Shown piece after piece: positions 1 through 64,000 of a stretch of DNA of 64,000 nucleotides; the first letter of the stretch is position 1; each line of letters starts with the position of its first letter. The stretch comes from Candidatus Bathyarchaeota archaeon. GTDB taxonomy: Archaea > Thermoproteota > Bathyarchaeia > TCS64. The stretch covers positions 544,001 to 608,000 of the forward strand of contig CAVYLP010000006.1 in NCBI GenBank assembly GCA_963769425.1. The letters run 5' to 3'. Under the pieces are notes generated by a model. The model worked only from the letters and a program-made list of their open reading frames with translations, was not told where the DNA came from and made no database searches. The translations under genes and the position numbers were made by a program.

Positions 1-954
1 CTCTCCCTGGATGTTCGGCCGGTAGGAGGTGGGGCTCTCCCTGAACTTTGGCTCGTGGACTGCTGCGGCTTCCGCGAACATGATGACCCTATGGGAAGGG
101 TGCACAACCGGGAAGGATTCCGGCAACACAAATTCAACCACGTCGGCCCCGTTCCTCTTCAACTTCTCCGCCGTCTCGGCGTAGTTCCGGGTGATATCAG
201 CGGTCCCAGCCTCGTTGAAGTAGCTGGTTGGGAGACCGATTCTAGGTTTTCTGATCCGCTTAGGTGGTTCCATCCCGGTCAGGGCTTGGAGCGTCATAGA
301 GAGGTCCTCTACACTTCTCGCCATGAAGCCGACGTGGTCGAGGCTCCACGACTGTGGGTAGACGCCCTCCGTGCTCAGGAGGCCATGTGTCGGCTTGATC
401 GCGGGAACCCCGCAGAAGGAGGCGGGGCGGGTGATTGAGCCGCCGGTCTGTGTACCGAAGGCTAGGGGGCACATCCGAGACGCGACGGCGGCCGCGGAGC
501 CGCTGCTGGAGCCTCCTGGGGTGTACGCCGTGTTCCAGGGGTTTCTCGTTGGGGCAGGGTCGAGGTAAGCGAACTCGGTCGTCTCCGTCTTGCCGAGGAT
601 TATCGCGCCGGCCCTCCTCAGCTTCGCAACAACCACCGCGTCGGATTCAGGTATGTAATCTGAGAACAGGGGGGACCCCATCGTCGTCCTCAGCCCCTTC
701 GTGTTGAAGATGTCCTTGACCCCGACGGGGATGCCATGCAGGGGACTCCTAAGCTTCCCCGCTGCTACCTCCTTGGTGAGGGCTTTAGCCGACCTCAGTG
801 CGCCCTCGGCGTCGACGGTTACCCAGGCGTCGAGCCTCGGTTCAAGCTCAGTGATTCGATCTAGGAGGGATTCGACCAACTCCGTGGGGGTCAGCTGCCC
901 GTTTCGCATTTTCTCCGCTGACTCGGTTACGGTGAGTCTATACGGCTCCACCAT
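1..954 (-). CDS. Amidase signature family enzyme (GatA/AtzE-like), 3' end runs off window
   Basis: Own translation: MVEPYRLTVTE...LHGIPVGVKDIF...GKTETTEFA...TRNPWN...PGGSSSGSAAAVA...GTQTGGSITRPASFCG (Lys-cisSer-Ser amidase signature). Confidence 0.93.
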   Translation of the reverse strand, partial: MVEPYRLTVTESAEKMRNGQLTPTELVESLLDRITELEPRLDAWVTVDAEGALRSAKALTKEVAAGKLRSPLHGIPVGVKDIFNTKGLRTTMGSPLFSDYIPESDAVVVAKLRRAGAIILGKTETTEFAYLDPAPTRNPWNTAYTPGGSSSGSAAAVASRMCPLAFGTQTGGSITRPASFCGVPAIKPTHGLLSTEGVYPQSWSLDHVGFMARSVEDLSMTLQALTGMEPPKRIRKPRIGLPTSYFNEAGTADITRNYAETAEKLKRNGADVVEFVLPESFPVVHPSHRVIMFAEAAAVHEPKFRESPTSYRPNIQGE

Positions 955-1135
955 AATGCCCCTCCTTTCGTGGCTCGCCGGCTGGCTCGTCGCCGGGCTC
1001 GAGAATATAGATATCCACCGCCCACGCCATCTCGGCCGTCTTAACGATGGCCTGCTCAGGCGGGTCGAGCTTGATGCCCAATCTGACCGCGGACTCTAGA
1101 TATTCCTTTATGTACTCTTCCTTCGTCTTCGCCAA
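938..1135 (-). CDS. Small protein overlapping amidase start; possible GatC/AtzG-like partner subunit
   Basis: 65 aa, overlaps amidase start, C-terminal LEPGDEPA resembles the DEPA motif of AtzG/GatC-like subunits. Confidence 0.55.
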   Translation of the reverse strand: MAKTKEEYIKEYLESAVRLGIKLDPPEQAIVKTAEMAWAVDIYILEPGDEPAGEPRKEGHYGGAV

Positions 1136-1206
1136 GGTGTCCCCCTCGGCGAGGTTAGGTCGAGCGGCTACTTATCGAATGTGGTCTGAGTTACACTGAG
1201 AGGAGC

Positions 1207-2097
1207 TTATTCCTGGGGAAGGCTCAGCCACTTGAGGTCCGCCTCGGCCGCTATGTAGCCGAAGCCCGTCCAGCCACCCGTGTCGAGGATCTCGTTGTAG
1301 ACTTCAACCGCCTTCTCCTCGCGCCCGTTGTAGGTGTACCAGTTGCCGACGCCGTAGCCCACGGTCGCGACCGCCAATGGCCCCTGCTCCCTCGCTTCAT
1401 CCATGACCTGCTCCGGCGTCACGATTCCCTTGTACATTAGGAGGAGCTTGTGGTAGTGCTGATTCTCGATTATGTCCATCGCCTCGGTGATGGGGGCGAG
1501 TAGGTCCTCTGCCTCCTGCTTCCGCTCGAGGAGGCGGAGGGTCATGTATGTCCAATGGGTGGTGGCGACGAGCTTGTCGGGTATCTCGCTCACCTTGAGG
1601 CACTCCTCGTAACAGCTGAGGGCTGATTCGTAGTCGCCGACGAGGTAGTAGGCGAGACCGAGGTGGTACCAGACGTTGAAGTGGAGGCTACTTACTGGTT
1701 GGTTGCGCTCGTTGGGTATACCGTCAGGCTCGACCTCGTCGACTGTTCCCTCTATGAGCTCCCCCGCGGTCTCCAGGTCGTCTATCGCTTGGTCGAAGAG
1801 GCGGAGGCTTATGAATCGGTGACCCCTGTGGCGGTACATCCTCGGATCATCGGGGTGGGCTTCGATTCCAAGGCTGAAGATTGAGGCAGCCTCGCGTATC
1901 CTCCCCAGGTAGGCTGTGCGTCTGCCGAGCCAGATTATGGAGTCTGCGTCCTCTGGCATCTGCTCCCATTTCTTCAGAGCCTCATCATAGAGGACTATCT
2001 GCTTCTCCACGACCTCGGGGCGAGGGGGCTGCTGGTTTAGTGGTTCTCCGAAGAGGCTGAATGCCTCCGGTGCCTCTGGTAGTTTAGGTTTGGGCAT
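1207..2097 (-). CDS. Tetratricopeptide repeat protein
   Basis: TPR-like helices (YRHRGHRFISLRLFDQAIDDL; WYHLGLAYYLVGDYESALSCY); start placed at MPKPKL. Confidence 0.8.
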   Translation of the reverse strand: MPKPKLPEAPEAFSLFGEPLNQQPPRPEVVEKQIVLYDEALKKWEQMPEDADSIIWLGRRTAYLGRIREAASIFSLGIEAHPDDPRMYRHRGHRFISLRLFDQAIDDLETAGELIEGTVDEVEPDGIPNERNQPVSSLHFNVWYHLGLAYYLVGDYESALSCYEECLKVSEIPDKLVATTHWTYMTLRLLERKQEAEDLLAPITEAMDIIENQHYHKLLLMYKGIVTPEQVMDEAREQGPLAVATVGYGVGNWYTYNGREEKAVEVYNEILDTGGWTGFGYIAAEADLKWLSLPQE

Positions 2098-2296
2098 GGA
2101 ATCACCGGTTTGATAAAGATACGCTGGTGGCATCTAATAAGACTCCTGAGTTCTTCTGACGTCGACAGAGACTCCCCAAAACACTTGGTAGTTAACATTT
2201 AATGATGTAAGTCATCAAGCAAAAGTCAATTATCCCTTCAAGGGTTGGGGAGAGTTGAAAACATTTTAATCATCAAATTGAGAGAAAAAAGAGCTT

Positions 2297-3490
2297 TTAA
2301 AATTGTTTTGACAATTCGTAGGCTAAGGCAAGATACACCTTAGCCTGGTCAACAAGGGTGTCGACGTAGACGAGTTCGTTTGGACCGTGCATGTGCTCAC
2401 CGGAGGGGCCGAACCCTATGGTGGGGATTCCCGCTTGTCGGTAGTAGGCTCCGTCTGTGCCCCCGGCCCACTCGACGAAGAGCTCTGGCTCCCGCTTGAG
2501 GGCGACCTTCACGGCTTTCTTGAAGGCGTCCCCGAGTTCTGAGTCAGGGTCGGTGTAGTTTGCGGGGGTGTAGATCCATTTACCGTCTTTGTCTCGGGGG
2601 GCTTCTATCTCCCAGCGCCAGTCTGGGTCGCCCTTTCCCGCTTCGTCTAGTGTCTGCTTGACCTCTGAGGCGACTGTATCAGGGGTCTCTCCAGGGATCA
2701 TGCGGCGATCGATGCTGATGGTGCACTCGTCGGGAACCTGATTGCCCGCTGAGCCGGCTTGGATGGCATTGACGCTGATGACGGGGGCCCCAATCCAGGG
2801 GTGCCACTTGTCTATGGGTTTCTCGAGGGCGAGGACGCCCTTGCTCGCTTTGGCTATTGCGTTGATGCCCTCGTATCGGGCGTAGGCTGTGTGGGTGGCG
2901 CGTCCCCTGAACTTGATCTTGAATCCCCATATGCCGCGTTCGGCTACCCGTAGCTTGAGGTTGCTCTTCTCCCCGATGACGACGTAGTCGGGGCGCCTGA
3001 GGTTACCCTTCGCCATCTCGTCGAGGAGTACCTTAGTGCCGTGTGTTGCCCCCTTCTCCTCGTCTGGGACGAGGTGTAGGGTGACGCCGAGGGGGAGGTT
3101 GAGTCCCTTGATTATACCAGCGACTTGCATCATGACCGCGCAGTTGCTCTTCATGTCGCAGCTCCCCCTCCCCGTGAGGGTGTTGCCGATCAGCTGGGGG
3201 TCGTAGGGATCGGTCTGCCACGCGTCTCGACTGGCGATGGGCACGGTATCGAGGTGGCCGTTGAAGGCGAGTAGCCGCTTTGCCCCCGGGTTGATGGTGG
3301 CGGTGAGGATGGGGCGCTCCTCGGGGCCGTAGAGCCGCGTCTCGACCCCTAAGCCCTCCATAATATCGCGGGCGAGGAGGATGACGCGCTTCTCCTCACC
3401 GGTCACGCTGGGGACTCTAATGAGTCTCTTCGCGGTTTCGACTATCTCGTCCTTGTTGATCCTATTCAGTGCCTCGTCGAGGGTGGGCAT
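2297..3490 (-). CDS. M20 family metallopeptidase/deacylase (ArgE/DapE-like)
   Basis: GHLDTV, GRGSCDMK, PDEE, GGTDG, HGPNE motifs. Confidence 0.92.
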   Translation of the reverse strand: MPTLDEALNRINKDEIVETAKRLIRVPSVTGEEKRVILLARDIMEGLGVETRLYGPEERPILTATINPGAKRLLAFNGHLDTVPIASRDAWQTDPYDPQLIGNTLTGRGSCDMKSNCAVMMQVAGIIKGLNLPLGVTLHLVPDEEKGATHGTKVLLDEMAKGNLRRPDYVVIGEKSNLKLRVAERGIWGFKIKFRGRATHTAYARYEGINAIAKASKGVLALEKPIDKWHPWIGAPVISVNAIQAGSAGNQVPDECTISIDRRMIPGETPDTVASEVKQTLDEAGKGDPDWRWEIEAPRDKDGKWIYTPANYTDPDSELGDAFKKAVKVALKREPELFVEWAGGTDGAYYRQAGIPTIGFGPSGEHMHGPNELVYVDTLVDQAKVYLALAYELSKQF

Positions 3491-3520
3491 AATACGTCGG
3501 ATTATGGTTGCCGGAGACGT

Positions 3521-5356
3521 TTATAGGGTCTCGGATCCCGCAACGGTCGCCCCAGCGCCCTTGGCCCAGGGGCTGATGAGGTCCTGGTGCTGGGCGTACC
3601 GTTGGTCGAGGAGCCAGTAGTGGCACCAGTCGTCACGGCTCCTGATGCCTCGGCCGAGGGCTTGGTTTGCGGCTCGGAAGGCGTCCATGGTGTACCATCT
3701 GTTTCCGAGGCCCATGCTTCGGCGGTCGTAGTAGGCGATTTGGGCGCGGACTAGGGGGTCGCCGTAGTTGGCATATGGGACGCCGACGAGGATGATGCCT
3801 CGACATTGGTCGTCTGGGAAGTTGCTCCCCTCACTATTTCTGCCGCGGAAGACGCATGTGAGGACCGCGCCCTCGGGTGTGACGGCGGCGGCCTTGTACC
3901 GGGTGACGGTGTCCTGGTTCATGCGGGCGTCCCGCCCCTCCCTGAATAGGGGCTTCCCCGCGAGGTAGGGTCTCCCCCCTGTGACCTTTACTAGCCCTGC
4001 GTGGGTCCAGGCGTCTAGGCTCCTCTCCATTAGGTCGCGTTGGGGGAAGAAGATTAGGGCGCCATTGGGGACGCCGACGAGGGCCTCGGAGATTGTCTCG
4101 CCTATGCGGAGGAGCATCTCGGGGCTCCTGTCTCGGTAGGTTGTGGTGACTCGTGGGTCGATTGTCATCTTGATCTTTTCGCTGGTCTGTATGGCGGGGT
4201 AGCTCCTGAGCTTGGCGCCGCGTAGGCCGAGGACCTCAGCGAATAGTTGGAGGGGGCTAATGGTACCGCTCATTATGAGTGTGCCCGCGGAGTCGGTGAC
4301 GACGGGGTCGATGGCGAGGCTAGGGTCGAGGCACCTGTACTCGAGCTGGTTTGAACCGTGGCTACCCTTCTGGTAGATTGCGACGTACTTGTCCTTGCGG
4401 CTCTCCATGAGGAGCTCGATGAACGCGAGGACTCCGTTTAGGTAGCTGAGGGGCGGCTCCCCCGCCTTCTCCTTCCTCCCCCTGATGGCCTCGACTGCTG
4501 GGGCATAGTGTTCGGTGAAGGCCGTGAGGTCTCCGCCGAGGGCCATAGCGACGTTCTCGTACATGTCCTCCGCCTTCACGAGGATGGGTTGGTCGGTAAT
4601 GATCTCCGCAAGGTGGTCCTCCAGCCTCTTGAGGGGGGTCTTGTTTAAACCAACAGATTTGAGTTCGTCGGAGGCAGCCGCGAGACTTCGGTCACTTAGT
4701 GTATCGCTGAGGGTCTCCTGTCCGACCTGGTCAGCGTTGTGCCCCTCGTCGAGGACGAGGAGCCTCCCCTCGAGGTCGAGGCCGGTCATGAGCCTGATTT
4801 TTTGGTCGAAGACGTAGGGGTAGGGGCAGACGGTGAGGCGCCTCGTCTTCGCGACCCTCCGTGCGAGGAAGTATGGGCAGAGTCTGGACCGCCTCCCCGT
4901 GGCGACTAAGGTCTCGACGGAGAGCACCTTCGGGAGTCCGGCAGGCGTTTCGTTAAACTCGGACCGGTAGGGGCACCGCTCCTCCTTCCTGAGGACTCCA
5001 CAGAGCTCCTGTGCCTCTCTGCTCGGTATCCCTCTGCAGTCGGGGTTCAGGCATAGGTGGTCCCGACTCGCGAGATTCACAGCTGTGTAGGAGGCGTTGG
5101 CGTGGGCGTTGATCTTCTCGACCTCGGCAAGGACTTGGCGGACCTGGTCGTGGGTCCTGGTGGCGTAGACTATAGGCTTGTCGAGGGGGAGGAGGGCACT
5201 GAGTGCTGAGACGGTTTTCCCGAAGCCGTTGCATGCCTCCGCTATGAGTGTGCCCCCGGCGCCCAGCGTCTCCTCTGCGTCGTTCATGAAGTTAACTTGC
5301 GGAGGATAGGGCTCGTAGGGGAAGAGGCTCCTCCAATCCTCGCTGGGCTCGGGCAT
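3521..5356 (-). CDS. XPD/Rad3/DinG-family Fe-S DNA helicase
   Basis: EACNGFGKT Walker A, Fe-S cysteines (LCLN...C...CPY...LCPY), DEGH, SGT, QALGRGIR. Confidence 0.92.
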   Translation of the reverse strand: MPEPSEDWRSLFPYEPYPPQVNFMNDAEETLGAGGTLIAEACNGFGKTVSALSALLPLDKPIVYATRTHDQVRQVLAEVEKINAHANASYTAVNLASRDHLCLNPDCRGIPSREAQELCGVLRKEERCPYRSEFNETPAGLPKVLSVETLVATGRRSRLCPYFLARRVAKTRRLTVCPYPYVFDQKIRLMTGLDLEGRLLVLDEGHNADQVGQETLSDTLSDRSLAAASDELKSVGLNKTPLKRLEDHLAEIITDQPILVKAEDMYENVAMALGGDLTAFTEHYAPAVEAIRGRKEKAGEPPLSYLNGVLAFIELLMESRKDKYVAIYQKGSHGSNQLEYRCLDPSLAIDPVVTDSAGTLIMSGTISPLQLFAEVLGLRGAKLRSYPAIQTSEKIKMTIDPRVTTTYRDRSPEMLLRIGETISEALVGVPNGALIFFPQRDLMERSLDAWTHAGLVKVTGGRPYLAGKPLFREGRDARMNQDTVTRYKAAAVTPEGAVLTCVFRGRNSEGSNFPDDQCRGIILVGVPYANYGDPLVRAQIAYYDRRSMGLGNRWYTMDAFRAANQALGRGIRSRDDWCHYWLLDQRYAQHQDLISPWAKGAGATVAGSETL

Positions 5357-5497
5357 CGCCTAGTAGGATACTGGTATCCAATATAAGCGGCGTGGATAGA
5401 AGGGATAAGATGATTAGAATATCTCCTAATTTGCTAAATCATTAAAATAATAAAATACTAATTTATTAATTAGTTAAAATAGTAAAATAGGTCGTAG

Positions 5498-6778
5498 GTG
5501 AGATCGTTGACCGAGTTAAATTTAGAGATGGCACTTTCTAATTACGTCGATTACGCCAATGACATCGAGTTAGTTCCAAGAGATATTATTTTACAGGAAG
5601 GGAATTTTATCAATGCGATAATTGGGCCTAGACGATCTGGGAAGACGTCTTTGATGCTCCTATACATGAAGAGCCTCGACGTTGAGAAAAGTAATAGGGT
5701 ATTCATTAATTGTGAAGACATCGCATTTGTCGGAATCACCGTAAACGATCTCAATAGATTAGAGGAGGCCATCTTTCGCGTATACAAACCCGATAAGACT
5801 AAAGACATATACCTATTCGTCGATGAGGTCCAAACTTTTCCGGAGTGGTCTAGGTGGGTTAGAACCCTCTTTGACCGGCGTAGATACAGAATATTCATAA
5901 CTGGATCAACGTCGGATCTATCTCTGGATAAACTTCCCTCCGAGCTCCGTGGTAGAGCCGTCAACACCTTGGTTTTACCCTTTTCATTTATGGAGTACCT
6001 GAAAACTAAGAGTGTGGCGGTCGAGGAGTACATGAAGCCTGATGAGACCGCGAGGGTTTTAGTGGCTCTCTCCGAGTATCTGGAATTCGGCGGATATCCG
6101 GAGATAGTGAAAAGGACGGATCTTTCAATGAAGCGTATAATGCTCTCCGAGCTGTACGCCACAGTGATACAGCGGGATCTTATCGATAGATATAAGATCA
6201 GAAAGACTGCTGTTTTCAAGGCGTTTGTGAATTCACTTTTCGGTTCAGCTTGCAGAGACGTTTCCATTCCTGCTGTCGTCGACTGGTTTGAGGCGCAGGG
6301 GAACAAGATTAGCAGTGTAACAGCGTCCAACTACCTAAGCTACTCACAATCCGCATTTCTTTTCTTCTTGGTTTTCCCATACTCTCGTAAGATAAAAGAG
6401 AGGAATACTAAACCGAAGTTATACGTTTCTGACTCCGGAATACTCGGGCTCTTCGACTCTGATAAGGGAAAGTTGTTGGAAAACGCTATAATGGTGGAGT
6501 TGATCAGACGACACGAGAACGTTCATTATTACCGGACAACGAGTGCCGATGTGGATTTTGTAATCGCTAAAGATAACAAGCCGCATGAACTCATTCAGGT
6601 CAGTTACTCTATAAATGACCCTGGAACGTATGCTAGGGAGATCAATTCTCTATTGGAGGCTAGTAAAAAACTGAAATGTGAGAGCCTTACAATCATCACT
6701 TTCAACGAAGAAAATAAAATCACACAAAATAGCAGAGTCATCAATGTAATACCCGCATGGAAATGGTTTCTGAAGTAA
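5498..6778 (+). CDS. AAA+ ATPase (AAA_14 + DUF4143, COG1373)
   Basis: GPRRSGKT, FVDEVQ, ITGS, LRGR, GGYPE, KLYVSDSG, LLEN, DVDFV..IQV; lower GC than flanks. Confidence 0.9.
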   Translation: MRSLTELNLEMALSNYVDYANDIELVPRDIILQEGNFINAIIGPRRSGKTSLMLLYMKSLDVEKSNRVFINCEDIAFVGITVNDLNRLEEAIFRVYKPDKTKDIYLFVDEVQTFPEWSRWVRTLFDRRRYRIFITGSTSDLSLDKLPSELRGRAVNTLVLPFSFMEYLKTKSVAVEEYMKPDETARVLVALSEYLEFGGYPEIVKRTDLSMKRIMLSELYATVIQRDLIDRYKIRKTAVFKAFVNSLFGSACRDVSIPAVVDWFEAQGNKISSVTASNYLSYSQSAFLFFLVFPYSRKIKERNTKPKLYVSDSGILGLFDSDKGKLLENAIMVELIRRHENVHYYRTTSADVDFVIAKDNKPHELIQVSYSINDPGTYAREINSLLEASKKLKCESLTIITFNEENKITQNSRVINVIPAWKWFLK

Positions 6779-6807
6779 AAAGAGGCCCTTAGACACACTG
6801 GCTCCGA

Positions 6808-7782
6808 CTATGTAACACGGGTGGCCTTAGTCAGCCTATATTGTAGGCGTGCGATTGTTGTTCTAAGAGCCTTGATGGGGCGGTGAGGTTTCTCGAATAT
6901 TCCCATGACTCCGTTGGGTTCGATCATGAGTATGAACACTATGAAGAGCATTGGGTAGAGGGCTTCGTAGTCGACAGCCTGTAATCCGAAGATGGCGATG
7001 GCGATAATGCCGAGTGCCTTCTGGGAGAAGGCGGCGAGGAAGCCCCCAATCACGGCTCCAGTGACGCTGTGGAGGCCACCCATCACGCTCCCCGCCATCA
7101 CGAGCACGAGGAATTGGTCGTTGTAGCCCAGCCCAGTGTACTGCCAGAGGGGGATCAGTCCCCCAGCTAGGCCTGCTAGCGCCCCGGTCATGAACCAGCT
7201 GAGGGTGTGTATTACATTGATGTTTATTCCGAGGCTCGATGCGAGTGGTTCGTCCTCGGCGACGGCCCTGAAGGCGATTCCCTGTTTCATTTTGGTGAAG
7301 AATAGGTAGAGGGAGACGACGAGTACAACACAGATTGGGAGGGTCACTAGGAGGACTCCAGGGTAGCCCTCCCACTGGAAGTCGCTCCCCATGAGGCTGA
7401 AACCAGAGGTAGGTGCACCTTGGCTGAATAGGAACCAGTAGCTGTATATCGAGACGAGGGATGCCAGCATCTCGGCGATGGCGAAGAAGGCGAATGTGAT
7501 CGTGATCTCGTGTGCGCCTGTCGCTTTTATTGGCCGCACTACGAGGAAGTAGAGGAGCAGACCCACTAATCCGCAGAATAACATGGCAAATGGGATCGCA
7601 GAGTAGGGATCAAACCCATAGATCTTAACGAGACTGAAACTTACTACTGTTCCTAGAGTTGCGATTGCGGTGTGCCCGAAGTTGGGGAACTTCTCCACCA
7701 TGTAGGTGAACGTGAACCCGACGCAGAGGATTATGACGACCCCCATCTGTACCAGGGTACCCACTACGAGGGTGGAGAGCAT
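6808..7782 (-). CDS. Branched-chain amino acid ABC transporter permease (LivH-like)
   Basis: GFTFTY..FPNFGH, GIAFRAVAEDEPLASSLGIN, AGLAG, MGGLHSVTGAVIGG. Confidence 0.85.
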   Translation of the reverse strand: MLSTLVVGTLVQMGVVIILCVGFTFTYMVEKFPNFGHTAIATLGTVVSFSLVKIYGFDPYSAIPFAMLFCGLVGLLLYFLVVRPIKATGAHEITITFAFFAIAEMLASLVSIYSYWFLFSQGAPTSGFSLMGSDFQWEGYPGVLLVTLPICVVLVVSLYLFFTKMKQGIAFRAVAEDEPLASSLGININVIHTLSWFMTGALAGLAGGLIPLWQYTGLGYNDQFLVLVMAGSVMGGLHSVTGAVIGGFLAAFSQKALGIIAIAIFGLQAVDYEALYPMLFIVFILMIEPNGVMGIFEKPHRPIKALRTTIARLQYRLTKATRVT

Positions 7783-7883
7783 CCTACCCTCCTAGGCTCG
7801 GGGGTTTAAAAAAATGTCGCAGGTATGATCCTAGCTCCCGCTGGGAGTTTGAAATGAGAAAAAATAGAAAGAGGGGGATTTGT

Positions 7884-10761
7884 TTACGCGATCTTGCGAC
7901 TGATCTGCATCAGGGCTACGATTGCGGCTAGTGCAGCTACCAAGCTTGCGCCGATTGCTGCGTAGACGAGCGTCGTGAGGCCGTTTGCTGCGGCTGCGGC
8001 GTTGTCTGCTGCGGTCTTAGCGTCGTTCGCTGCGGTAGTTGCTGACGTTGCCTGAGTGCTCGCGGCAGTTGCAGCGGCGCTCGCAGCTTGTGCTGCGGTG
8101 CTCGCGGCAGTTGCAGCAGCTGCTGCAGAGGTAGCGGCTGTCGAGGCTGCGGTGGCTGTGGTTGCGACGTTACCGATCGTGGCTGCAAGGCTGGTCACAC
8201 TAGTTGCTAGATCAGTGATCTGCTTTTGTAGAGCAACGATCTGCACATTACTCGTGCCCGTAGAAGTGGGCGTAACAGCGAAGCTGCCGCTTGCAATCGT
8301 GCTGCTATCTGTGCCGATCCACTTCCAAGTGTAAGTACCGTTAACAGCGTCATTTGCTAGAGTCATCGGGTTACTGCCAGCAGTCTGGCTTGAGTACGGG
8401 GCTGTAAACCAGTCACCCGTCTTAACCCAAGTCTTCAATGCGTCACCACTGAAGACAACGGCACCAGTAGGATCCATGATCTTCAGCATACTGCCGTAGA
8501 CCACACCCGTTGGGTCGTTGCCGAAGGAGTGCTCCAGCGTGAAGGAGATCGTTTCTCCTGCTGCGAAGGATGCCTTCCTAGGTGTAGCGACGACATGAGT
8601 TGGACCAATGACGAAGCTAGTCGTTGCCTTGAATGCACTGGAAGATGTGTCAGTTGCGTTGATGTAGTAGTTACCCGCACTAAGTTTTGTGCCGCTGGGT
8701 GATGCGATCCACCAAGCAGCGAGATTTCCACTGCCAGTGTTACCAGCAGTCCCGGTTATTACAGCGGGACCAGGAGTTGGCCAAGTGTTGTTTTTAACGT
8801 CCATTGTCCACCAGTTACCGATAACGCCGGTACTGGTCAAATTATAGAGGACGAAGTTTACACTAGGGCCAGATCCATCGAAGCCTTTGCCTGTTATAGT
8901 AACGTTGAAGCCGCTTGGGAAGGTCGTCGAGGAGGTTGTGATAGATGTACCATATGTTACGGTGAATGCCGTGGTTATCGGGATTTTAGAAGAGACATCA
9001 AACACTTTTATTGTATATATGCCAGGCGTCAGAGTGGGGATAGTTAGTTCAGTGGGGGGTAGAGCACCGCCAGTGTTGACGGACGCGCTTGAGACAAGCG
9101 TAGTCCAGGTGCTACCAGTACCGATGCTTACGTTGAAAGTGCCAGGGAACGTGAAACCAAAGCCTGTTAGGGTAGTGTGCCAACCAACAGGTCCGCTCGT
9201 ATCTGCAAGAGATATTAGAACATTACCGATATTGAAGGCAGAAGTGGCAGATAATGTCGCATTAGCGATGTTTGCATTGACCTTGTAGCTACCGGATGGC
9301 TGAAGTGGCACAGTAAATGTGCTGCTAAAGGTTCCATCTGCAAGAGTCTTTGTAGTTCCAAAGTTTGCAATGGTTGCAGTATTAGCGGTGTTGACGAGGT
9401 CAACAGACACTGTTATGCCAGAGACCCTCTCATAAGAGGCACCTGATACCGTTACGGTAGAGCCTTGTGCACCGAATGAAGGTGTCACAGTCACTGATGG
9501 CTGTCCTGTGATCTGGAAGTCTGCTGAAGCTGAAATAGCAGTACCGTGAGCCGTGACCGTGATGGTGTAGTCATCCTTTATGTTCTTGCCAGTCGGGACA
9601 ATAACATCAAAGGAGAATCTGCCAGATGGGTCAGCTGTTGGAATGTGCGATGGGTTGTAAACTTGCATGTACTGAGGTGTCATACCAGGCTCAGTGAGTA
9701 CAATGTCGCCTGAAGCTGGAGTGGGATGTTGGAATGTAGAACCTGGCTGGGAATCCGCGACCAAGAACGTGTATAATACTGCCAGATACCGCTGATGTTG
9801 GAGTGATACTGATTGTGGGTCCTACATTGAAAGTTGCGGTGTAGTATACACCGTCGCCATCAAGGGCTTCGATCGCTCCAGTTGAGGGGTTAGTTAATGT
9901 TGATGGAATAGTTACAGAGGTCTGAACGGAACCAACGCTGTTAGTTGTGACACGACCTAATGAGATCAGGGTCGCAGCAGTGAATGCGTAGTAACCGTAG
10001 CCAATGTTAATGGCTGCTCCATTAGCGGGTGTTCCTGCTGTTGTGAAAGTGATCGCAACAGCGCCAGTTATGTAGTTAATGCTGCCTGAGCTAATGGTAG
10101 TGCCAGTGATATCACCACCGGAGTCTGTTCCTACGGCAGTTCCAGCGACGTAAACCGTTACAGTCCCAGGCTTTACTAGCCCGTTGGCGAGTGTCCCAGT
10201 GAATCCCGTCGTAGAGCCGTCACCAGTAGCCAAGTTCTCATAAGGTGTACCAACTGTTGTAACAGGGGTCCAACCAGGAACTGGCGTATTTCCGTTGTTG
10301 TAAGCGATTTTAACGTCGATAGATCCTGAGAATCCGTAGAGATTGAGGGTGATAGAGTCACCAGGAAGTCCAGAGGATGAGGTCATCTTGATGTATGAGT
10401 TGACTGTGAATAGGGCACTGAAGGTATTAGCGGCTGAGTCCTTTATCCAAACATAATGGGCGCCGTTAGTAGCCTCTGGAACGTCGAACCAGATCTCATA
10501 GTTACCACTACTCTTTACAGTAGTGCTGTTCATGAGACCATTTACACCGTTCCATGCGTGTGTCACGTCATCCCAGTAGAGTTGGATGGTGGTCCCAGCG
10601 GGCTCACCCGTTCCAGTGACCTTTATGGTATCGCCCTTCTTTCCATTAGAAACGTTCAAGAAGGGACCAGTAACAATAGCATTAGAGAATATCGTAGATG
10701 GAATTAGAGCTAGCATCATTGAAGCAATTACTATCAATGGTAGAGCTTTCTTACCATTCAT
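7884..10761 (-). CDS. Large secreted, membrane-anchored surface (S-layer-like) protein; apparent +1 frameshift at ~9750
   Basis: Signal peptide MNGKKALPLIVIASMMLALIP; Thr/Ser/Gly-rich Ig/IPT-like repeats (G..G..VTV.G.GF); Ala/Thr stalk; C-terminal TM helix plus RKIA; the two ORFs join at VLGRGF-/-GSTFQH. Confidence 0.8.
8056..8117. repeat. 20-bp direct repeat (42-bp period) in Ala/Thr stalk-coding region
   Basis: gtgctcgcggcagttgcagc at 8056 and 8098. Confidence 0.8.
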
Positions 10762-10867
10762 TTTTTCTTTTTTCACCTTGTTTATCGTCTCGGTAGAGGG
10801 TATGAGAGACTCAAACCTATCTACCACGACGATTGAGAAAACGAGACCACGATCCTACTTAAGCGTA

Positions 10868-10915
10868 TGTCTACAGCCACCAACCTTTGTATACAGGAAT
10901 GGGACAATGTATACA
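10868..10915. promoter_or_regulatory. Three TGT(A/C)TACA boxes at 20-bp spacing upstream of the surface-protein gene
   Basis: tgtctaca 10868, tgtataca 10888, tgtataca 10908. Confidence 0.6.
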
Positions 10916-11080
10916 ATAAAATGGATTGTCTCAAAAAAAGGGAACATGAAATATGTATGATAAGTAAGCTTTTTCAGAGAATTGATTAAAAAAAATTTCA
11001 CGCCAACTTCTTATAAGTCACAGGTGAAATTGACTGTAAATATTTAGTAAGTTAAAAATATCAAATAGTGAAAGATATTA

Positions 11081-11096
11081 AAGTCAAAAATGACTT
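11081..11096. promoter_or_regulatory. Palindrome AAGTCA-N4-TGACTT, putative operator
   Basis: Perfect 6-bp arms in the AT-rich intergenic region; related AGTCA-N10-TGACT at 11016. Confidence 0.4.
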
Positions 11097-11111
11097 AATA
11101 AATGTTAAAAA

Positions 11112-11699
11112 TCAAGATTTGTGTCTGATGTACTTTATAGTCGCCATTCCGCGGAGGCTGTCTTTTTCAACTTCAGCATACCCAAGGGATTCCATTAACC
11201 CGTGAACATAGCTGAGCAAGAGATTTGTAAATTCTTCCGACATCTCAAAGCCTGTGAACCTGAGCACGGCGTCGTCGCCATCTACAATCTCAACCTCGTC
11301 AAGGTTCCAACTTGCCAGTAGATCCCTTCGAATGAAGGGGATTATCTCATCTGCAGTGAGTTTACCCGATAAATAGCGTCCGTACCATCGACCTGCTTCC
11401 TCCCATAGTGCGGGAAGATCTTCAACGCGACCATTTCTCAGGTCAGCTACAAGTTGACCTAGACTACTTCTTGGAACCATCATAGCTCCTGCTCCTCTGT
11501 GTATTTCGCCCATCCTGTAGGCTTCCACCGCTTCCACAAGAGGTGCCCCAAGTGTCTCAGCTCGTAGAGCCTCCTCTAGAACTTCGGTTGCGTATCCGGT
11601 AAGGCTCGTCCCCTTCTTGTTGGAGACATCCCTCAATCTATCAACGAGTTCGCTTGGGAGCATCAGAAGCTTCGCGTCTTCTGGTTGTTTCTTGGTCAA
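11112..11699 (-). CDS. Putative regulator: N-terminal ribbon-helix-helix plus V4R-like C-terminal domain (paralog 1)
   Basis: KLLMLPSELVDRLRDVSNKKGTSLTGYATEVLEEAL (RHH pattern); WEEAGRWYGRY...LGY...RG; TTG start after GGAGTGA. Confidence 0.65.
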   Translation of the reverse strand: MTKKQPEDAKLLMLPSELVDRLRDVSNKKGTSLTGYATEVLEEALRAETLGAPLVEAVEAYRMGEIHRGAGAMMVPRSSLGQLVADLRNGRVEDLPALWEEAGRWYGRYLSGKLTADEIIPFIRRDLLASWNLDEVEIVDGDDAVLRFTGFEMSEEFTNLLLSYVHGLMESLGYAEVEKDSLRGMATIKYIRHKS

Positions 11700-11703
11700 C
11701 TCA

Positions 11704-12271
11704 TCACTCCTTAGCAAGCCGCAATTTTATGATACCTCGACTGGCCTCGTTCTCTAGCGTTTTATAACCGAGAACCTGGAAGGCTGCCTCGATGAATGTT
11801 GCAAAGACTTCAGTATAGCCCTTGGTGTAGTGCTCGTTAATGCAACTAACGATGAGTTCATCCCTTTTTCCAGCTCTCAGCTGTGAACTGGCTACCGTGA
11901 GTCATGAAGGAGAGGGCGTCGGTTAAGTCTTTGATTGGCTCTTTTCCTTTGCTCTTGAAGTATTTACCGTACCAGAAGCCCATGTCCCGCCATAGGTCTT
12001 TGATCTTTTCTTTATCCTTGGCATAGGCGGCGTCGACGACCTGATAGTAGAGGTGCTCGACGGTGAAGGTGAGGCCCATCTCGCGGGCGCGCTCCATGTC
12101 GCTCCGGCGATCAATCGCCTCCTTCAGGTTTGTACCCTGCTCCTCAGCGCGGAGCGCTTGCTCAAGAATATCGTTGACTGTCTGGTAGACCGTGAGGCCA
12201 CGCTTCTCCGCTAGCTGGGCAACCCTGTTCGCTAGGTCATCATCCGCAGCCAGCATCTTTCGCTTAGACAA
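11704..12271 (-). CDS. Putative RHH regulator (paralog 2), frameshift at ~11875
   Basis: KMLAADDDLANRVAQLAEKRGLTVYQTVNDILEQAL; WRDMGFWYGKY; alternate frame continues ...FIEAAFQVLGYKTLENEASRGIIKLRLAKE*, matching the paralog 1 C-terminus. Confidence 0.65.
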
Positions 12272-12387
12272 GCTACGCCTCCCGGTCCGAAGTTTCCATT
12301 TGGACTAATACTCCTACGGGTCTAAAACCTTTACCAATTACCCTTTTTCTAGGTTATATGGACTGGGTCAAAGAATTTAAAGAGAGG

Positions 12388-12409
12388 GTTTAGAACGGCT
12401 GTTCTAAAC
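12388..12409. terminator. Perfect 9-bp inverted repeat: carS terminator or operator of the RHH genes
   Basis: gtttagaac-ggct-gttctaaac, followed by a pyrimidine-rich tract on the minus strand. Confidence 0.45.
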
Positions 12410-12435
12410 TTCGAACGGTTACGAACTCTATGGTT

Positions 12436-12924
12436 CTACCAGGGTTCTTTCTTCCAATTTAGGCCCCAGGCGAATAGGTTTGAAACGTAGTGAACGGGAA
12501 TCGTCGTTAATATCATCGCCACGTCTTGCTGCCACATTGGTCTTGGCTCTACGATGCTCCCGAGGAGGATGGCTACGATGATAAAGCCCACTTGATCCCA
12601 CAGAGGGAGAGATTTACCGGGCTCAAGGCCTAAGCGCCGCTTTATGAAGGCAAATAGCAGGTCGCCACCTATCGCACCGACAGCGAAGAGAGTTCCCTGG
12701 AGAACGTTTCCCTGAGCGACGGCGAAGAGAGCCCCGACGACAACACCCGCAAGTGTACCGTAGTTGGTCTTGTGGTCACCGAGGATTCGCCTCCCGTCTC
12801 TCCAGTTCCGGCCTCCGTCAAGTGGGCCACCACCGTGTAAAAGGACCGGGGCAGCGTTGGCAAAGTAAGCGGGTAGGAAGAGCCAGATCGTACCCAGGAA
12901 CCAGTTAATCTCCTCGGTCACCAA
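12436..12924 (-). CDS. carS: CDP-archaeol synthase
   Basis: LPAYFANAAPV..GGGPLDGG...DGRRILGDHKT...GDL..AFIKRRLG...PLWDQ...KKEPW. Confidence 0.92.
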   Translation of the reverse strand: MVTEEINWFLGTIWLFLPAYFANAAPVLLHGGGPLDGGRNWRDGRRILGDHKTNYGTLAGVVVGALFAVAQGNVLQGTLFAVGAIGGDLLFAFIKRRLGLEPGKSLPLWDQVGFIIVAILLGSIVEPRPMWQQDVAMILTTIPVHYVSNLFAWGLNWKKEPW

Positions 12925-13610
12925 CGCTGCTCATCACCTAGCCCAGTCTGCGTTATCGTGAATCTGGTCGCGCCTCTGAGGCCTTCCGGCTTTTCGACGG
13001 TGGCCTGTTTCACTCCCTGCGTCGCTGTGTTATCGATCCTTATGACTGTGTCGCTCCAGTACCGGAGGAGGCGCTGTGCGACGGGCTCGACGGCTGGAAC
13101 GGGGGAGTCGAGGACGCTCCTAACCTGGCCGGTGAGGAGAACTGCAACGCTCATGGTGAGCGCGGTCTCTTTCAGGGAGCCAAGCTGCCTGTTCAGCTCC
13201 TTGTTCTCCGAGAAGGTCTTCTGGGCGTTCCCCGTCTCGACCCTATATAGACCCGTTACGGAGTCGACGCAGGCCAAGTCACCACCAGTTAGCTGATCTG
13301 CTAAGTTATCGATTGCGTCTGCCTGTTCCTCGAAGGTCGACGGTCGGATGTAAATTAGTCTCTGGAGGAATGCAGGATCACCAGTCATCTGGGTGAGGCG
13401 GGTAGGGGCAAACTTTGCATCCGAGTCGATGTAGACTAGTTTAGCGGCGTGGTCCAAGCGGAGGAGGTTAGCCGCGGCGCTTAGAGCCAGTGTGGTCTTC
13501 CCTGAGGCGGGCTCACCGTAGACGAGGGTAACACTGCCCCTAGACAGCCCTCCCGACAGCAGGGCATCTAAGCTCCCCGAGCCTGTGGGTACCCTTCGTC
13601 CAGCCTCCAT
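12918..13610 (-). CDS. radB: RadB-like RecA-family recombination protein
   Basis: PTGSGSLDALLSGG, YGEPASGKT, YIDSD, VDSVTGLYR; lacks the RadA N-terminal domain. Confidence 0.8.
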   Translation of the reverse strand: MEAGRRVPTGSGSLDALLSGGLSRGSVTLVYGEPASGKTTLALSAAANLLRLDHAAKLVYIDSDAKFAPTRLTQMTGDPAFLQRLIYIRPSTFEEQADAIDNLADQLTGGDLACVDSVTGLYRVETGNAQKTFSENKELNRQLGSLKETALTMSVAVLLTGQVRSVLDSPVPAVEPVAQRLLRYWSDTVIRIDNTATQGVKQATVEKPEGLRGATRFTITQTGLGDEQRW

Positions 13611-13627
13611 CAGTTAAGGTCACCTAG

Positions 13628-14614
13628 TTATTTAGCCGGCGTATCACAGACGCGCCAAGAACAGCCTCTCCCTGCTCCCTTGAGCAAATCCTCGACTTCT
13701 CGGGATTTGACAGCGGTCGTTGCTCCTGGTGCGGTGACGCATGACGCTCCCGCTGCCTGCCCTTCGAGCAGGGCACGCATGAATTCGTCCCCTGAGGCCG
13801 CCGAGGGGTCCCTAGTCTTCATTAGACTGTGAATGAGTCCCGCGCACAGAGCGTCCCCGGCCCCAGTCGTGTCGACCTCATCGACCCTGAAGCCCGGCAT
13901 GGCGATCTCATCCTCGCCCCGCAAGGCGACGAGGCCTGAGGGCCCCGTCGTGAGGATTATCGTATTTGCCCCCAGTCTGCGTAGCTTCCTCGCCGCAGAT
14001 AGGGGATCAACGAGCCCTGTGACTCGCCGCGCCTCATCCTCGTTGAGGTGAAGGATGTCGATGCCCCTGAGGGCCCTCGTGAGGTGGCTCCAGTCGGGCT
14101 CAGTGGGGGGGATAACATCCACTACTGCGACTGTCCCCGATGCATGTGCGGCAGCGAGGAGCTCCTCAAGATCCGCGTCTATGTACCTCAGGCCTCCAAT
14201 CGTGCCTAAGAAGAGGATGCGTGGCGCCTCTGTAAGAATACACTTGACATGCTCTGGTGTGAGTAGGGTGTTGGCAGCTAATTCGGCGATGAACCGCCTA
14301 TCCTCCCCCTCCACAGTAAGCGCTATGTTCTTCGCAGTTGGGGTTGATTTGAGCACCTGAGGTCGAGCGTCGACCCCTGCTTCCTCTAAGGTCTCGCGAA
14401 TATACCTCCCTAGGATGTCGTCCCCGACGCAGCCAGCGGCTGCGACTCCTCTTTGTCCTAGCTGAGCTAGGTCGACGCTGACATTTGCGGCATGACCGCC
14501 TATGTTTAGGGTAATTCCCTTTGGGGCGTAGATTAGGCCACCCGGGGGAGTAATTGCGGGTAGATGGGGGGCCACTATATCGATCATGAAGCTACCGGCG
14601 CAGAGGACATCCAC
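13628..14614 (-). CDS. PfkB family carbohydrate kinase
   Basis: GGHAANVS, VGDDILG, NEDE, VDTTGAGDA. Confidence 0.92.
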   Translation of the reverse strand: MDVLCAGSFMIDIVAPHLPAITPPGGLIYAPKGITLNIGGHAANVSVDLAQLGQRGVAAAGCVGDDILGRYIRETLEEAGVDARPQVLKSTPTAKNIALTVEGEDRRFIAELAANTLLTPEHVKCILTEAPRILFLGTIGGLRYIDADLEELLAAAHASGTVAVVDVIPPTEPDWSHLTRALRGIDILHLNEDEARRVTGLVDPLSAARKLRRLGANTIILTTGPSGLVALRGEDEIAMPGFRVDEVDTTGAGDALCAGLIHSLMKTRDPSAASGDEFMRALLEGQAAGASCVTAPGATTAVKSREVEDLLKGAGRGCSWRVCDTPAK

Positions 14615-14761
14615 GAGAGGTCGCGTTTGATTCGTACCGTGGATGTTTAATTGTTGTGGGGAGGGTATACGTATTCAACTTCGTAGGTTTTTCATGATGG
14701 TATGTATCATCTCAAGGCCCTGGAAAAGAAGTTGATGTTTGAAGGCTCGGGGGAGAGTGTT

Positions 14762-14980
14762 TTAGGATACGGTTATGGCTGAGACGGGACAGGAGTCTGA
14801 CGCGCGCTGAGCATCGGTCTTTGCGTCGTCGTTGAAGGTGCCAACGGATTTGCCGTTGCTCTTTCCGCCGATGACTTTGGATTTGCCCTCCGAGTCTCCT
14901 TCGTAGTGGGCTGGATCTGTTCCGTAGCATACGCCGCAGGCTATGCAGTTCTCCCTGTCGACCTCGATCTTGTAGGACAT
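14762..14980 (-). CDS. Single-cluster ferredoxin
   Basis: CIACGVC...CPVSAI. Confidence 0.9.
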   Translation of the reverse strand: MSYKIEVDRENCIACGVCYGTDPAHYEGDSEGKSKVIGGKSNGKSVGTFNDDAKTDAQRASDSCPVSAITVS

Positions 14981-15080
14981 GGAGTTTTTCACTCGGAGTC
15001 GGGTTAGGAACGTTAATATTTAAAGGTTGAATGTCACGTTTCTGGGTTTTTATAATTAGTTGGTTTGGGTTTGTCGACTA

Positions 15081-18000
15081 TTATTGTGTCTCCCTGGGTA
15101 GGGTGACAGTGAAGGTTGTTCCCTTCCCATATGTGGTAGTGAAGGTTAATTTGCCACCATGGGCTTCGACAGCCCTTTTACTGAAGGCTAGGCCGAGTCC
15201 GAGTCCCTTCGCTTTGGTGGTGTAGAAGGTGTCGAATATCCTAGAGACAGCTTCCGGAGGGATTCCGGTGCCTGTGTCACTGAAGTCGATACGGATATCT
15301 CCGTTGTTGAGGGTGGCTGACATGGTGAGCTCGCCACCTCCGGGCATAGCTTCGTAGGCGTTCCTCGTGAGGTTCTCAAACACTCTGTGTATTAGTTCCG
15401 AGTCTATCTTGGCATTCCCCGTTTCCTCAGGGAGAGTCACCTTGAGCTTCACTCCCTGGGGGGGTGGGTTTTCATCGGCAACCTTCCTGATGAGGGAGGT
15501 GATTTCGGTCTCCTCAGGCCTGAGAACAATCTCTCGTGTCCCGGATCGGAGCTCCTCTATCAAATTGAGGGAGCGGTTGACGCTGTCCCGGATGAGGCCG
15601 AGCATCTTTGTTGTCCTGTCAGGGTAGATTAGAGCCATCTCTGCAGCTTGTGAGGCGGAGCTGAGGGGATTCCTGAGATCGTGTGCGATCATAGCCGTGA
15701 GCTTGCTCATGGCCTCCATCCTCTCCGCGTGTAGGAGCTTATCCTGCAGTCGGTTCTTCTCGGTGACGTCTCTGGCGGCAGCGAAGATGCCCGCCACATC
15801 CCCGGCTGGGTCCCTGTAGACCGTTGCATTGTATAGGACCTCAGTCACCTTCCCCGAGGTGTGACGTATTGCGAGGGGGTAGTCCCGTACGTAGCCCTCG
15901 GCGAATACTCTTCTTACGACCTTCCCTAGCCTTCTCAGGCTCTGTGAAGTAGTCGGCGAACTCGCTGCCTATCAGCTTCTCTCTGGGTACCCCGGTTGCC
16001 TGTATAGTTGCCTCGTTAACGTCCGTTATCTTGCCATCTGCGTTGATGGTGACAAGGGGGTCAAGGCTCGCCTCGATGAGGCTCCTCGAGTAATGGGATG
16101 CCGCCTGCAGTCTCTCCTCGACCTCTTTCCTACGGGTAACATCCCTCGCCGCGGCGAAGATACCCTTGACCTCCCCCGCCTCATCCCTGTAGACTGTGGC
16201 GTTGTAGAGGACATCAGTAACCTTTCCAGAGGAGTGGCGGATAGCTAAGGGATAATCTCTTACCTGCCCCTCTTCAAAGACCCTACGATAGCCGATGCGG
16301 GCTTTCTCCGGCTCGGTAAAGTAGTCGCTGAAGTCGCTTCCTATTAAGTGGGTGCGATCCATACCTGTAACGAGTTCTGTCGCCGCGTTGACATCGGTGA
16401 TCCTCCCCGCGGGGTTAATGGTTACAAGGGGGTCGAGACTCGCCTCGATTAGGCTCCTTGTATATAGAGAGGCAGCTATTAGCTCCGCCTCAGCCCGCTT
16501 GAGAGATGTAACGTCCCTAGCCGCAGCGAAGATGCCAGCTATCTGTCCATCGGGTTTCCTATAGACCGTGGCATTATACAGTACATCTGTTGCTTTGCCG
16601 GAGGTGTGACGGATTGCCAATGGATAGTCCGTCACCTGTCCCTTCTCGAAGACCCTACGGTAACCGATACGAGCCTTCTCTGGATCTGTAAAATAATCGC
16701 TGAAGTCGCTGCCAATCAGTTTCCTGCGGGTCACCCCAGTAACCTGTACAGTGGCCTCGTTGACGTCAGTGATTTTACCCTCGACGCTTATGGTGACTAA
16801 TGGATCTTGGCTCGCCTCTATGAGGCTTCGGGTGTAGAGGGATGCGGCCCTTAGATTGGCTTCCGCTTTGTTTAGAGAGGTTACGTCCCTCGCCGCGGCG
16901 AAAATGCCGATTATCTCGCCGAGGGGGTTCCGATAGACAGCTGCGTTGTAGAGGACATCCGTAACTTTGCCCGAGGTGTGACGGATCGCAAGCGGGTAAT
17001 CCGTCACCTGCCCCTTATCGAAGACCCTACGGTAACCGATGCGGGCCTTTTCGGGCTCAGTGAAGTAGTCACTGAAGTCGCTACCTATTAGGCGTTCGCG
17101 CTCGACGCCAGTTACTAGTTCAGTAGCTAGGTTAACGTCTGTAATCTTGCCAACTGCACTAATTGTAACTAGGGGATCAAGACTTGCCTCGAGTAGACTC
17201 CGATTGTAGAGGGACGCGGTTTCAAGCCTGTCCTTCGCAATGGTGATCTCTCTGGTCCTCTCGGCGACTGTGCTTTCAAGGGTGGCGTTATATTTCTGGA
17301 GATCCTCCTCTGAAGACTTTAGCTCCTCGTTTGTGGCGTCTAATCTCTGGTTGAGTTGCTGGAGCTGCTCGTTGCTGACCCTGAGTTCCTCCTCGATGGC
17401 CTGGAGCTCCTCGTTCTTACTCTGCAGCTCCTCATTGGATGCCCTGAGCTCCTCCTCGGCTGCACCGAGATTCTCGTTTGTCGCCCGTAGCTCCTCGTTA
17501 GAGGTTCTGAGCTCCTCCTCAAGTTTCTTCTGCGCCGTTATGTCCTCTATAATCGATATCCTGTAGGGGCGGGAGGTCTTAGCAATCGATGATGTGACCC
17601 GCACCCAGACCCGCTCTCCCGTCTTGCGGATGTAGCGCTTATCGATCGTGTAGCTACGCACCGTATCGTCAAGTAGGTCGCTGAGGAGCAGCTGTTCCCG
17701 CTTCAGATCCTCGGCATCGGTTAAGTCGCTGAACCTGAGCTTACGGATCTCCTCGTGGGAGTAGCCGAGGATCTGGCTTAGGGTATCGTTGCCCCTCAGG
17801 AATCGCCCATCGAGGTCAAGCATTTCGATCCCGACGGCGGCCTGCTCGTAGGTCGCCCTGAACCTCTCTTCACTCTCGCTGAGTGTATCGTTGATGGACG
17901 TAAGCTCCTCGTTGGTTGTTCGAAGCTCCTCCTCCGTGGAGGCTAGTTCCTCGTTTGAGGCGGAGAGCTCCTCGTTAGATGCCCTGAGCTCCTCCTCGGC

Positions 18001-19983
18001 CGCGGTTAGGTTCTCATTTGTGACCCGAAGCTCCTCGTTGATGGCCTGAGTTTCCTCGGTGAATTTCTGTAGCTCTTCGTGGTTTACCTGTAGTTCGAGG
18101 TGGGCCTTCTCTAGCTCGCCCTCCTTCTCCTTGAGCTTGGTGATGTCCTCGATGCAGACAAGGACCTTGGCCTCCCCCGAGATGGTGACTGGGACCGTGG
18201 AGACGAGCACGTTGATGGTCTTCCCTCCCCCGTCGTTTATGAGGTGAAGCTCGGCCTCGGCCTGGCGTATCTCCCTCCCCCCCTTCAGCGTCGCGTTGAC
18301 GGAGCCGCGTACCATGCACGTCTTGCAGGAGGGGCCGTAGCCGCAGCCGTCGGGGTCGTCGAGGGAGTGGAGGCAACGTATGGCCTCCCCTGCCCTCAGG
18401 CCGATGAGCTGCTCCGCCCCTCTGCCTGTGAACGACTCGACGGAAGGGTTGACCTGGGTCACAACCACGTCGGAGTCGACAACGAACATTGGGATGGGTG
18501 AGCCGGTGAGGATGGCGGTTAGCTGGCGCTCCCTCTCCCGCAGTTCCTCCTCGGCCCTCTTCCGCTCGGTTACGTCTTCGAAGACTATGACGAAATATCC
18601 CCTCTCCGGTGAGTAGGCGTGGGCGGAGATCCGCCTCCTCTGTCCCACGAGGTTCTCCATCGTCGCGGGTTGGCCGGTGAGTGCGACGGCACCGAGGGCG
18701 TCGATCCAGTACTCCTCGATCCCGGGGATGAGCTCCTTTATGGTCTTCCCCTCGACCTCCCCCGGAGGTATCTCCACGAGCCTCTCGTAGGCCGGGTTCA
18801 CGTCGATGTGTAGGAAGTCCACGGGCTTGCCCTGGTCGTCGAGGATGATCTTGCAGAGGGCGAAGCCCTCAGTCATTGAGTTGAATAGGGCGTGGAAGCG
18901 GTCCTCGCTGGACCGGAGGGCCACCTCGAATCGCCTGCTGTCGCTGCTCTCGATTTTCTCCCACTTCCCGAGGCGTTTGAGGAGGGCGAACTGGTGGTTC
19001 TTTATGACGTCAATGATCTCCTCGGTGCCGCACTTCTCCAGGGAGTAGGTGCAGAGGGCTATCATCCTGTGGTCGCCGATGGCGTCCTCCACCATCCTCT
19101 CGTAGTCGGTGAAGGCGTCCCACCGCTCTGGTTCGAGCCAGAAGGTGTTCCCGGTGAGCCTCAGCCCCTTGTAGCCCCTTTTGATGGCGGAGTTCATCCT
19201 CTCAACCCAGCTGTTGAGGACATTCTGGGCGTCGAATGCTCCCCCCTTCAAGTACCAGTCCCTGTAGGATAGGATCTCGATCTGTCCTTGCTCCTTGTAC
19301 TGCTTGAAGTCGGGGACGGCTCTCTCCATGGCGGCCTCAGCATCCTCCTTCTCCAAGGGGTCGGCGGTGACCCACATACAGTACTCGCCGCCTCTAAGGC
19401 CTTCAACAAAGTATGGGACGAGGGTGTCGACTAGGTCCTGCTTTGTCCTGTAGAAGAGGCAGAAGTGGGTGCCCCATGGCACGTCACCGACGGGTTCGAG
19501 TCCGCTCCGCCGCAGATCCTGCGGGGGGCTCGTAGCCTGCCCCGGATTGATTGACTCCCTCAGGGCCTCCTCGACGCGTCTTCTCTCGACGAGGTGGCGT
19601 ATCCGCCTAGCGAGAACGAGGAAGTGGGCTGCCGCCTTCTCCTTCCTCAGGTAGTCGTCGGCGCCGGCCTTAAAGGCGGCCTCCGCCACCTCCTCGCTCC
19701 CCTTCCCGGTGTAGATTATGAAAGGGGTCTGGCTGTGGGTTTTCACCTCACGGCAGAACTGGATGCCGTCCATCCCGGGCATGCTGAAGTCTGAGACGAC
19801 GCAGTCGATATGTTGTGATTGGAGGATCTTGAGCGCCTCGGCGGCGCTTGGGGTTAGGAGTATCTCAAGAATCGGGTCGGCGTCCTCAAGGGACAGCTTC
19901 GTGAGCTCGATCTGGAACTCCTCGTCGTCGACGACGAGGACGCGGATTGAGCCTGTTGTAGGGAGTTTCTGTTTTTCCCGCAT
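15081..19983 (-). CDS. Hybrid sensor histidine kinase REC-MEDS-PAS-coiled coil-4xPAS-HisKA-HATPase; +1 frameshift at ~15918
   Basis: VVDDE..SDFSMPGMDG (REC); GTHFCLFY (MEDS); NEELRASNEEL repeats; AHDLRNPL; N-box, DTGTGI, GLGL. Confidence 0.9.
15762..17208 (-). repeat. Four tandem PAS-domain repeats, 372-bp period
   Basis: Y.RSL.EAS.DPLVTI...DYFT.PEKAR.G...AAARDVT starting at 17208, 16836, 16464 and 16092. Confidence 0.92.
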
Positions 19984-20025
19984 GTTACTCGCCCGGGGGG
20001 TATGAGGAGAGGAAGTTGCACTATG

Positions 20026-20041
20026 GTTTAACCTTAATCAT
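20026..20041 (-). promoter_or_regulatory. Conserved promoter element of kinase 1
   Basis: ATGATTAAGGTTAAAC (minus strand), identical to 23592-23607 at the same offset from the ATG. Confidence 0.7.
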
Positions 20042-20099
20042 TGCTTTATCGTGTCCCTTTGAAACGGGGGTCTCGATGGGTTCGTCGACTCCTGAACTA

Positions 20100-23000
20100 T
20101 CAGGAGCTACGCCGGGGCAGGATGATGGTGAAGGTTGTTCCCTTCCCCGTCTCGGTCTCGAATGATAATGTGCCACCGTGGGCCTCGACAGCCCTCTTAC
20201 AGTAGGTGAGACCAAGCCCCATGCCGCCAGCCTTTGTCGTGTAGAGGGGGGCGAAAATACGAGATCTTACCTCCTCGGGGATACCCACGCCCGTGTCGCT
20301 AACGGCGATGATGGTGCCAGTGTTACCTTTCTTGACCTCGATTGTGAGCGTGCCCCCATGGGGCATCGCCTCGACGGCGTTCTTCACGAGGTTGTCGATG
20401 ACCCTATGCATGATATCCGGATCGATGCTGATTGAGTCAAGCCCTTCCCCTATGATGTGGGTCACCTCGACGTTGTCCGGTATTGTTGTTCCCTGGAGCA
20501 CGTGATTGACTAATCCACCCAGATCTGTCCGCACTGGTTGGGGGACGATCTCGCGTGTGCTTGATCGCCAGTTGGCGATCATCCTCAGCGACCTAGTCGC
20601 ATTCTCCTCAATGAGTTTAAGCATTCGGGGCGTCAGGTTGGGGTCCTGCTTCACCATCTGTATCGATTGAACGATCTGGCCTAGAGGACCACGCAGATCG
20701 TGCGCAACCGTTGCGCCCATCTGCTCCACCGCTGCGATCACCTCGGTCCTACGAAGCCTCTCCTCGAGCTCGATGCTTTCAGTCATATCCCTCGATATGA
20801 CGCCTAACCCATCGCCGACCCTGAAGGCGGACGCCTCTAGGACAAAACCATTGGAATCAGCTACTCCCCGCAGCCTCTCGACGTGCCAAGGTTCACCCGT
20901 TTTAAGCAGCTTCAGGTATGCACGGTACCATTCGGTAGCCTCCACCCCGGGGTAGAGTTCCTTCAGGTTCTTACCGATCAGATCCTCTTTCTTAGTCCCG
21001 GGTGCGAACCTAGCGATTACGACGTTATTTACATCGATGAGGTTCAGGTTCCTGTCGTAGATGGAGAAGCCCTCTGTGGCCGAGTTCATGAAGGCTGTCA
21101 GCCTCTCCTGGAGTTCCCGTTTCTCCGTTATGTCGTTGAATATGATGCCTACTCTCTTGATCTCCTCCGCTCCTACTGGGGAAGGCATAGACGTCGTACC
21201 AGCGATTCAGCGCCTTCGCCTCGTTTGTGAAGCGTATGGGCTCCCCCGTCAGGGCGACTTTACCGAATATCTCAAACCAGTATGCCTCGTGGTCCGGGGA
21301 GAGGCTGCGCATCAGCTTCCCCTTAGCATCGTGCAACCCAGTCTGTCGCTCGAAGGAGGCGTTGATCTCCATGAATCGATAGTCCACGGGCTTGCCCTGC
21401 TGGTCGAAGACCATCTCTACCGTGCAGAAGCCCTCGTCGATGCTGTTGAAGAGGGTGTGGTAGTGTTCCTCACTCTCGCGGAGCTTTGCCGTCCTTTCAT
21501 CAACCATCTTCTCAAGCTTGTTGGCGTAATCCTGTACCTGCTCGTTGGATGACCTCAACTCCTCTTCGGTGGAGGCGAGTTCCTCGTTTGAGGCGGAGAG
21601 CTCCTCGTTTGCGGACCGCAACTCCTCGTTGATTGCGGCGAGCTCCTCCTCGGAGTCCCTAAGCCGAGCATTTGAGACTCTCAGCTCCTCCACCCTGCGA
21701 TTGCGTTCGGTGACGTCTCTGTCGATGGCGACGTACCCGTTCGGTTCTCCCTGCTCGTTTTTCAGGAGGATGACGCGGGACTGAACATCGATCTTCCGCC
21801 CATCCTTGGTAGTTCGTGTGGACTCCGACTCGTTCCTTCCAGTCGTGGCTATCGTGTCGATGTGTTCATCGCGGGTGGCGCCGATGTAGACGGGTTTGAG
21901 GAGCTCGACACCGATCCTTCCTATCGCCTCGTCTGCGGTGTATCCGTATAGTTGTTCAGCCATGCGGTTCCAGTAGGTGATCCTGTACTGGTTATCGTAT
22001 CCTATGACCGCGTCGTTGGCGTTGGCGAGCATGACGGCTTGCAGGGCTACTTCCTGCTCGGCCATCTTCCTCTTGTCGATGTTCTTCATGTAAACGCGCA
22101 CCCTGTCCGTGTCGGGGACGAGGTAGAGGGAGAGCTCGTACCAGACGCCGCTGATCTCGGCATCTACCGTGAGGGCCTTCTTTTCCTCGCCTTGCAGTCG
22201 GGCGACAATCTCCCCCCAGTTAAACATGAGGGGGGCAGTAGTCCCTACACGATTGAGGTTGGGGAACGTGGCCTTGGCCGCTGGGTTCGTGGAATGTACT
22301 TTTCCGGAGAAGTCGGCCTCAACTATTGGGTTAGGGTTGAGCTGTGGGAAGGAGGCTAGCCTCTTGATCTCCTCATCCGCCTTTCTCCGCTCCGTGTTGT
22401 CGACGATGGTGTACGCGTATCGGGGGACTCCCGCCGAGTTGACGGCGAGGAAGTTCACGGTGGCAGAAAGCCAAGCCACCTTACCCCCCCGATTATCCGT
22501 GTACTCGAATTCGACCTGCTTCCCGGTGATCCTGCTCTCTTCGAAGTGGCTGATCCACATTCGTATGGTCTCAGGCGCTTCACCGAGCTCCGTGATCGTC
22601 TTGTTGCGAATCGCCTCGGGTGTCAGCCCCAGGAAATCAGCAGTGGCTGTGTTGACCATCACGAATCGAAAGGTGGAGCCGTCGATCACCTCGACTATGC
22701 CACGCATCACTCCCGGCCTGTCGAAGAAGCTGTGCAGGACTGATTCGCTCTCCTTGAGGGCCTCCTCAGCCATCTTCCTCTCGGTTACGTCGTGGGCGAC
22801 GACGAAGGCTCCGACGATCTTACCTCCTATGTACGTGAACTTGATGTTGAGGACGCCCCAAATCCAGCTCCCATCCTTCTTCACCACCTTGTACTCGACG
22901 GAATCGTCAGGGACCTCCCCCGCTTGAGCTTTCCTGACGCGGTCGAGGAACTTTATCCCACTCTCCTTGTCGAGGATGTCCAGGGGGCTCATCGTGAGGA

Positions 23001-23549
23001 ACTCGGCCTGCGTGTAGCCGACGATCTTGCACATGGCGTCGTTTACAGAAGTGAACCGCTTCTGAATGAAGTCAACCTCGTATATCGCTGTGGGGGCATA
23101 CTGTATTAGGTGCCTGTACCGCGCTTCACTTTCCTTGAGCGCGTCCTCGGCTCTCCTCTTTCCACGGCGTGCCTGATCCTTCTCGCCAGTATCTGGTAGT
23201 GAGCGAGTGTCTCCTCCTTCCTCACGTAGTCGTCGACGCCCGCGGCGAACGCGGCGGTGGCCACCTCCTCGCTCCCCTGACCAGTGTAAATAAGGAAGGG
23301 GATCATGCTCGTCTTCCTGACCTCGACGCAGAGCTGGACGCCGTTCATCTCCGGCATCTTGTAGTCGGAGACTATGCAGTCGAAGTTCTGTTCAGAGAGC
23401 AGCTTCAGCGCCTGAGATGGCCTAGTCGCTGAGGTGATGGTGAAGAAACCTTCGAGGTTGATCGTCGTCAACTCGAGAAAGGACTCTTCGTCGTCGACGA
23501 GGAGGATGTGGATCGACGAATTCTTGGAGCCATTGGGTTCTTCCTGCAT
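20100..23549 (-). CDS. Hybrid sensor histidine kinase REC-multiPAS-coiled coil-HisKA-HATPase; frameshifts at ~23160 and ~21180
   Basis: LVDDE..SDYKMPEMNG; several PAS/PAC units ending DVTERK; AHDLRGPL; DTGVGI, GMGLGL; the three ORFs join with single-base corrections. Confidence 0.88.
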
Positions 23550-23591
23550 AGTACTCGCCTAAAGCGTATGTGAGGAAGGATTATCACCTAC

Positions 23592-23607
23592 GTTTAACCT
23601 TAATCAT
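23592..23607 (-). promoter_or_regulatory. Conserved promoter element of kinase 2
   Basis: Identical 16-mer to 20026-20041. Confidence 0.7.
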
Positions 23608-24008
23608 AGGTTGGCTGCACCCCCAGAGGGAGTTGATAAGGCTGCTTCGGTGAGGAATCGGCCTATCGGACACGACGAGTACCAAGGCACAGAACCTTTC
23701 GTCATGGGTCTCCGTTATTTGTGGTATACAATATATTCTAATCAGGATATGCTGGCCATTAATTACAGCGGTTATGAATTATCGTCGGCTGACACTAAGC
23801 TTATTACCCCGGGGGAGAACATCTGATCGGCTCCAGGCGGTCCGATGGTGCCGGAGACCAGACAATCGACTCGTTTAATCGACCCATCTTTGGGCGGATC
23901 CCCTTACGCCCACCGGGGGGGCCCCGGCTGAGGCCCACCGACTAACTCGCTTGGGACAGCTCAGACCTTCACCACGAGGCGAGGCCGCTCAGAGCCACAG
24001 GGGATAAG

Positions 24009-24311
24009 ATGACGCTCGAGATAGACGCAAAGTACAAGCAGTATTACCTACTCGACCAGAAGAAGGGGAGCATAGACCAGTTCGTCTGCCCCGTTGAGGG
24101 ATGCGGCTTCCAAACAGACCAGGGCCCCGGAGCACTAAGGATGCATATGATAATCTCCGCCGATCCCAACTGCAAGGGGAGGCACTGCAAGAAGCACGAG
24201 GACTATGTCAGGGAGCACCCCGAAACCGCTTCGCAGGAATGGGTGCACTATCTAGCTAAGTTCCCGTCGAAGCTCCACGCAGAAACAGGAATCAGTAATA
24301 TAAAAGAGTAG
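24009..24311 (+). CDS. Small putative zinc-finger protein
   Basis: CPVEGCGF...ALRMHM (C2H2-like) plus C..RHC..H; followed by a T-rich tract. Confidence 0.65.
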   Translation: MTLEIDAKYKQYYLLDQKKGSIDQFVCPVEGCGFQTDQGPGALRMHMIISADPNCKGRHCKKHEDYVREHPETASQEWVHYLAKFPSKLHAETGISNIKE

Positions 24312-24563
24312 GAAAATTTTCCCTATTTTTCTTTGATTTTTAAAGGTTAGAAGAGATTTAAGCATGTCTTCTTAGAGGCAGTACAAAATAGCCTAATTCT
24401 TTTGTTTGTTATTCTTCGCCTTGTTCTACGTTGCGTTTTTCGGAATCTCGAGTTCTAGAAATTTCTCAATTAAGACCATTGAATCTTTCCAAATTTTGTT
24501 TTGGGCAAACTGAATCTGAGTTAATCCTCTTCATAATTACATCGATTTTGTTAAAGTTCGATT

Positions 24564-24734
24564 CTATACGAGATAGCCGAGTTCCCTTAAGTATCTTCGG
24601 ACTGCGCTCTTGACAAAGTCTGGGACGCTGGTGTATCCATGGTTACCATTAGCGATAACTTCCTCAATTTTTGCCGCTAAATTCTCGGGGAGGTTGACAG
24701 TGTGGTATTTATATTTTTTTTCGTCGTTGGACAT
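24564..24734 (-). CDS. CopG/Arc-type ribbon-helix-helix protein, 56 aa (below ORF-track cutoff)
   Basis: Own translation MSNDEKKYKYHTVNLPENLAAKIEEVIANGNHGYTSVPDFVKSAVRRYLRELGYLV*. Confidence 0.8.
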   Translation of the reverse strand: MSNDEKKYKYHTVNLPENLAAKIEEVIANGNHGYTSVPDFVKSAVRRYLRELGYLV

Positions 24735-24848
24735 TTCTAGGTTTTTTCAGCCGTTCTTTATTTAAAAACATTTTTAAATGGTATGATTTTGCTAATTTTA
24801 ATTAAAAAAAACCGATGTCATTAGTAAATACATGCGAGCCAACGAGTG

Positions 24849-25559
24849 CTAGGAGCGGCCAAAGATGGGGATAGAGGCCCCAGTTACTGCTCTTGATGAC
24901 TCCGAGGAGAGGAATAGTATGACCTCGGCGATGTCCTCGGGGCTCACCCACTTGGAGGTATCCGCCTTGGGCATCTTCTCCCTGTTCTCCGCAGTATCGA
25001 TGGTGGCGGGCATGACGCAGTTAACATTTACCTCGTACTTTGCCAGCTCTTCGGCAAGAGCTTCGGTCAGGGTGACTATGCCCCCCTTCGAGATGGCGTA
25101 GGCGATATTCCCCGCCCTCCTCCCCCTCGGGGTCGCGTTCTTCGCAGCGACGCTCACGATCCTACCCCAATTCCTCTCGATCATCCCAGGGAGGACAGCG
25201 CGGCTGCAAAGCCACACTGATCTTGTGTTCAGGGTGACCATCTTATCGAGCATATCCTCCTCAGACTCCTGCAGGGGCATCCCTCCCGCGTAGCCCCCCG
25301 CAATGTTGAGGAGCACGTCAACCCGCCCAAGCTGCTTCGTGACCTCGCCAACGAGGGATGAGACGCTGGCGGGGTCGGTGACATCAGCCTTGAACCCGCT
25401 GATCTTGCCTCCCCCAACGTATTCGACTAGTTCATTTAGCTTGTCCTCGCTCCTATACACAGCGGCCACGGTCGCCCCCTCGGCGAGGAACCTCTTAGCG
25501 ACGACCCTGCCTAGTCCACCAGTGGCGCCGGTGACGAGAGCCACCCTGTTGCTCAGCAT
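24849..25559 (-). CDS. SDR family oxidoreductase
   Basis: TGATGGLG, NIAGG, YAISK. Confidence 0.92.
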   Translation of the reverse strand: MLSNRVALVTGATGGLGRVVAKRFLAEGATVAAVYRSEDKLNELVEYVGGGKISGFKADVTDPASVSSLVGEVTKQLGRVDVLLNIAGGYAGGMPLQESEEDMLDKMVTLNTRSVWLCSRAVLPGMIERNWGRIVSVAAKNATPRGRRAGNIAYAISKGGIVTLTEALAEELAKYEVNVNCVMPATIDTAENREKMPKADTSKWVSPEDIAEVILFLSSESSRAVTGASIPIFGRS

Positions 25560-25671
25560 CCTTAACCCGGTGTTATCGTCGGAACGGGTCTTTATAGACG
25601 ATGCCCGGTGTCAGGTCAGAAAGGAAAGCCGGGTTGCACATATTAATAAAGAAAAAATCCGAAATAAGACC

Positions 25672-25893
25672 ATGTCAAGGAAGACCGAGGAGAGCGGGGA
25701 CATCTTAGTTGCGAAGGAGTTCGAGGCGACACGCGCCAAGGTTTGAAGGGTCTGGAACACTCCCGGGGAGGTTCAGAGGGGTGGGGTCCTCAGAACTTCA
25801 CAGCGCCAACGATAAAGATCGACCTCGCGGTCGGGGCCCTTCGCTGACAAGTACAGCTGGGTGAACGACAGGTATGGCGTCTCATGGCAGCTA
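25672..25893 (+). pseudogene. Chimeric remnant: SRPBCC/AHSA1 N-terminus joined to PhnB/VOC C-terminus
   Basis: MSRK..ILVAKEFEATRAKV*RVWNTP / WGPQNFTAPTIKIDLAVG / PFADKYSWVNDRYGVSWQL. Confidence 0.65.
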
Positions 25894-25975
25894 TTCTTCA
25901 CGAGATGACCCGGGAACCCACCCGTAAAAGGCCACCGGGGTCCGGTTTTTTATTCCGTATGGGCTTGGGATCACC

Positions 25976-26815
25976 GTGGGGACACACGAGGGGGACGCCG
26001 TCAGGCTCCGCGTCGGCGACGCCGAGGTCGTGATCACGGATGAACCCTGGCCGAGGAGACTGCGTTCGAATAGCCTCCAGAAGGGGGCGATCCTGACACT
26101 CGCGGGTGTCGACGTGGCGGGCGAGGGGGTCGGATTCGGCGTCCCCGTCGCCCACATCGGCGAGAGCTTCGTCTACTCCACACATGCTGAGGTCGAGGAG
26201 ACTAACGGGGGGGCGAGGAAGACCTTCGAGATGGACGCCGTCTCGACGAAGCGGTGGGGGAGCCGGCTACTCGCCGGCCTCCCCGGGCCTAATACTCTGT
26301 TCGACGGCTGGCTCATGGGGAACCTCTCACCCCTGTACCGCTCTAGAGGGTTCGCCCAGGTCGTCGCCAATGGGTTCTGGAGGTTCGAACGCTCAACTGG
26401 GGTTATTGAACATGGTTTCTCATCCACCGAGACGAGGGGAAGCGTCTCCGTGGAGTACAAAGTTGAGACTGACGCCATCAGGGTCACGGTGGACCCCGCA
26501 GGGTTGGGCTCTGGCTGTAAGAGACTCAGCGTGATGAACGAGCTCGACGCGCGGGTCTTCGACTCGTATGACGACTCAGATGGTTTACAGCTTCGCGGAT
26601 GGCGCGTGGGAGCGTGGAGCCCAGTCGAGGCGGATTGGGCGCGGTTCAGGGCAGCTGACGGCTCAAGCTCCTTCAAGCTGGAGAGGGTCGAGGGCGCACG
26701 ATTGTTCAGGGGTAGGGAGATCGTACCGGGTCACCTCTCCTGGGCGGGCCTAGCGTATGAACTCAGGAAGCCCCTGCACAGGTTTACTTACACCGTCGAG
26801 GTTGGACGTTGCTAG
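25976..26815 (+). CDS. Hypothetical protein (beta-rich)
   Basis: 279-aa ORF with genome-like codon usage; no motif recognised; start uncertain. Confidence 0.55.
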   Translation: MGTHEGDAVRLRVGDAEVVITDEPWPRRLRSNSLQKGAILTLAGVDVAGEGVGFGVPVAHIGESFVYSTHAEVEETNGGARKTFEMDAVSTKRWGSRLLAGLPGPNTLFDGWLMGNLSPLYRSRGFAQVVANGFWRFERSTGVIEHGFSSTETRGSVSVEYKVETDAIRVTVDPAGLGSGCKRLSVMNELDARVFDSYDDSDGLQLRGWRVGAWSPVEADWARFRAADGSSSFKLERVEGARLFRGREIVPGHLSWAGLAYELRKPLHRFTYTVEVGRC

Positions 26816-28203
26816 CCCCCACGCAGAATACGATTATAGAGGTCGTAAACCCCGTCGCGGAGCTCCTCGGGTATGACGGGGTATGGTTGAGGAGTCATGT
26901 AGAACTCGTAGTCGCGTCGGAACCTCTCGTTCCCCGCGCCTCCCTCACCGGAAATACCGTTGTAGATGCTTGTCTCCATGTATCTCTGCAGGAACCTGTT
27001 GTTGGGCTCCCTCTGCGCCGCCATGTAGAGGGCGAGCTCCTGCTCCTCCCTCCCCAGCCCAGAGCGGTCGAAGCCGAAGGTCTTCTCCCCGTTGAGGGCG
27101 GAGAAGAGGTTGGCGTGCTCCTCCGTGAACATGTCCTCCCAGAACCCGACCCTCTTCGGGTCGTAGCCGAGGCCCCGGATGAAAGCGTTGGTACGGGCGC
27201 ACTTGCTGCAGGCGCAGCACCATCTGTGGTCCTCGGCTGGGGGGTCCTCGCAGAAGCAGCTCATCTGGTACTTTGCGAGGTCGGGGTAGGCTTCGTGGAG
27301 GACCTTAGTCACCGCTATCTCGTTGAGGGGACCGACAAGGCTTCCCACCCTCGCGGAGCCGTTGGTGAGTATGCGGGCGGCGCTGTCTAGCTGCTGGGTC
27401 CAAGCACTGCTCTGGTCGAAGCAGTAGTTGGTGCGGAACCCCTCGGGGTGGGAGGCCTCCTTGTCACAGCTGTTCTCGTTGCCGAAGAAGACGTACCGGG
27501 CTCTGGAGTGGATCATGAAGGGAAGGAAGAGGACGAGGTAGTAGAGTAGCTGGCTTCCCCAGCCGAGGCTTGAGGGCTTGTATCCCATCCTGCGCCCGTC
27601 GTGGAAGACACCGGGCTCGTGGCGGATCATGTGGTACTCCACCCCGAACTCCGCCGCCATCCTCTTGAGGAGGCTGCGCCTGTGCTTCTCCTCGTAGATG
27701 TTCGAAGGCTCCACGACGTTGACGAGTATGGGCTCTATGCCGAGCTCCCTGCAGACCGCGAGAGTGAGTAGGCTCTCCTTCCCGCTCGTGAAGCTGATTA
27801 TCGCACGGTCTCTAGGCTTGTACCCCTTCCCCCAGACAACGGTCTCGCCCCCCTCGTAGACGAAGTCGGTGTTATAGTAGCGCCGGATGTACTCGACGGC
27901 TGGGTGGCCGTCGAGTAGGGCGGTGCTGGGGAGATCGTATACGGTGCTCTTGAAAGCGAAACTCTCCAGCATGGGCTGCCTCGTGCCGTAGACGATGCCC
28001 CTTTTGCCGAGGACCATGGGAAGGTAGTTCGTGGAGAGGAATGCGATGTGGTCCGTGATTAGCTTCTTCGCGTCCTCATCGAGGCTCCCCCAGACGCCGG
28101 AGGGGTATCCGACCCTATATTGGTCCCCGTTTAGCCTAATCTCTAACCCTCTGCCATCGTATTCGGCGTCCACCCGCAGATAATCTTCCCTGTTGAGCAA
28201 CAT
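26812..28203 (-). CDS. PP-loop adenine-nucleotide alpha-hydrolase, MurL-like
   Basis: SFTSGKESLL PP-loop variant, GNENSC, PLNE, QMSCF, WCCACSKC. Confidence 0.6.
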   Translation of the reverse strand: MLLNREDYLRVDAEYDGRGLEIRLNGDQYRVGYPSGVWGSLDEDAKKLITDHIAFLSTNYLPMVLGKRGIVYGTRQPMLESFAFKSTVYDLPSTALLDGHPAVEYIRRYYNTDFVYEGGETVVWGKGYKPRDRAIISFTSGKESLLTLAVCRELGIEPILVNVVEPSNIYEEKHRRSLLKRMAAEFGVEYHMIRHEPGVFHDGRRMGYKPSSLGWGSQLLYYLVLFLPFMIHSRARYVFFGNENSCDKEASHPEGFRTNYCFDQSSAWTQQLDSAARILTNGSARVGSLVGPLNEIAVTKVLHEAYPDLAKYQMSCFCEDPPAEDHRWCCACSKCARTNAFIRGLGYDPKRVGFWEDMFTEEHANLFSALNGEKTFGFDRSGLGREEQELALYMAAQREPNNRFLQRYMETSIYNGISGEGGAGNERFRRDYEFYMTPQPYPVIPEELRDGVYDLYNRILRGG

Positions 28204-28378
28204 CTCATCCGGAGGGTCTTTCGAACAACTGTTAGATAGAGAAGGAATTTATTTAAATTTAACCCTTATAAAGAGGCGAAAGAAGCTTTCCCAGTAAAAA
28301 TATCCCCTATTGGGGAAAGGGGCCGTATTTTTCCTTTATTTACCTTTTTAGGCCCCAATTATGCGTTCGATTCCTCGG

Positions 28379-28882
28379 TTACTCGGGCTGCTCCCACTGG
28401 TCTGGAGGGGCGTGGCCGTGTGTGAGGACGTCCCTGAAGAGCTGGTTCCACATATCCTTCTCCAGGATGACCTCCTTCTTCGCCACCATCTTCGTCAGGT
28501 TGTTGATGAGGAGGTGGTGCCTCACCTCGTCGCTCTTTATGTGATTCAGCATCATCCTGATGCGCTCGTCCTTCGTCTTCGCGAGGAGGTCGTCAACCGT
28601 CTTTATCATGTTGCCCTCGACCGCCTCGTGCTTCTGGAGGCTGGCGACGAGTTCGTTGTACTCGTCCTCCCCGAGGCTTAGGCTGTCGCCGTTGGCGATG
28701 GCGGCGCACGCCTTGAAGAGGCCGGAGTGCTTCTTGCTGTCGACGGCTATGGAGCCGATTATGTCCCTGAATATCTCGTTGCCATAGCCGCGGACCTCGC
28801 CGTCGAGCTTTACGGCGTAGTCGTTCTCCAACACGGATAACTGCTTGAACTTCTCGGCCATCTTCGGGTCCTTCTTGCTCAT
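28379..28882 (-). CDS. Ferritin-like four-helix-bundle protein
   Basis: Duplicated E...DSKKH / E...DEVRHH diiron-type pattern. Confidence 0.7.
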   Translation of the reverse strand: MSKKDPKMAEKFKQLSVLENDYAVKLDGEVRGYGNEIFRDIIGSIAVDSKKHSGLFKACAAIANGDSLSLGEDEYNELVASLQKHEAVEGNMIKTVDDLLAKTKDERIRMMLNHIKSDEVRHHLLINNLTKMVAKKEVILEKDMWNQLFRDVLTHGHAPPDQWEQPE

Positions 28883-29004
28883 TTAGAATGCACCTATCTC
28901 CGGATTGGGAAGGATTCTTGATAAACCTTGACTCGGGTCCCCGTAACCCTTTTCAGGGATGTTTGCTCAGATAGCTGAGCCCCGTGTGTGGGTGAGGTGT
29001 CGTT

Positions 29005-30723
29005 GTGGCCGAGGACGCTATACTTCTACTCGTCGTGCCTCTACTCGCGTCGAGCGTCTTCGGCATTTTAGCGAGGCGTCTCGGCTTCTCAGCCGTCGCT
29101 GGCTACATCCTGGGCGGCGTGATAGTTGGCCCCATCCTCCACCTCGTCGACACCCAGAGCCCCCTCCTCAGCTTCTTGAGCGAACTGGGCATCATCCTCA
29201 TCTCCTTTGAGATCGGGCTCATTGTGAAGCTCGACTTCCTGAGCCGTAGCGGGTTGAAGTCGGGTGGCATCGTGGCGGTGGAGGTGGTGATCGTCTCCGC
29301 GTTGACGATGTTCTTCGGCACGGTCCTTCACCTCGCCTGGGGGGACGTGCTCGTCCTCGTCTTCATGGCGGTGAACACGAGCACCGCGATCACCTTCAAG
29401 ATGCTTGAGGAGAGGGGAATCAAGGACCCGGGGACCAGGGCGACGATCCTCGGCGTCGGAGCATTCGAGGACATAATAGCAATTGTCGGACTGAGCCTCT
29501 TCCCCGTCCTGGCCGCGGCTGGGAGGCCGAACCCTCTCAGCCTCATCCAGCTCCTAGTTAGCATCCTCCTCAGCGTCATCTTCATGATCTACCTCGGCCT
29601 CCGAGTCCTCGGACGCCCCCTCAGGTGGGCTGCTGGGAAGGAGAGCGAGATATTCCTAGCCTTAAGCCTTGCAGTGGTGCTCACCTATGCCTACGTCGGC
29701 GTCCTCACGGGGTTGAGCACGGCCTTCGGCGCCTTCATCGCTGGGCTCGTCGTCAGCAACCTCGGCGTTCAGGAGGTTGTGGAGGAGAGGATGAGGAGCA
29801 TAAGGGACCTTAGCGGCCTCATCTTCTTCTCAAGCATCGGGGCGAGCCTCCCGCTCGTCCACGACCCCACGCTCATTGCCGTCGCCATAATCGTCTCCCT
29901 CTTCGTCGTCTTCGTCAAGTACGTCGGCTTCAGCCTGAGCAGCTGGGTGATGGGGATCAGGCTGGAGGAGGGCTTCAGGCTCGGGCTCTATATGCTTGCG
30001 ATAAGCGAGTTCGGCGTAATCGTGGCGCGAAACGCCGCCGACTCGGGCCTCGCGAGTGAGAGCCTATACATGGTGAGTGTCATAGCCCTCGCCGGCTCCG
30101 CTATCATGTCGAGTGGGTTGATAATGTTTGAGAAGACATTGCCGGAGCGCCTCGCATCCCTCTTCCCGAGGCAGCTCAGGGAGAGGCTGGAGGGGACCTT
30201 CAAGGTCGTTGGTGAGGCTCTCGGCAAGGAGTCGGCGGTCTTCGAGGAGATACGCTCCGCTTTCTGGGAGCTGCTCAGGAGGGTGGCCATCATCCTGCTT
30301 GTCGTCGGTGCCGGGAATATAGTCATAACCTACGCGACGCCGGTCCTGATCCCCCAGCTGCTCAGGGGCTACGTCGACGCGGCCGTGGCAATCTTCACCA
30401 TAATAGTCGTCTTCATAGTCAGCGTTAGGATGCGCCGCGTCTACAGAAGGTTGATCAACGGCGTCGCCTCCCGGATGGGTCGACAGAGGAGTGTGAACGA
30501 CCGCGTTGAGAGGTTCCTCTACCTGGTCACCCTCGCCCTAGTGGCGACGACGATCCTCCTAGTCAGCTTCCCCCTGATTCTCAGGACCTTCGGTGGAGCA
30601 CTCGGCGAGCTGGGCAGCGGCCTCATTGTGCTCGTCGTGATCGTGGTGTTCTTCTTCTTCGCTTGGCGCGCTGCGTTAAACGCGACCCAGAGGCTGGAGG
30701 AAACATTCCAGATCAAGGGCTAG
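29005..30723 (+). CDS. Cation:proton antiporter (CPA2/KefB-like)
   Basis: GYILGGVIVGP, ELGIILISFEIGL, STAI..K, FEDI, GAFIAG, SEF. Confidence 0.9.
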   Translation: MAEDAILLLVVPLLASSVFGILARRLGFSAVAGYILGGVIVGPILHLVDTQSPLLSFLSELGIILISFEIGLIVKLDFLSRSGLKSGGIVAVEVVIVSALTMFFGTVLHLAWGDVLVLVFMAVNTSTAITFKMLEERGIKDPGTRATILGVGAFEDIIAIVGLSLFPVLAAAGRPNPLSLIQLLVSILLSVIFMIYLGLRVLGRPLRWAAGKESEIFLALSLAVVLTYAYVGVLTGLSTAFGAFIAGLVVSNLGVQEVVEERMRSIRDLSGLIFFSSIGASLPLVHDPTLIAVAIIVSLFVVFVKYVGFSLSSWVMGIRLEEGFRLGLYMLAISEFGVIVARNAADSGLASESLYMVSVIALAGSAIMSSGLIMFEKTLPERLASLFPRQLRERLEGTFKVVGEALGKESAVFEEIRSAFWELLRRVAIILLVVGAGNIVITYATPVLIPQLLRGYVDAAVAIFTIIVVFIVSVRMRRVYRRLINGVASRMGRQRSVNDRVERFLYLVTLALVATTILLVSFPLILRTFGGALGELGSGLIVLVVIVVFFFFAWRAALNATQRLEETFQIKG

Positions 30724-30816
30724 CATTCTTTCGATGTTCTAATAATCGAGAGACAAGGCCGCCTAATGGGAATGTCGGGTGTATGGACCCTCGGGGAGGA
30801 TCATCGATCTGTGTGG

Positions 30817-31155
30817 CTAGGCCTCGGAGCGGTTGACGACCCTCTTGTTGACGCGTGTGAGGCTAATCTTCTCGTTTAAGTAGCGCTCTACCTCGTCGGC
30901 GTCGAATGGTTGGCAGCTGTAAACGTCTATGCTGATGCGGTTGCCCTCGGTGAAGGTGTGGATAGCTATGTGGCTCTTGTCTATGACGACGAAGCCCGTC
31001 CATCCCGGGTTGCAGGCGTTACCCTCGACGATGACGGGGCCCGCGATTATCTTCATGCCTATCCTGCCCGGGAGCTCGTGTAGGATGGATTCGACCGTCT
31101 CGCTAGCGACTGGGGCGCGCATCACGCCGTCGAGCATCAGGTGCAGGCCGATCAT
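30817..31155 (-). CDS. Pyruvoyl-dependent S-adenosylmethionine decarboxylase-family proenzyme
   Basis: GLHLMLD, GWTGFVVIDKSHIAIHTF, IDVYSC. Confidence 0.82.
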   Translation of the reverse strand: MIGLHLMLDGVMRAPVASETVESILHELPGRIGMKIIAGPVIVEGNACNPGWTGFVVIDKSHIAIHTFTEGNRISIDVYSCQPFDADEVERYLNEKISLTRVNKRVVNRSEA

Positions 31156-31241
31156 TCCTGCTGGATGCGGATATGTCCCGATATAAACCTTGGTGGTGCC
31201 CCTTCCCACGTTTTAAATCGGGTACCACCCGAATATCATCC

Positions 31242-31760
31242 ATGGTTGACGAGGTTCTGGTTAGGGAGATCGGGAGGCGCGCCCTCTTCTACGACAAGTA
31301 CAGTGGCTGCAGTCAGTCCGTGCTGCTCGCGCTCCAGGAAGGGCTGGGCGTTGGTGACCTTGAGTCTTTCAGGGCGGCGACGGTGCTGAGCGGCGGCGTC
31401 GCGAGGCGTGGGGAGACGTGCGGTGCGCTGCTGGGGGCGCTGATGGCGGTGGGCCTCGTCGACGGTAGGAGCAGGATGCCCGACACGCCCGCCTACGCGG
31501 CTGCCTGCGCCGAGGCGGACGCGATCGCCACCGAGTTCCAGCGCCGAGTCGAAAAGGAGTTCCACCTCAAGGAGCCGCTCAAGTCTACGATCTGCTGGGA
31601 CATCCAGAGGGGCATCTACGGGCGCAGCTACGACCTTCGCGACACGGGGCAGAGGGAGGCGTTCTACGCCTGCGGGGGGCACGGCGACGAGGGGTGCCCG
31701 AAGGTCTGCGGCATAGCCGCTGAGGTAGCGGCGGAGCGGCTCCTTCCAAATATCAAGTAG
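31242..31760 (+). CDS. C_GCAxxG_C_C family putative redox protein (copy 1)
   Basis: GCSQS, GGVARRGETCGALLG, ICWDI, GCPKVC. Confidence 0.85.
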   Translation: MVDEVLVREIGRRALFYDKYSGCSQSVLLALQEGLGVGDLESFRAATVLSGGVARRGETCGALLGALMAVGLVDGRSRMPDTPAYAAACAEADAIATEFQRRVEKEFHLKEPLKSTICWDIQRGIYGRSYDLRDTGQREAFYACGGHGDEGCPKVCGIAAEVAAERLLPNIK

Positions 31761-31800
31761 ATGTGTCATGGTTTAAATCGGCCTAAGCCACGTCCCAGAT

Positions 31801-32322
31801 ATGGTAAACGCTGAGAAGGTCAAGGCGATAAGGGCGAAGGCCCACGCGAATGAGAACATGAGCGGTTGCAGTCAGGCAGTTATTGCAGCGCTTCAGGAGG
31901 GGCTCGCCATCGGCGATGTTCAGAGCCTCAAGGCGGCTTCTGCCTTCGCCGGCGGCATGGCGAGGAGGGGGGAGTCCTGCGGCGCCCTCGTCGGCGCCTT
32001 GATGGCGCTCGGACTCGAGGAGGGAAGGGAGAAGCTCGAGGACCTGCCCAAGCTCCAGTCCACAATCGCGGACGGTTACTCCCTGAGCAACGAGTTTATG
32101 CGCCGTCTCGAGAAGGAGTGGGGGCTGAAGAAGCCCCTCCCCTCGACTCTCTGCAGGGACATTCAACTGGCCCTCTACGGCCGCAGCTGGAACCTCGCCG
32201 ACACAGCGCAGAGGACGGACTTCATCAACTCCGGCGGCCACGGTGACAACGGGTGCCTCAAGGTCTGCGGGATAGCCGCCGAGGTCGCAGCCGAGATGAT
32301 TCTGAAGAAGCGCGAGGGCTAG
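31801..32322 (+). CDS. C_GCAxxG_C_C family putative redox protein (copy 2)
   Basis: GCSQA, GGMARRGESCGALVG, LCRDI, GCLKVC. Confidence 0.85.
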   Translation: MVNAEKVKAIRAKAHANENMSGCSQAVIAALQEGLAIGDVQSLKAASAFAGGMARRGESCGALVGALMALGLEEGREKLEDLPKLQSTIADGYSLSNEFMRRLEKEWGLKKPLPSTLCRDIQLALYGRSWNLADTAQRTDFINSGGHGDNGCLKVCGIAAEVAAEMILKKREG

Positions 32323-32337
32323 CCTCTCATTTAGCTA

Positions 32338-32370
32338 ATTTTGCCTTTTTTCAGGCAAAATAAGGCAAAA
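32338..32370. promoter_or_regulatory. Inverted repeat ATTTTGCCT-N6-AGGCAAAAT plus extra AGGCAAAA half-site upstream of the hppA TATA box
   Basis: Seen directly; TTTATAT at 32383. Confidence 0.5.
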
Positions 32371-32485
32371 CTAATGAACAGGTTTATATGGCGCTCAACG
32401 CCGCGTGAACCTAGACCAATAGGAGAACGGCACTGATACTCGTAAGCCGCATCCAAAGGATCTATATTCTATTGAGGAAAACATA

Positions 32486-34462
32486 TTGGACCCACTCTCC
32501 ATACCACTGATCACCGTCGCCCTGACCGGATTATTAATTGTCTACGTCGCTCTACCCATCTTCCGCCGGAGGATACAGTCGGATAAGATCAGGGGCATAT
32601 CCGAGAAGATCGAGGTCGGGACAGCGACTTACCTAAACCGCCAGCTCAGGGTCATAGCCCCGTTTGTGCCGATCCTAGGAGTCGGTATCTACTACCTCTT
32701 AGGTTGGCGCGCGACAGTCAGCTTCCTAGTTGGAGCGGTACTCAGCCAGCTCTCAGCCTATGCCGTTATGAGGATCGTCGTGAAGGTGCATGGCCGCGTA
32801 GCGGAGGACGCGAAGACATCAGGGCTCGCCGCCTTCCGCACAGCAATCCTCGGAGGCAGCGTGATGGGACTCAGCGTCCCCGCCCTCAGCCTACTTGGAT
32901 TGACGCTACTCTTCCTCGTCTTCGGTAATCCCGAGGATCTCGTCGGCTTCAGCTTCGGGGCGAGCTTAACTGCTCTATTCGCCCAGATTGGGGGAGGCAT
33001 CTACACCAAGGGCGCGGACATCGGCGCCGACCTCGTGGGCAAGGTCGAGCTCGGCCTACCCGAGGACGACCCCCGCAACCCCGCTGTAATAGCGGACCTC
33101 GTTGGGGACAACGTCGGGGACTGCACAGGCCGCGGAGCGGACCTCTTCGAGAGCTTCAGCGGCGACGTGGTCACGGGGATGATACTGGGCGCGGCTTTCA
33201 TCCCACGCTACGGCCCGGGTGCACTCATCTACCCCCTACTCCTCCAGTGCGTAGGCAACCTCGCCAGCCTTGTCGGTATAGCCCTCGTAAAGCAACTCAA
33301 GCAAAAGCCCGAGACCGCCATAAGGACCGGTTTGATCGTGACCGCGGTCCTCAGCATCATCGGGGCCTACTTCCTCACCGTCGCCCTCATCGGGGAGGTT
33401 AAGATATTCTACGCGGCCCTCAGCGGGATAGCCGCCGTCATCGCCAGTATGTGGACGGCTCAGTACTTCACAGGCTTCGAGGGGAAACCCGTCAAGGCGA
33501 TAGCGGAGGCTAGCAACCGCGGCGCGGGCCTCAACATAATCACCGGTATGGCATATGGTCTGAGGAGCCCGATAGTTCCGGTTGTCGCAGTCGTCGCGGC
33601 GGCAGCCTTCAGCTACCTCATAAACGGGAACATACTCTTCGCGATCGCCATCGCCAACATAGGCACCGACCTCATGGTCGGCTACATAATGTCGACGGAC
33701 GCCTTCGGCCCCATCGTGGACAATGCGGACGGCGTCTCGGAGATGGCCCACAACGAAGGCGCAAGCGAAAACCTAGCTCACCTCGACGCCGTGGGAAACA
33801 GCATGAAGGCGTACACGAAGGCCCTCAGCATGACTACGGGCACACTCACCGCCTTCGCCATACTGATCACCTACTTCCAGATCGCTAACATCCAGAGCCT
33901 GAGCCTCGTAAATCCCTACAACCTCGCCGCCCTCTTCATCGGGGTGACCCTGAGCTTCCTGATATCCAGCCTGCTCATCGGGTCGACGGCGAAGACGGCC
34001 CTCGCGATGGTGGACGAGATCAGGGGACAGTGCGCGGCCAACCCCGACATCATGAAGGGTGAGGCGGAGCCCGACTACGCGCGCTGCATCGACATCAGCA
34101 CAAAGTTCGCCCTCAGGGAGATGATCGTCCCCGCACTGCTGGCAATCGTACCGCCGATAGCCGTGGCGCTGATATTCGGCGCGGAGACCCTCGTCGCACT
34201 ACTGCTCGGCATAACGGTGAGCGCCGTTTCACTCGCCGTCTTCTTCAACAACACCGGCGCCGCCTGGGACAACGCGAAGAAGCTGATCGAGAGGATCCCC
34301 TCGATGAAGGGCACCGAGGCCCACAAGGCGGCGGTGGTCGGGGACACCGTCGGTGACCCAATGAAGGACGTTGCTGGGCCTAGCCTCATCATCTACATGA
34401 AGCTCGTGGGCATGACGGCGCTGCTACTCCTGCCGCTACTCGTCGCGCGGGCGGCGGGGTAA
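32486..34462 (+). CDS. hppA: Membrane-integral ion-pumping pyrophosphatase, probably K+-independent H+-PPase
   Basis: GGIYTKGADIGADLVGKVE, EDDPRNP, DLVGDNVGD, GNSMKA (Lys variant), GDTVGDPMKD. Confidence 0.95.
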   Translation: MDPLSIPLITVALTGLLIVYVALPIFRRRIQSDKIRGISEKIEVGTATYLNRQLRVIAPFVPILGVGIYYLLGWRATVSFLVGAVLSQLSAYAVMRIVVKVHGRVAEDAKTSGLAAFRTAILGGSVMGLSVPALSLLGLTLLFLVFGNPEDLVGFSFGASLTALFAQIGGGIYTKGADIGADLVGKVELGLPEDDPRNPAVIADLVGDNVGDCTGRGADLFESFSGDVVTGMILGAAFIPRYGPGALIYPLLLQCVGNLASLVGIALVKQLKQKPETAIRTGLIVTAVLSIIGAYFLTVALIGEVKIFYAALSGIAAVIASMWTAQYFTGFEGKPVKAIAEASNRGAGLNIITGMAYGLRSPIVPVVAVVAAAAFSYLINGNILFAIAIANIGTDLMVGYIMSTDAFGPIVDNADGVSEMAHNEGASENLAHLDAVGNSMKAYTKALSMTTGTLTAFAILITYFQIANIQSLSLVNPYNLAALFIGVTLSFLISSLLIGSTAKTALAMVDEIRGQCAANPDIMKGEAEPDYARCIDISTKFALREMIVPALLAIVPPIAVALIFGAETLVALLLGITVSAVSLAVFFNNTGAAWDNAKKLIERIPSMKGTEAHKAAVVGDTVGDPMKDVAGPSLIIYMKLVGMTALLLLPLLVARAAG

Positions 34463-34498
34463 GAGATTAATACAAGCCCCCAACATTTCTGGATGCAC

Positions 34499-34574
34499 GC
34501 GGTTGTAGTCTAGCCTGGTAGGATACCTGCCTGCCACGCAGGAAACCCGGGTCCGAATCCCGGCGACCGCACCA
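34499..34574 (+). tRNA. tRNA-Gly(GCC), intron-less, encoded CCA
   Basis: Acceptor GCGGTTG/CGACCGC, anticodon arm CCTGC-CTGCCAC-GCAGG, T arm CCGGG-TCCGAAT-CCCGG, ACCA end. Confidence 0.95.
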
Positions 34575-34580
34575 AACATT

Positions 34581-35225
34581 CTAACCAGCTTTCTCGGCGA
34601 TTAGAATCCACGCTATATGATAATGGGTTCTTGCTCCGGGGTGGGGCTCCTCGTAATCGTGCTCGTAGAGCTCCTTGATGTTGAGGGCGGAGAAGTCGCG
34701 GCGCAGTTCATCCTCCGTTGAGAGGTGGATGTATTTGCCGTCGACCCAGGTGTTCTCCTCGCCCTGAACGGGGGTGCCGACGCCGTAGTGCTCCTTATCG
34801 TTGACGGAGATGGCGTTCATGTAGAGTACGCCGTCCGGACCGAGTAGGCGGGCCACGTGCTCCGCGAGGTCTCGGCGCCCCTCGGGGGGTAAAAGGTGGT
34901 AGAGGTTTGAGACGAGGACGGCGTCGAAGTAGCTGTGCAGGTCGCGGAAGTCCATGAGCCTGAACTCGGCTTTCGTCGCCTGCGCCTTCAAGGCGTTCTC
35001 CTTCGCCATCTCTATGGCCTTCTCCGAGATGTCGATGCCCAGGACCCTGAAGCCGAGGCTCTTTGCGACGTATATGGAGTCGCGGCCGTAGCCGCAGCCG
35101 ATGTCTAGGACGCGTAGCGGCCTGCCCTTGTGGCGTATGAGCCGCTTGGAAGCCTCTAGGGCGAGTTCACTGGGCCTCTCTCCCCATATCTGCCTGTATT
35201 TGTTGTATTCGGCGTCCCAGGACAA
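34581..35225 (-). CDS. Class I SAM-dependent methyltransferase (TehB-like)
   Basis: VLDIGCGYGRDS, GIDIS; start placed at TTG (LSWDAEY). Confidence 0.85.
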   Translation of the reverse strand: MSWDAEYNKYRQIWGERPSELALEASKRLIRHKGRPLRVLDIGCGYGRDSIYVAKSLGFRVLGIDISEKAIEMAKENALKAQATKAEFRLMDFRDLHSYFDAVLVSNLYHLLPPEGRRDLAEHVARLLGPDGVLYMNAISVNDKEHYGVGTPVQGEENTWVDGKYIHLSTEDELRRDFSALNIKELYEHDYEEPHPGARTHYHIAWILIAEKAG

Positions 35226-35266
35226 TCGTCGTCGCCCAACCGAAACGGGTACACGGATTAAAGCGT

Positions 35267-37810
35267 TTACCCACTCTCCAGGAGGTGCGTGTACCTCCGG
35301 TAGAAGAGGAGCTTGACGCCCTCGACCATGGCGAGGTAGGCGGCGACGAGGCCAGCGAGGAGGATGTAGAAGCTCGGCGGGGGCGGTATGAAGCCGAATA
35401 GAGCGCCGACTGGCGTGTACGGGAGCACATAGGCGGACGCCAGTATGGCGAGGCATGCTGCCACTAAGTACTTGCTTGGCCTGCTCCTCCAGAAGGGGAC
35501 GACCTGCGTCCTGATGACGAAGACAACGAGGGTCTGCGTCGTGAGGGACTCGAGGAACCAGCCCGTCTGGAAGAGGCCCTGAGAGGCAGAGAAGACCCAT
35601 AGCATCACGAAGAAGGTGAGGAAGTCGAATAGGCTGCTTATGGGACCGAACCAGACCATGAAGCGGCGTATGAATCGGATGTTCATCTTCTTCGGCTTCT
35701 CGACGTAGGACTCGTCGACGTGGTCGGCGGTGATGGTGGTCTGACTGAGGTCGTAGAGGAGGTTGTTGAGGAGTATCTGGGTGGGCAGCATGGGGAGGAA
35801 GGGAAGAAATAGGGAAGCGCCGGCGACGCTGAACATGTTGCCGAAGTTGCTGCTAGTCCCCATCATTATGTACTTCATCGTGTTGCCGAAGGTGCGCCGC
35901 CCCTCGATGACACCGTCCTGGAGGACCTTGAGGTCCTTCTCCAGCAGGATTATGTCCGCGCTCTCCTTTGCGACGTCGACTGCGTTGTCGACGCTGATGC
36001 CTACATCTGCTCGTTTGAGGCTGGGGGCATCATTTATGCCGTCGCCGAGGAAGCCGACGACGTGACCGTTCCTGCGGAGGGCTCCCATGATCCGGTCCTT
36101 CTGGCTCGGGTTTACTCTCGCGAAGACGTTGGCGTCCTCGACGACGCGCTGGATGGCGTCGTCCCCCATTAGGGCGAGGTCGCTGCCGAGGACCACCCGC
36201 TTAACCTTGAATCCGAGCTGCTCGCAGGTGTGGAGGGTGACCAGCTCGTTGTCCCCAGTGAGTATCTTGAGTTCGACGCCGACACGGTTTAGGAGGTTGA
36301 GGCTCTCCATCGCGGTCTGCTTCGGGGGGTCGAGGAAGGCGACGAAGCCGAGGAAGACCATGTCACTCTCGTCGGCAATGGAGTAAGTTGGCTTCTCGTC
36401 CCTTAGCTTACGGTATGCGACGCCGAGGACCCTGAAGCCCTGCGCGCTTAACTCCCGGTGCCGGGAGATTATCCTCTCCTTAACCTTCTCGGTGAGGTCG
36501 GAGGCCCCGTCAGCAATGTCAGCGTGGGCGCAGACACTCAGCACCTCCTCCGGTGCCCCCTTAGTAAGTAGGAGCCTTCCCCCGTTCTTCGAGGCGACTA
36601 TCGAGACGCGGCGCCTCACGAAGTCGAAGGGTATCTCGTCGACCTTCTCATATTCGGTTATTGGCATGTTCTTGAAGGCCAGAATGGCCTCGTCGAGGGG
36701 GCTACGGAGCCCCGTCTGGTAGTAGCTGTTGAGGTAGCCGTACTCAAGGACCCTGTCGTCGTCTTTGCCATCAATGTCGACGTGGAGGACTAGGGTGATC
36801 TTGTTCTCGGTGAGTGTGCCCGTCTTGTCGGTGCAGAGGATGTCCATGCTGCCGAAGTTCTGTATGGAGCTTAGGCGCTTGACGAGGACGCCGTGCCTGC
36901 TCATAGCGAGGGCGCCCTTGCTGAGGTTAACGGAGATTATCATAGGGAGCAGCTCTGGGGTGAGGCCGACGGCGAGGGCGACGCTGAAGAGGAGGGACTC
37001 AAGGACGCCCCGGCGGAATAGGGCGTTTACGAAGAAGACGAAGATGACGAGGACGAAGGTCACCTGCATTATCAGGTAGCCGAAGCGGCGGAGGCCCCGC
37101 TCCATCTCCGTCTCCTCGCCCCGGGCGGCGAGGCTCTTCGCGATCTTCCCGTACTCCGTGGAGCCGCCTGTCCTGCCAACGACGGCGGTCGCTGTCCCGC
37201 TGACGACGCTGCTTCCCGTGAAGGCGATGTTCGTCCAGTCGGTGAGGGATGCCCCCGCCTCGGCGAGTGGGGCGGGGCCCTTCTCGACTGGAAAGGACTC
37301 ACCGGTGAGGGCGGACTGGTTAAGGAAGAAGTCCTTCGCGGTGAGCAGGCGTGAGTCGGCGGGGATCATGTCTCCAGCGCTGAAGTATAGGATGTCACCG
37401 GGGACGACCTCGGTGAATTTTATCTCCTTCTTCACCCCGTCTCTTATGGCGGTGCAAGTGGAGACGAGTTTGGAGCGGAGTAGCTCCGCGGCTTGGTGGG
37501 CCTTGGACTGCTGGTAGAAGTCGAGGGAGGCGCTCGCGATTATTATGGTGAATATTATGGCGGAGTCTATGACCTCGCCGAAGTAGAGGGAGACGGCGCC
37601 GGCGAAGATCAGGAGGAGTATGAGGGGGCTGCGGAACTGGAGGAGGAACTCGACGGCGGTGGCGCGTCTCTTACGGGCCGCTACCTCGTTCGCGCCGTAT
37701 GCCTCAAGGCGCCTCTCAACCTCGGCCGTTGTGAGCCCCTGCTCGGTCGAGCCGAGTCTCTTGAGCACGTCGGCCTGGGGTAGGGTCAGGAGGTCGGCCA
37801 CTGAGACCAT
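35267..37810 (-). CDS. mgtA: Magnesium-translocating P-type ATPase
   Basis: TGES, AVGLTPELLP, DKTGT, GDGIND, SSNFGN, QILLNNLLYD, FQTGWF. Confidence 0.93.
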   Translation of the reverse strand: MVSVADLLTLPQADVLKRLGSTEQGLTTAEVERRLEAYGANEVAARKRRATAVEFLLQFRSPLILLLIFAGAVSLYFGEVIDSAIIFTIIIASASLDFYQQSKAHQAAELLRSKLVSTCTAIRDGVKKEIKFTEVVPGDILYFSAGDMIPADSRLLTAKDFFLNQSALTGESFPVEKGPAPLAEAGASLTDWTNIAFTGSSVVSGTATAVVGRTGGSTEYGKIAKSLAARGEETEMERGLRRFGYLIMQVTFVLVIFVFFVNALFRRGVLESLLFSVALAVGLTPELLPMIISVNLSKGALAMSRHGVLVKRLSSIQNFGSMDILCTDKTGTLTENKITLVLHVDIDGKDDDRVLEYGYLNSYYQTGLRSPLDEAILAFKNMPITEYEKVDEIPFDFVRRRVSIVASKNGGRLLLTKGAPEEVLSVCAHADIADGASDLTEKVKERIISRHRELSAQGFRVLGVAYRKLRDEKPTYSIADESDMVFLGFVAFLDPPKQTAMESLNLLNRVGVELKILTGDNELVTLHTCEQLGFKVKRVVLGSDLALMGDDAIQRVVEDANVFARVNPSQKDRIMGALRRNGHVVGFLGDGINDAPSLKRADVGISVDNAVDVAKESADIILLEKDLKVLQDGVIEGRRTFGNTMKYIMMGTSSNFGNMFSVAGASLFLPFLPMLPTQILLNNLLYDLSQTTITADHVDESYVEKPKKMNIRFIRRFMVWFGPISSLFDFLTFFVMLWVFSASQGLFQTGWFLESLTTQTLVVFVIRTQVVPFWRSRPSKYLVAACLAILASAYVLPYTPVGALFGFIPPPPSFYILLAGLVAAYLAMVEGVKLLFYRRYTHLLESG

Positions 37811-37963
37811 TTCGGTCTCTCCCGGTCTGCGGGATTCGGAGGGTTTTCTAGTGGCCGTAGTGTCTCCCCGTTAACTGTTGGGAGACGGGGATTTCCCGCT
37901 TATATGATGTGCTGATCAGGTATCTTATCCCTCGAACGCGTGGCGCGGTCTCTTTATGAGTTT

Positions 37964-38227
37964 TTACCTATAATCGTCAAGGTCTTCATCTTTTTCCGAT
38001 TCCTCTTCTTCCTCGTCCTCTTCCTCTTCCGTCACCGTCTCAACCGCCTCATGCTCCTTCTCGCGTTCCTCCTCGTGCTCGGCATCACGATTCTCCTCGT
38101 CCTTCTCCGAGCAGTTTATGCACAGCTTCTCCTCGGGTGAGCCGTCGTCTTCGCAGAACTTTACACCACATTTACCGCATAGGTACAGCTTCTCAACGTT
38201 TTCCCCGCAGATCCCGCATTCTGGCAT
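37964..38227 (-). CDS. Small Cys-rich zinc-binding protein with acidic tail
   Basis: CxxC-x9-CxxC-x4-CxxD-x7-CxxC followed by a Glu/Asp-rich tail. Confidence 0.7.
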   Translation of the reverse strand: MPECGICGENVEKLYLCGKCGVKFCEDDGSPEEKLCINCSEKDEENRDAEHEEEREKEHEAVETVTEEEEDEEEEESEKDEDLDDYR

Positions 38228-38366
38228 GTATTAGTTGCTGGGATTCCTTCACTTTAACCATCCCAAATGGGGGCGTCTGATCGCCATCCGCCCTTATGGT
38301 TTTCGGCTCAGCTCGCAGGTTGCCAGCAGGTTATATGTCCCGGTGCAACGTAGGTTATTGATTTTC

Positions 38367-39701
38367 TTGAGCGTGGCTTGGACCGCCGCCTTGGAGGCCC
38401 TCAGCTGGGTCGAGCTTCAGGGTATGAACGAGGACGCCGCCCTGAGGAAGACGCTGAAGCAGCTCAGGGTCGAAGACAGGCGGGTCGCGGGGGAGGCAGG
38501 TGAACTCCTCTACGCCGTGTCGGCAAGGAGGAACGCACTCGACTGCCTCATCAACCAGGCCCTCGAGCCGGATGACGTCGACGGCCTCGACGTTGGTCTG
38601 AGGAGCTTCCTCAGGCTCTACGCCTATATGGTGCACTATGGCGGCGGCCCGGGCGCCGAGGCCTACAGGTTCGCAGAGCATATCAGAGGGGTCCTCGGCA
38701 GGAAGGCGTTCAAGGCCGTGGAGGAGGCTATCGATCTCATCCCCCACCAGAGGATACCTTGGGGGAGCCTGAGCCGCGTGGAGGCGTTGGCCTACGAGAA
38801 CTTCCTGCCGACCTGGTTCGTGGAGTATGTCTGCGCCACGTTCGACGAGGGGATCGCGGCCGACCTATTGTCCCCCGTTGAGACGCCGAAGTATGTTCGG
38901 GTCAACACCCTTCGGGGGGGCGAGTCGCCGATACCCGGGTTGGAGGCACTGGGCTTCAGGTTCGAGGCCGTGCAGGGTATTCGCCATGCCTACCGAGTTC
39001 TCGGGGGCTCGGCGGGGCTAACCGACACCGCCCCCTACAGGGAGGGGGGCTTCATCCTGCAGGATAAGGCGAGCATGCTCGTGGGGGAGGTCGCGGCGCC
39101 GGGTCCTGGGGACGTCGTTCTGGATGTCTGCGCCGCGCCGGGGGTGAAGACGAGCCACCTCGCCCAGCTCATGGGCAACCGGGGGAGGATCATATCGGTG
39201 GACGTCAACGAGGGGAGGCTCGCATCCTGGGAGCGGCTGATGGAGAGGATGGGAGTGAGCATAGCGGAGCCGGTGCTCGGGGACGCGTCGAGGGCCGACG
39301 GGCTCCCGGATGTGGTCGCCGACCTGGTCCTGCTGGACCCCCCGTGCTCGGGGACGGGCACATTCAACGGCATCCCATCGACGAAGTGGAGGGTGACGCG
39401 CGCCTCCATCGACGAGTACGCGGCCCTGCAGGGGAGGCTCATAGAGAACGCGGCGACGCACGTGAAGCCGGGTGGGGCGCTCGTCTACAGCACCTGCAGC
39501 GTCTCGGTGGAGGAGAACGAGGGGGTCGTGGGAGGGTTCCTAGGGAAGCACCCCGAGTTCAGGCTTGTGGAGGCGGCACCGAGGCTCGGGGCACCGGGGC
39601 TGCGCGGCCTCGTTGAGGCCCAGAGGCTCTACCCGAAGACGCATGGGTGCGAGGGCTTCTTCATAGCGAGGCTGGTGGCGGATGCCCCGGGTCTACGGTG
39701 A
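38367..39701 (+). CDS. RsmB/NOP2 family RNA m5C methyltransferase
   Basis: RVNTL, QDKAS, DVCAAPGVKT, DPPCSGTG, YSTCS..EENE; start approximate. Confidence 0.92.
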   Translation: MSVAWTAALEALSWVELQGMNEDAALRKTLKQLRVEDRRVAGEAGELLYAVSARRNALDCLINQALEPDDVDGLDVGLRSFLRLYAYMVHYGGGPGAEAYRFAEHIRGVLGRKAFKAVEEAIDLIPHQRIPWGSLSRVEALAYENFLPTWFVEYVCATFDEGIAADLLSPVETPKYVRVNTLRGGESPIPGLEALGFRFEAVQGIRHAYRVLGGSAGLTDTAPYREGGFILQDKASMLVGEVAAPGPGDVVLDVCAAPGVKTSHLAQLMGNRGRIISVDVNEGRLASWERLMERMGVSIAEPVLGDASRADGLPDVVADLVLLDPPCSGTGTFNGIPSTKWRVTRASIDEYAALQGRLIENAATHVKPGGALVYSTCSVSVEENEGVVGGFLGKHPEFRLVEAAPRLGAPGLRGLVEAQRLYPKTHGCEGFFIARLVADAPGLR

Positions 39702-42147
39702 CCGGTGGGGCTCCCCGTTCACCTTGACGCCGTTGAGGTTGCCGTGGATCACCTCGACGCCGTGTGTGAGGTTTCCCTTCTCGTCTCTCTTCTGGGTGTA
39801 GGTGCCCCAGGCGGTTCCGGTGCTCCAGAAGCAGCGGAAGTCGTCAACGTTGATCTGGGGGGTGAAGCTGATCCTCTTCTCAGCCATGTCGCACTGGTAG
39901 CCGCTGAGGGCGAGGATTAGTCCCCAGCTGGACATGCTGCGGGCGTAGTGGTGGCCGCACTCGAACTCGTCCCAGGGGTTGCGACGGACGCCGTCGTGGC
40001 GGTCCCTCACGGCTTTGACGATGGCTAGGCCCTCGTCGAGGAGGCCCTCCCAGATTAGGTGGGCGGCGACCTGGTACTCTATCCCCGTCCACACCTCGTG
40101 GCTGTAGGGGAAGGGTATTCTGGGCCTCCCACCGTTGGGCCAGGTGCATAGTAGGAGCCCCGCCTCGTCGTTGAGGGCGTAGGTTCGCTGGCAGTTATCG
40201 TGGTGGGTGAAGTCGGTGAGGAGGTTGTGGGCATAGACGGCGCCGATGGCCTTCTTCACCCTCCTCGGGGGGAGGAGGTAACCGAGGCCGGCGAGGTGGG
40301 CGTTGAGCTGCCCGAGGAGCTGATCGGCGAGGCAGCCGACGCCGTGCTGGTACTTGTAAGCATTAACATCAGGAAGGCGCTGCTCGTAGTACTCGCCATT
40401 CCATAGCGTCCTGTCGAGGCGCCTGCCACCCTTGCCGTAGAGCCGGCTGTAGCGGTCCGCCGTCTCGTAGTCGCCGGCGGCCTCAGCCATCTTGGTTGCT
40501 GCCCTGAGGGCTGCGAGGTAGATGACGCCGGTGAGGGGGTTGGGGCCGTAGAACTGGATGTCGTAGGTGTTGTGCTGGCGCCCGTCGGTGACGCCGTCCT
40601 CGTCGGGGTCCCATGTCCTGATGGAATAGTCCATCGAGAGTTTTACATGGGGCCAGAGGCCGGTCATCCACGCCGTGTCCCCTGATAGCTTCCACTCGCG
40701 GTAGACGCGTGTTATGCTGCCTAGTTGGCCGTCGCTGGCGGGGTCGGCGGTGTCGGAGTTTATGGTGCCGGGGAAGGCGTTCCTGACGCGGAAGTTCATC
40801 TCCCCGTCCGGGTGGGTCTCGCTTCGGAACTCGGTCTCCCGCATGGATCGCTCGAGCGGTGGGGAAGAGGTAGGCGAGCGTCTGCTCGTAGTTCCAGACG
40901 TGTGTGCAGCTGCCGCTACAGCAGCCGGCGTCGTCGAAGCAGCCCTCGTATGCGAGGAACGTGCCGTCTTCGAGCCAGAAGCAGGTGTTGCTGCGGAGGG
41001 CGGTGATGTTCGCGGAGGCGGCGTCTAGGACGTGGGCGGGGAGGGTGCTGCCGAATAGGGCGTCGTGGAAGGCGCGGGTCATGCCGTCGAGGTGGTCCCA
41101 CGTGTCGACCATGTAGCGGGCGACCTCCCAAGCGTCGTCGAAGCGGACCGCGTAGCGGTTCCTGACGATACCCTGCTCGCAGTCGCCCCCGCAGGCGCAG
41201 AGGCGCTGGTCCCAGTGGCGGACCCTGTTGGGGAAGTGCCACGAGAGTATGAAGCGGAACCGCTTCTCCTCGCCGGGGTCGATCTCCTCGGTTGCGCCGA
41301 TGCTGGCGATGTCGGTTTTGCCCTCCTCGCTGGGCTCCGCGTAGCCGTGTGGGGTGAGGCGCCCGTCCTGCAGGTCGTCCCAGTACTCTCGAAGGGCGTC
41401 CCACCAGCCGCTGCGGAGCCACTGGGGCTTTGCTGTGGTGCGCTTGTTGGTGGTTGCGAGGGCGAGGCTGCCGTGGAGGATGTCGTCGTCTGGGTGTTTC
41501 CGTGACCAGAGGTAGACGCCGGTTAGGCCGTTATCGCTCCGCAGCTCGTTGACGTTGCCCCCGAATCCACCCGTCTTCAGGGCGCCGAACTGATCGACGC
41601 CGGTGAAGCCCACGGCGTTCGTGAGGCTTCCGACGACCGTGGCCTCGATGGGGACAGTTCCAGTGTTCTTGACGGTGTAGGTGAGGATGGTGGCGGGGAG
41701 GCCGGAGTCGTCTGGCTCGTGCGGGATGAGGGGGGTGTACGCCTCAAGCGTCACCTTGATGGGCAGTTCCTCGTCCCAGAGGTCGACCCAGAGGAATGGG
41801 TACTCGCCGCGCATCTCGCTGTGGGCGAAGCGTGGCAGCCCCGCGGTTGTGCTGGGGTGGAAGCCGTGGCTCTCTGCATATGGCGGCTGGAGGCGCGACT
41901 CCAAGACTCGGGTATCGACCCTGCTCCCCTGTCTTACGGCGACGCTGAAGAAGCCGTAGGGCATCCTCTGCCCCTTCGCGGACCTATTGAATATCTCCCA
42001 GTCGCGGAGCTCGCCGCGCGCCCCGATGCTGACGTTGCCTGTGCCTATGCCGCCGAGGAGAAACGCCGCCTGCGTCGCCTCGGGGCCGTAGCTGTGCTGG
42101 GGGCCGGTCGCCCTCAGCTTCTTCCTTGGGTAGGATAGCCTCGCCAT
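39693..42147 (-). CDS. GH116 glucosylceramidase/beta-glucosidase; +1 frameshift at ~40862
   Basis: LGGIGTG..WEIFN, YEGC...CTHVWNY, HNTYD, DQLLGQ, EVWTGIEY, RNPWDEFECGHHYARSMSSW. Confidence 0.9.
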
Positions 42148-42194
42148 CGGATCACTGGTGAGACTTCCGCCGAAGGTTTAGAAAACATTTGTTG

Positions 42195-42608
42195 TTAGAG
42201 GGTCACTATATCAGCAACTCTTTCAACGGGGCATCCAGTTTTGATGGCTGCTTTCCTCATGGCCTCATCCTCCGTGACTAAGGTCAACCCATCGCGGATA
42301 GCTATGTAGAGGTAGGAGGCGTCATAGAAGCTGAGTCCTTGGCTGAGAACGACCTCTGTAACGTACTCAGCCTCGCCGGGTTCGAGATGCGCGATAGCCA
42401 TGAGCCCTAGCACTTTTCCCGCCTCCCTCACGCGGGTTGTCGCCTCCCCCGGGTTTTTTAACCCGCGTTGGCCTCGCGTCTTCCAGACCACGTTTCCGAC
42501 CTCGAAGAGGGTCAGATCGGTTCGAGTCTCATCTTTAAGCAGGTCCGCTCCTCCCTGCCTCTCGGTTGAGAGGATCTCGACAATGGAACTCGCGTCGAAG
42601 AGGCGCAT
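42195..42608 (-). CDS. vapC: PIN-domain toxin
   Basis: LFDASS, FEVGNVVWK, SFYDASY, LVTED. Confidence 0.9.
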   Translation of the reverse strand: MRLFDASSIVEILSTERQGGADLLKDETRTDLTLFEVGNVVWKTRGQRGLKNPGEATTRVREAGKVLGLMAIAHLEPGEAEYVTEVVLSQGLSFYDASYLYIAIRDGLTLVTEDEAMRKAAIKTGCPVERVADIVTL

Positions 42609-42609
42609 C

Positions 42610-42831
42610 TCAGCGCTTCTCCCGGTCCGCGTGTATCCACTCGAGGATCTTCTCCTTGGGGAACTGGCTGAAGTATTCCCCGAGGCTGTCGGCGGCCTCC
42701 CTGGCCTCCTCTAGTTCGCGTTTCTTAATTTCCTCATCCAGAGCCTTTCGGGAGACATTAGCCGCCTCTATCCCGTACTTCTTGATCTTCTCCTTCATCT
42801 CCTCGGGGATGCGGATGGTGATTGTTGCCAT
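42610..42831 (-). CDS. vapB: RHH-type antitoxin
   Basis: MATITIRIPEEMKEKIKKYGI...RKALDEEI, immediately upstream of vapC. Confidence 0.85.
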   Translation of the reverse strand: MATITIRIPEEMKEKIKKYGIEAANVSRKALDEEIKKRELEEAREAADSLGEYFSQFPKEKILEWIHADREKR

Positions 42832-42841
42832 GTACACCAAT

Positions 42842-42864
42842 TGTATTACATAAAATGTAACACA
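42842..42864. promoter_or_regulatory. Putative vapBC autoregulatory operator
   Basis: TGT-a-TTACAT-aaa-ATGTAA-c-ACA inverted repeat just upstream of the antitoxin start. Confidence 0.6.
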
Positions 42865-42918
42865 TTAACCTGTCGTTTCTCCCGATGATTTAAGCTAGCC
42901 GGAGGTTAATCATTAACC

Positions 42919-43860
42919 ATGGTCAAGCCTGATTGGGCTGGGGTCTTCCCCGCCCTCTGCACCGTGACGGACGCGAAGGGCGACCTCGACGTGGCGGGTA
43001 TGCGCGCGCAGGTCGAGGCGAACATCGAGTGGGGTGCGGATGGGGTCTGCCCCGGGATAATCGCGGGGGAGTTCTTCAAGTTCAGCGAGGAGGAGCGTAT
43101 GGACATCCTCGACGCGACGGTTGAGGCGGCTGACGGGCGGGTGCCCGTGCTCTTCGGGGTGAGCCATAGCGGCACCGAGCTGGCGATACGCCTCGCGAAG
43201 CACGCGGAGGACAGGGGGGCCGACGGGGTCATAGCCATGGTCCCCTACTTCAGTCACACGCCGAGCAGGGCTATCGTGAAGAACCACATAGGCGCCATCT
43301 GCGCCGCCACCAGCCTACCCATAATGCTCCAGGACGCGGAGGATGCGACGGGGATACACATCTGCCCCACCACATACCTCGACCTCGCCGACGAGCACAG
43401 CAACCTCGCAAGCATAAAACTGGAGGGGCCGGGGACTCTCGACAAGCTCCGGGACATAAACCACCTAATGCCTGGGCGAGTCAGCGTCTTCGGGGGGATG
43501 GCGGCGAAGCTCATCCTTAAGGAGACGGAGCTGGGGGCCGACGGCACTATCCCTAGCGGGTGCCTCACCGACCTGATCAAGCAGATCTGGACACCGGCGA
43601 AGAAGGGCAACTGGAAGAGGGCGGAGCAGGTGTACGCTAGGTACAAGCCGTGGGTCGACCTCTTCCACGGTAGCCCCGGCGCCACCGCCGAGATAGAGAA
43701 GGAGACCCTCAAGAGCCGCGGCGTCATCCTGACGGCGACGAGCAGGAGCCCGAAGGTTCCCCTAAGCGAGGAGGGGAGCAAGCGCCTCTTGGAGATATTC
43801 GGGGAGCTGAAGATGCCGAGGGCGAGCCCTAGGGTCGAAGCGTGCTTGAGCGGGGATTAA
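42919..43860 (+). CDS. Dihydrodipicolinate synthase/N-acetylneuraminate lyase family protein
   Basis: GVFPA, GIIAGEF, EER, PY, IMLQD, IKLE (Schiff-base Lys). Confidence 0.85.
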   Translation: MVKPDWAGVFPALCTVTDAKGDLDVAGMRAQVEANIEWGADGVCPGIIAGEFFKFSEEERMDILDATVEAADGRVPVLFGVSHSGTELAIRLAKHAEDRGADGVIAMVPYFSHTPSRAIVKNHIGAICAATSLPIMLQDAEDATGIHICPTTYLDLADEHSNLASIKLEGPGTLDKLRDINHLMPGRVSVFGGMAAKLILKETELGADGTIPSGCLTDLIKQIWTPAKKGNWKRAEQVYARYKPWVDLFHGSPGATAEIEKETLKSRGVILTATSRSPKVPLSEEGSKRLLEIFGELKMPRASPRVEACLSGD

Positions 43861-43880
43861 CTCCAAGAGAGTTATTAAAA

Positions 43881-43897
43881 TTATCCCATTTGGATAA
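43881..43897. promoter_or_regulatory. Palindrome TTATCC-N5-GGATAA upstream of znuA; putative metalloregulator site
   Basis: Perfect 6-bp arms in the AT-rich promoter. Confidence 0.45.
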
Positions 43898-43955
43898 CAA
43901 ATATTATTAACATTTTCCAAATCATTAATAAATTAGGCCGCTTAATCACATAAAC

Positions 43956-44888
43956 ATGAGAACCAAGGCAGTCGTGGCTTTAGCGGCGATTGTCATCGTC
44001 GTCGCAGCGATATCCGCGTACGCACTGCTTCAGTCGAACCACCCGCAACCCCAGAGCAAGGGCCTCATCGTTCTGGCCACGTTCTACCCTCTATACGGCT
44101 TCGCTTCCAACGTGGCGGGGAACAAGGCGAACGTCTCAATTCTAGTCCCGGAGACAGTCGACGTGCACGCCTTCGAGCCGACCCCTTCGGACATCAAGAA
44201 GGCGGCTTCAGCGGACGTTATCATCTATAATGGGGCTGGTCTGGAGCCCTGGATGCCAAGCCTTCTAACCGCTGTGAATAAACCCAACCTCAAAGCAGTT
44301 GACACAAGCGTAGGAATAGATCTTCTCCCGGTCGCTGCCGAGTTCCAGAGGCAAGGGAGGAGCATAGACCCCCATATCTGGCTCGACCCCACCCAGGCTA
44401 AGAAGCAGGTGGAGACCATAGCACAGGCCCTCATGCAGGCAGACCCAGGGAACGCCGCCTACTACAGGTCCAACGCTGATGCATATGAGGCAAAGCTCGA
44501 CGCCCTCGACGCTCAGATAGCGGGGGAGGTCAAGACGACGAAGACGAGAGTCTTCGTCACCTTCCACGAAGCGTTCGCCTACTTCGCGAGGCGATACAAC
44601 GTGACCCAGATCCCGATACAGGGGCCTTTCCAGGAGGAGCCCACGCCCAGCGACATACAGAATGTCGTATCCATCATCAAGCAGTACAAGCTGCGCTATG
44701 TCGGCTATGAGTCCCTCGAGAATCCCGCGATCCCACAGGCAATTAGCACCCAGACGAACGCCACGCTCATCCTCATGGACCCCATAGAGGGCTTGACCCT
44801 AGCTGACAAGTCAGCTGGGGAAGATTACATAGCACTTATGCTGAACGATGCCCAAAATATCGCGATGGCCCTCAACAATGTCGGATAA
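43956..44888 (+). CDS. znuA: Zn/Mn ABC transporter substrate-binding protein
   Basis: DVHAFEPTP, NGAGLE, DPHIWLDP, FHEAFAYF, DPIE. Confidence 0.9.
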   Translation: MRTKAVVALAAIVIVVAAISAYALLQSNHPQPQSKGLIVLATFYPLYGFASNVAGNKANVSILVPETVDVHAFEPTPSDIKKAASADVIIYNGAGLEPWMPSLLTAVNKPNLKAVDTSVGIDLLPVAAEFQRQGRSIDPHIWLDPTQAKKQVETIAQALMQADPGNAAYYRSNADAYEAKLDALDAQIAGEVKTTKTRVFVTFHEAFAYFARRYNVTQIPIQGPFQEEPTPSDIQNVVSIIKQYKLRYVGYESLENPAIPQAISTQTNATLILMDPIEGLTLADKSAGEDYIALMLNDAQNIAMALNNVG

Positions 44889-45676
44889 GAACACAGTCGC
44901 CAAATTCGTCGATCTGAGCGTCACCTATAGTGGAAACGTCGACGCGCTCAGCCATGTCTCCCTCGACGTCTATGAGGGCGACTTCATGGGGGTCATAGGA
45001 CCGAACGGCGCTGGGAAGACGACGCTGCTGAACGCGCTACTTGGATTGACTTCCCCCAACCAAGGCTCTGTGAGCCTCTTTGGAAGACCAGTCTCACCGG
45101 CGGGACTACGGCGGGTAGGCTACGTCCCCCAGAAAGCTGCAACGGCCGAGGCAAACTCACCCTTCACAGTATACGAGACAGTCCTGATGGGGCGCGCCCC
45201 GCGCGCTGGACCGCTCCACAGACTCGGGCATAAGGACCACGACAAGGCCGAGGAGGTCCTCAAGCTACTCGGGATACACGACTTGATGAAGAGGAAGATG
45301 GGGCAGCTATCCGGTGGACAGTCTCAGAGGGTTCTACTAGCCAAGGCCCTTGTGGGCGATCCCGATCTGATGATCCTCGACGAGCCCACGAGTGGCGTCG
45401 ACTCCCCTTCGAGAATCGAGATTTATAGGATACTCTCAGAGCTGAACAGTGAGAAGGGGATCACGATGATGCTCTCCACCCACGACATTGGTGTAGTGAA
45501 GAGGCTTACAAACAGGGCAGCCTTCCTTCACGGCTCCCTGACTCTTCCAGGGCCCTACATCCGAACTCAGTGACCAGGTCCTCTCGAAGATGTATGACTA
45601 CCCGATCGAGGTCACGGAGGATGGGCGCGTCTGCGACTACCCGCTGGAGCACCTGACACAGCATGACCACGCTTAG
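44878..45676 (+). CDS. znuC: Zn/Mn ABC transporter ATPase; frameshift at ~45541
   Basis: GPNGAGKT, GYVPQ, LSGGQSQR, LDEPT, STHD; alternate frame ends ...SKMYDYPIEV..HLTQHDHA*. Confidence 0.88.
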
Positions 45677-46526
45677 CAGCCTCCTGAGCCTGCTGGCTGA
45701 GCCCTTCATACAGAGAGCGTTCCTAGTTGGCATCATAATAGCGGTGGCGAGCAGCATCCTCGGCGTCTTCATCGTTCTGAAGAAGATCTCACTCATCGGG
45801 GACGGCCTCGCCCACACGGCCTTCGGGGGCCTCGCCCTCGGCTACTATCTCGACGTGGTGCCACTATGGGCGGCGGCGGTCGTCGTTGTCCTCGGCGCCA
45901 TCGGGATAACGAAGACTACGCGGTCCAAGAGAATCTCGGGGGACGCCGCGGTTGCGGTGATCCTCCAGCTTGGGCTCGCCTCAGGTATAGTGCTGCTGAG
46001 CCTCGCCCGTGGCTTCGGGGTGAACATAGACAGCCTCCTCTTCGGGAGTATACTCCTAGTCGACTCCACCCAGATACTCGTGGCGGTGGTCGTCCTCGCC
46101 CTCATCCTCGGCGTCGTCGTCGCCTTCTACAAGGAGATGCAGTACGCGACCTTCGACGAGGCACAGGCACGGGCCGCTGGGATAAACACGGGCCTCTTCG
46201 ACTACCTCATCAGCGTCCTCGCGGGGATAGTCGTCATAGCCTCGATACCCATAGTTGGCGTGCTGCTCATCTCCGCGATGATCGTGCTACCCGCGCTGAT
46301 GAGCCTGCAGGTCAGCGGCTCTTTCAGGCACACCCTCCTACTCTCCCCAGTTTTCGGCACCGTCAGCGTAGTCGCTGGCATGTTCCTCTCCATAGTCCTC
46401 GACACTGCCTCGGGCGCCACTATCGTCCTTACGGCGATCCTCGGGCTGATCCTTATACTCGGCTTCAAGAAGATCGGCTCCGCGACGAGGCAAAGCGCAC
46501 TGAGCCCAGGCATCCAACGGGGCTAG
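45663..46526 (+). CDS. znuB: Zn/Mn ABC transporter permease
   Basis: FIQRA, GDGLAHTAFGG, LLFGSIL, FDE..A...GI, VGVLLI, SGATIV. Confidence 0.9.
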   Translation: MTTLSSLLSLLAEPFIQRAFLVGIIIAVASSILGVFIVLKKISLIGDGLAHTAFGGLALGYYLDVVPLWAAAVVVVLGAIGITKTTRSKRISGDAAVAVILQLGLASGIVLLSLARGFGVNIDSLLFGSILLVDSTQILVAVVVLALILGVVVAFYKEMQYATFDEAQARAAGINTGLFDYLISVLAGIVVIASIPIVGVLLISAMIVLPALMSLQVSGSFRHTLLLSPVFGTVSVVAGMFLSIVLDTASGATIVLTAILGLILILGFKKIGSATRQSALSPGIQRG

Positions 46527-46558
46527 AGCTTATCCACACCCATGCGGACACAACATCC

Positions 46559-47784
46559 ATGGACAAGCTAGGCATCGCCTACATAGGCACCGGCTTCATC
46601 GCCCGCTTCATGGCGCAGAGCATGACCGCCGTCAGAGGCGCCGACGTAAGCGCCGTCTACAACCCCCACGAGAACGGCGCCAAGAAACTCGCCGCATACA
46701 TCCAGTCACTCGGTTTACCAAAACCCAAAACATACACAGACCTACACGCCACCCTACAGGACAAATCCGTCAACGCCGCCTGGATCATGAACCCAAACTA
46801 CACCCGCCTAGAAACCACAAGAACCATCGCAGAAGAAGCAACACAGGGACGAGGCAACCTAGCTGCAGTCGCCTGCGAGAAACCACTCGGAAGAACTGCA
46901 GACGAGGCAGAGGAGATGCTCAAAGCAATCCAACGAACCGGCCTACTACACGGCTACCTTGAAAACCAGGTCTACTCCCCAAGCATCGTCAGGGGACGCG
47001 ACGCCGCGTGGAGATACGGCGCCAGAACCGCAGGAAGACCCTACCTAGCCAGAGCAGCCGAGGAGCACGGGGGCCCACACATGGCCTGGTTCTGGGACCC
47101 AAGAAGAAGTGGCGGAGGCGTCCTACTCGACATGGCCTGCCACAGCATAGAGGCGTCACGATACCTACTCACCGACCCCGACAAACCAAAGACGAGCCTC
47201 AAACCCAAGACCATACAGTGCACCACCCAGAGTCTCAAGTGGACGAGGAACCCGCCCTCACCCAGCTCAGGAAGCAGCACAACGTCGACTACTCCAAGAC
47301 CCCCGCCGAGGACTACGCCGCCGTCAACATCGCCTACGAGGACGACTACGAACCCGCCCTCTCCGAGACACGCGTAAGCTGGTGCTACACTGGCCCCGGC
47401 CTCCGCCTAAGCATGGAGCTCCTCGGCCCAGAATACTCCGTCACCATGAACAGCCTCCAGCAGGAACTCAACGTCTTCCTCAGCAGAAACATCAAATCCG
47501 AACAGTCCGAGGACTTCGTCGAGAAGCAGGCCGCGGAGCAGGGACTCATGCCCATCGTCCCTGACGAGGCAGCCTCCTACGGCTACATCGCAGAGTGCAG
47601 ACACATGGTCGACAGCTTTAGAGCCGGAGCCATGCCCACCGAGGACTGGACCGACGGCCTACTCGTCACCCAGCTCATGATGCACGCCTACAAGTCCGCA
47701 GACGAGGGCAGAACCATCAAGTTCAGCCCCGAGTCCGTCCGTGGCTACACCCCAAAGGTAGCCACCGGGGAGTGGCACCCCTAA
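46559..47784 (+). CDS. Gfo/Idh/MocA oxidoreductase; -1 indel at ~47248
   Basis: IGTGFIA, CEKPL, YLEN, EEHGGPH..WFWD..SGGGVLLDMACH. Confidence 0.88.
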
Positions 47785-47850
47785 AAATAATCCATCTCAA
47801 CAATCGATTAACCCTATAAATCTGCCACGCGCTGGGTCTTCGGTGCATTC

Positions 47851-48018
47851 TTGGTTTCAGTGATCCACCTTCGCCAGCTCGAAGCAGCCAAAAAACTCGG
47901 GAAACGCAAGCACTGGTCAGATGAGGATGAGGCGAAGGCTGAGGAGGAGACCCGTGAGCTCACTGAGGAGGAGCGCCTCCAAAGGGTCAGGGTCTACGAC
48001 GCGGGCGACGTCCTCTAG
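47851..48018 (+). CDS. Possible small charged protein (55 aa)
   Basis: MVSVIHLRQLEAAKKLGKRKHWSDEDEAKAEEETRELTEEERLQRVRVYDAGDVL*; fills the gap and its stop overlaps the next gene's stop. Confidence 0.35.
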   Translation: MVSVIHLRQLEAAKKLGKRKHWSDEDEAKAEEETRELTEEERLQRVRVYDAGDVL

Positions 48019-49346
48019 GCACCCATCCTGCTAATCACGGCCCTCTCAAGCTCCCAACGCTGCCTCTCCCTCAACTCGTATTTCACCCTCATCGCTGGCT
48101 TGTTCAGCTTCAAGTACCTGCGCAGGTCGGTGGGGGTGCCGAGCAACACGAGGTCGCAGGGCGTCGCGTTGATGGTTTCCTCGAGCTCCTTCATCTGGTG
48201 AGGGCTATAGCCGACGGCTGGAAGGACCTTCTGGAGGTGGGGATACTGCTCGTAGACGTGCTTGATTGTGCCCGTCGCGTATGGGCGGGGGTCGACGATG
48301 GTGGCCTCAAGCTCGCGGGCCTTGATGGTCGCCGCGCCGTAGCCCATGCCGCCGTGGGTGACAGTTGGCCCATCCTCTACCACAAGCACGCTTTTCCCGA
48401 GGAGCCTCGACTCGTCATCCGCCGTTATCACCATGTCCGTCTCCACTATCTGCGCCTTGGGGTTCACTGACTGGATGTTCTTCCTGACCTGCTCCACGCT
48501 CCCCGGCGGCGCCGTGTTCACCTTGCTGATCACCGCGATGTCCGCCATGCGGACATTCACCTCGCCAGGGTAGTAGGTCAGCTCGTTCCCCGCCCTGTGA
48601 GGGTCTACGACGCAGATGTGTATCTTCGGCCAGTAGAAGGGGTAATCGTTGTTGCCTCCGTCCCAGACGATGAAGTCCGCCTCCTCCTCGGCACGCCTGA
48701 TTATGTCGAGGTAGTCGACGCCCGCGTAGACGACTGCGCCGCGCTCGATGTGGGGCTCGTAGTCCTCCCTCTCCTCGATCGTGCAGTCCTGCGCGTCGAG
48801 GTCCTCAAGAGTGGCGAATCTCTGCACGCGCTGCTTGACGAGGTCGCCATAGGGCATCGGGTGGCGAATCACCACGACCTTTAGCCCCCTCCGCTTGAGT
48901 AGGTCGACAAGCCACCTGCTCGTCGGGCTCTTGCCGCTCCCCGTCCTGCTGGCGCAGACGCTGATCACAGGCTTCTTCGACCTGATCATAGTCTCCTTGG
49001 GGCCGAGGAGTGTGAAGCTCGCCCCCGCCGCCATTGCGCGGCTCCCCTCGTTCATAAGGTACTGGTGGCTCACGTCGCTGTAGCTGAAGAAGACCTCCTC
49101 CACGTTAAGGTCCTGGATGAGCTGCTCCAGCTGGGACTCGGGGTGGATCGGTATCCCGTCCGGGTAACGCTTCCCCGCGAGCTCGTGCGGATAGGTCCGC
49201 TTCTCTATCCCCGCCGTCGTGTCTAGGTCCGATATCTGGGCAGCGGTGAAGGCTACAACCTCATACTCCGGGTTGTCCCGGAAAAAGACGTTGAAGTTGT
49301 GGAAGTCGCGGCCCGCGGCGCCCATGATTATGGCTTTTTTGATCAT
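48015..49346 (-). CDS. Cyclic 2,3-diphosphoglycerate synthetase-like P-loop ligase (COG2403; arginine synthetase ArcE-like)
   Basis: IIMGAAGRDFHNFN, RTGSGKS, RHPMPYG, TIEEREDYE, WDGGNND, VEDGPT.THGGM. Confidence 0.8.
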   Translation of the reverse strand: MIKKAIIMGAAGRDFHNFNVFFRDNPEYEVVAFTAAQISDLDTTAGIEKRTYPHELAGKRYPDGIPIHPESQLEQLIQDLNVEEVFFSYSDVSHQYLMNEGSRAMAAGASFTLLGPKETMIRSKKPVISVCASRTGSGKSPTSRWLVDLLKRRGLKVVVIRHPMPYGDLVKQRVQRFATLEDLDAQDCTIEEREDYEPHIERGAVVYAGVDYLDIIRRAEEEADFIVWDGGNNDYPFYWPKIHICVVDPHRAGNELTYYPGEVNVRMADIAVISKVNTAPPGSVEQVRKNIQSVNPKAQIVETDMVITADDESRLLGKSVLVVEDGPTVTHGGMGYGAATIKARELEATIVDPRPYATGTIKHVYEQYPHLQKVLPAVGYSPHQMKELEETINATPCDLVLLGTPTDLRRYLKLNKPAMRVKYELRERQRWELERAVISRMGA

Positions 49347-49402
49347 AACATTTGATCGAATGTTTGGGCTGAATATAAACTGGGCTAGCGAACCCGATCA
49401 GA

Positions 49403-49807
49403 TCAGTGTGAGGACGTGAATTCTAGCTCGTTCAGGAGGGCCTTCACTCTGAGGAGTATGTCGTCCCTAATCACCCTAACCTCCTCTATGGGCTTCCCGT
49501 GAGGGTCCTCTATCTCCCACTCCCTCATCTCGCCCCCGGCTACGGGGCAGACGTCTGGGCCACAGCCCATTGTGATGGCTAAATCGGCCTCTTTAGCCAT
49601 CTCGCTGGTGAGTTTCTTCGGCTTATTGCCACTGATATCTATCCCGATTTCCTTCATGGCCTGTACGACGAGGGGGTTAATTTGAGTGGCTGGTTGGCTT
49701 CCAGCGCTTATAGCGTGGTGGCGGCCACTGGAAAGGCTGTTGAATATGCCCTCGGCCATCTGGCTCCTCCCCGCGTTGTGGACGCAGATGAACAGAACAG
49801 TAACCAT
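49403..49807 (-). CDS. arsC: LMW-PTP-family arsenate reductase
   Basis: CVHNAGRSQMAE, TMGC..VCP, WEIEDP. Confidence 0.85.
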   Translation of the reverse strand: MVTVLFICVHNAGRSQMAEGIFNSLSSGRHHAISAGSQPATQINPLVVQAMKEIGIDISGNKPKKLTSEMAKEADLAITMGCGPDVCPVAGGEMREWEIEDPHGKPIEEVRVIRDDILLRVKALLNELEFTSSH

Positions 49808-49893
49808 GGTTAACGTGTGAGTTTGGGTTATCCCTGAATTTAAGGGAGGGCGCAGAGCGTCAGTTTTTCAACCCCCGCACCGATACCTGATTG

Positions 49894-50755
49894 ATGGAGA
49901 GGCTCACGAAGGTCCAATTCACGAACCTAGAGAAGATACTCTATCCCGCGGTGGGGGTGAGAAAGCTCGATGTCGTGAAGTATTACATCAAGGTGGCGCC
50001 CCGAATGTTGCCCTTCCTTGAGGGGAGAGCACTCGTTGTCACCAGGTACCCAGACGGGGTGGAGGACGGAGGGTTTCTATGGGAAGGATGCCCCGCAGGG
50101 GACGCCCGACTGGGTGAAGCTCCACCACACCTACTCCGAGGCCGCAGGGAGGGAACTCGACTACATTGTCTGCGACAACCTCGACACGCTAGTCTGGCTC
50201 GCAAATCTAGCTGCCCTTGAGCTGCACATCCCACTCGCGAGGATTGATAAGCCGGATAACCCAGACATTGTCCTCTTCGACCTTGACCCGCAGCCCCCCG
50301 CGGGGATGGCTGAGGCTGGTAGAGTCGCCCGATTGATCAGGGAGAAACTCAAGGCAAGAGGGCTCACAGCTTGGGTGAAAACGTCGGGAAAGAGGGGGCT
50401 GCACATTGTAGCACCGACGAATCGGAAGGAGACTTTCGATGAGACTCGAGCTTATGCCCATAAGGTCGGAATTGAGCTCGCTAAGGAGACGGGAATAGTC
50501 TCTTCCGAGAAAGCACAGAAGAGGTCAGGTACGGTCTACATAGATTATCCCCAGAACGGACACGGGAGAACGATGGCGTGCCCCTACAGCCTCAGGGCGA
50601 CTCCGACAGCGACAGTCTCATCCCCCATTACCTGGGAAGAGCTTGACGGACTAGACCCGAATAAATACATGATTGGTAACGTACCAGACAAAGCGGACGC
50701 CTGGAAGAGTTTCTGGAAATCCCAAAAGAGCGTGAAATCTAAGGAGAAGACCTAG
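49894..50755 (+). CDS. LigD-type primase-polymerase (NHEJ Pol); +1 indel at ~50075
   Basis: TNLEKILYP, RYPDG..FYGK, ELH, FDLDP, KTSGKRGLH, YIDY.QN, PYSLRA. Confidence 0.9.
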
Positions 50756-51039
50756 CTCGCGGAACCCTTAAAATCTTTTGGAAAGAAGCCTTGCTGAAGC
50801 TCAGATCCTGCGCTGCTCCAAAATAGTCTCCTGTCAGCGAGTTTTAGACCGATGATGCAGGTTCTCTTCATTTGTGTCTTAGTCAGCTTCCCCAACGCCT
50901 TTTCTCACCGTCTAAAAATGTGCTCGTAACCGTGATAGTTATTCCATTGCTTTTTTCCACATGATTTTGATCAGGTTCGATTGCAGATTGTGTAAGTGTT
51001 AAGAATCCGAAGTGTGAAGATTCAATTCGAGAATTCAGT

Positions 51040-51255
51040 TTGAGCGACTTTACTATAATCGATGTGGGCTCCTTTGCGATCGTAATATTCGTCATTCTGA
51101 TTGTATCGCACTTCGTGTGGAGAAAGTACCTGAGTAAACTAGATTCGAGGTATCAGACCATTATAGATATAATTGCCATCATTTTATCCGGGTTAGTGAT
51201 ACTATCGATGGCCAATCTATGGCTCTTCCAACAGCTATCTTGGCTGGGACTGTGA
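51040..51255 (+). CDS. Small two-TM membrane protein in low-GC insert
   Basis: Two hydrophobic segments; AT-richer than flanks. Confidence 0.4.
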   Translation: MSDFTIIDVGSFAIVIFVILIVSHFVWRKYLSKLDSRYQTIIDIIAIILSGLVILSMANLWLFQQLSWLGL

Positions 51256-51300
51256 AAGAGTTAAGGCTGTGGGTTCCGAGGTTCAAACAGGGATTTAAGC

Positions 51301-52096
51301 TTGAGCGACGAGGAACAGGCTCCGCCTGGACGTAGTTTTTGGAGCGGTACCATTAGTATCGGGCTCGTCAATGTGCCCGTCAAGCTCTACACGATGATCC
51401 GTGACCAGAGCTACAGCTTCCACTTCCTCAGGAAGAAGGATGGATGCCCCCTTAGGTATCAGAGGGTCTGCACTTATGACAACGAGGTGGTGGAGTGGGC
51501 GGATGTATCCCGCGGATACGAGGTACAGAAGGGGGAGTTCGTCACATTCACGAAGGAGGAACTCGACGCGATCCGCCCAGAATCGGACCGCAGGATCAAG
51601 ATCGATAAATTCGTCCAAGTCCTCGGCGTCGACCCACTCTATTTCCAGAGCAGCTACATACTCGGCCCCGATAAGAGCGGGGACGCTTACGGGCTCCTCT
51701 ACTCGGCTCTCGAGAAGAAGGGGATGGCTGGCGTCGGCCGCTACACGATGAGGACGAAGGAGTACCCCGTCCTCATACACGCCTATAGAGGTGCCCTCAT
51801 ACTCACGACTCTCCGCTACCCCAATGAGGTCATAGACCCCAATGCCAGTAAAGGACCTTAAGGAGCTGAAGGAGCCGAGCAAGAAGGAGCTCGAACTCGC
51901 CTTACAAGATACTCGAAAACCTCACCGGCGAGTTCGACATCACCGAGTACAAGGACACATACGCGAGAACGTGGAGAAACTCATCAAGAAGAAGCTAAAG
52001 GGAGAGACCATCAAGGTGGAGAAACCGGAGAAGAAGGAGGAGGTCAAGGAGCTGATGGTCGCTCTTGAGGAGACTCTCGCGCAGATGAAGAAGTGA
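51301..52096 (+). CDS. ku: Ku end-binding protein; apparent indels at ~51840, ~51905 and ~51962
   Basis: WSGTISIGLVNVPVKLY, RGYE, YGLLYSAL, TLRYPNEV; corrected tail ELALKILENLTGEFDITEYKDTYRENVEKLIKKK...LMVALEETL. Confidence 0.92.
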
Positions 52097-53485
52097 TGAA
52101 GTACCAGCCGATGCTCGCGGAGCCGGCGGACACCCCCTTCAGCGGCGCGGGGTGGCTCTTCGAGGTAAAGTGGGACGGCATACGCGCCATCGCCCACGTC
52201 GAGGAAGGGCTGCAGATACTCAGCAGGAACGACAACGACATCACGAGGAAGTTCCCCGAGCTCGCCGAGCTGTCGGGGCTCGCCTCGGGCGTGGTCCTCG
52301 ACGGTGAGATAGTCGTTATGAAGGGGGGGACGCCCCGACTTCCAGGCCGTCGCGAAGCGTGTGCAGACGTCGAAACCCGGGGATATAGAACGCAAAGCCC
52401 GCGAGACCCCCTGCACCTATGTTGTCTTCGACATCCTCGAGAGGGGAGGGGGGCCTCTGATCTCGAAACCGCTGAGCGAGAGGAAGGCAATCCTTAGGGA
52501 GTCGCTCAAGGACGGGGAGCATGTCGTCGTCTCCAGCTACGTCGTTGGTCAGGGGGAGGCTTACTACGAGGCTGCCGTGGCGAAGGGGCTGGAAGGCATC
52601 GTGGCGAAGCAACTCGATAGCCCCTACCGCCCCGGGGAGAGGAGCCGCGAGTGGCTTAAGGTAAAGAGGGTGAAGTCGGCGGACTGCGTCGTCATCGGCT
52701 ACACGAGGGGAATCGGGAACAGGGCGAATACCTTCGGGGCACTCCTACTTGGACTCTACGACGGTGACGTGCTCACTTTTGTGGGCAGGGTCGGTACAGG
52801 ATTCACCGATAAGTCGCTGAAGGAGCTTCTCGCCGCCTTCCGCCCCTACGAGACGACGGAGAAGCAGGTCGATGCACCTGACATCCCCACCGGCTCCACC
52901 TGGCTTAAGCCCAGCGTCGTCGCTGAGGTTGGCTACCAGAACCTTACCGAAGATAACCGCCTTCGCGCCCCTCGCTTCCTCAGATTGAGAACCGATAAAA
53001 CCCCCCGAGACTGTACAATATCACAGGTGAGGCCACTGACTCTCAAAGAGTATAACACGAAGAGGAACTTCTCGAAGAGCCCTGAACCCGTCGGCGAGGG
53101 AGCGAAGCCTAAGGGAAACAGCTACGTGGTGCAGGAGCACCATGCGAGCCACCTTCACTGGGACCTGAGGCTGGAGAGGGACGGTGTGCTGAAGAGCTGG
53201 GCTGTACCGAAGGGACCCCCCGAGAAGGTTGGGGACAAGCGGCTCGCGGTGGCCGTGGAGGACCACCCGCTCGACTACGGCGGATTCGAGGGCACCATCC
53301 CCGAGGGGGAGTACGGCGCCGGCACCGTCAAGATATGGGATAGAGGCACATACGAGGCGAAGGAGTGGGGGGAGGAGAAGATAGAGTTCAACATCCACGG
53401 CGAGCGGCTCAGCGGCCCCTACGAGCTCGTCCGCTTTAGGAAGGCGGGGGACAAGAACTGGCTCCTTTTCAAGAAGAAGGAGTAG
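52096..53485 (+). CDS. ligD: LigD ATP-dependent ligase fused to C-terminal 3'-phosphoesterase (PE); +1 indel at ~52335
   Basis: PMLA, EVKWDG, LDGEIV, FDIL, EGIVAK, WLKVK, VGRVGTGF; then EYNTKRNFSKSPEP..VVQEHHASHLHWDLRLE..SWAVPKG..VEDHPLDY. Confidence 0.92.
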
Positions 53486-53499
53486 CCTACCTCGGCACC

Positions 53500-54243
53500 A
53501 TGGGGTGGAGCTACAAGTTCTGGGTCGGCAAGCTCTACCCCGAGGGCACGAAGCCCACCGCTTACCTCACCGAGTACGCCAAAGCCATGAACTCGGTCGA
53601 GATCGACGCCACATTCTACAGGATACCGAGCGTCCCCACCGTCGAGGCTTGGAGGGACGCTGTCCCCGACGGTTTCAGATTCGCCGCCAAGTTCCCGCAG
53701 ACGGTTACACACGTCCCCGGCCTCGCATACGACGAGGATAGGCTCGAGGTCTTCCTCCACCATATTGAGGCCTTCGGGGAGAAGCTGGGCCCCCTGCTCC
53801 TCCAGTTCCCGCCCTTCCTCAAGCCAGCCTACACGGTCCTCGACGACCTGTTGGAGAAGCTCCCAAGGAGAAGGCTCGTCGCCGCTGAGTTCAGGAACAG
53901 GCACTGGTTCACCGAGGAGACCTACAGGCTGCTCAGGGACCACGGCGTCGCCCTCGCCTCGACGAATAGAGAGGGGTCGCCCGAGGTTGAGACCGCCGAC
54001 TTCGCCTACATCCGCCTCGAGGGGGACAGGAAAGCCGTGGTCGCAGAGAGGGGCGAGGTGCAGGTGGACAGGGGCGCAGAGACTGTTGAGTGGGCGGGGA
54101 AGGTGAAGAGGCAACTCGAGTCGGGCCGTGACATCTACGCCTACTTCAGCAAATACTACTCGGGCTATCCCCCGGCCGACGTCGAGGCGATGAGAAGGCT
54201 TCTCCCTAGAGTCCCCACCAATACGGGTACTCGATCCTCATAG
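53500..54243 (+). CDS. DUF72 (YecE) family protein
   Basis: (YLGT)MGWSY, SVEIDATFY, FAAKFP, LLQFPP, EFRN, YIRL; true start probably upstream. Confidence 0.9.
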   Translation: MGWSYKFWVGKLYPEGTKPTAYLTEYAKAMNSVEIDATFYRIPSVPTVEAWRDAVPDGFRFAAKFPQTVTHVPGLAYDEDRLEVFLHHIEAFGEKLGPLLLQFPPFLKPAYTVLDDLLEKLPRRRLVAAEFRNRHWFTEETYRLLRDHGVALASTNREGSPEVETADFAYIRLEGDRKAVVAERGEVQVDRGAETVEWAGKVKRQLESGRDIYAYFSKYYSGYPPADVEAMRRLLPRVPTNTGTRSS

Positions 54244-54928
54244 ACCTGCCCCTGAACCAGACCGCCATCTCCTCCTCGAGGGGCTGGAGGATGAAGCCGT
54301 CCAGGAACCTTATCCCGTCGAGCGGAATGGGGAGGCCGAACCAGTGGAAGAGTGTCGCCCCGACCCAGGTGTCATGCGTGACATAGAGGTCGATGTTGTC
54401 GGGGGCGGCGTTCTCCAGCCGGAGTATAGCGTACTCGCCCACCATCCTCGCGAACTCACTCGAGGGGCGGAAGACGTCCTGGGGAGCCAGCCCCGCGAGC
54501 CATCGGTTCATCATCTCCGCAACGGCCACGTCCTCGTCCCCGCACCGTTTGAATACCGTGTCTATGTAGTCGTCCATCGCTTGGGGATCGTAGGAGGTGC
54601 GGAATGGGAACACACCCGCAATATCAGCCTTGGACCCTCCCCTCCTTATGCCCTCGACTATCGACTCCGCCGACTCCTTCGCCCGATCCAAAACGGTGTG
54701 GTAGACGCGGTAGCCTCTCCCCGCGGGCAGGCCCTCGCCGAACTCGATCGCCGCCTCTCTCCCGAACGAGGTGCTCAGGAGGGCGTTGCTGTTGGGACCC
54801 GACATCCCGGGGCGCTCCGTGTGCCTGATGTGGATCATCGCCGGCTTCCCCGGCTCGAGTTCCGTGGCGCTCTTTAGAATGTTCAGGGGTAGCTTGCCCC
54901 AGTCGACGGATGATAATACGCGGCCCAC
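54206..54928 (-). CDS. Histidine phosphatase superfamily protein
   Basis: IRHTER, R..ESA, YVTHD. Confidence 0.75.
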   Translation of the reverse strand: MGRVLSSVDWGKLPLNILKSATELEPGKPAMIHIRHTERPGMSGPNSNALLSTSFGREAAIEFGEGLPAGRGYRVYHTVLDRAKESAESIVEGIRRGGSKADIAGVFPFRTSYDPQAMDDYIDTVFKRCGDEDVAVAEMMNRWLAGLAPQDVFRPSSEFARMVGEYAILRLENAAPDNIDLYVTHDTWVGATLFHWFGLPIPLDGIRFLDGFILQPLEEEMAVWFRGRSMRIEYPYWWGL

Positions 54929-54979
54929 GAGGGTAGAAGGGCTATGAGGTTTAATTAAACCAGCGAATGAGGGGGCGTT

Positions 54980-55957
54980 CTATTCGTAGAAGTCGGGCTT
55001 CGGGGCCCACGCCGGGTAGTCGACCTTCTTCAGTAAAGGCTTGTTCTTCGGCCACATAGGCTTCTGGAGGTATGTGTAGCACTCGTTCCTGCTCTGCTGG
55101 AGGGTGTTGTGGAGCTTCGTCGTCTTCCGGTACTCGCGTAGCTCGCCGACGTCGATGACCGCGCCAATGGTCATCTGGCGCCCCTTCGCTGCAACTGCTA
55201 TCGGCCTCCCCATGAAGTCGACTATCATGCTGTTCCCGTACTTCGCCTCGTTCGCGTTGACACCGTAGACCATGTTCTCGATGCTGCGCATCTTGTTCAC
55301 AGTCGTGTACCAGTCGTATGGGTCGAACATGAGCTCCTGCGGGTAAGGCGGGAAGACGGTGGGCTTGAGGATGACCTCAGCGCCGTTGAAGGCGAGCTGC
55401 CGCGCCACCTCGGGGAAGAACTGGTCGTAACAGACCATGCAGGCGAGGTTGCCTAACTCCGTCTTCGCCACGGGGAAGAGGGGCGCCTTGTAGTCGTCGA
55501 GGACGTCGTGGGGGCTCGTGGTGAGCTCGAGGGGAATCCACGGGTTGATCTTACGATACTTCAGAATGATTTTGCCCTTCGGGTTCATGATGAAGGCGGT
55601 GTTGAAGTAGTAGTCGGGGAACTCGGGGTCGCGCTCGTGCAGGCTGGCGGAGACGTAGGTGTTCCACTTCTTCGCCATTCCCGCGATGGCGTCGGTCTCG
55701 GGCCCGGGCATCTCGATCGCTGAGGTGACTCGCATCTTCTGGTCCTGCTTCGGGTCCGCCTCGTCGTACTCGTGGCGGAGTATGTTCTCGGGGAAGACGG
55801 TGAGCTTGACGGGGATGGTCTCCTCCCACGTCTCTAGGCTCTGGAAGCTGGCGAGGACCCTTGTGAGGTTGACCTTCCTGCGTTCGGCGAAGTCTGGTAT
55901 CTCGTCTGGATTTATCCTCATGTACTGGACTATGGCGGCGGTGTACCTGTCTACCAT
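54980..55957 (-). CDS. Nitrilase/carbon-nitrogen hydrolase
   Basis: FPE, FNTA, YRK, VCYD..FPE..R catalytic E-K-C triad. Confidence 0.9.
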   Translation of the reverse strand: MVDRYTAAIVQYMRINPDEIPDFAERRKVNLTRVLASFQSLETWEETIPVKLTVFPENILRHEYDEADPKQDQKMRVTSAIEMPGPETDAIAGMAKKWNTYVSASLHERDPEFPDYYFNTAFIMNPKGKIILKYRKINPWIPLELTTSPHDVLDDYKAPLFPVAKTELGNLACMVCYDQFFPEVARQLAFNGAEVILKPTVFPPYPQELMFDPYDWYTTVNKMRSIENMVYGVNANEAKYGNSMIVDFMGRPIAVAAKGRQMTIGAVIDVGELREYRKTTKLHNTLQQSRNECYTYLQKPMWPKNKPLLKKVDYPAWAPKPDFYE

Positions 55958-56057
55958 ACATGCAACCTTCGATGCTCACCACGCCGCGGGGGCCCATTAT
56001 TAATTTAATGACATAGATGACGTGAAAAACAGCTGCATTGTCTCAAATGGGGCACAG

Positions 56058-56636
56058 CTACGACTTGACCATCTTGAAGCCCATGCCCGTGCCCTTCCCC
56101 TGCTCAAAGGCGAGGTGGATGAGCAGTGCCGTCATAGGCTCGAGGAAACGCGCGTTCCTTATCGGCCCGCAGTCGAGGGGCTCGAAGCCTATGTCCGACG
56201 CCAGCTTCGCAACGATCTCCTTCGCCCCCGCGTCGTCGCCTGCTAAGAAGGCGGTGAGCTTCTCGCGCCCCACCGAGCCGGTCGTCATGTTGACGGCGAA
56301 GACCGTATTGAAGGCCTTCACGACCCTCGCCCTCGGGAGGAGATTCTGAGTCTCCTCGCCCGCGGAAGACGTGAAGCCGACGGCGAGCCCGCTCTGGGAG
56401 AGCGGGTTCATGACGTCTATGAGAGGCTTCCCGTCAGCGGCCGAGCCGATCGCCACCGCGGCGTTCTTGGCCTCGCCGTAGGGAACCGCGAGGATAATGA
56501 CCTCGCCCCATGAGGCCGCCGCGTTGACGGGCTCCTTCGGGTCCCTGTGCCCGAACTTGACCTCGTGGCCCGCCTTGGTGAGCCCCTTCGCGAGTGCGTT
56601 CCCGACGTGCCCCTTACCGATGATGGCTATCTTCAT
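56058..56636 (-). CDS. NADP-dependent oxidoreductase, F420_oxidored family
   Basis: MKIAIIGKGHVG, LAVP, IDVMNP, VVKAFNT, GDD. Confidence 0.88.
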   Translation of the reverse strand: MKIAIIGKGHVGNALAKGLTKAGHEVKFGHRDPKEPVNAAASWGEVIILAVPYGEAKNAAVAIGSAADGKPLIDVMNPLSQSGLAVGFTSSAGEETQNLLPRARVVKAFNTVFAVNMTTGSVGREKLTAFLAGDDAGAKEIVAKLASDIGFEPLDCGPIRNARFLEPMTALLIHLAFEQGKGTGMGFKMVKS

Positions 56637-56729
56637 GTTTGACCGATGGAAAGATTCGGTGATAAACGTTACCTGATGAGGCGTCGAAAGTTTCATCCAG
56701 CCCGCCGGGCGCTTATGCCCCGATGAGGT

Positions 56730-57929
56730 TTGACGAGGCCTAAGCTGAAGAGGGACGACCAGCAGTGGATGCTGGACTGGATAGTCAAGACGACTGGGCG
56801 TGTGCAGAACCTCGCGAACGACGAGAGGGACCTCCCACCCGAGGTCAAGTCGTACCGTATGATCCCGCGCGTCCTCTACAAGGAGGCGCGCCACTTTGAG
56901 ACGATCGCGAAGGCGGCCGAGGCGGCTGGCCACACCGATACGGCGCGCCAACTCTACCGCCGTGCAAGCCAGGTCTACCACGAGGCGCAGCACAGCATCT
57001 TCGAGGACGACAACAAGGAGAAGATCTTCCTCCACGGGAAACACATCGAGTGCTACGACAAGGTCGCCGGCTACGCGGACAACCCGATCGAGAAGGTTGA
57101 GATACAGTGGGAGGGCGTCCAGATACAGGGCCGCTTCCACCTACTCAGGGACAGGCGCAAGGCACCCACTGTCCTCTTCCTCCCCGGGATGGACATGACG
57201 AAGGAGGCGTTCCCCAACCCCCTCGCCAACCCGTTCCTCCGACGTGGCATGAACGTGCTCTCCATCGACGGCCCAGGCCAGGGTATCAGCAACATCCGCA
57301 AGATCAGGGTCAATGACGACAACTACGAGAGAGCGGCGATGGCGGCCATCGACTGGCTCGTGGCGAGGCCCGAGGTGGACCCGGAGCAGATAGTCATCGT
57401 TGGCATCAGCTTCGGTTGCCACTGGGGCATTCGAACAGCAGCCATCGATAAACGAGTCAGGGCCCTAGCAACCACCTACGCCGTCGTTGGCCCAAAGAAG
57501 GCAATCTTCGGCGAGGCATCCCCACGATTCAAGCAGATGTTCATGTACATGGCGGGGCTCAGCGACGAGGACGAGTTCGATGCAATGGCGGAGAGGATGG
57601 ACACCACCGGCTACGCAGAGAGGATCATGTGCCCCACATTACTCACTATGGGGGAGTACGACCCACTCTGCCACCTCGAGTACGCCGTCGACTTCTTCGA
57701 CGAGCTAACCTGCCCTAAGGAAATGTGGGTGCTCGAGAACGAGTTCCACCGCATAAGCCTCCGCGAGGGCATCGGAGGCATAGAGATCTACCCATACATA
57801 GCCGACTGGCTACGCGACGAGTTGGACGGAAAACATCCGAAGGACCTCAACAAGACTGTGTTGGTGAAGCAGAAGAGCGGCGCGGGCCCCTATGAGGCTC
57901 CCACCGACTCATTGAACCTCCCCCGCTAG
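56730..57929 (+). CDS. Alpha/beta hydrolase (2,6-dihydroxypseudooxynicotine hydrolase/FrsA-like)
   Basis: PGMDMTKE, IDGPGQG, GISFG nucleophile elbow, GEYDPL, H. Confidence 0.8.
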   Translation: MTRPKLKRDDQQWMLDWIVKTTGRVQNLANDERDLPPEVKSYRMIPRVLYKEARHFETIAKAAEAAGHTDTARQLYRRASQVYHEAQHSIFEDDNKEKIFLHGKHIECYDKVAGYADNPIEKVEIQWEGVQIQGRFHLLRDRRKAPTVLFLPGMDMTKEAFPNPLANPFLRRGMNVLSIDGPGQGISNIRKIRVNDDNYERAAMAAIDWLVARPEVDPEQIVIVGISFGCHWGIRTAAIDKRVRALATTYAVVGPKKAIFGEASPRFKQMFMYMAGLSDEDEFDAMAERMDTTGYAERIMCPTLLTMGEYDPLCHLEYAVDFFDELTCPKEMWVLENEFHRISLREGIGGIEIYPYIADWLRDELDGKHPKDLNKTVLVKQKSGAGPYEAPTDSLNLPR

Positions 57930-58573
57930 GCCTTCACTCGGTAGAGCTTGGCTCGTGCGACGCTTCCAACTTCTTCAAGCATACCCATCTTGGCTAGGCA
58001 GTAGACAACCCTTCTGGCGAGTGTAATCCTTAACCCTATGGCTTTGCTGAGTTGGCGCGCCGTGAATGCTCCATGCATATCCGGTATCAGCTTCAGGTAG
58101 TCCTCCGGCCTCTCGAAGACCATGCTGCTGACCACCTTGACGAGGTGCCTTTCAGTTACAGTGTAGCGTGTCCTCTTTCGCCCTCTCCATCTAACGGCCT
58201 GCGACTCCTCCGAGTGGACTAGCAGCACCTCAAGCGAAAAATTAGGGTCCAGAGGCATCGTGGGGCAGTAGACCAGCTCGTTGAAGACGTCCTCGACACG
58301 CCCAACCCGAGGCGAGACACGACGCTGCCTCCTCCCATCGACCTCCCTAATGACCCACCTCCTCTCAGGGACAGGGTGCACGAGCCTGACACGATACCCC
58401 TTCAGCAGCTTCGCCAACTTCGCCCTAATCTGAGGAAAATTCCCAGTCTGAATCTCTATCAAAAGGTCGCCACGAATAAGGTCCGCCCTGTACCCCCATA
58501 CAGTCCCCTCAACAAGATCCCCAGGCCTCCAAAGCCACTCCTTCAACTCAGCGTGGAGGCCCCTCTCTGGCAT
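57926..58573 (-). CDS. Putative PD-(D/E)XK-like nuclease with C-terminal winged helix
   Basis: E..LH..LK, ADL...IEIQT; C-terminal FTARQLSKAIG...ARRVVYCL..MG wHTH. Confidence 0.6.
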   Translation of the reverse strand: MPERGLHAELKEWLWRPGDLVEGTVWGYRADLIRGDLLIEIQTGNFPQIRAKLAKLLKGYRVRLVHPVPERRWVIREVDGRRQRRVSPRVGRVEDVFNELVYCPTMPLDPNFSLEVLLVHSEESQAVRWRGRKRTRYTVTERHLVKVVSSMVFERPEDYLKLIPDMHGAFTARQLSKAIGLRITLARRVVYCLAKMGMLEEVGSVARAKLYRVKA

Positions 58574-59051
58574 AGCTACATCACAAGCTCAAGCGCAATA
58601 TAACTAATACCGAGAATCGTTTAGGGAAAACTAGTAATTAATGAGTCTTTTATCGTTTAAAACGCACCAAATCAGAGGAAATGAGAAATACGGATTTTTT
58701 TACAGTTGGGAACAAACCAACCACGAAACCCTCCCCCCGAGGAGATCGAGGGATAACGCTTTCAGACGACGCCAAGCGAACACACCCGCAGCAGGCCAAA
58801 GCACAGACACGTAAACACCATCTTCACCCGGACACGAGGAGACTCGTCACAAGCACACCCCACCGCGGAACACCCTTCAACCGGACGCCTCCTCGACCCG
58901 ATCCGCTTATTCCGAAGCCGATGACTCACCCAAGCGGGTGGCCGCGGACCCATACCTCATAGTCGCGTCCCACCACGAGGCCCCACGCCGTGTACTCCTT
59001 ATCCCTGTACAAACCAGGTTCACTTTACCTCGCAATTAGTGACTACAATGC

Positions 59052-59196
59052 GCAACGGCACCATTACAACACGCAACAACCACCGTATACAGTGAAGAAT
59101 CCTGTAACGGCCACCACTTACATGCGCAACTGCTACTGTTACAAGCGCAACAGCCACCGTATACAAGGGACAGCTCCGTAACAGCCACCACTTATA
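59052..59196 (+). repeat. Six copies of a ~18-bp G(C/T)AAC...T(T/A)(T/A)CA-type motif, arranged as a ~76-bp imperfect tandem duplication
   Basis: Copies at 59052, 59073, 59104, 59126, 59147, 59178; two inverted copies at 59360-59399. Confidence 0.7.
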
Positions 59197-59200
59197 AGAG

Positions 59201-59282
59201 AGACAGAAATAGACAGAATAAGACAGAAATAGACGGCAATAGACAAAAATAGACTAATTAAAGACAATAAAGACAGGCGTCT
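59201..59282 (+). repeat. Eight AGAC-led ~10-bp tandem repeats ending in inverted GTCT
   Basis: agacagaaat agacagaata agacagaaat agacggcaat agacaaaaat agactaatta a-agacaataa agacaggcgtct. Confidence 0.9.
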
Positions 59283-59625
59283 AAGCGTTTTTATTGACCT
59301 GAATCGGTAAAGGGGCTTGGAAACGGCTCGGATGGTTAAAGTCTCTTGAGGAAAAACGGTATAAGTTGCAGCGGTTGCATTGTAAGTAGCCACCGTTGCG
59401 CGGGGTTTGGATGGTCTTGGAAGGGTTATTTGTCATAAACATGGAAAAGCTCCATTACGTCACTCACCTTCCTCGACTCTGAAAATCAGATATGAATTGG
59501 AAATCAATCTTGTTATTGTATTTTTACAAGTACCGCCACAAGTATGAAAAAGTTATTACAAGTATAAAGGCGCTAAATATTATAGTAGCATCCTGGGGTG
59601 AATAAAAGAAAAGTAGTAGATTGGG

Positions 59626-60615
59626 CTACTTTTCGAGCCCGCTCATCTTCCTAATCTGCCTGCCGACCTTCTCGATCTCGAGACCGTCGACCTCGTCCAT
59701 GAGTGCCTTGAAGTGCTTTGAGCCGTCCTTGTACTCGGCCATCCACTCCTTCGCGAACTTGCCGCTCTGGACATCCTTGAGCACCTTCCTCATGTTCTCC
59801 TCGACGCGGTCGTCTACGATGACAGGGCCGACTGTGAGGCCACCCCACTTCGCCGTGTCACTCACGGCGCGGTACATCCCACCGATGCCCGCCTTGTAGA
59901 TCAGGTCGACGATGAGCTTCAGCTCGTTGCAGACCTCGAAGTAGGCAAGCTCAGGAGGATAACCCGCGTCGACGAGGACCTTGAAGCCCCTCCGGATCAG
60001 CTGATCTGCGCCACCGCAGAGGACCGCTTGCTCGCCGAATAGGTCCTCCTCAGTCTCGTCCTTGAACGTGCTCTCGAGAACCCCAGCCTTACCGCTGCCC
60101 AGCGACTTGGCGAGGGCGAGCGCCGTCTGAAGCGCCTTCCCCGAGGCGTCCTGGTGGACGCTGACGAGGGCCGGGACACCGAAGCCCGCCTCGTACTGGC
60201 GGCGAAGCTCAGCGCCTGGGCTCTTCGGGGCGACCATTATCACATCGACGTCCTTCGGCGGCTTGATGGCGCCGTAGAGGATGTTAAATCCGTGTGCGAA
60301 CTGGAGTGTCTTCCCCTTCTTCATCGCGAGGGCGACCTCCTCCTTCCACACTGTGGGCTGAGCCATGTCGGGGACGAGCATGAGGACTATGTCCCCCTGC
60401 TGCGCGGCCTCGAGTACCGTCGTCACCTTGACGCCGTCTGCTTGGGCCTGCTTCCAGCTCTTGCCCCCGGGGCGGAGGCCAACGACGACGTTGACCCCGC
60501 TGTCCTTCATGTTGAGGGCCTGCGCCCTCCCCTGACTACCGTAGCCTATGACGGCCACCGTCTTGCCCTTCAGAACCTTGTCGTCTATGTCCTTATCGTG
60601 GTATACCTTCACCAT
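59626..60615 (-). CDS. ilvC: Ketol-acid reductoisomerase
   Basis: IGYGSQG, FAHGFNI, VAPKSPG, DLFGEQAVLCGG, AYFE, SDTA. Confidence 0.97.
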   Translation of the reverse strand: MVKVYHDKDIDDKVLKGKTVAVIGYGSQGRAQALNMKDSGVNVVVGLRPGGKSWKQAQADGVKVTTVLEAAQQGDIVLMLVPDMAQPTVWKEEVALAMKKGKTLQFAHGFNILYGAIKPPKDVDVIMVAPKSPGAELRRQYEAGFGVPALVSVHQDASGKALQTALALAKSLGSGKAGVLESTFKDETEEDLFGEQAVLCGGADQLIRRGFKVLVDAGYPPELAYFEVCNELKLIVDLIYKAGIGGMYRAVSDTAKWGGLTVGPVIVDDRVEENMRKVLKDVQSGKFAKEWMAEYKDGSKHFKALMDEVDGLEIEKVGRQIRKMSGLEK

Positions 60616-60619
60616 AGTG

Positions 60620-61126
60620 TCACTTCTCCAGCTTTAGCCGCCCCTTCTCGACGGCCGTGACGCCCGTCCTAGAGACCTCCTCGACCCCTATGGGCTTAAC
60701 GGCCTCGAGGAACGCGTCTATCTCCTCAGACTCACCCGTGACCTCGGCTATAAGGTTGTCCGGCTCGATATTCAGGATGAGGCCGTGGTAGTCGTTCACC
60801 AGCTTGAGGGCCTCCTCCCTCGCCATCGGGTCGGTTGTTGTGAGCTTCACCAGCGCCAGCTCCCTGTTGACTGTGCGTAGCGGGTCGAGGCGCTTCACCT
60901 CGATCACGTCCACCATCTTGTCGAGCTGCTCGACCACCTGGTTGACTCCGCGGGCGTCCGCCTGCACGACGATGGTTATGCGGACCGTGTCGTCGTCGAG
61001 CACCGTCCCAGCCGTGATGCTGTGTATGTTGAAGTTCTTCCGACGGAACATGTTGCTTATGTTGAACAATACACCCGGCCTGTTCTCGACGAGGAACGCG
61101 ACAACGTGCATCTCACTCATGGTCAT
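60620..61126 (-). CDS. ilvN: Acetolactate synthase small subunit
   Basis: VENRPGVL...FRRKNFNI, QLDKMVDV, RELALVK, SRTG. Confidence 0.93.
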   Translation of the reverse strand: MTMSEMHVVAFLVENRPGVLFNISNMFRRKNFNIHSITAGTVLDDDTVRITIVVQADARGVNQVVEQLDKMVDVIEVKRLDPLRTVNRELALVKLTTTDPMAREEALKLVNDYHGLILNIEPDNLIAEVTGESEEIDAFLEAVKPIGVEEVSRTGVTAVEKGRLKLEK

Positions 61127-62814
61127 GCCTCCAGGAGCGCGTCCTTCAGCCCCGCGCCCGGCGGGACTATCGGGTACACGTTCTCCTCCGGGTCAATCGG
61201 GACATCGATGACGGTCGAGACATCGCTCTTGATGGCGCGCCTGACGGCTGCTTGGAAGGATTCGAGGGTGTCGACTCTAACCCCCTCAGCGCCGTACGCC
61301 TCGGCGAGCTTCACCATGTCGGGGTTCCCCTTGAGCTTCACCGCGGAGTAGCGGTGGTCGAAGAAGAGGCGCTGCCACTGTGCGACCATGCCGAGCATGT
61401 GATTGTTCAACACTACCACCACGACCGGAAGCTCCTCCTCTACGCTCGTCGCCATACTGTTCTCCGTCATGCCGAAGCTACCGTCCCCCGCTATATCGAC
61501 GACGGGTACGTCTGGCCTCGCGGCTTTAACGCCAATAGCGGCTGGGAAGCCCCAGCCCATCGTGCCGAGGCCTCCACTAGTGAAGAATGTCCTCGGGTCG
61601 TAGGCGTCGTAATGCAGAGCGGCCCACATCTGACACTGCCCAACCTCAGTTGTGACAATCGCCTCCCGCGGGAGAGTGCTTCGAAGCGCCTTGATAACGT
61701 CTGGTGCCCTTAGGTAACCCTCATTGTGCCCATTACCGTTCGGGTTAACCTGACAACGGAACTCAGCCACCTTCTTGCTCCACTGAGAGCCCACCTCCCC
61801 GCCCGCGCGGAGCTTACTCACGTTATAGAGGAGGCCGCGGAGGCCGAGGGCGGCGTCCCCGACGACGCGGGTCACGGTTTCGACGTTTTTGTCTATCTCG
61901 CTCCTGTCGATGTCGAGGTGGATGATCTTCGCATTTGGCGCGAAGCTCTTCACAGCGCCCGTCGTCCTGTCACTTAGGCGCGCCCCAACGATGAGTAGTA
62001 CATCCGCCTCGGGGACGAGGTTGTTCGCCGCCTGTGTTCCGTGCATCCCGCATAAGCCGAGGCTGAGCGGGTGGTCTGCAGGGAAGGAGCCCTTGCCCAT
62101 GAGTGTGGTCGCCGTAGGCGCCATGAGATACTCGCTGAGGGCGACGAGCTCGCGTGTCGCGCCAGAGTTAATCACACCGCCACCAGCGACCACGACGGGT
62201 CTCTGCGCCTTCGCGAGGAGCGTCGCAGCCCACTCAACCTCGCGTGGATCTGGCTGATAGTTAGGGTGGTACCCCCTGAGCTTAACGGTCTCCGGGAAGC
62301 TGATGTCCTCCACGTCGGTCGTGACATCCTTGGGGAGATCCACGAGGACGGCTCCCCTCCTCCCCGACGAGGCGATCTGGAAAGCGGCCTTAACCGCCCT
62401 CGGTATCTCCGATGCCTTCCTCACCTGCATGTTATACTTAGTCACGGAGGCGCTACACCCGATGATGTCGACTTCCTGGAAAGCATCAGTACCGATCGTG
62501 GCGCGTGTAACCTGTCCAGTGAAGGCGACGACGGCGCTGGAGTCGATGTGAGCTGTAGCCACACCGGTGACGAGGTTCGTTGCCCCCGGGCCCGAGGTCG
62601 CGAGACATACACCGACGCCGCCTGTGGCCCTTGCGTAGCCATCAGCCATGTGCGCAGCCCCCTGCTCATGCCGGGCCAGAATGAACCTGAAGTCACCATT
62701 TAGTATCTCGTCGCAGAGCGGGATGACGACACCGCCAGGGAGCCCGAAGACGTGCTTGACGCCCTCCATCTCGAGGGACTTGACGAATGCCTTAGTACCA
62801 GCCATCTCAACCAA
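61123..62814 (-). CDS. ilvB: Acetolactate synthase large subunit
   Basis: FGLPGG, RHEQGAAHMADGYAR, TSGPGATN, FQEVD, GQCQMW, SGGLGTMG, GDGSF; start TTG 62814 (or ATG 62805) after GGAGG. Confidence 0.96.
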   Translation of the reverse strand: MVEMAGTKAFVKSLEMEGVKHVFGLPGGVVIPLCDEILNGDFRFILARHEQGAAHMADGYARATGGVGVCLATSGPGATNLVTGVATAHIDSSAVVAFTGQVTRATIGTDAFQEVDIIGCSASVTKYNMQVRKASEIPRAVKAAFQIASSGRRGAVLVDLPKDVTTDVEDISFPETVKLRGYHPNYQPDPREVEWAATLLAKAQRPVVVAGGGVINSGATRELVALSEYLMAPTATTLMGKGSFPADHPLSLGLCGMHGTQAANNLVPEADVLLIVGARLSDRTTGAVKSFAPNAKIIHLDIDRSEIDKNVETVTRVVGDAALGLRGLLYNVSKLRAGGEVGSQWSKKVAEFRCQVNPNGNGHNEGYLRAPDVIKALRSTLPREAIVTTEVGQCQMWAALHYDAYDPRTFFTSGGLGTMGWGFPAAIGVKAARPDVPVVDIAGDGSFGMTENSMATSVEEELPVVVVVLNNHMLGMVAQWQRLFFDHRYSAVKLKGNPDMVKLAEAYGAEGVRVDTLESFQAAVRRAIKSDVSTVIDVPIDPEENVYPIVPPGAGLKDALLEA

Positions 62815-62912
62815 ACGCGGACGCCTCCAAAGAGTTGAATCGTGGACCAAGCAACGATGCTAAGTCCTTTGAGGAACTCACTATAAACTGACTAGACTTA
62901 ACTGGGGCAGAG

Positions 62913-62936
62913 CTACCGAATAAAGCGATACCCCAT
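62913..62936 (-). promoter_or_regulatory. Putative ilv leader uORF2 (MGYRFIR*)
   Basis: ATG directly after the uORF1 stop, preceded by GGAGGGTGG. Confidence 0.5.
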
Positions 62937-62981
62937 CTACGCCACCCTCCACTCGGCGGCCATGATAAAGCGATACCCCAT
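62937..62981 (-). promoter_or_regulatory. Putative ilv leader uORF1 (MGYRFIMAAEWRVA*)
   Basis: Preceded by GGAGATTGGTG; first 17 nt identical to uORF2. Confidence 0.5.
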
Positions 62982-63125
62982 GACACCAATCTCCAAACGG
63001 TATGTAGCCTGAAGAGTGATAGCATCGAATAAAAGGTTTGTGAAAGTAATTATAATACACACAATCAGCTCCCCACTACACTTAACACCCCAGAACGCCC
63101 GATAACAAACATAGAGGCGGAATAG

Positions 63126-64000
63126 ATGAGTAAGCTGACCTACCTAGAATGTTCGAAGTGCGGTGAACACTATGACGCCGATCAGGTCCAGACTGTCTGC
63201 AGGAAATGCGGCAAACCCCTCTTCGCGAGGTACGACCTCGAAGCCGCGAAGGAGACGATGACGAAGCGGGAGCTCGTCGGGAGGGTCTCCTCGATGTGGA
63301 GGTACAGGGAGATACTCCCCGTGAGGAAGAGCGAGAACGTGGTCACCCTAGGGGAGGGATGGACACCGCTCACGCCTACGTCGCGCCTCGGTGAGACTCT
63401 TGGCCTTTCCAACCTACTCGTCAAGGACGAGGGTATTATCCCCACAGGAAGCTTCAAGGCGAGGGGGCTATCGGCTGCCATCAGTAAGGCGAAGGAGCTC
63501 GGAATTAAGCGAGTCGCGCTCCCCTCCGCTGGAAACGCCGCTGGCGCAATGGCCGCCTACGGAGCGCGTGCTGGCCTCGAGGTCTATGTTTTCATGCCTG
63601 AGGATGCACCAAAGGTCAACGCCGTTGAGTCAGATGTCGTCGGCGCCAAAGTCGTCTACGTCAAGGGCCTCATAAGTGACGCGGGGAAGCTAGTCAAGGA
63701 TGGAATCCCTGAGATGGGTTGGTTCAGCGTCGCCACCCTCGGGGAGCCCTACAGGGTCGAGGGGAAGAAGACGATGGGCCTCGAGGTCGCGGAGCAGCTT
63801 GATTGGAAACTTCCAGACGTAATCATCTACCCCACCGGCGGGGGTACCGGTATAATCGGGATGTGGAAGGTCTTCGAGGAGTTGGAGGAGATGGGCTGGA
63901 TCGGGAGCGAACGTCCCCGAATGGTAAGCGTCCAAGCCGAGGGGTGCAGTCCCATAGTCAAGGCCTACAGGGAGGGGAAGGAGGAGAGTGAATTCTTCGA
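63126..64000 (+). CDS. thrC: Threonine synthase (partial, runs off window)
   Basis: Own translation: CSKC..CRKC, MWRY, LGEGWTP, KDEG..PTGSFKARG, SAGNA, YPTGGGTG. Confidence 0.92.
   Translation, partial: MSKLTYLECSKCGEHYDADQVQTVCRKCGKPLFARYDLEAAKETMTKRELVGRVSSMWRYREILPVRKSENVVTLGEGWTPLTPTSRLGETLGLSNLLVKDEGIIPTGSFKARGLSAAISKAKELGIKRVALPSAGNAAGAMAAYGARAGLEVYVFMPEDAPKVNAVESDVVGAKVVYVKGLISDAGKLVKDGIPEMGWFSVATLGEPYRVEGKKTMGLEVAEQLDWKLPDVIIYPTGGGTGIIGMWKVFEELEEMGWIGSERPRMVSVQAEGCSPIVKAYREGKEESEFF

Follow-up and report, generated by a model that had tools for sequence, protein, structure and literature searches.

Why does the leader of an archaeal acetolactate synthase gene carry the same short reading frame twice, the second copy beginning where the first one stops? 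The locus lies in a 64-kb stretch of DNA from a Candidatus Bathyarchaeota genome, called the window below, and was picked out by a reading of the sequence alone. That sequence-only reading saw two tandem frames encoding MGYRFI and proposed a ribosome- or RNA-mediated switch for branched-chain amino-acid synthesis, with tandem protein-binding sites as an alternative. The comparison with related genomes described here points to a change of reading frame within the repeats.

The ilvB leader and its two mini-ORFs

The 17-nt sequence ATGGGGTATCGCTTTAT is found exactly twice in the 64-kb window, on the minus strand at 62981-62965 and 62936-62920, with a spacing of 45. This exact repeat of period 45, encoding MGYRFI twice in the ilvB leader, is as originally described and lies far beyond chance, two matches being seen in none of 100 dinucleotide shuffles (0/100; mean 0.04). 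The repeats sit in a 320-nt spacer between the threonine synthase gene, which runs on the plus strand from 63126, and ilvB on the minus strand. The gene 3' of the leader is that of the acetolactate synthase large subunit, ilvB (TIGR00118, 719 bits), and the divergent neighbour is threonine synthase, thrC (NF006050). In the ORF list the regulated operon (59626-62814, minus strand) comprises ilvB at 61123-62814 and two further ORFs which, from family features of their translations, we take to be ilvN-like (60620-61126) and ilvC-like (59626-60615).

Copy 1 (62981-62937, minus strand) reads ATG GGG TAT CGC TTT ATC ATG GCC GCC GAG TGG AGG GTG GCG TAG. It constitutes mini-ORF 1, encoding MGYRFIMAAEWRVA in frame 0, and its TAG abuts the ATG of mini-ORF 2, which is copy 2 (62936-62913, minus strand), ATG GGG TAT CGC TTT ATT CGG TAG, encoding MGYRFIR. 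The synonymous difference between the Ile codons of the two copies, ATC against ATT, is likewise borne out by the sequence. The proposed shift sites are TTT (P site) followed by ATC (Ile sensor codon, A site) at 62964-62969 and TTT ATT at 62919-62924, both on the minus strand.

The signals that the sequence-only reading had noted around the mini-ORFs, all on the minus strand, are where it had put them. A TATA-like box, TTTTATT, with an A-rich, BRE-like flank (cacAAACC), occupies 63034-63028. Because this box is 46 nt before the first ATG, we infer that the repeats belong to the transcribed leader, the transcription start site itself being placed from the position of the box. Mini-ORF 1 is preceded at 62984-62994 by a Shine-Dalgarno-like (SD-like) sequence, GGAGATTGGTG, with GGAG at 62994-62991 and GGTG at 62987-62984; its duplex with the 3' tail of the organism's own 16S rRNA is worth -7.6 kcal/mol. 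A further SD-like tract, GGGGTATC, lies inside copy 1 at 62972-62979, where pairing with the 16S 3' tail gives -8.4 kcal/mol, and ends 2 nt 5' of the TTT. Downstream of the first sensor codon comes a hairpin, GCCGCC-gagtggag-GGTGGC (62941-62960; -12.4 kcal/mol, z -3.3), the 3' arm of which is the SD of mini-ORF 2.

At the far end of the leader, a GGAGG Shine-Dalgarno sequence (62824-62828; duplex -12.7 kcal/mol) stands 9 nt 5' of the TTG of ilvB, again on the minus strand. With this strong SD of its own, translation of ilvB need not depend on the +1 frame. The start region of the gene, TTG GTT GAG ATG, spans 62803-62814. The +1 reading frame of the repeats, at 62807-62980 on the same strand, runs for 57 codons plus TGA, encodes WGIALSWPPSGGWRRWGIALFGSS...EASAFG, and spans both copies and the rest of the leader. 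Its TGA (62809-62807) falls inside the ilvB start region, so that stop and start overlap.

The cassette and its +1 frame in related genomes

Comparison of loci reveals a conserved cassette consisting of a start codon inside an SD-like tract (AUGGGGUAUC), a 2-nt spacer, a rare UUU, one sensor codon and a nearby stop. In the genome containing the window (G000; 2.55 Mb, 6 contigs), four loci have the cassette. Besides ilvB, where the tandem is Ile+Ile, these are an IlvA-like threonine ammonia-lyase gene with a tandem pair at a spacing of 42, again Ile+Ile; the gene for valine--tRNA ligase (ValRS), with a single copy having GTC at codon 6; and a second acetolactate synthase gene, in which a GTC copy is followed 45 nt on by a diverged copy, ATGGGGAATCGCATTCTT, with CUU. 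Judged by these contexts, the cassette is to be seen as a regulon element rather than a local oddity. The IleRS and LeuRS genes of G000 have no cassette leader. When G000 was scanned for any start-N9-TTT-NNN whose +1 frame is coupled or fused, 18 matches came up, against 6 to 40 for control codons, with nothing convincing beyond the four known loci; four candidates that were inspected proved to be noise.

Beyond G000, a 16-mer of the repeat with at most one mismatch was found in 34 of 41 related genomes, while a reversed control pattern gave 2 matches in total. An exact 18-mer, the pattern of which allowed only RTY at codon 6, was present in at least 121 stretches when one genome per prokaryotic species was searched. 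Among the 80 titled matches listed, 38 are Bathyarchaeia or Bathyarchaeota MAGs and the rest have bacterial titles. Most of the bacterial-title matches are without the cassette architecture and were used as chance controls. Three loci with bacterial labels, L046, L102 and L114, do have the architecture, and their contigs are probably mis-binned. Most cassette loci were found by patterns that fix much of the motif. ValRS leaders are scarce: at class level, 29 loci from other genomes were examined and 3 had one.

The layout of the cassette is also regular. An archaeal BRE/TATA-like box (AAAGCTTTTATT-like) stands 40-46 nt 5' of the first start codon at the four G000 loci, in relatives and at every true locus. 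At the 24 tandem loci, the gap between the first stop and the second ATG is 0 nt in 14 and 3 nt in 10, and the spacing of the copies is 45 nt in 16 and 42 nt in 8, always a multiple of three.

The most telling regularity concerns a second reading frame. Starting from the second base of the start codon, the +1 frame reads TGG GGT ATC GCT TTA... and usually lacks a start codon. In the window it ends at the UGA inside UUGGUUGAGAUG, the ilvB start. At 45 of 48 distinct non-fusion loci (acetolactate synthase, IlvA-like and ValRS-like), the +1 frame stops no more than 5 nt from a start codon of the long ORF that follows, so that an upstream stop overlapping or abutting the gene start, a feature suggestive of translational coupling, is present in these 45. 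The stops, at offsets of -4, +5 or +1, are of three types: NTGGYTGAgATG in 28, an offset of +5 in 7, and an ATGA or GTGA overlap in 10. The first of these, the arrangement seen at ilvB, recurs in other leader families, and different leader families, unalignable with one another, all follow the same +1 stop rule. The three deviating loci are L033, in which the frame of copy 1 is interrupted, L086 and L163. At another locus, L016, an indel has shifted the phase and the +1 stop has been relocated, now overlapping the second ATG.

The median open length in these leaders is 54 codons in the +1 frame, against 13 in frame 0 and 19.5 in +2. When leaders were dinucleotide-shuffled, the +1 frame was still open in 14% of trials on average, and in 7% for the window locus. 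In IlvA-like leaders a TGA directly precedes the first +1 codon, and at most other loci an upstream in-frame ATG, GTG or TTG is absent from the +1 frame. Given that TGA and the lack of upstream in-frame starts, the +1 frame can be entered only from the mini-ORF.

In genes resembling those of isopropylmalate synthase (IPMS) or citramalate synthase (CimA), the +1 frame is the enzyme itself. At all 42 IPMS/CimA-like loci the gene is +1 to the frame set by the start of the mini-ORF; in 25 of them the stretch from the preceding stop to the catalytic DTTLRDGEQ lacks a canonical in-frame start, and in 37 of the 42 that motif comes exactly 16 codons after the cassette. Since these loci had come from motif patterns, the arrangement was retested from the protein side with the best orthologues from 30 class genomes, an anchor being obtained in 27. 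Of these 27 protein-anchored loci, 25 have the gene in +1 behind start-N9-TTT-ATY (N6 in one), and 17 have no in-frame start at all. One locus, L199, represents a cassette-free lineage with an ordinary TTG start. From other families of the phylum, outside the class, 18 orthologue loci were fetched; 6 of these, in two families, show the same arrangement, in the forms GTG GGG TGT TAT TTT ATC and ATG GGG TGG TAC TTT ATC ATC; the remaining 12 mostly have ordinary starts. So many independent assemblies show the +1 fusion that sequencing error is excluded. As for the enzyme, its family is assigned through NF002085 and TIGR02090, which pass their NCBIfam cut-offs, and the citramalate models fall below theirs; the Ile sensor predicts that the fused enzyme would be a citramalate synthase.

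The sequence-only reading had overlooked both the +1 frame, which extends from the repeats as far as the start of ilvB, and its fusion to IPMS/CimA-like genes elsewhere. Each of the two observations points to frameshifting.

A proposed frameshift and its rivals

It is moderately probable, in our view, that the cassette directs a prfB-like +1 frameshift, set off by scarce charged tRNA, which delivers ribosomes to the gene. A ribosome would start at the AUG of the mini-ORF and read Gly-Tyr-Arg-Phe, whereupon tRNA-Phe on UUU in the P site would await Ile-tRNA at AUC or AUU. With Ile-tRNA plentiful, translation would continue in frame 0 and terminate a few codons later; after the stop of copy 1 the ribosome could restart at the abutting AUG of copy 2, the SD of which would otherwise be locked in the hairpin 3' of copy 1, and so obtain a second chance. 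With Ile-tRNA scarce, the ribosome would pause and tRNA-Phe would slip from UUU to UUA, aided by the tract GGGGUAUC, which would pair with the 16S 3' tail and ends 2 nt before the codon, as at the prfB site. The slipped ribosome would translate the start-less +1 frame, stop at the UGA and restart on ilvB; in the IPMS/CimA-like genes of relatives it would read straight into the enzyme. As the tandem spacing is a multiple of three, a shift at either copy would enter the same frame, and tandem copies may thus either give the ribosome a second chance or combine two amino acids in an OR (Val or Leu, Val or Ile). Continuous leader translation may also shield the transcript from the action of a termination factor. 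The sequences themselves show the cassette and its conservation, the frame relations, the association of sensor codon with gene and the anti-SD complementarity; that the shift occurs, that it does so at UUU-X, that starvation raises it and that translation of ilvB depends on it are what we infer.

The case for a sensor is made by codon 6. In a tally of 90 classified loci, the counts of which are not independent events since each leader family is related by descent, codon 6 encodes Ile in all 42 IPMS/CimA-like leaders (42/42), Ile in both copies of the IlvA-like leaders (4/4) and Val in the ValRS-like ones (8/8). Leaders of acetolactate synthase (AHAS) are more varied, with I (9), I+I (8), V (7), V+I (6) and V+L (6), and the two AHAS paralogs have either Val+Leu or Ile as the sensor. 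In all seven of the single-V AHAS leaders (7/7) a second, diverged copy follows, with CUY as its codon 6; one of these copies lacks ATG. The same-genus ilvB leaders are Ile+Ile, though the enzyme also serves Val and Leu. Of 301 class genomes, 6 have the Leu-type cassette. Each mini-ORF contains a single sensor codon or, occasionally, two (AUC AUA or AUC AUC). On this comparison codon 6 behaves as a specifier. The original proposal is supported in this part, the mini-ORFs being conserved and codon 6 following the amino acid of the regulated gene.

The frame evidence, taken alone, is no demonstration of regulation, and it would also be at home with a +1 frameshift, or some other non-standard entry into the +1 frame, that is constitutive and sets a fixed low expression, codon 6 being no starvation sensor or only a site of stalling. 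We consider this unlikely in view of the restriction of codon 6 to Ile, Val and Leu, sorted by gene family in the proportions just given. At this codon, 2 of 71 family genomes have a second base other than U. The base that tells Ile from Val, position 16, is constant within each gene family, whereas neighbouring variable positions flip often. Furthermore, every gene with the cassette acts in branched-chain amino-acid supply, with AUY, GUY or CUY as the A-site codon.

The starvation-triggered frameshift must also be weighed against a different use of the same mini-ORFs, in which a stalled ribosome remodels hairpins of the leader, thereby freeing the ilvB ribosome-binding site or averting termination, as in translational attenuation of the erm/cat type or in transcription attenuation. 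There are structures that could serve. The stable hairpin after copy 1 has the SD of copy 2 as its 3' arm, and alifold on seven same-genus ilvB leaders gives one long-range helix, of 9 pairs, joining the segment 3' of copy 2 to the ilvB start region. GGGGUA can pair with UGCCCCA, the DNA counterpart of which, TGCCCCA, is indeed at 62909-62903 (minus strand), and the small hairpin AGTTCC..GGACT is found, as had been reported, near 62878-62863. Against this, whole leaders prove no more stable than shuffles on folding (z -0.56 and -0.78), and a T-run (U-run) terminator is absent. The same-genus helix shows no compensatory changes, and complementarity between the post-sensor segment and the gene start, assessed over 47 loci, is at chance level (mean z +0.27; 1/47 below -2), so that neither gives evidence of a conserved structure hiding the start, which also counts against a dependence of ilvB on the +1 frame. 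Nor is the pairing of GGGGUA with UGCCCCA general to the leaders.

Hairpins of differing sequence do follow the sensor codon of copy 1 and of Val-type cassettes (averaging -10 to -11.5 kcal/mol, with z near -2.6) and are missing from copy 2 and from IPMS cassettes (about -1.6 to -2 kcal/mol); being limited in this way, the post-sensor hairpin is not a general stimulator. Attenuation also sits poorly with a single sensor codon per mini-ORF and leaves the open +1 frame, the stop/start overlap and the start-less fusions unexplained, and we hold it to be quite unlikely. Of the switch first proposed, then, the ribosome-mediated part is supported, with conserved, ribosome-accessible uORFs in the leader and an informative single Ile codon, and the mutually exclusive hairpins are not. 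A scan of 62600-63300 against Rfam with E up to 10 returned only DicF, at 14 bits against a gathering score of 48 bits (E 3.7), and thus no match to a T-box or any other curated RNA family.

Where the proposed frameshift would take place is suggested by the nucleotides around the TTT. The 16S 3' tail of G000 is GGATCACCTCCT. In protein-anchored cassettes the start, GGG and TTTAT are invariant (TTTAT in 26/26), positions 7, 10, 11, 12 and 18 vary, and the changes are almost only transitions. The tract GGGGUAUC and its variants GAGGGAUU, GGAGUGGAUC, GGGUGGUC and GGGGUGGU all mimic a full Shine-Dalgarno sequence; their duplexes with the 16S tail average -8.9 kcal/mol against -5.6 for shuffles, and the same measure for the 14 nt before ordinary in-frame TTT codons is -3.9 kcal/mol. 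The duplex ends 2 nt before the TTT in 23 of 31 protein-anchored cassettes. The E. coli K-12 prfB site, read as AGGGGGTATCTTTGAC, shares this geometry of SD mimic, spacer of 2-3 nt, U-rich slippery codon and slowly decoded A-site codon.

TTT is thus conserved despite being the rare Phe codon in G000 (5.0 per 1000, vs 30.9 for TTC), and the genome encodes a single tRNA-Phe(GAA) and a single tRNA-Ile(GAU). After a +1 move, tRNA-Phe could re-pair at only 2/3 positions on UUU_A/G, which speaks against the slip, and at 3/3 on UUU_C. ATT replaces TTT only where the next codon starts with C, which keeps two pairs after the move.

An earlier shift, immediately after initiation, could produce the same frame relations. 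On AUG GGG N, tRNA-Gly might move from bases 4-6 to 5-7, so that the +1 frame would read G-I-A-L and the frame-0 ORF would be a decoy. The variable positions 7, 10, 13 and 16 are the wobble positions of +1 codons GGN AUH GYN UUN, the +1 peptide G-[IV]-[AVIT]-L looks conserved, and G000 reads GGG with tRNA-Gly(UCC). The same variation is nevertheless accounted for by pairing with the 16S tail, because the transitions involved retain G-U or A-U pairs. Among the 26 protein-anchored cassettes none has A at position 10 and 20 have U at position 7, although AUA and GGC are common codons in G000; such a bias would be unexpected for a neutral +1 wobble. On present sequences, nucleotide conservation therefore seems better explained by 16S tail pairing than by +1 coding. 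Moreover, the variants GUG GAU CGU UUU AUC and AUG GGU GGU CGC UUU AUU allow no early re-pairing, regulation would have the wrong sign and the link between sensor codon and gene would be unexplained, all of which makes an early shift distinctly improbable.

Finally, a DNA operator, an RNA site for a binding protein, or an unknown riboswitch or tRNA-binding RNA might account for strong nucleotide-level conservation, tandem copies and a divergent intergenic region shared with thrC, and is highly improbable for a motif that always lies on the sense strand 40-46 nt after a TATA box, includes a start codon, keeps a constant phase relative to the gene, combines stops close by in frame 0 with an open +1 frame, matches nothing in Rfam and works in single copies as gene fusions. 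The tandem protein-binding DNA sites envisaged at the outset fall with it, leaving the conserved start codon, phase, stops and frame relations without explanation. Hairpin attenuation, a known RNA family and a DNA operator are accordingly all candidates that the evidence does not support.

A wider evolutionary picture can be sketched, to which we give about even chances. The cassette would be an ancient sensor, distributed over several classes within a single archaeal phylum; charged tRNA would be read by a prfB-like +1 frameshift at UUU-X, with X exchangeable between Ile, Val and Leu. The fused IPMS/citramalate-synthase-like form would be ancestral, its 5' end having been recruited for AHAS, threonine deaminase and ValRS, and the tandems would be logical OR gates.

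Comparison with known systems

Full-text searches, which covered the openly available literature, listed no description of the cassette, and no title in those listings dealt with Bathyarchaeia. To our knowledge, the control of amino-acid biosynthesis in archaea is poorly understood, leader-peptide attenuation and T-boxes being essentially bacterial. If true, the proposal would provide the first natural example of a gene switch based on 'hungry-codon' frameshifting and, for archaea, the first translational sensor of amino acids to be defined. A portable module of 20 nt would make any gene amino-acid-responsive via the ribosome alone, and would be a simple part for synthetic biology. There would be a testable model of Ile, Val and Leu balance in uncultured Bathyarchaeia, and an account of many seemingly start-less, likely mis-annotated genes resembling those of IPMS or citramalate synthase. 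The geometry of the prfB frameshift would also have evolved convergently in archaea.

The bacterial prfB gene, encoding RF2, resembles the cassette in having a short frame-0 ORF with a nearby stop and a productive product in +1. In both, a G-rich, SD-like tract pairs with the 16S tail and is followed after 2-3 nt by a U-rich P-site codon, slippery at prfB and putatively so in the cassette, with a slowly decoded A-site codon as the sensor; even the letters overlap, E. coli AGGGGGTATCTTTGAC and AGGGGGUAUCUUUGAC comparing with ATGGGGTATCGCTTTATC of the cassette. The CUU_U site of prfB, its rare UUU_U variant and the effects of the SD and the E site are described in the 2016 review of recoding by Atkins et al. 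(PMC5009743). The differences are equally clear. At prfB a UGA is read by RF2, whereas the sensor of the cassette is a sense codon for Ile, Val or Leu. Unlike prfB, the cassette begins at an initiation codon, is modular and archaeal, occurs on several unrelated genes and can be tandem. It mostly forms a leader frame ending on the gene start rather than a fusion, the regulated genes are without homology, and re-pairing from UUU to UUA or UUG keeps 2/3 pairs.

Leader-peptide attenuators control ilvBN and ilvGMEDA in E. coli. Like them, the cassette stands in the 5' leader of an amino-acid biosynthetic operon. In the bacterial ilv/leu attenuators, as proposed for the cassette, a translated leader ORF 5' of acetolactate synthase reads the supply of charged branched-chain tRNA, and isozymes answer to different amino acids. 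The attenuators, however, rely on runs of regulatory codons and on terminator and antiterminator hairpins through which transcription is controlled, while the cassette has one codon, no terminator and a second frame. A uORF is also reported at ilvBNC of Corynebacterium (PMC10272879 and PMC11857589).

In 'hungry codon' frameshifting, as proposed for the cassette, the frame changes when the aminoacyl-tRNA for the A site is limiting. The leader pheL was reportedly once a candidate for productive frameshifting of this kind under starvation. PMC5009743 and PMC3082878 treat its frameshifting as incidental, and the former states of starvation frameshifting that yields functional products that 'no examples are known'. 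The cassette would differ from both in being a selected, conserved use of the phenomenon.

Two further systems share its logic in part. Eukaryotic antizyme, like the cassette as proposed, employs a regulatory +1 frameshift as a metabolite sensor in a feedback loop, but antizyme senses polyamines, shifts at a stop codon, has a pseudoknot and is eukaryotic. T-boxes and the cassette alike have one specifier codon, which corresponds to the amino acid of the synthetase or biosynthetic gene under control; a T-box, however, binds uncharged tRNA directly in an untranslated, structured leader, and the cassette is without such a structure. By analogy, then, the cassette may be said to work like the autoregulation of prfB and like antizyme and to address the same physiological question as attenuators and T-boxes, and it is a member of none of these classes.

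Possible source of the leader modules

In the acetolactate synthase (AHAS) leaders of family f4 (L011-L016), the peptide of the +1 frame, the second reading frame that opens within the cassette, starts WGIALSNP... and so resembles the N-terminal extension of the IPMS/CimA-like proteins, WGIALSNRFP.... Since the two are alike, the leader modules may have been copied from the 5' end of the IPMS/CimA-like gene, which the peptide sequences suggest as their source. The cassette-bearing IPMS/CimA-like orthologue is present in two genus mates, G001 and G010, but is missing from G000, the genome holding the window, where there is only a distant paralogue of 46% identity (G000:C3:101099-101632). The IlvA-like gene with its Ile+Ile leader is present in G000. 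The orthologue may be missing because the genome is incomplete (91%), or G000 may reach 2-oxobutyrate by another route.

The thrC-ilvB intergenic region

The ilvB leader and its promoter region are flanked on both sides by a 12-nt direct repeat, ACTAGACTTAAC at window positions 62891-62902 and ACTACACTTAAC at 63075-63086, the copies being 92% identical and 184 nt apart; this may be chance. Read on the plus strand, a ATTATAAT-like box lies at 63055-63065, around 60 nt upstream of the threonine synthase ATG (63126), and probably serves that gene as its TATA box. The ilvB and threonine synthase promoters stand back to back, within about 30 nt of each other.

Split genes and contig labels

In G000, at a locus beyond the window (L161/L201; G000:C1:387047-389340), the ValRS gene lies in two frames, with 537 aa in the first and a continuation, containing one TGA, in the other. 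The ValRS ORFs of relatives are unbroken, at 810-950 aa. The LeuRS of G000 (C6:253316-256223) is also in two pieces, of 882 and 294 aa, and both splits are probably indel errors of long-read assembly, so that frame arguments drawn from one genome always need comparison with relatives.

Complete cassettes of the Bathyarchaeia type were also seen at three loci (L046, L102 and L114) on contigs of MAGs labelled as bacterial, with record titles naming Krumholzibacteriaceae, Patescibacteria and Desulfaltia. The genes bearing them are IPMS-, ValRS- or AHAS-like, and these are probably mis-binned archaeal contigs.

Variant cassette designs

At L033 in G012, which belongs to the same genus as G000, and where GAGTGG is replaced by GAGTTG, a TGA closes the copy-1 +1 frame after 10 codons, so that copy 2 alone could act there. 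An IPMS-family paralogue of family f50 (L249, G326) has no canonical in-frame start, the gene being the +1 frame of a short ORF, ATG AGT ATT CTC CAA GCC TAA. The ATT CTC within this ORF is similar to the Leu-type shift site, and the arrangement may be a Leu-sensing relative of the cassette, or chance. Finally, two loci of family f47, from another class of the phylum (L237 and L239), carry two head-to-tail cassettes within one mini-ORF, TTG GGG GGA TCA TTT ATC GTG GGG TGT TAT TTT ATC, whose 18-nt period sets them apart from the 42/45-nt tandem design.
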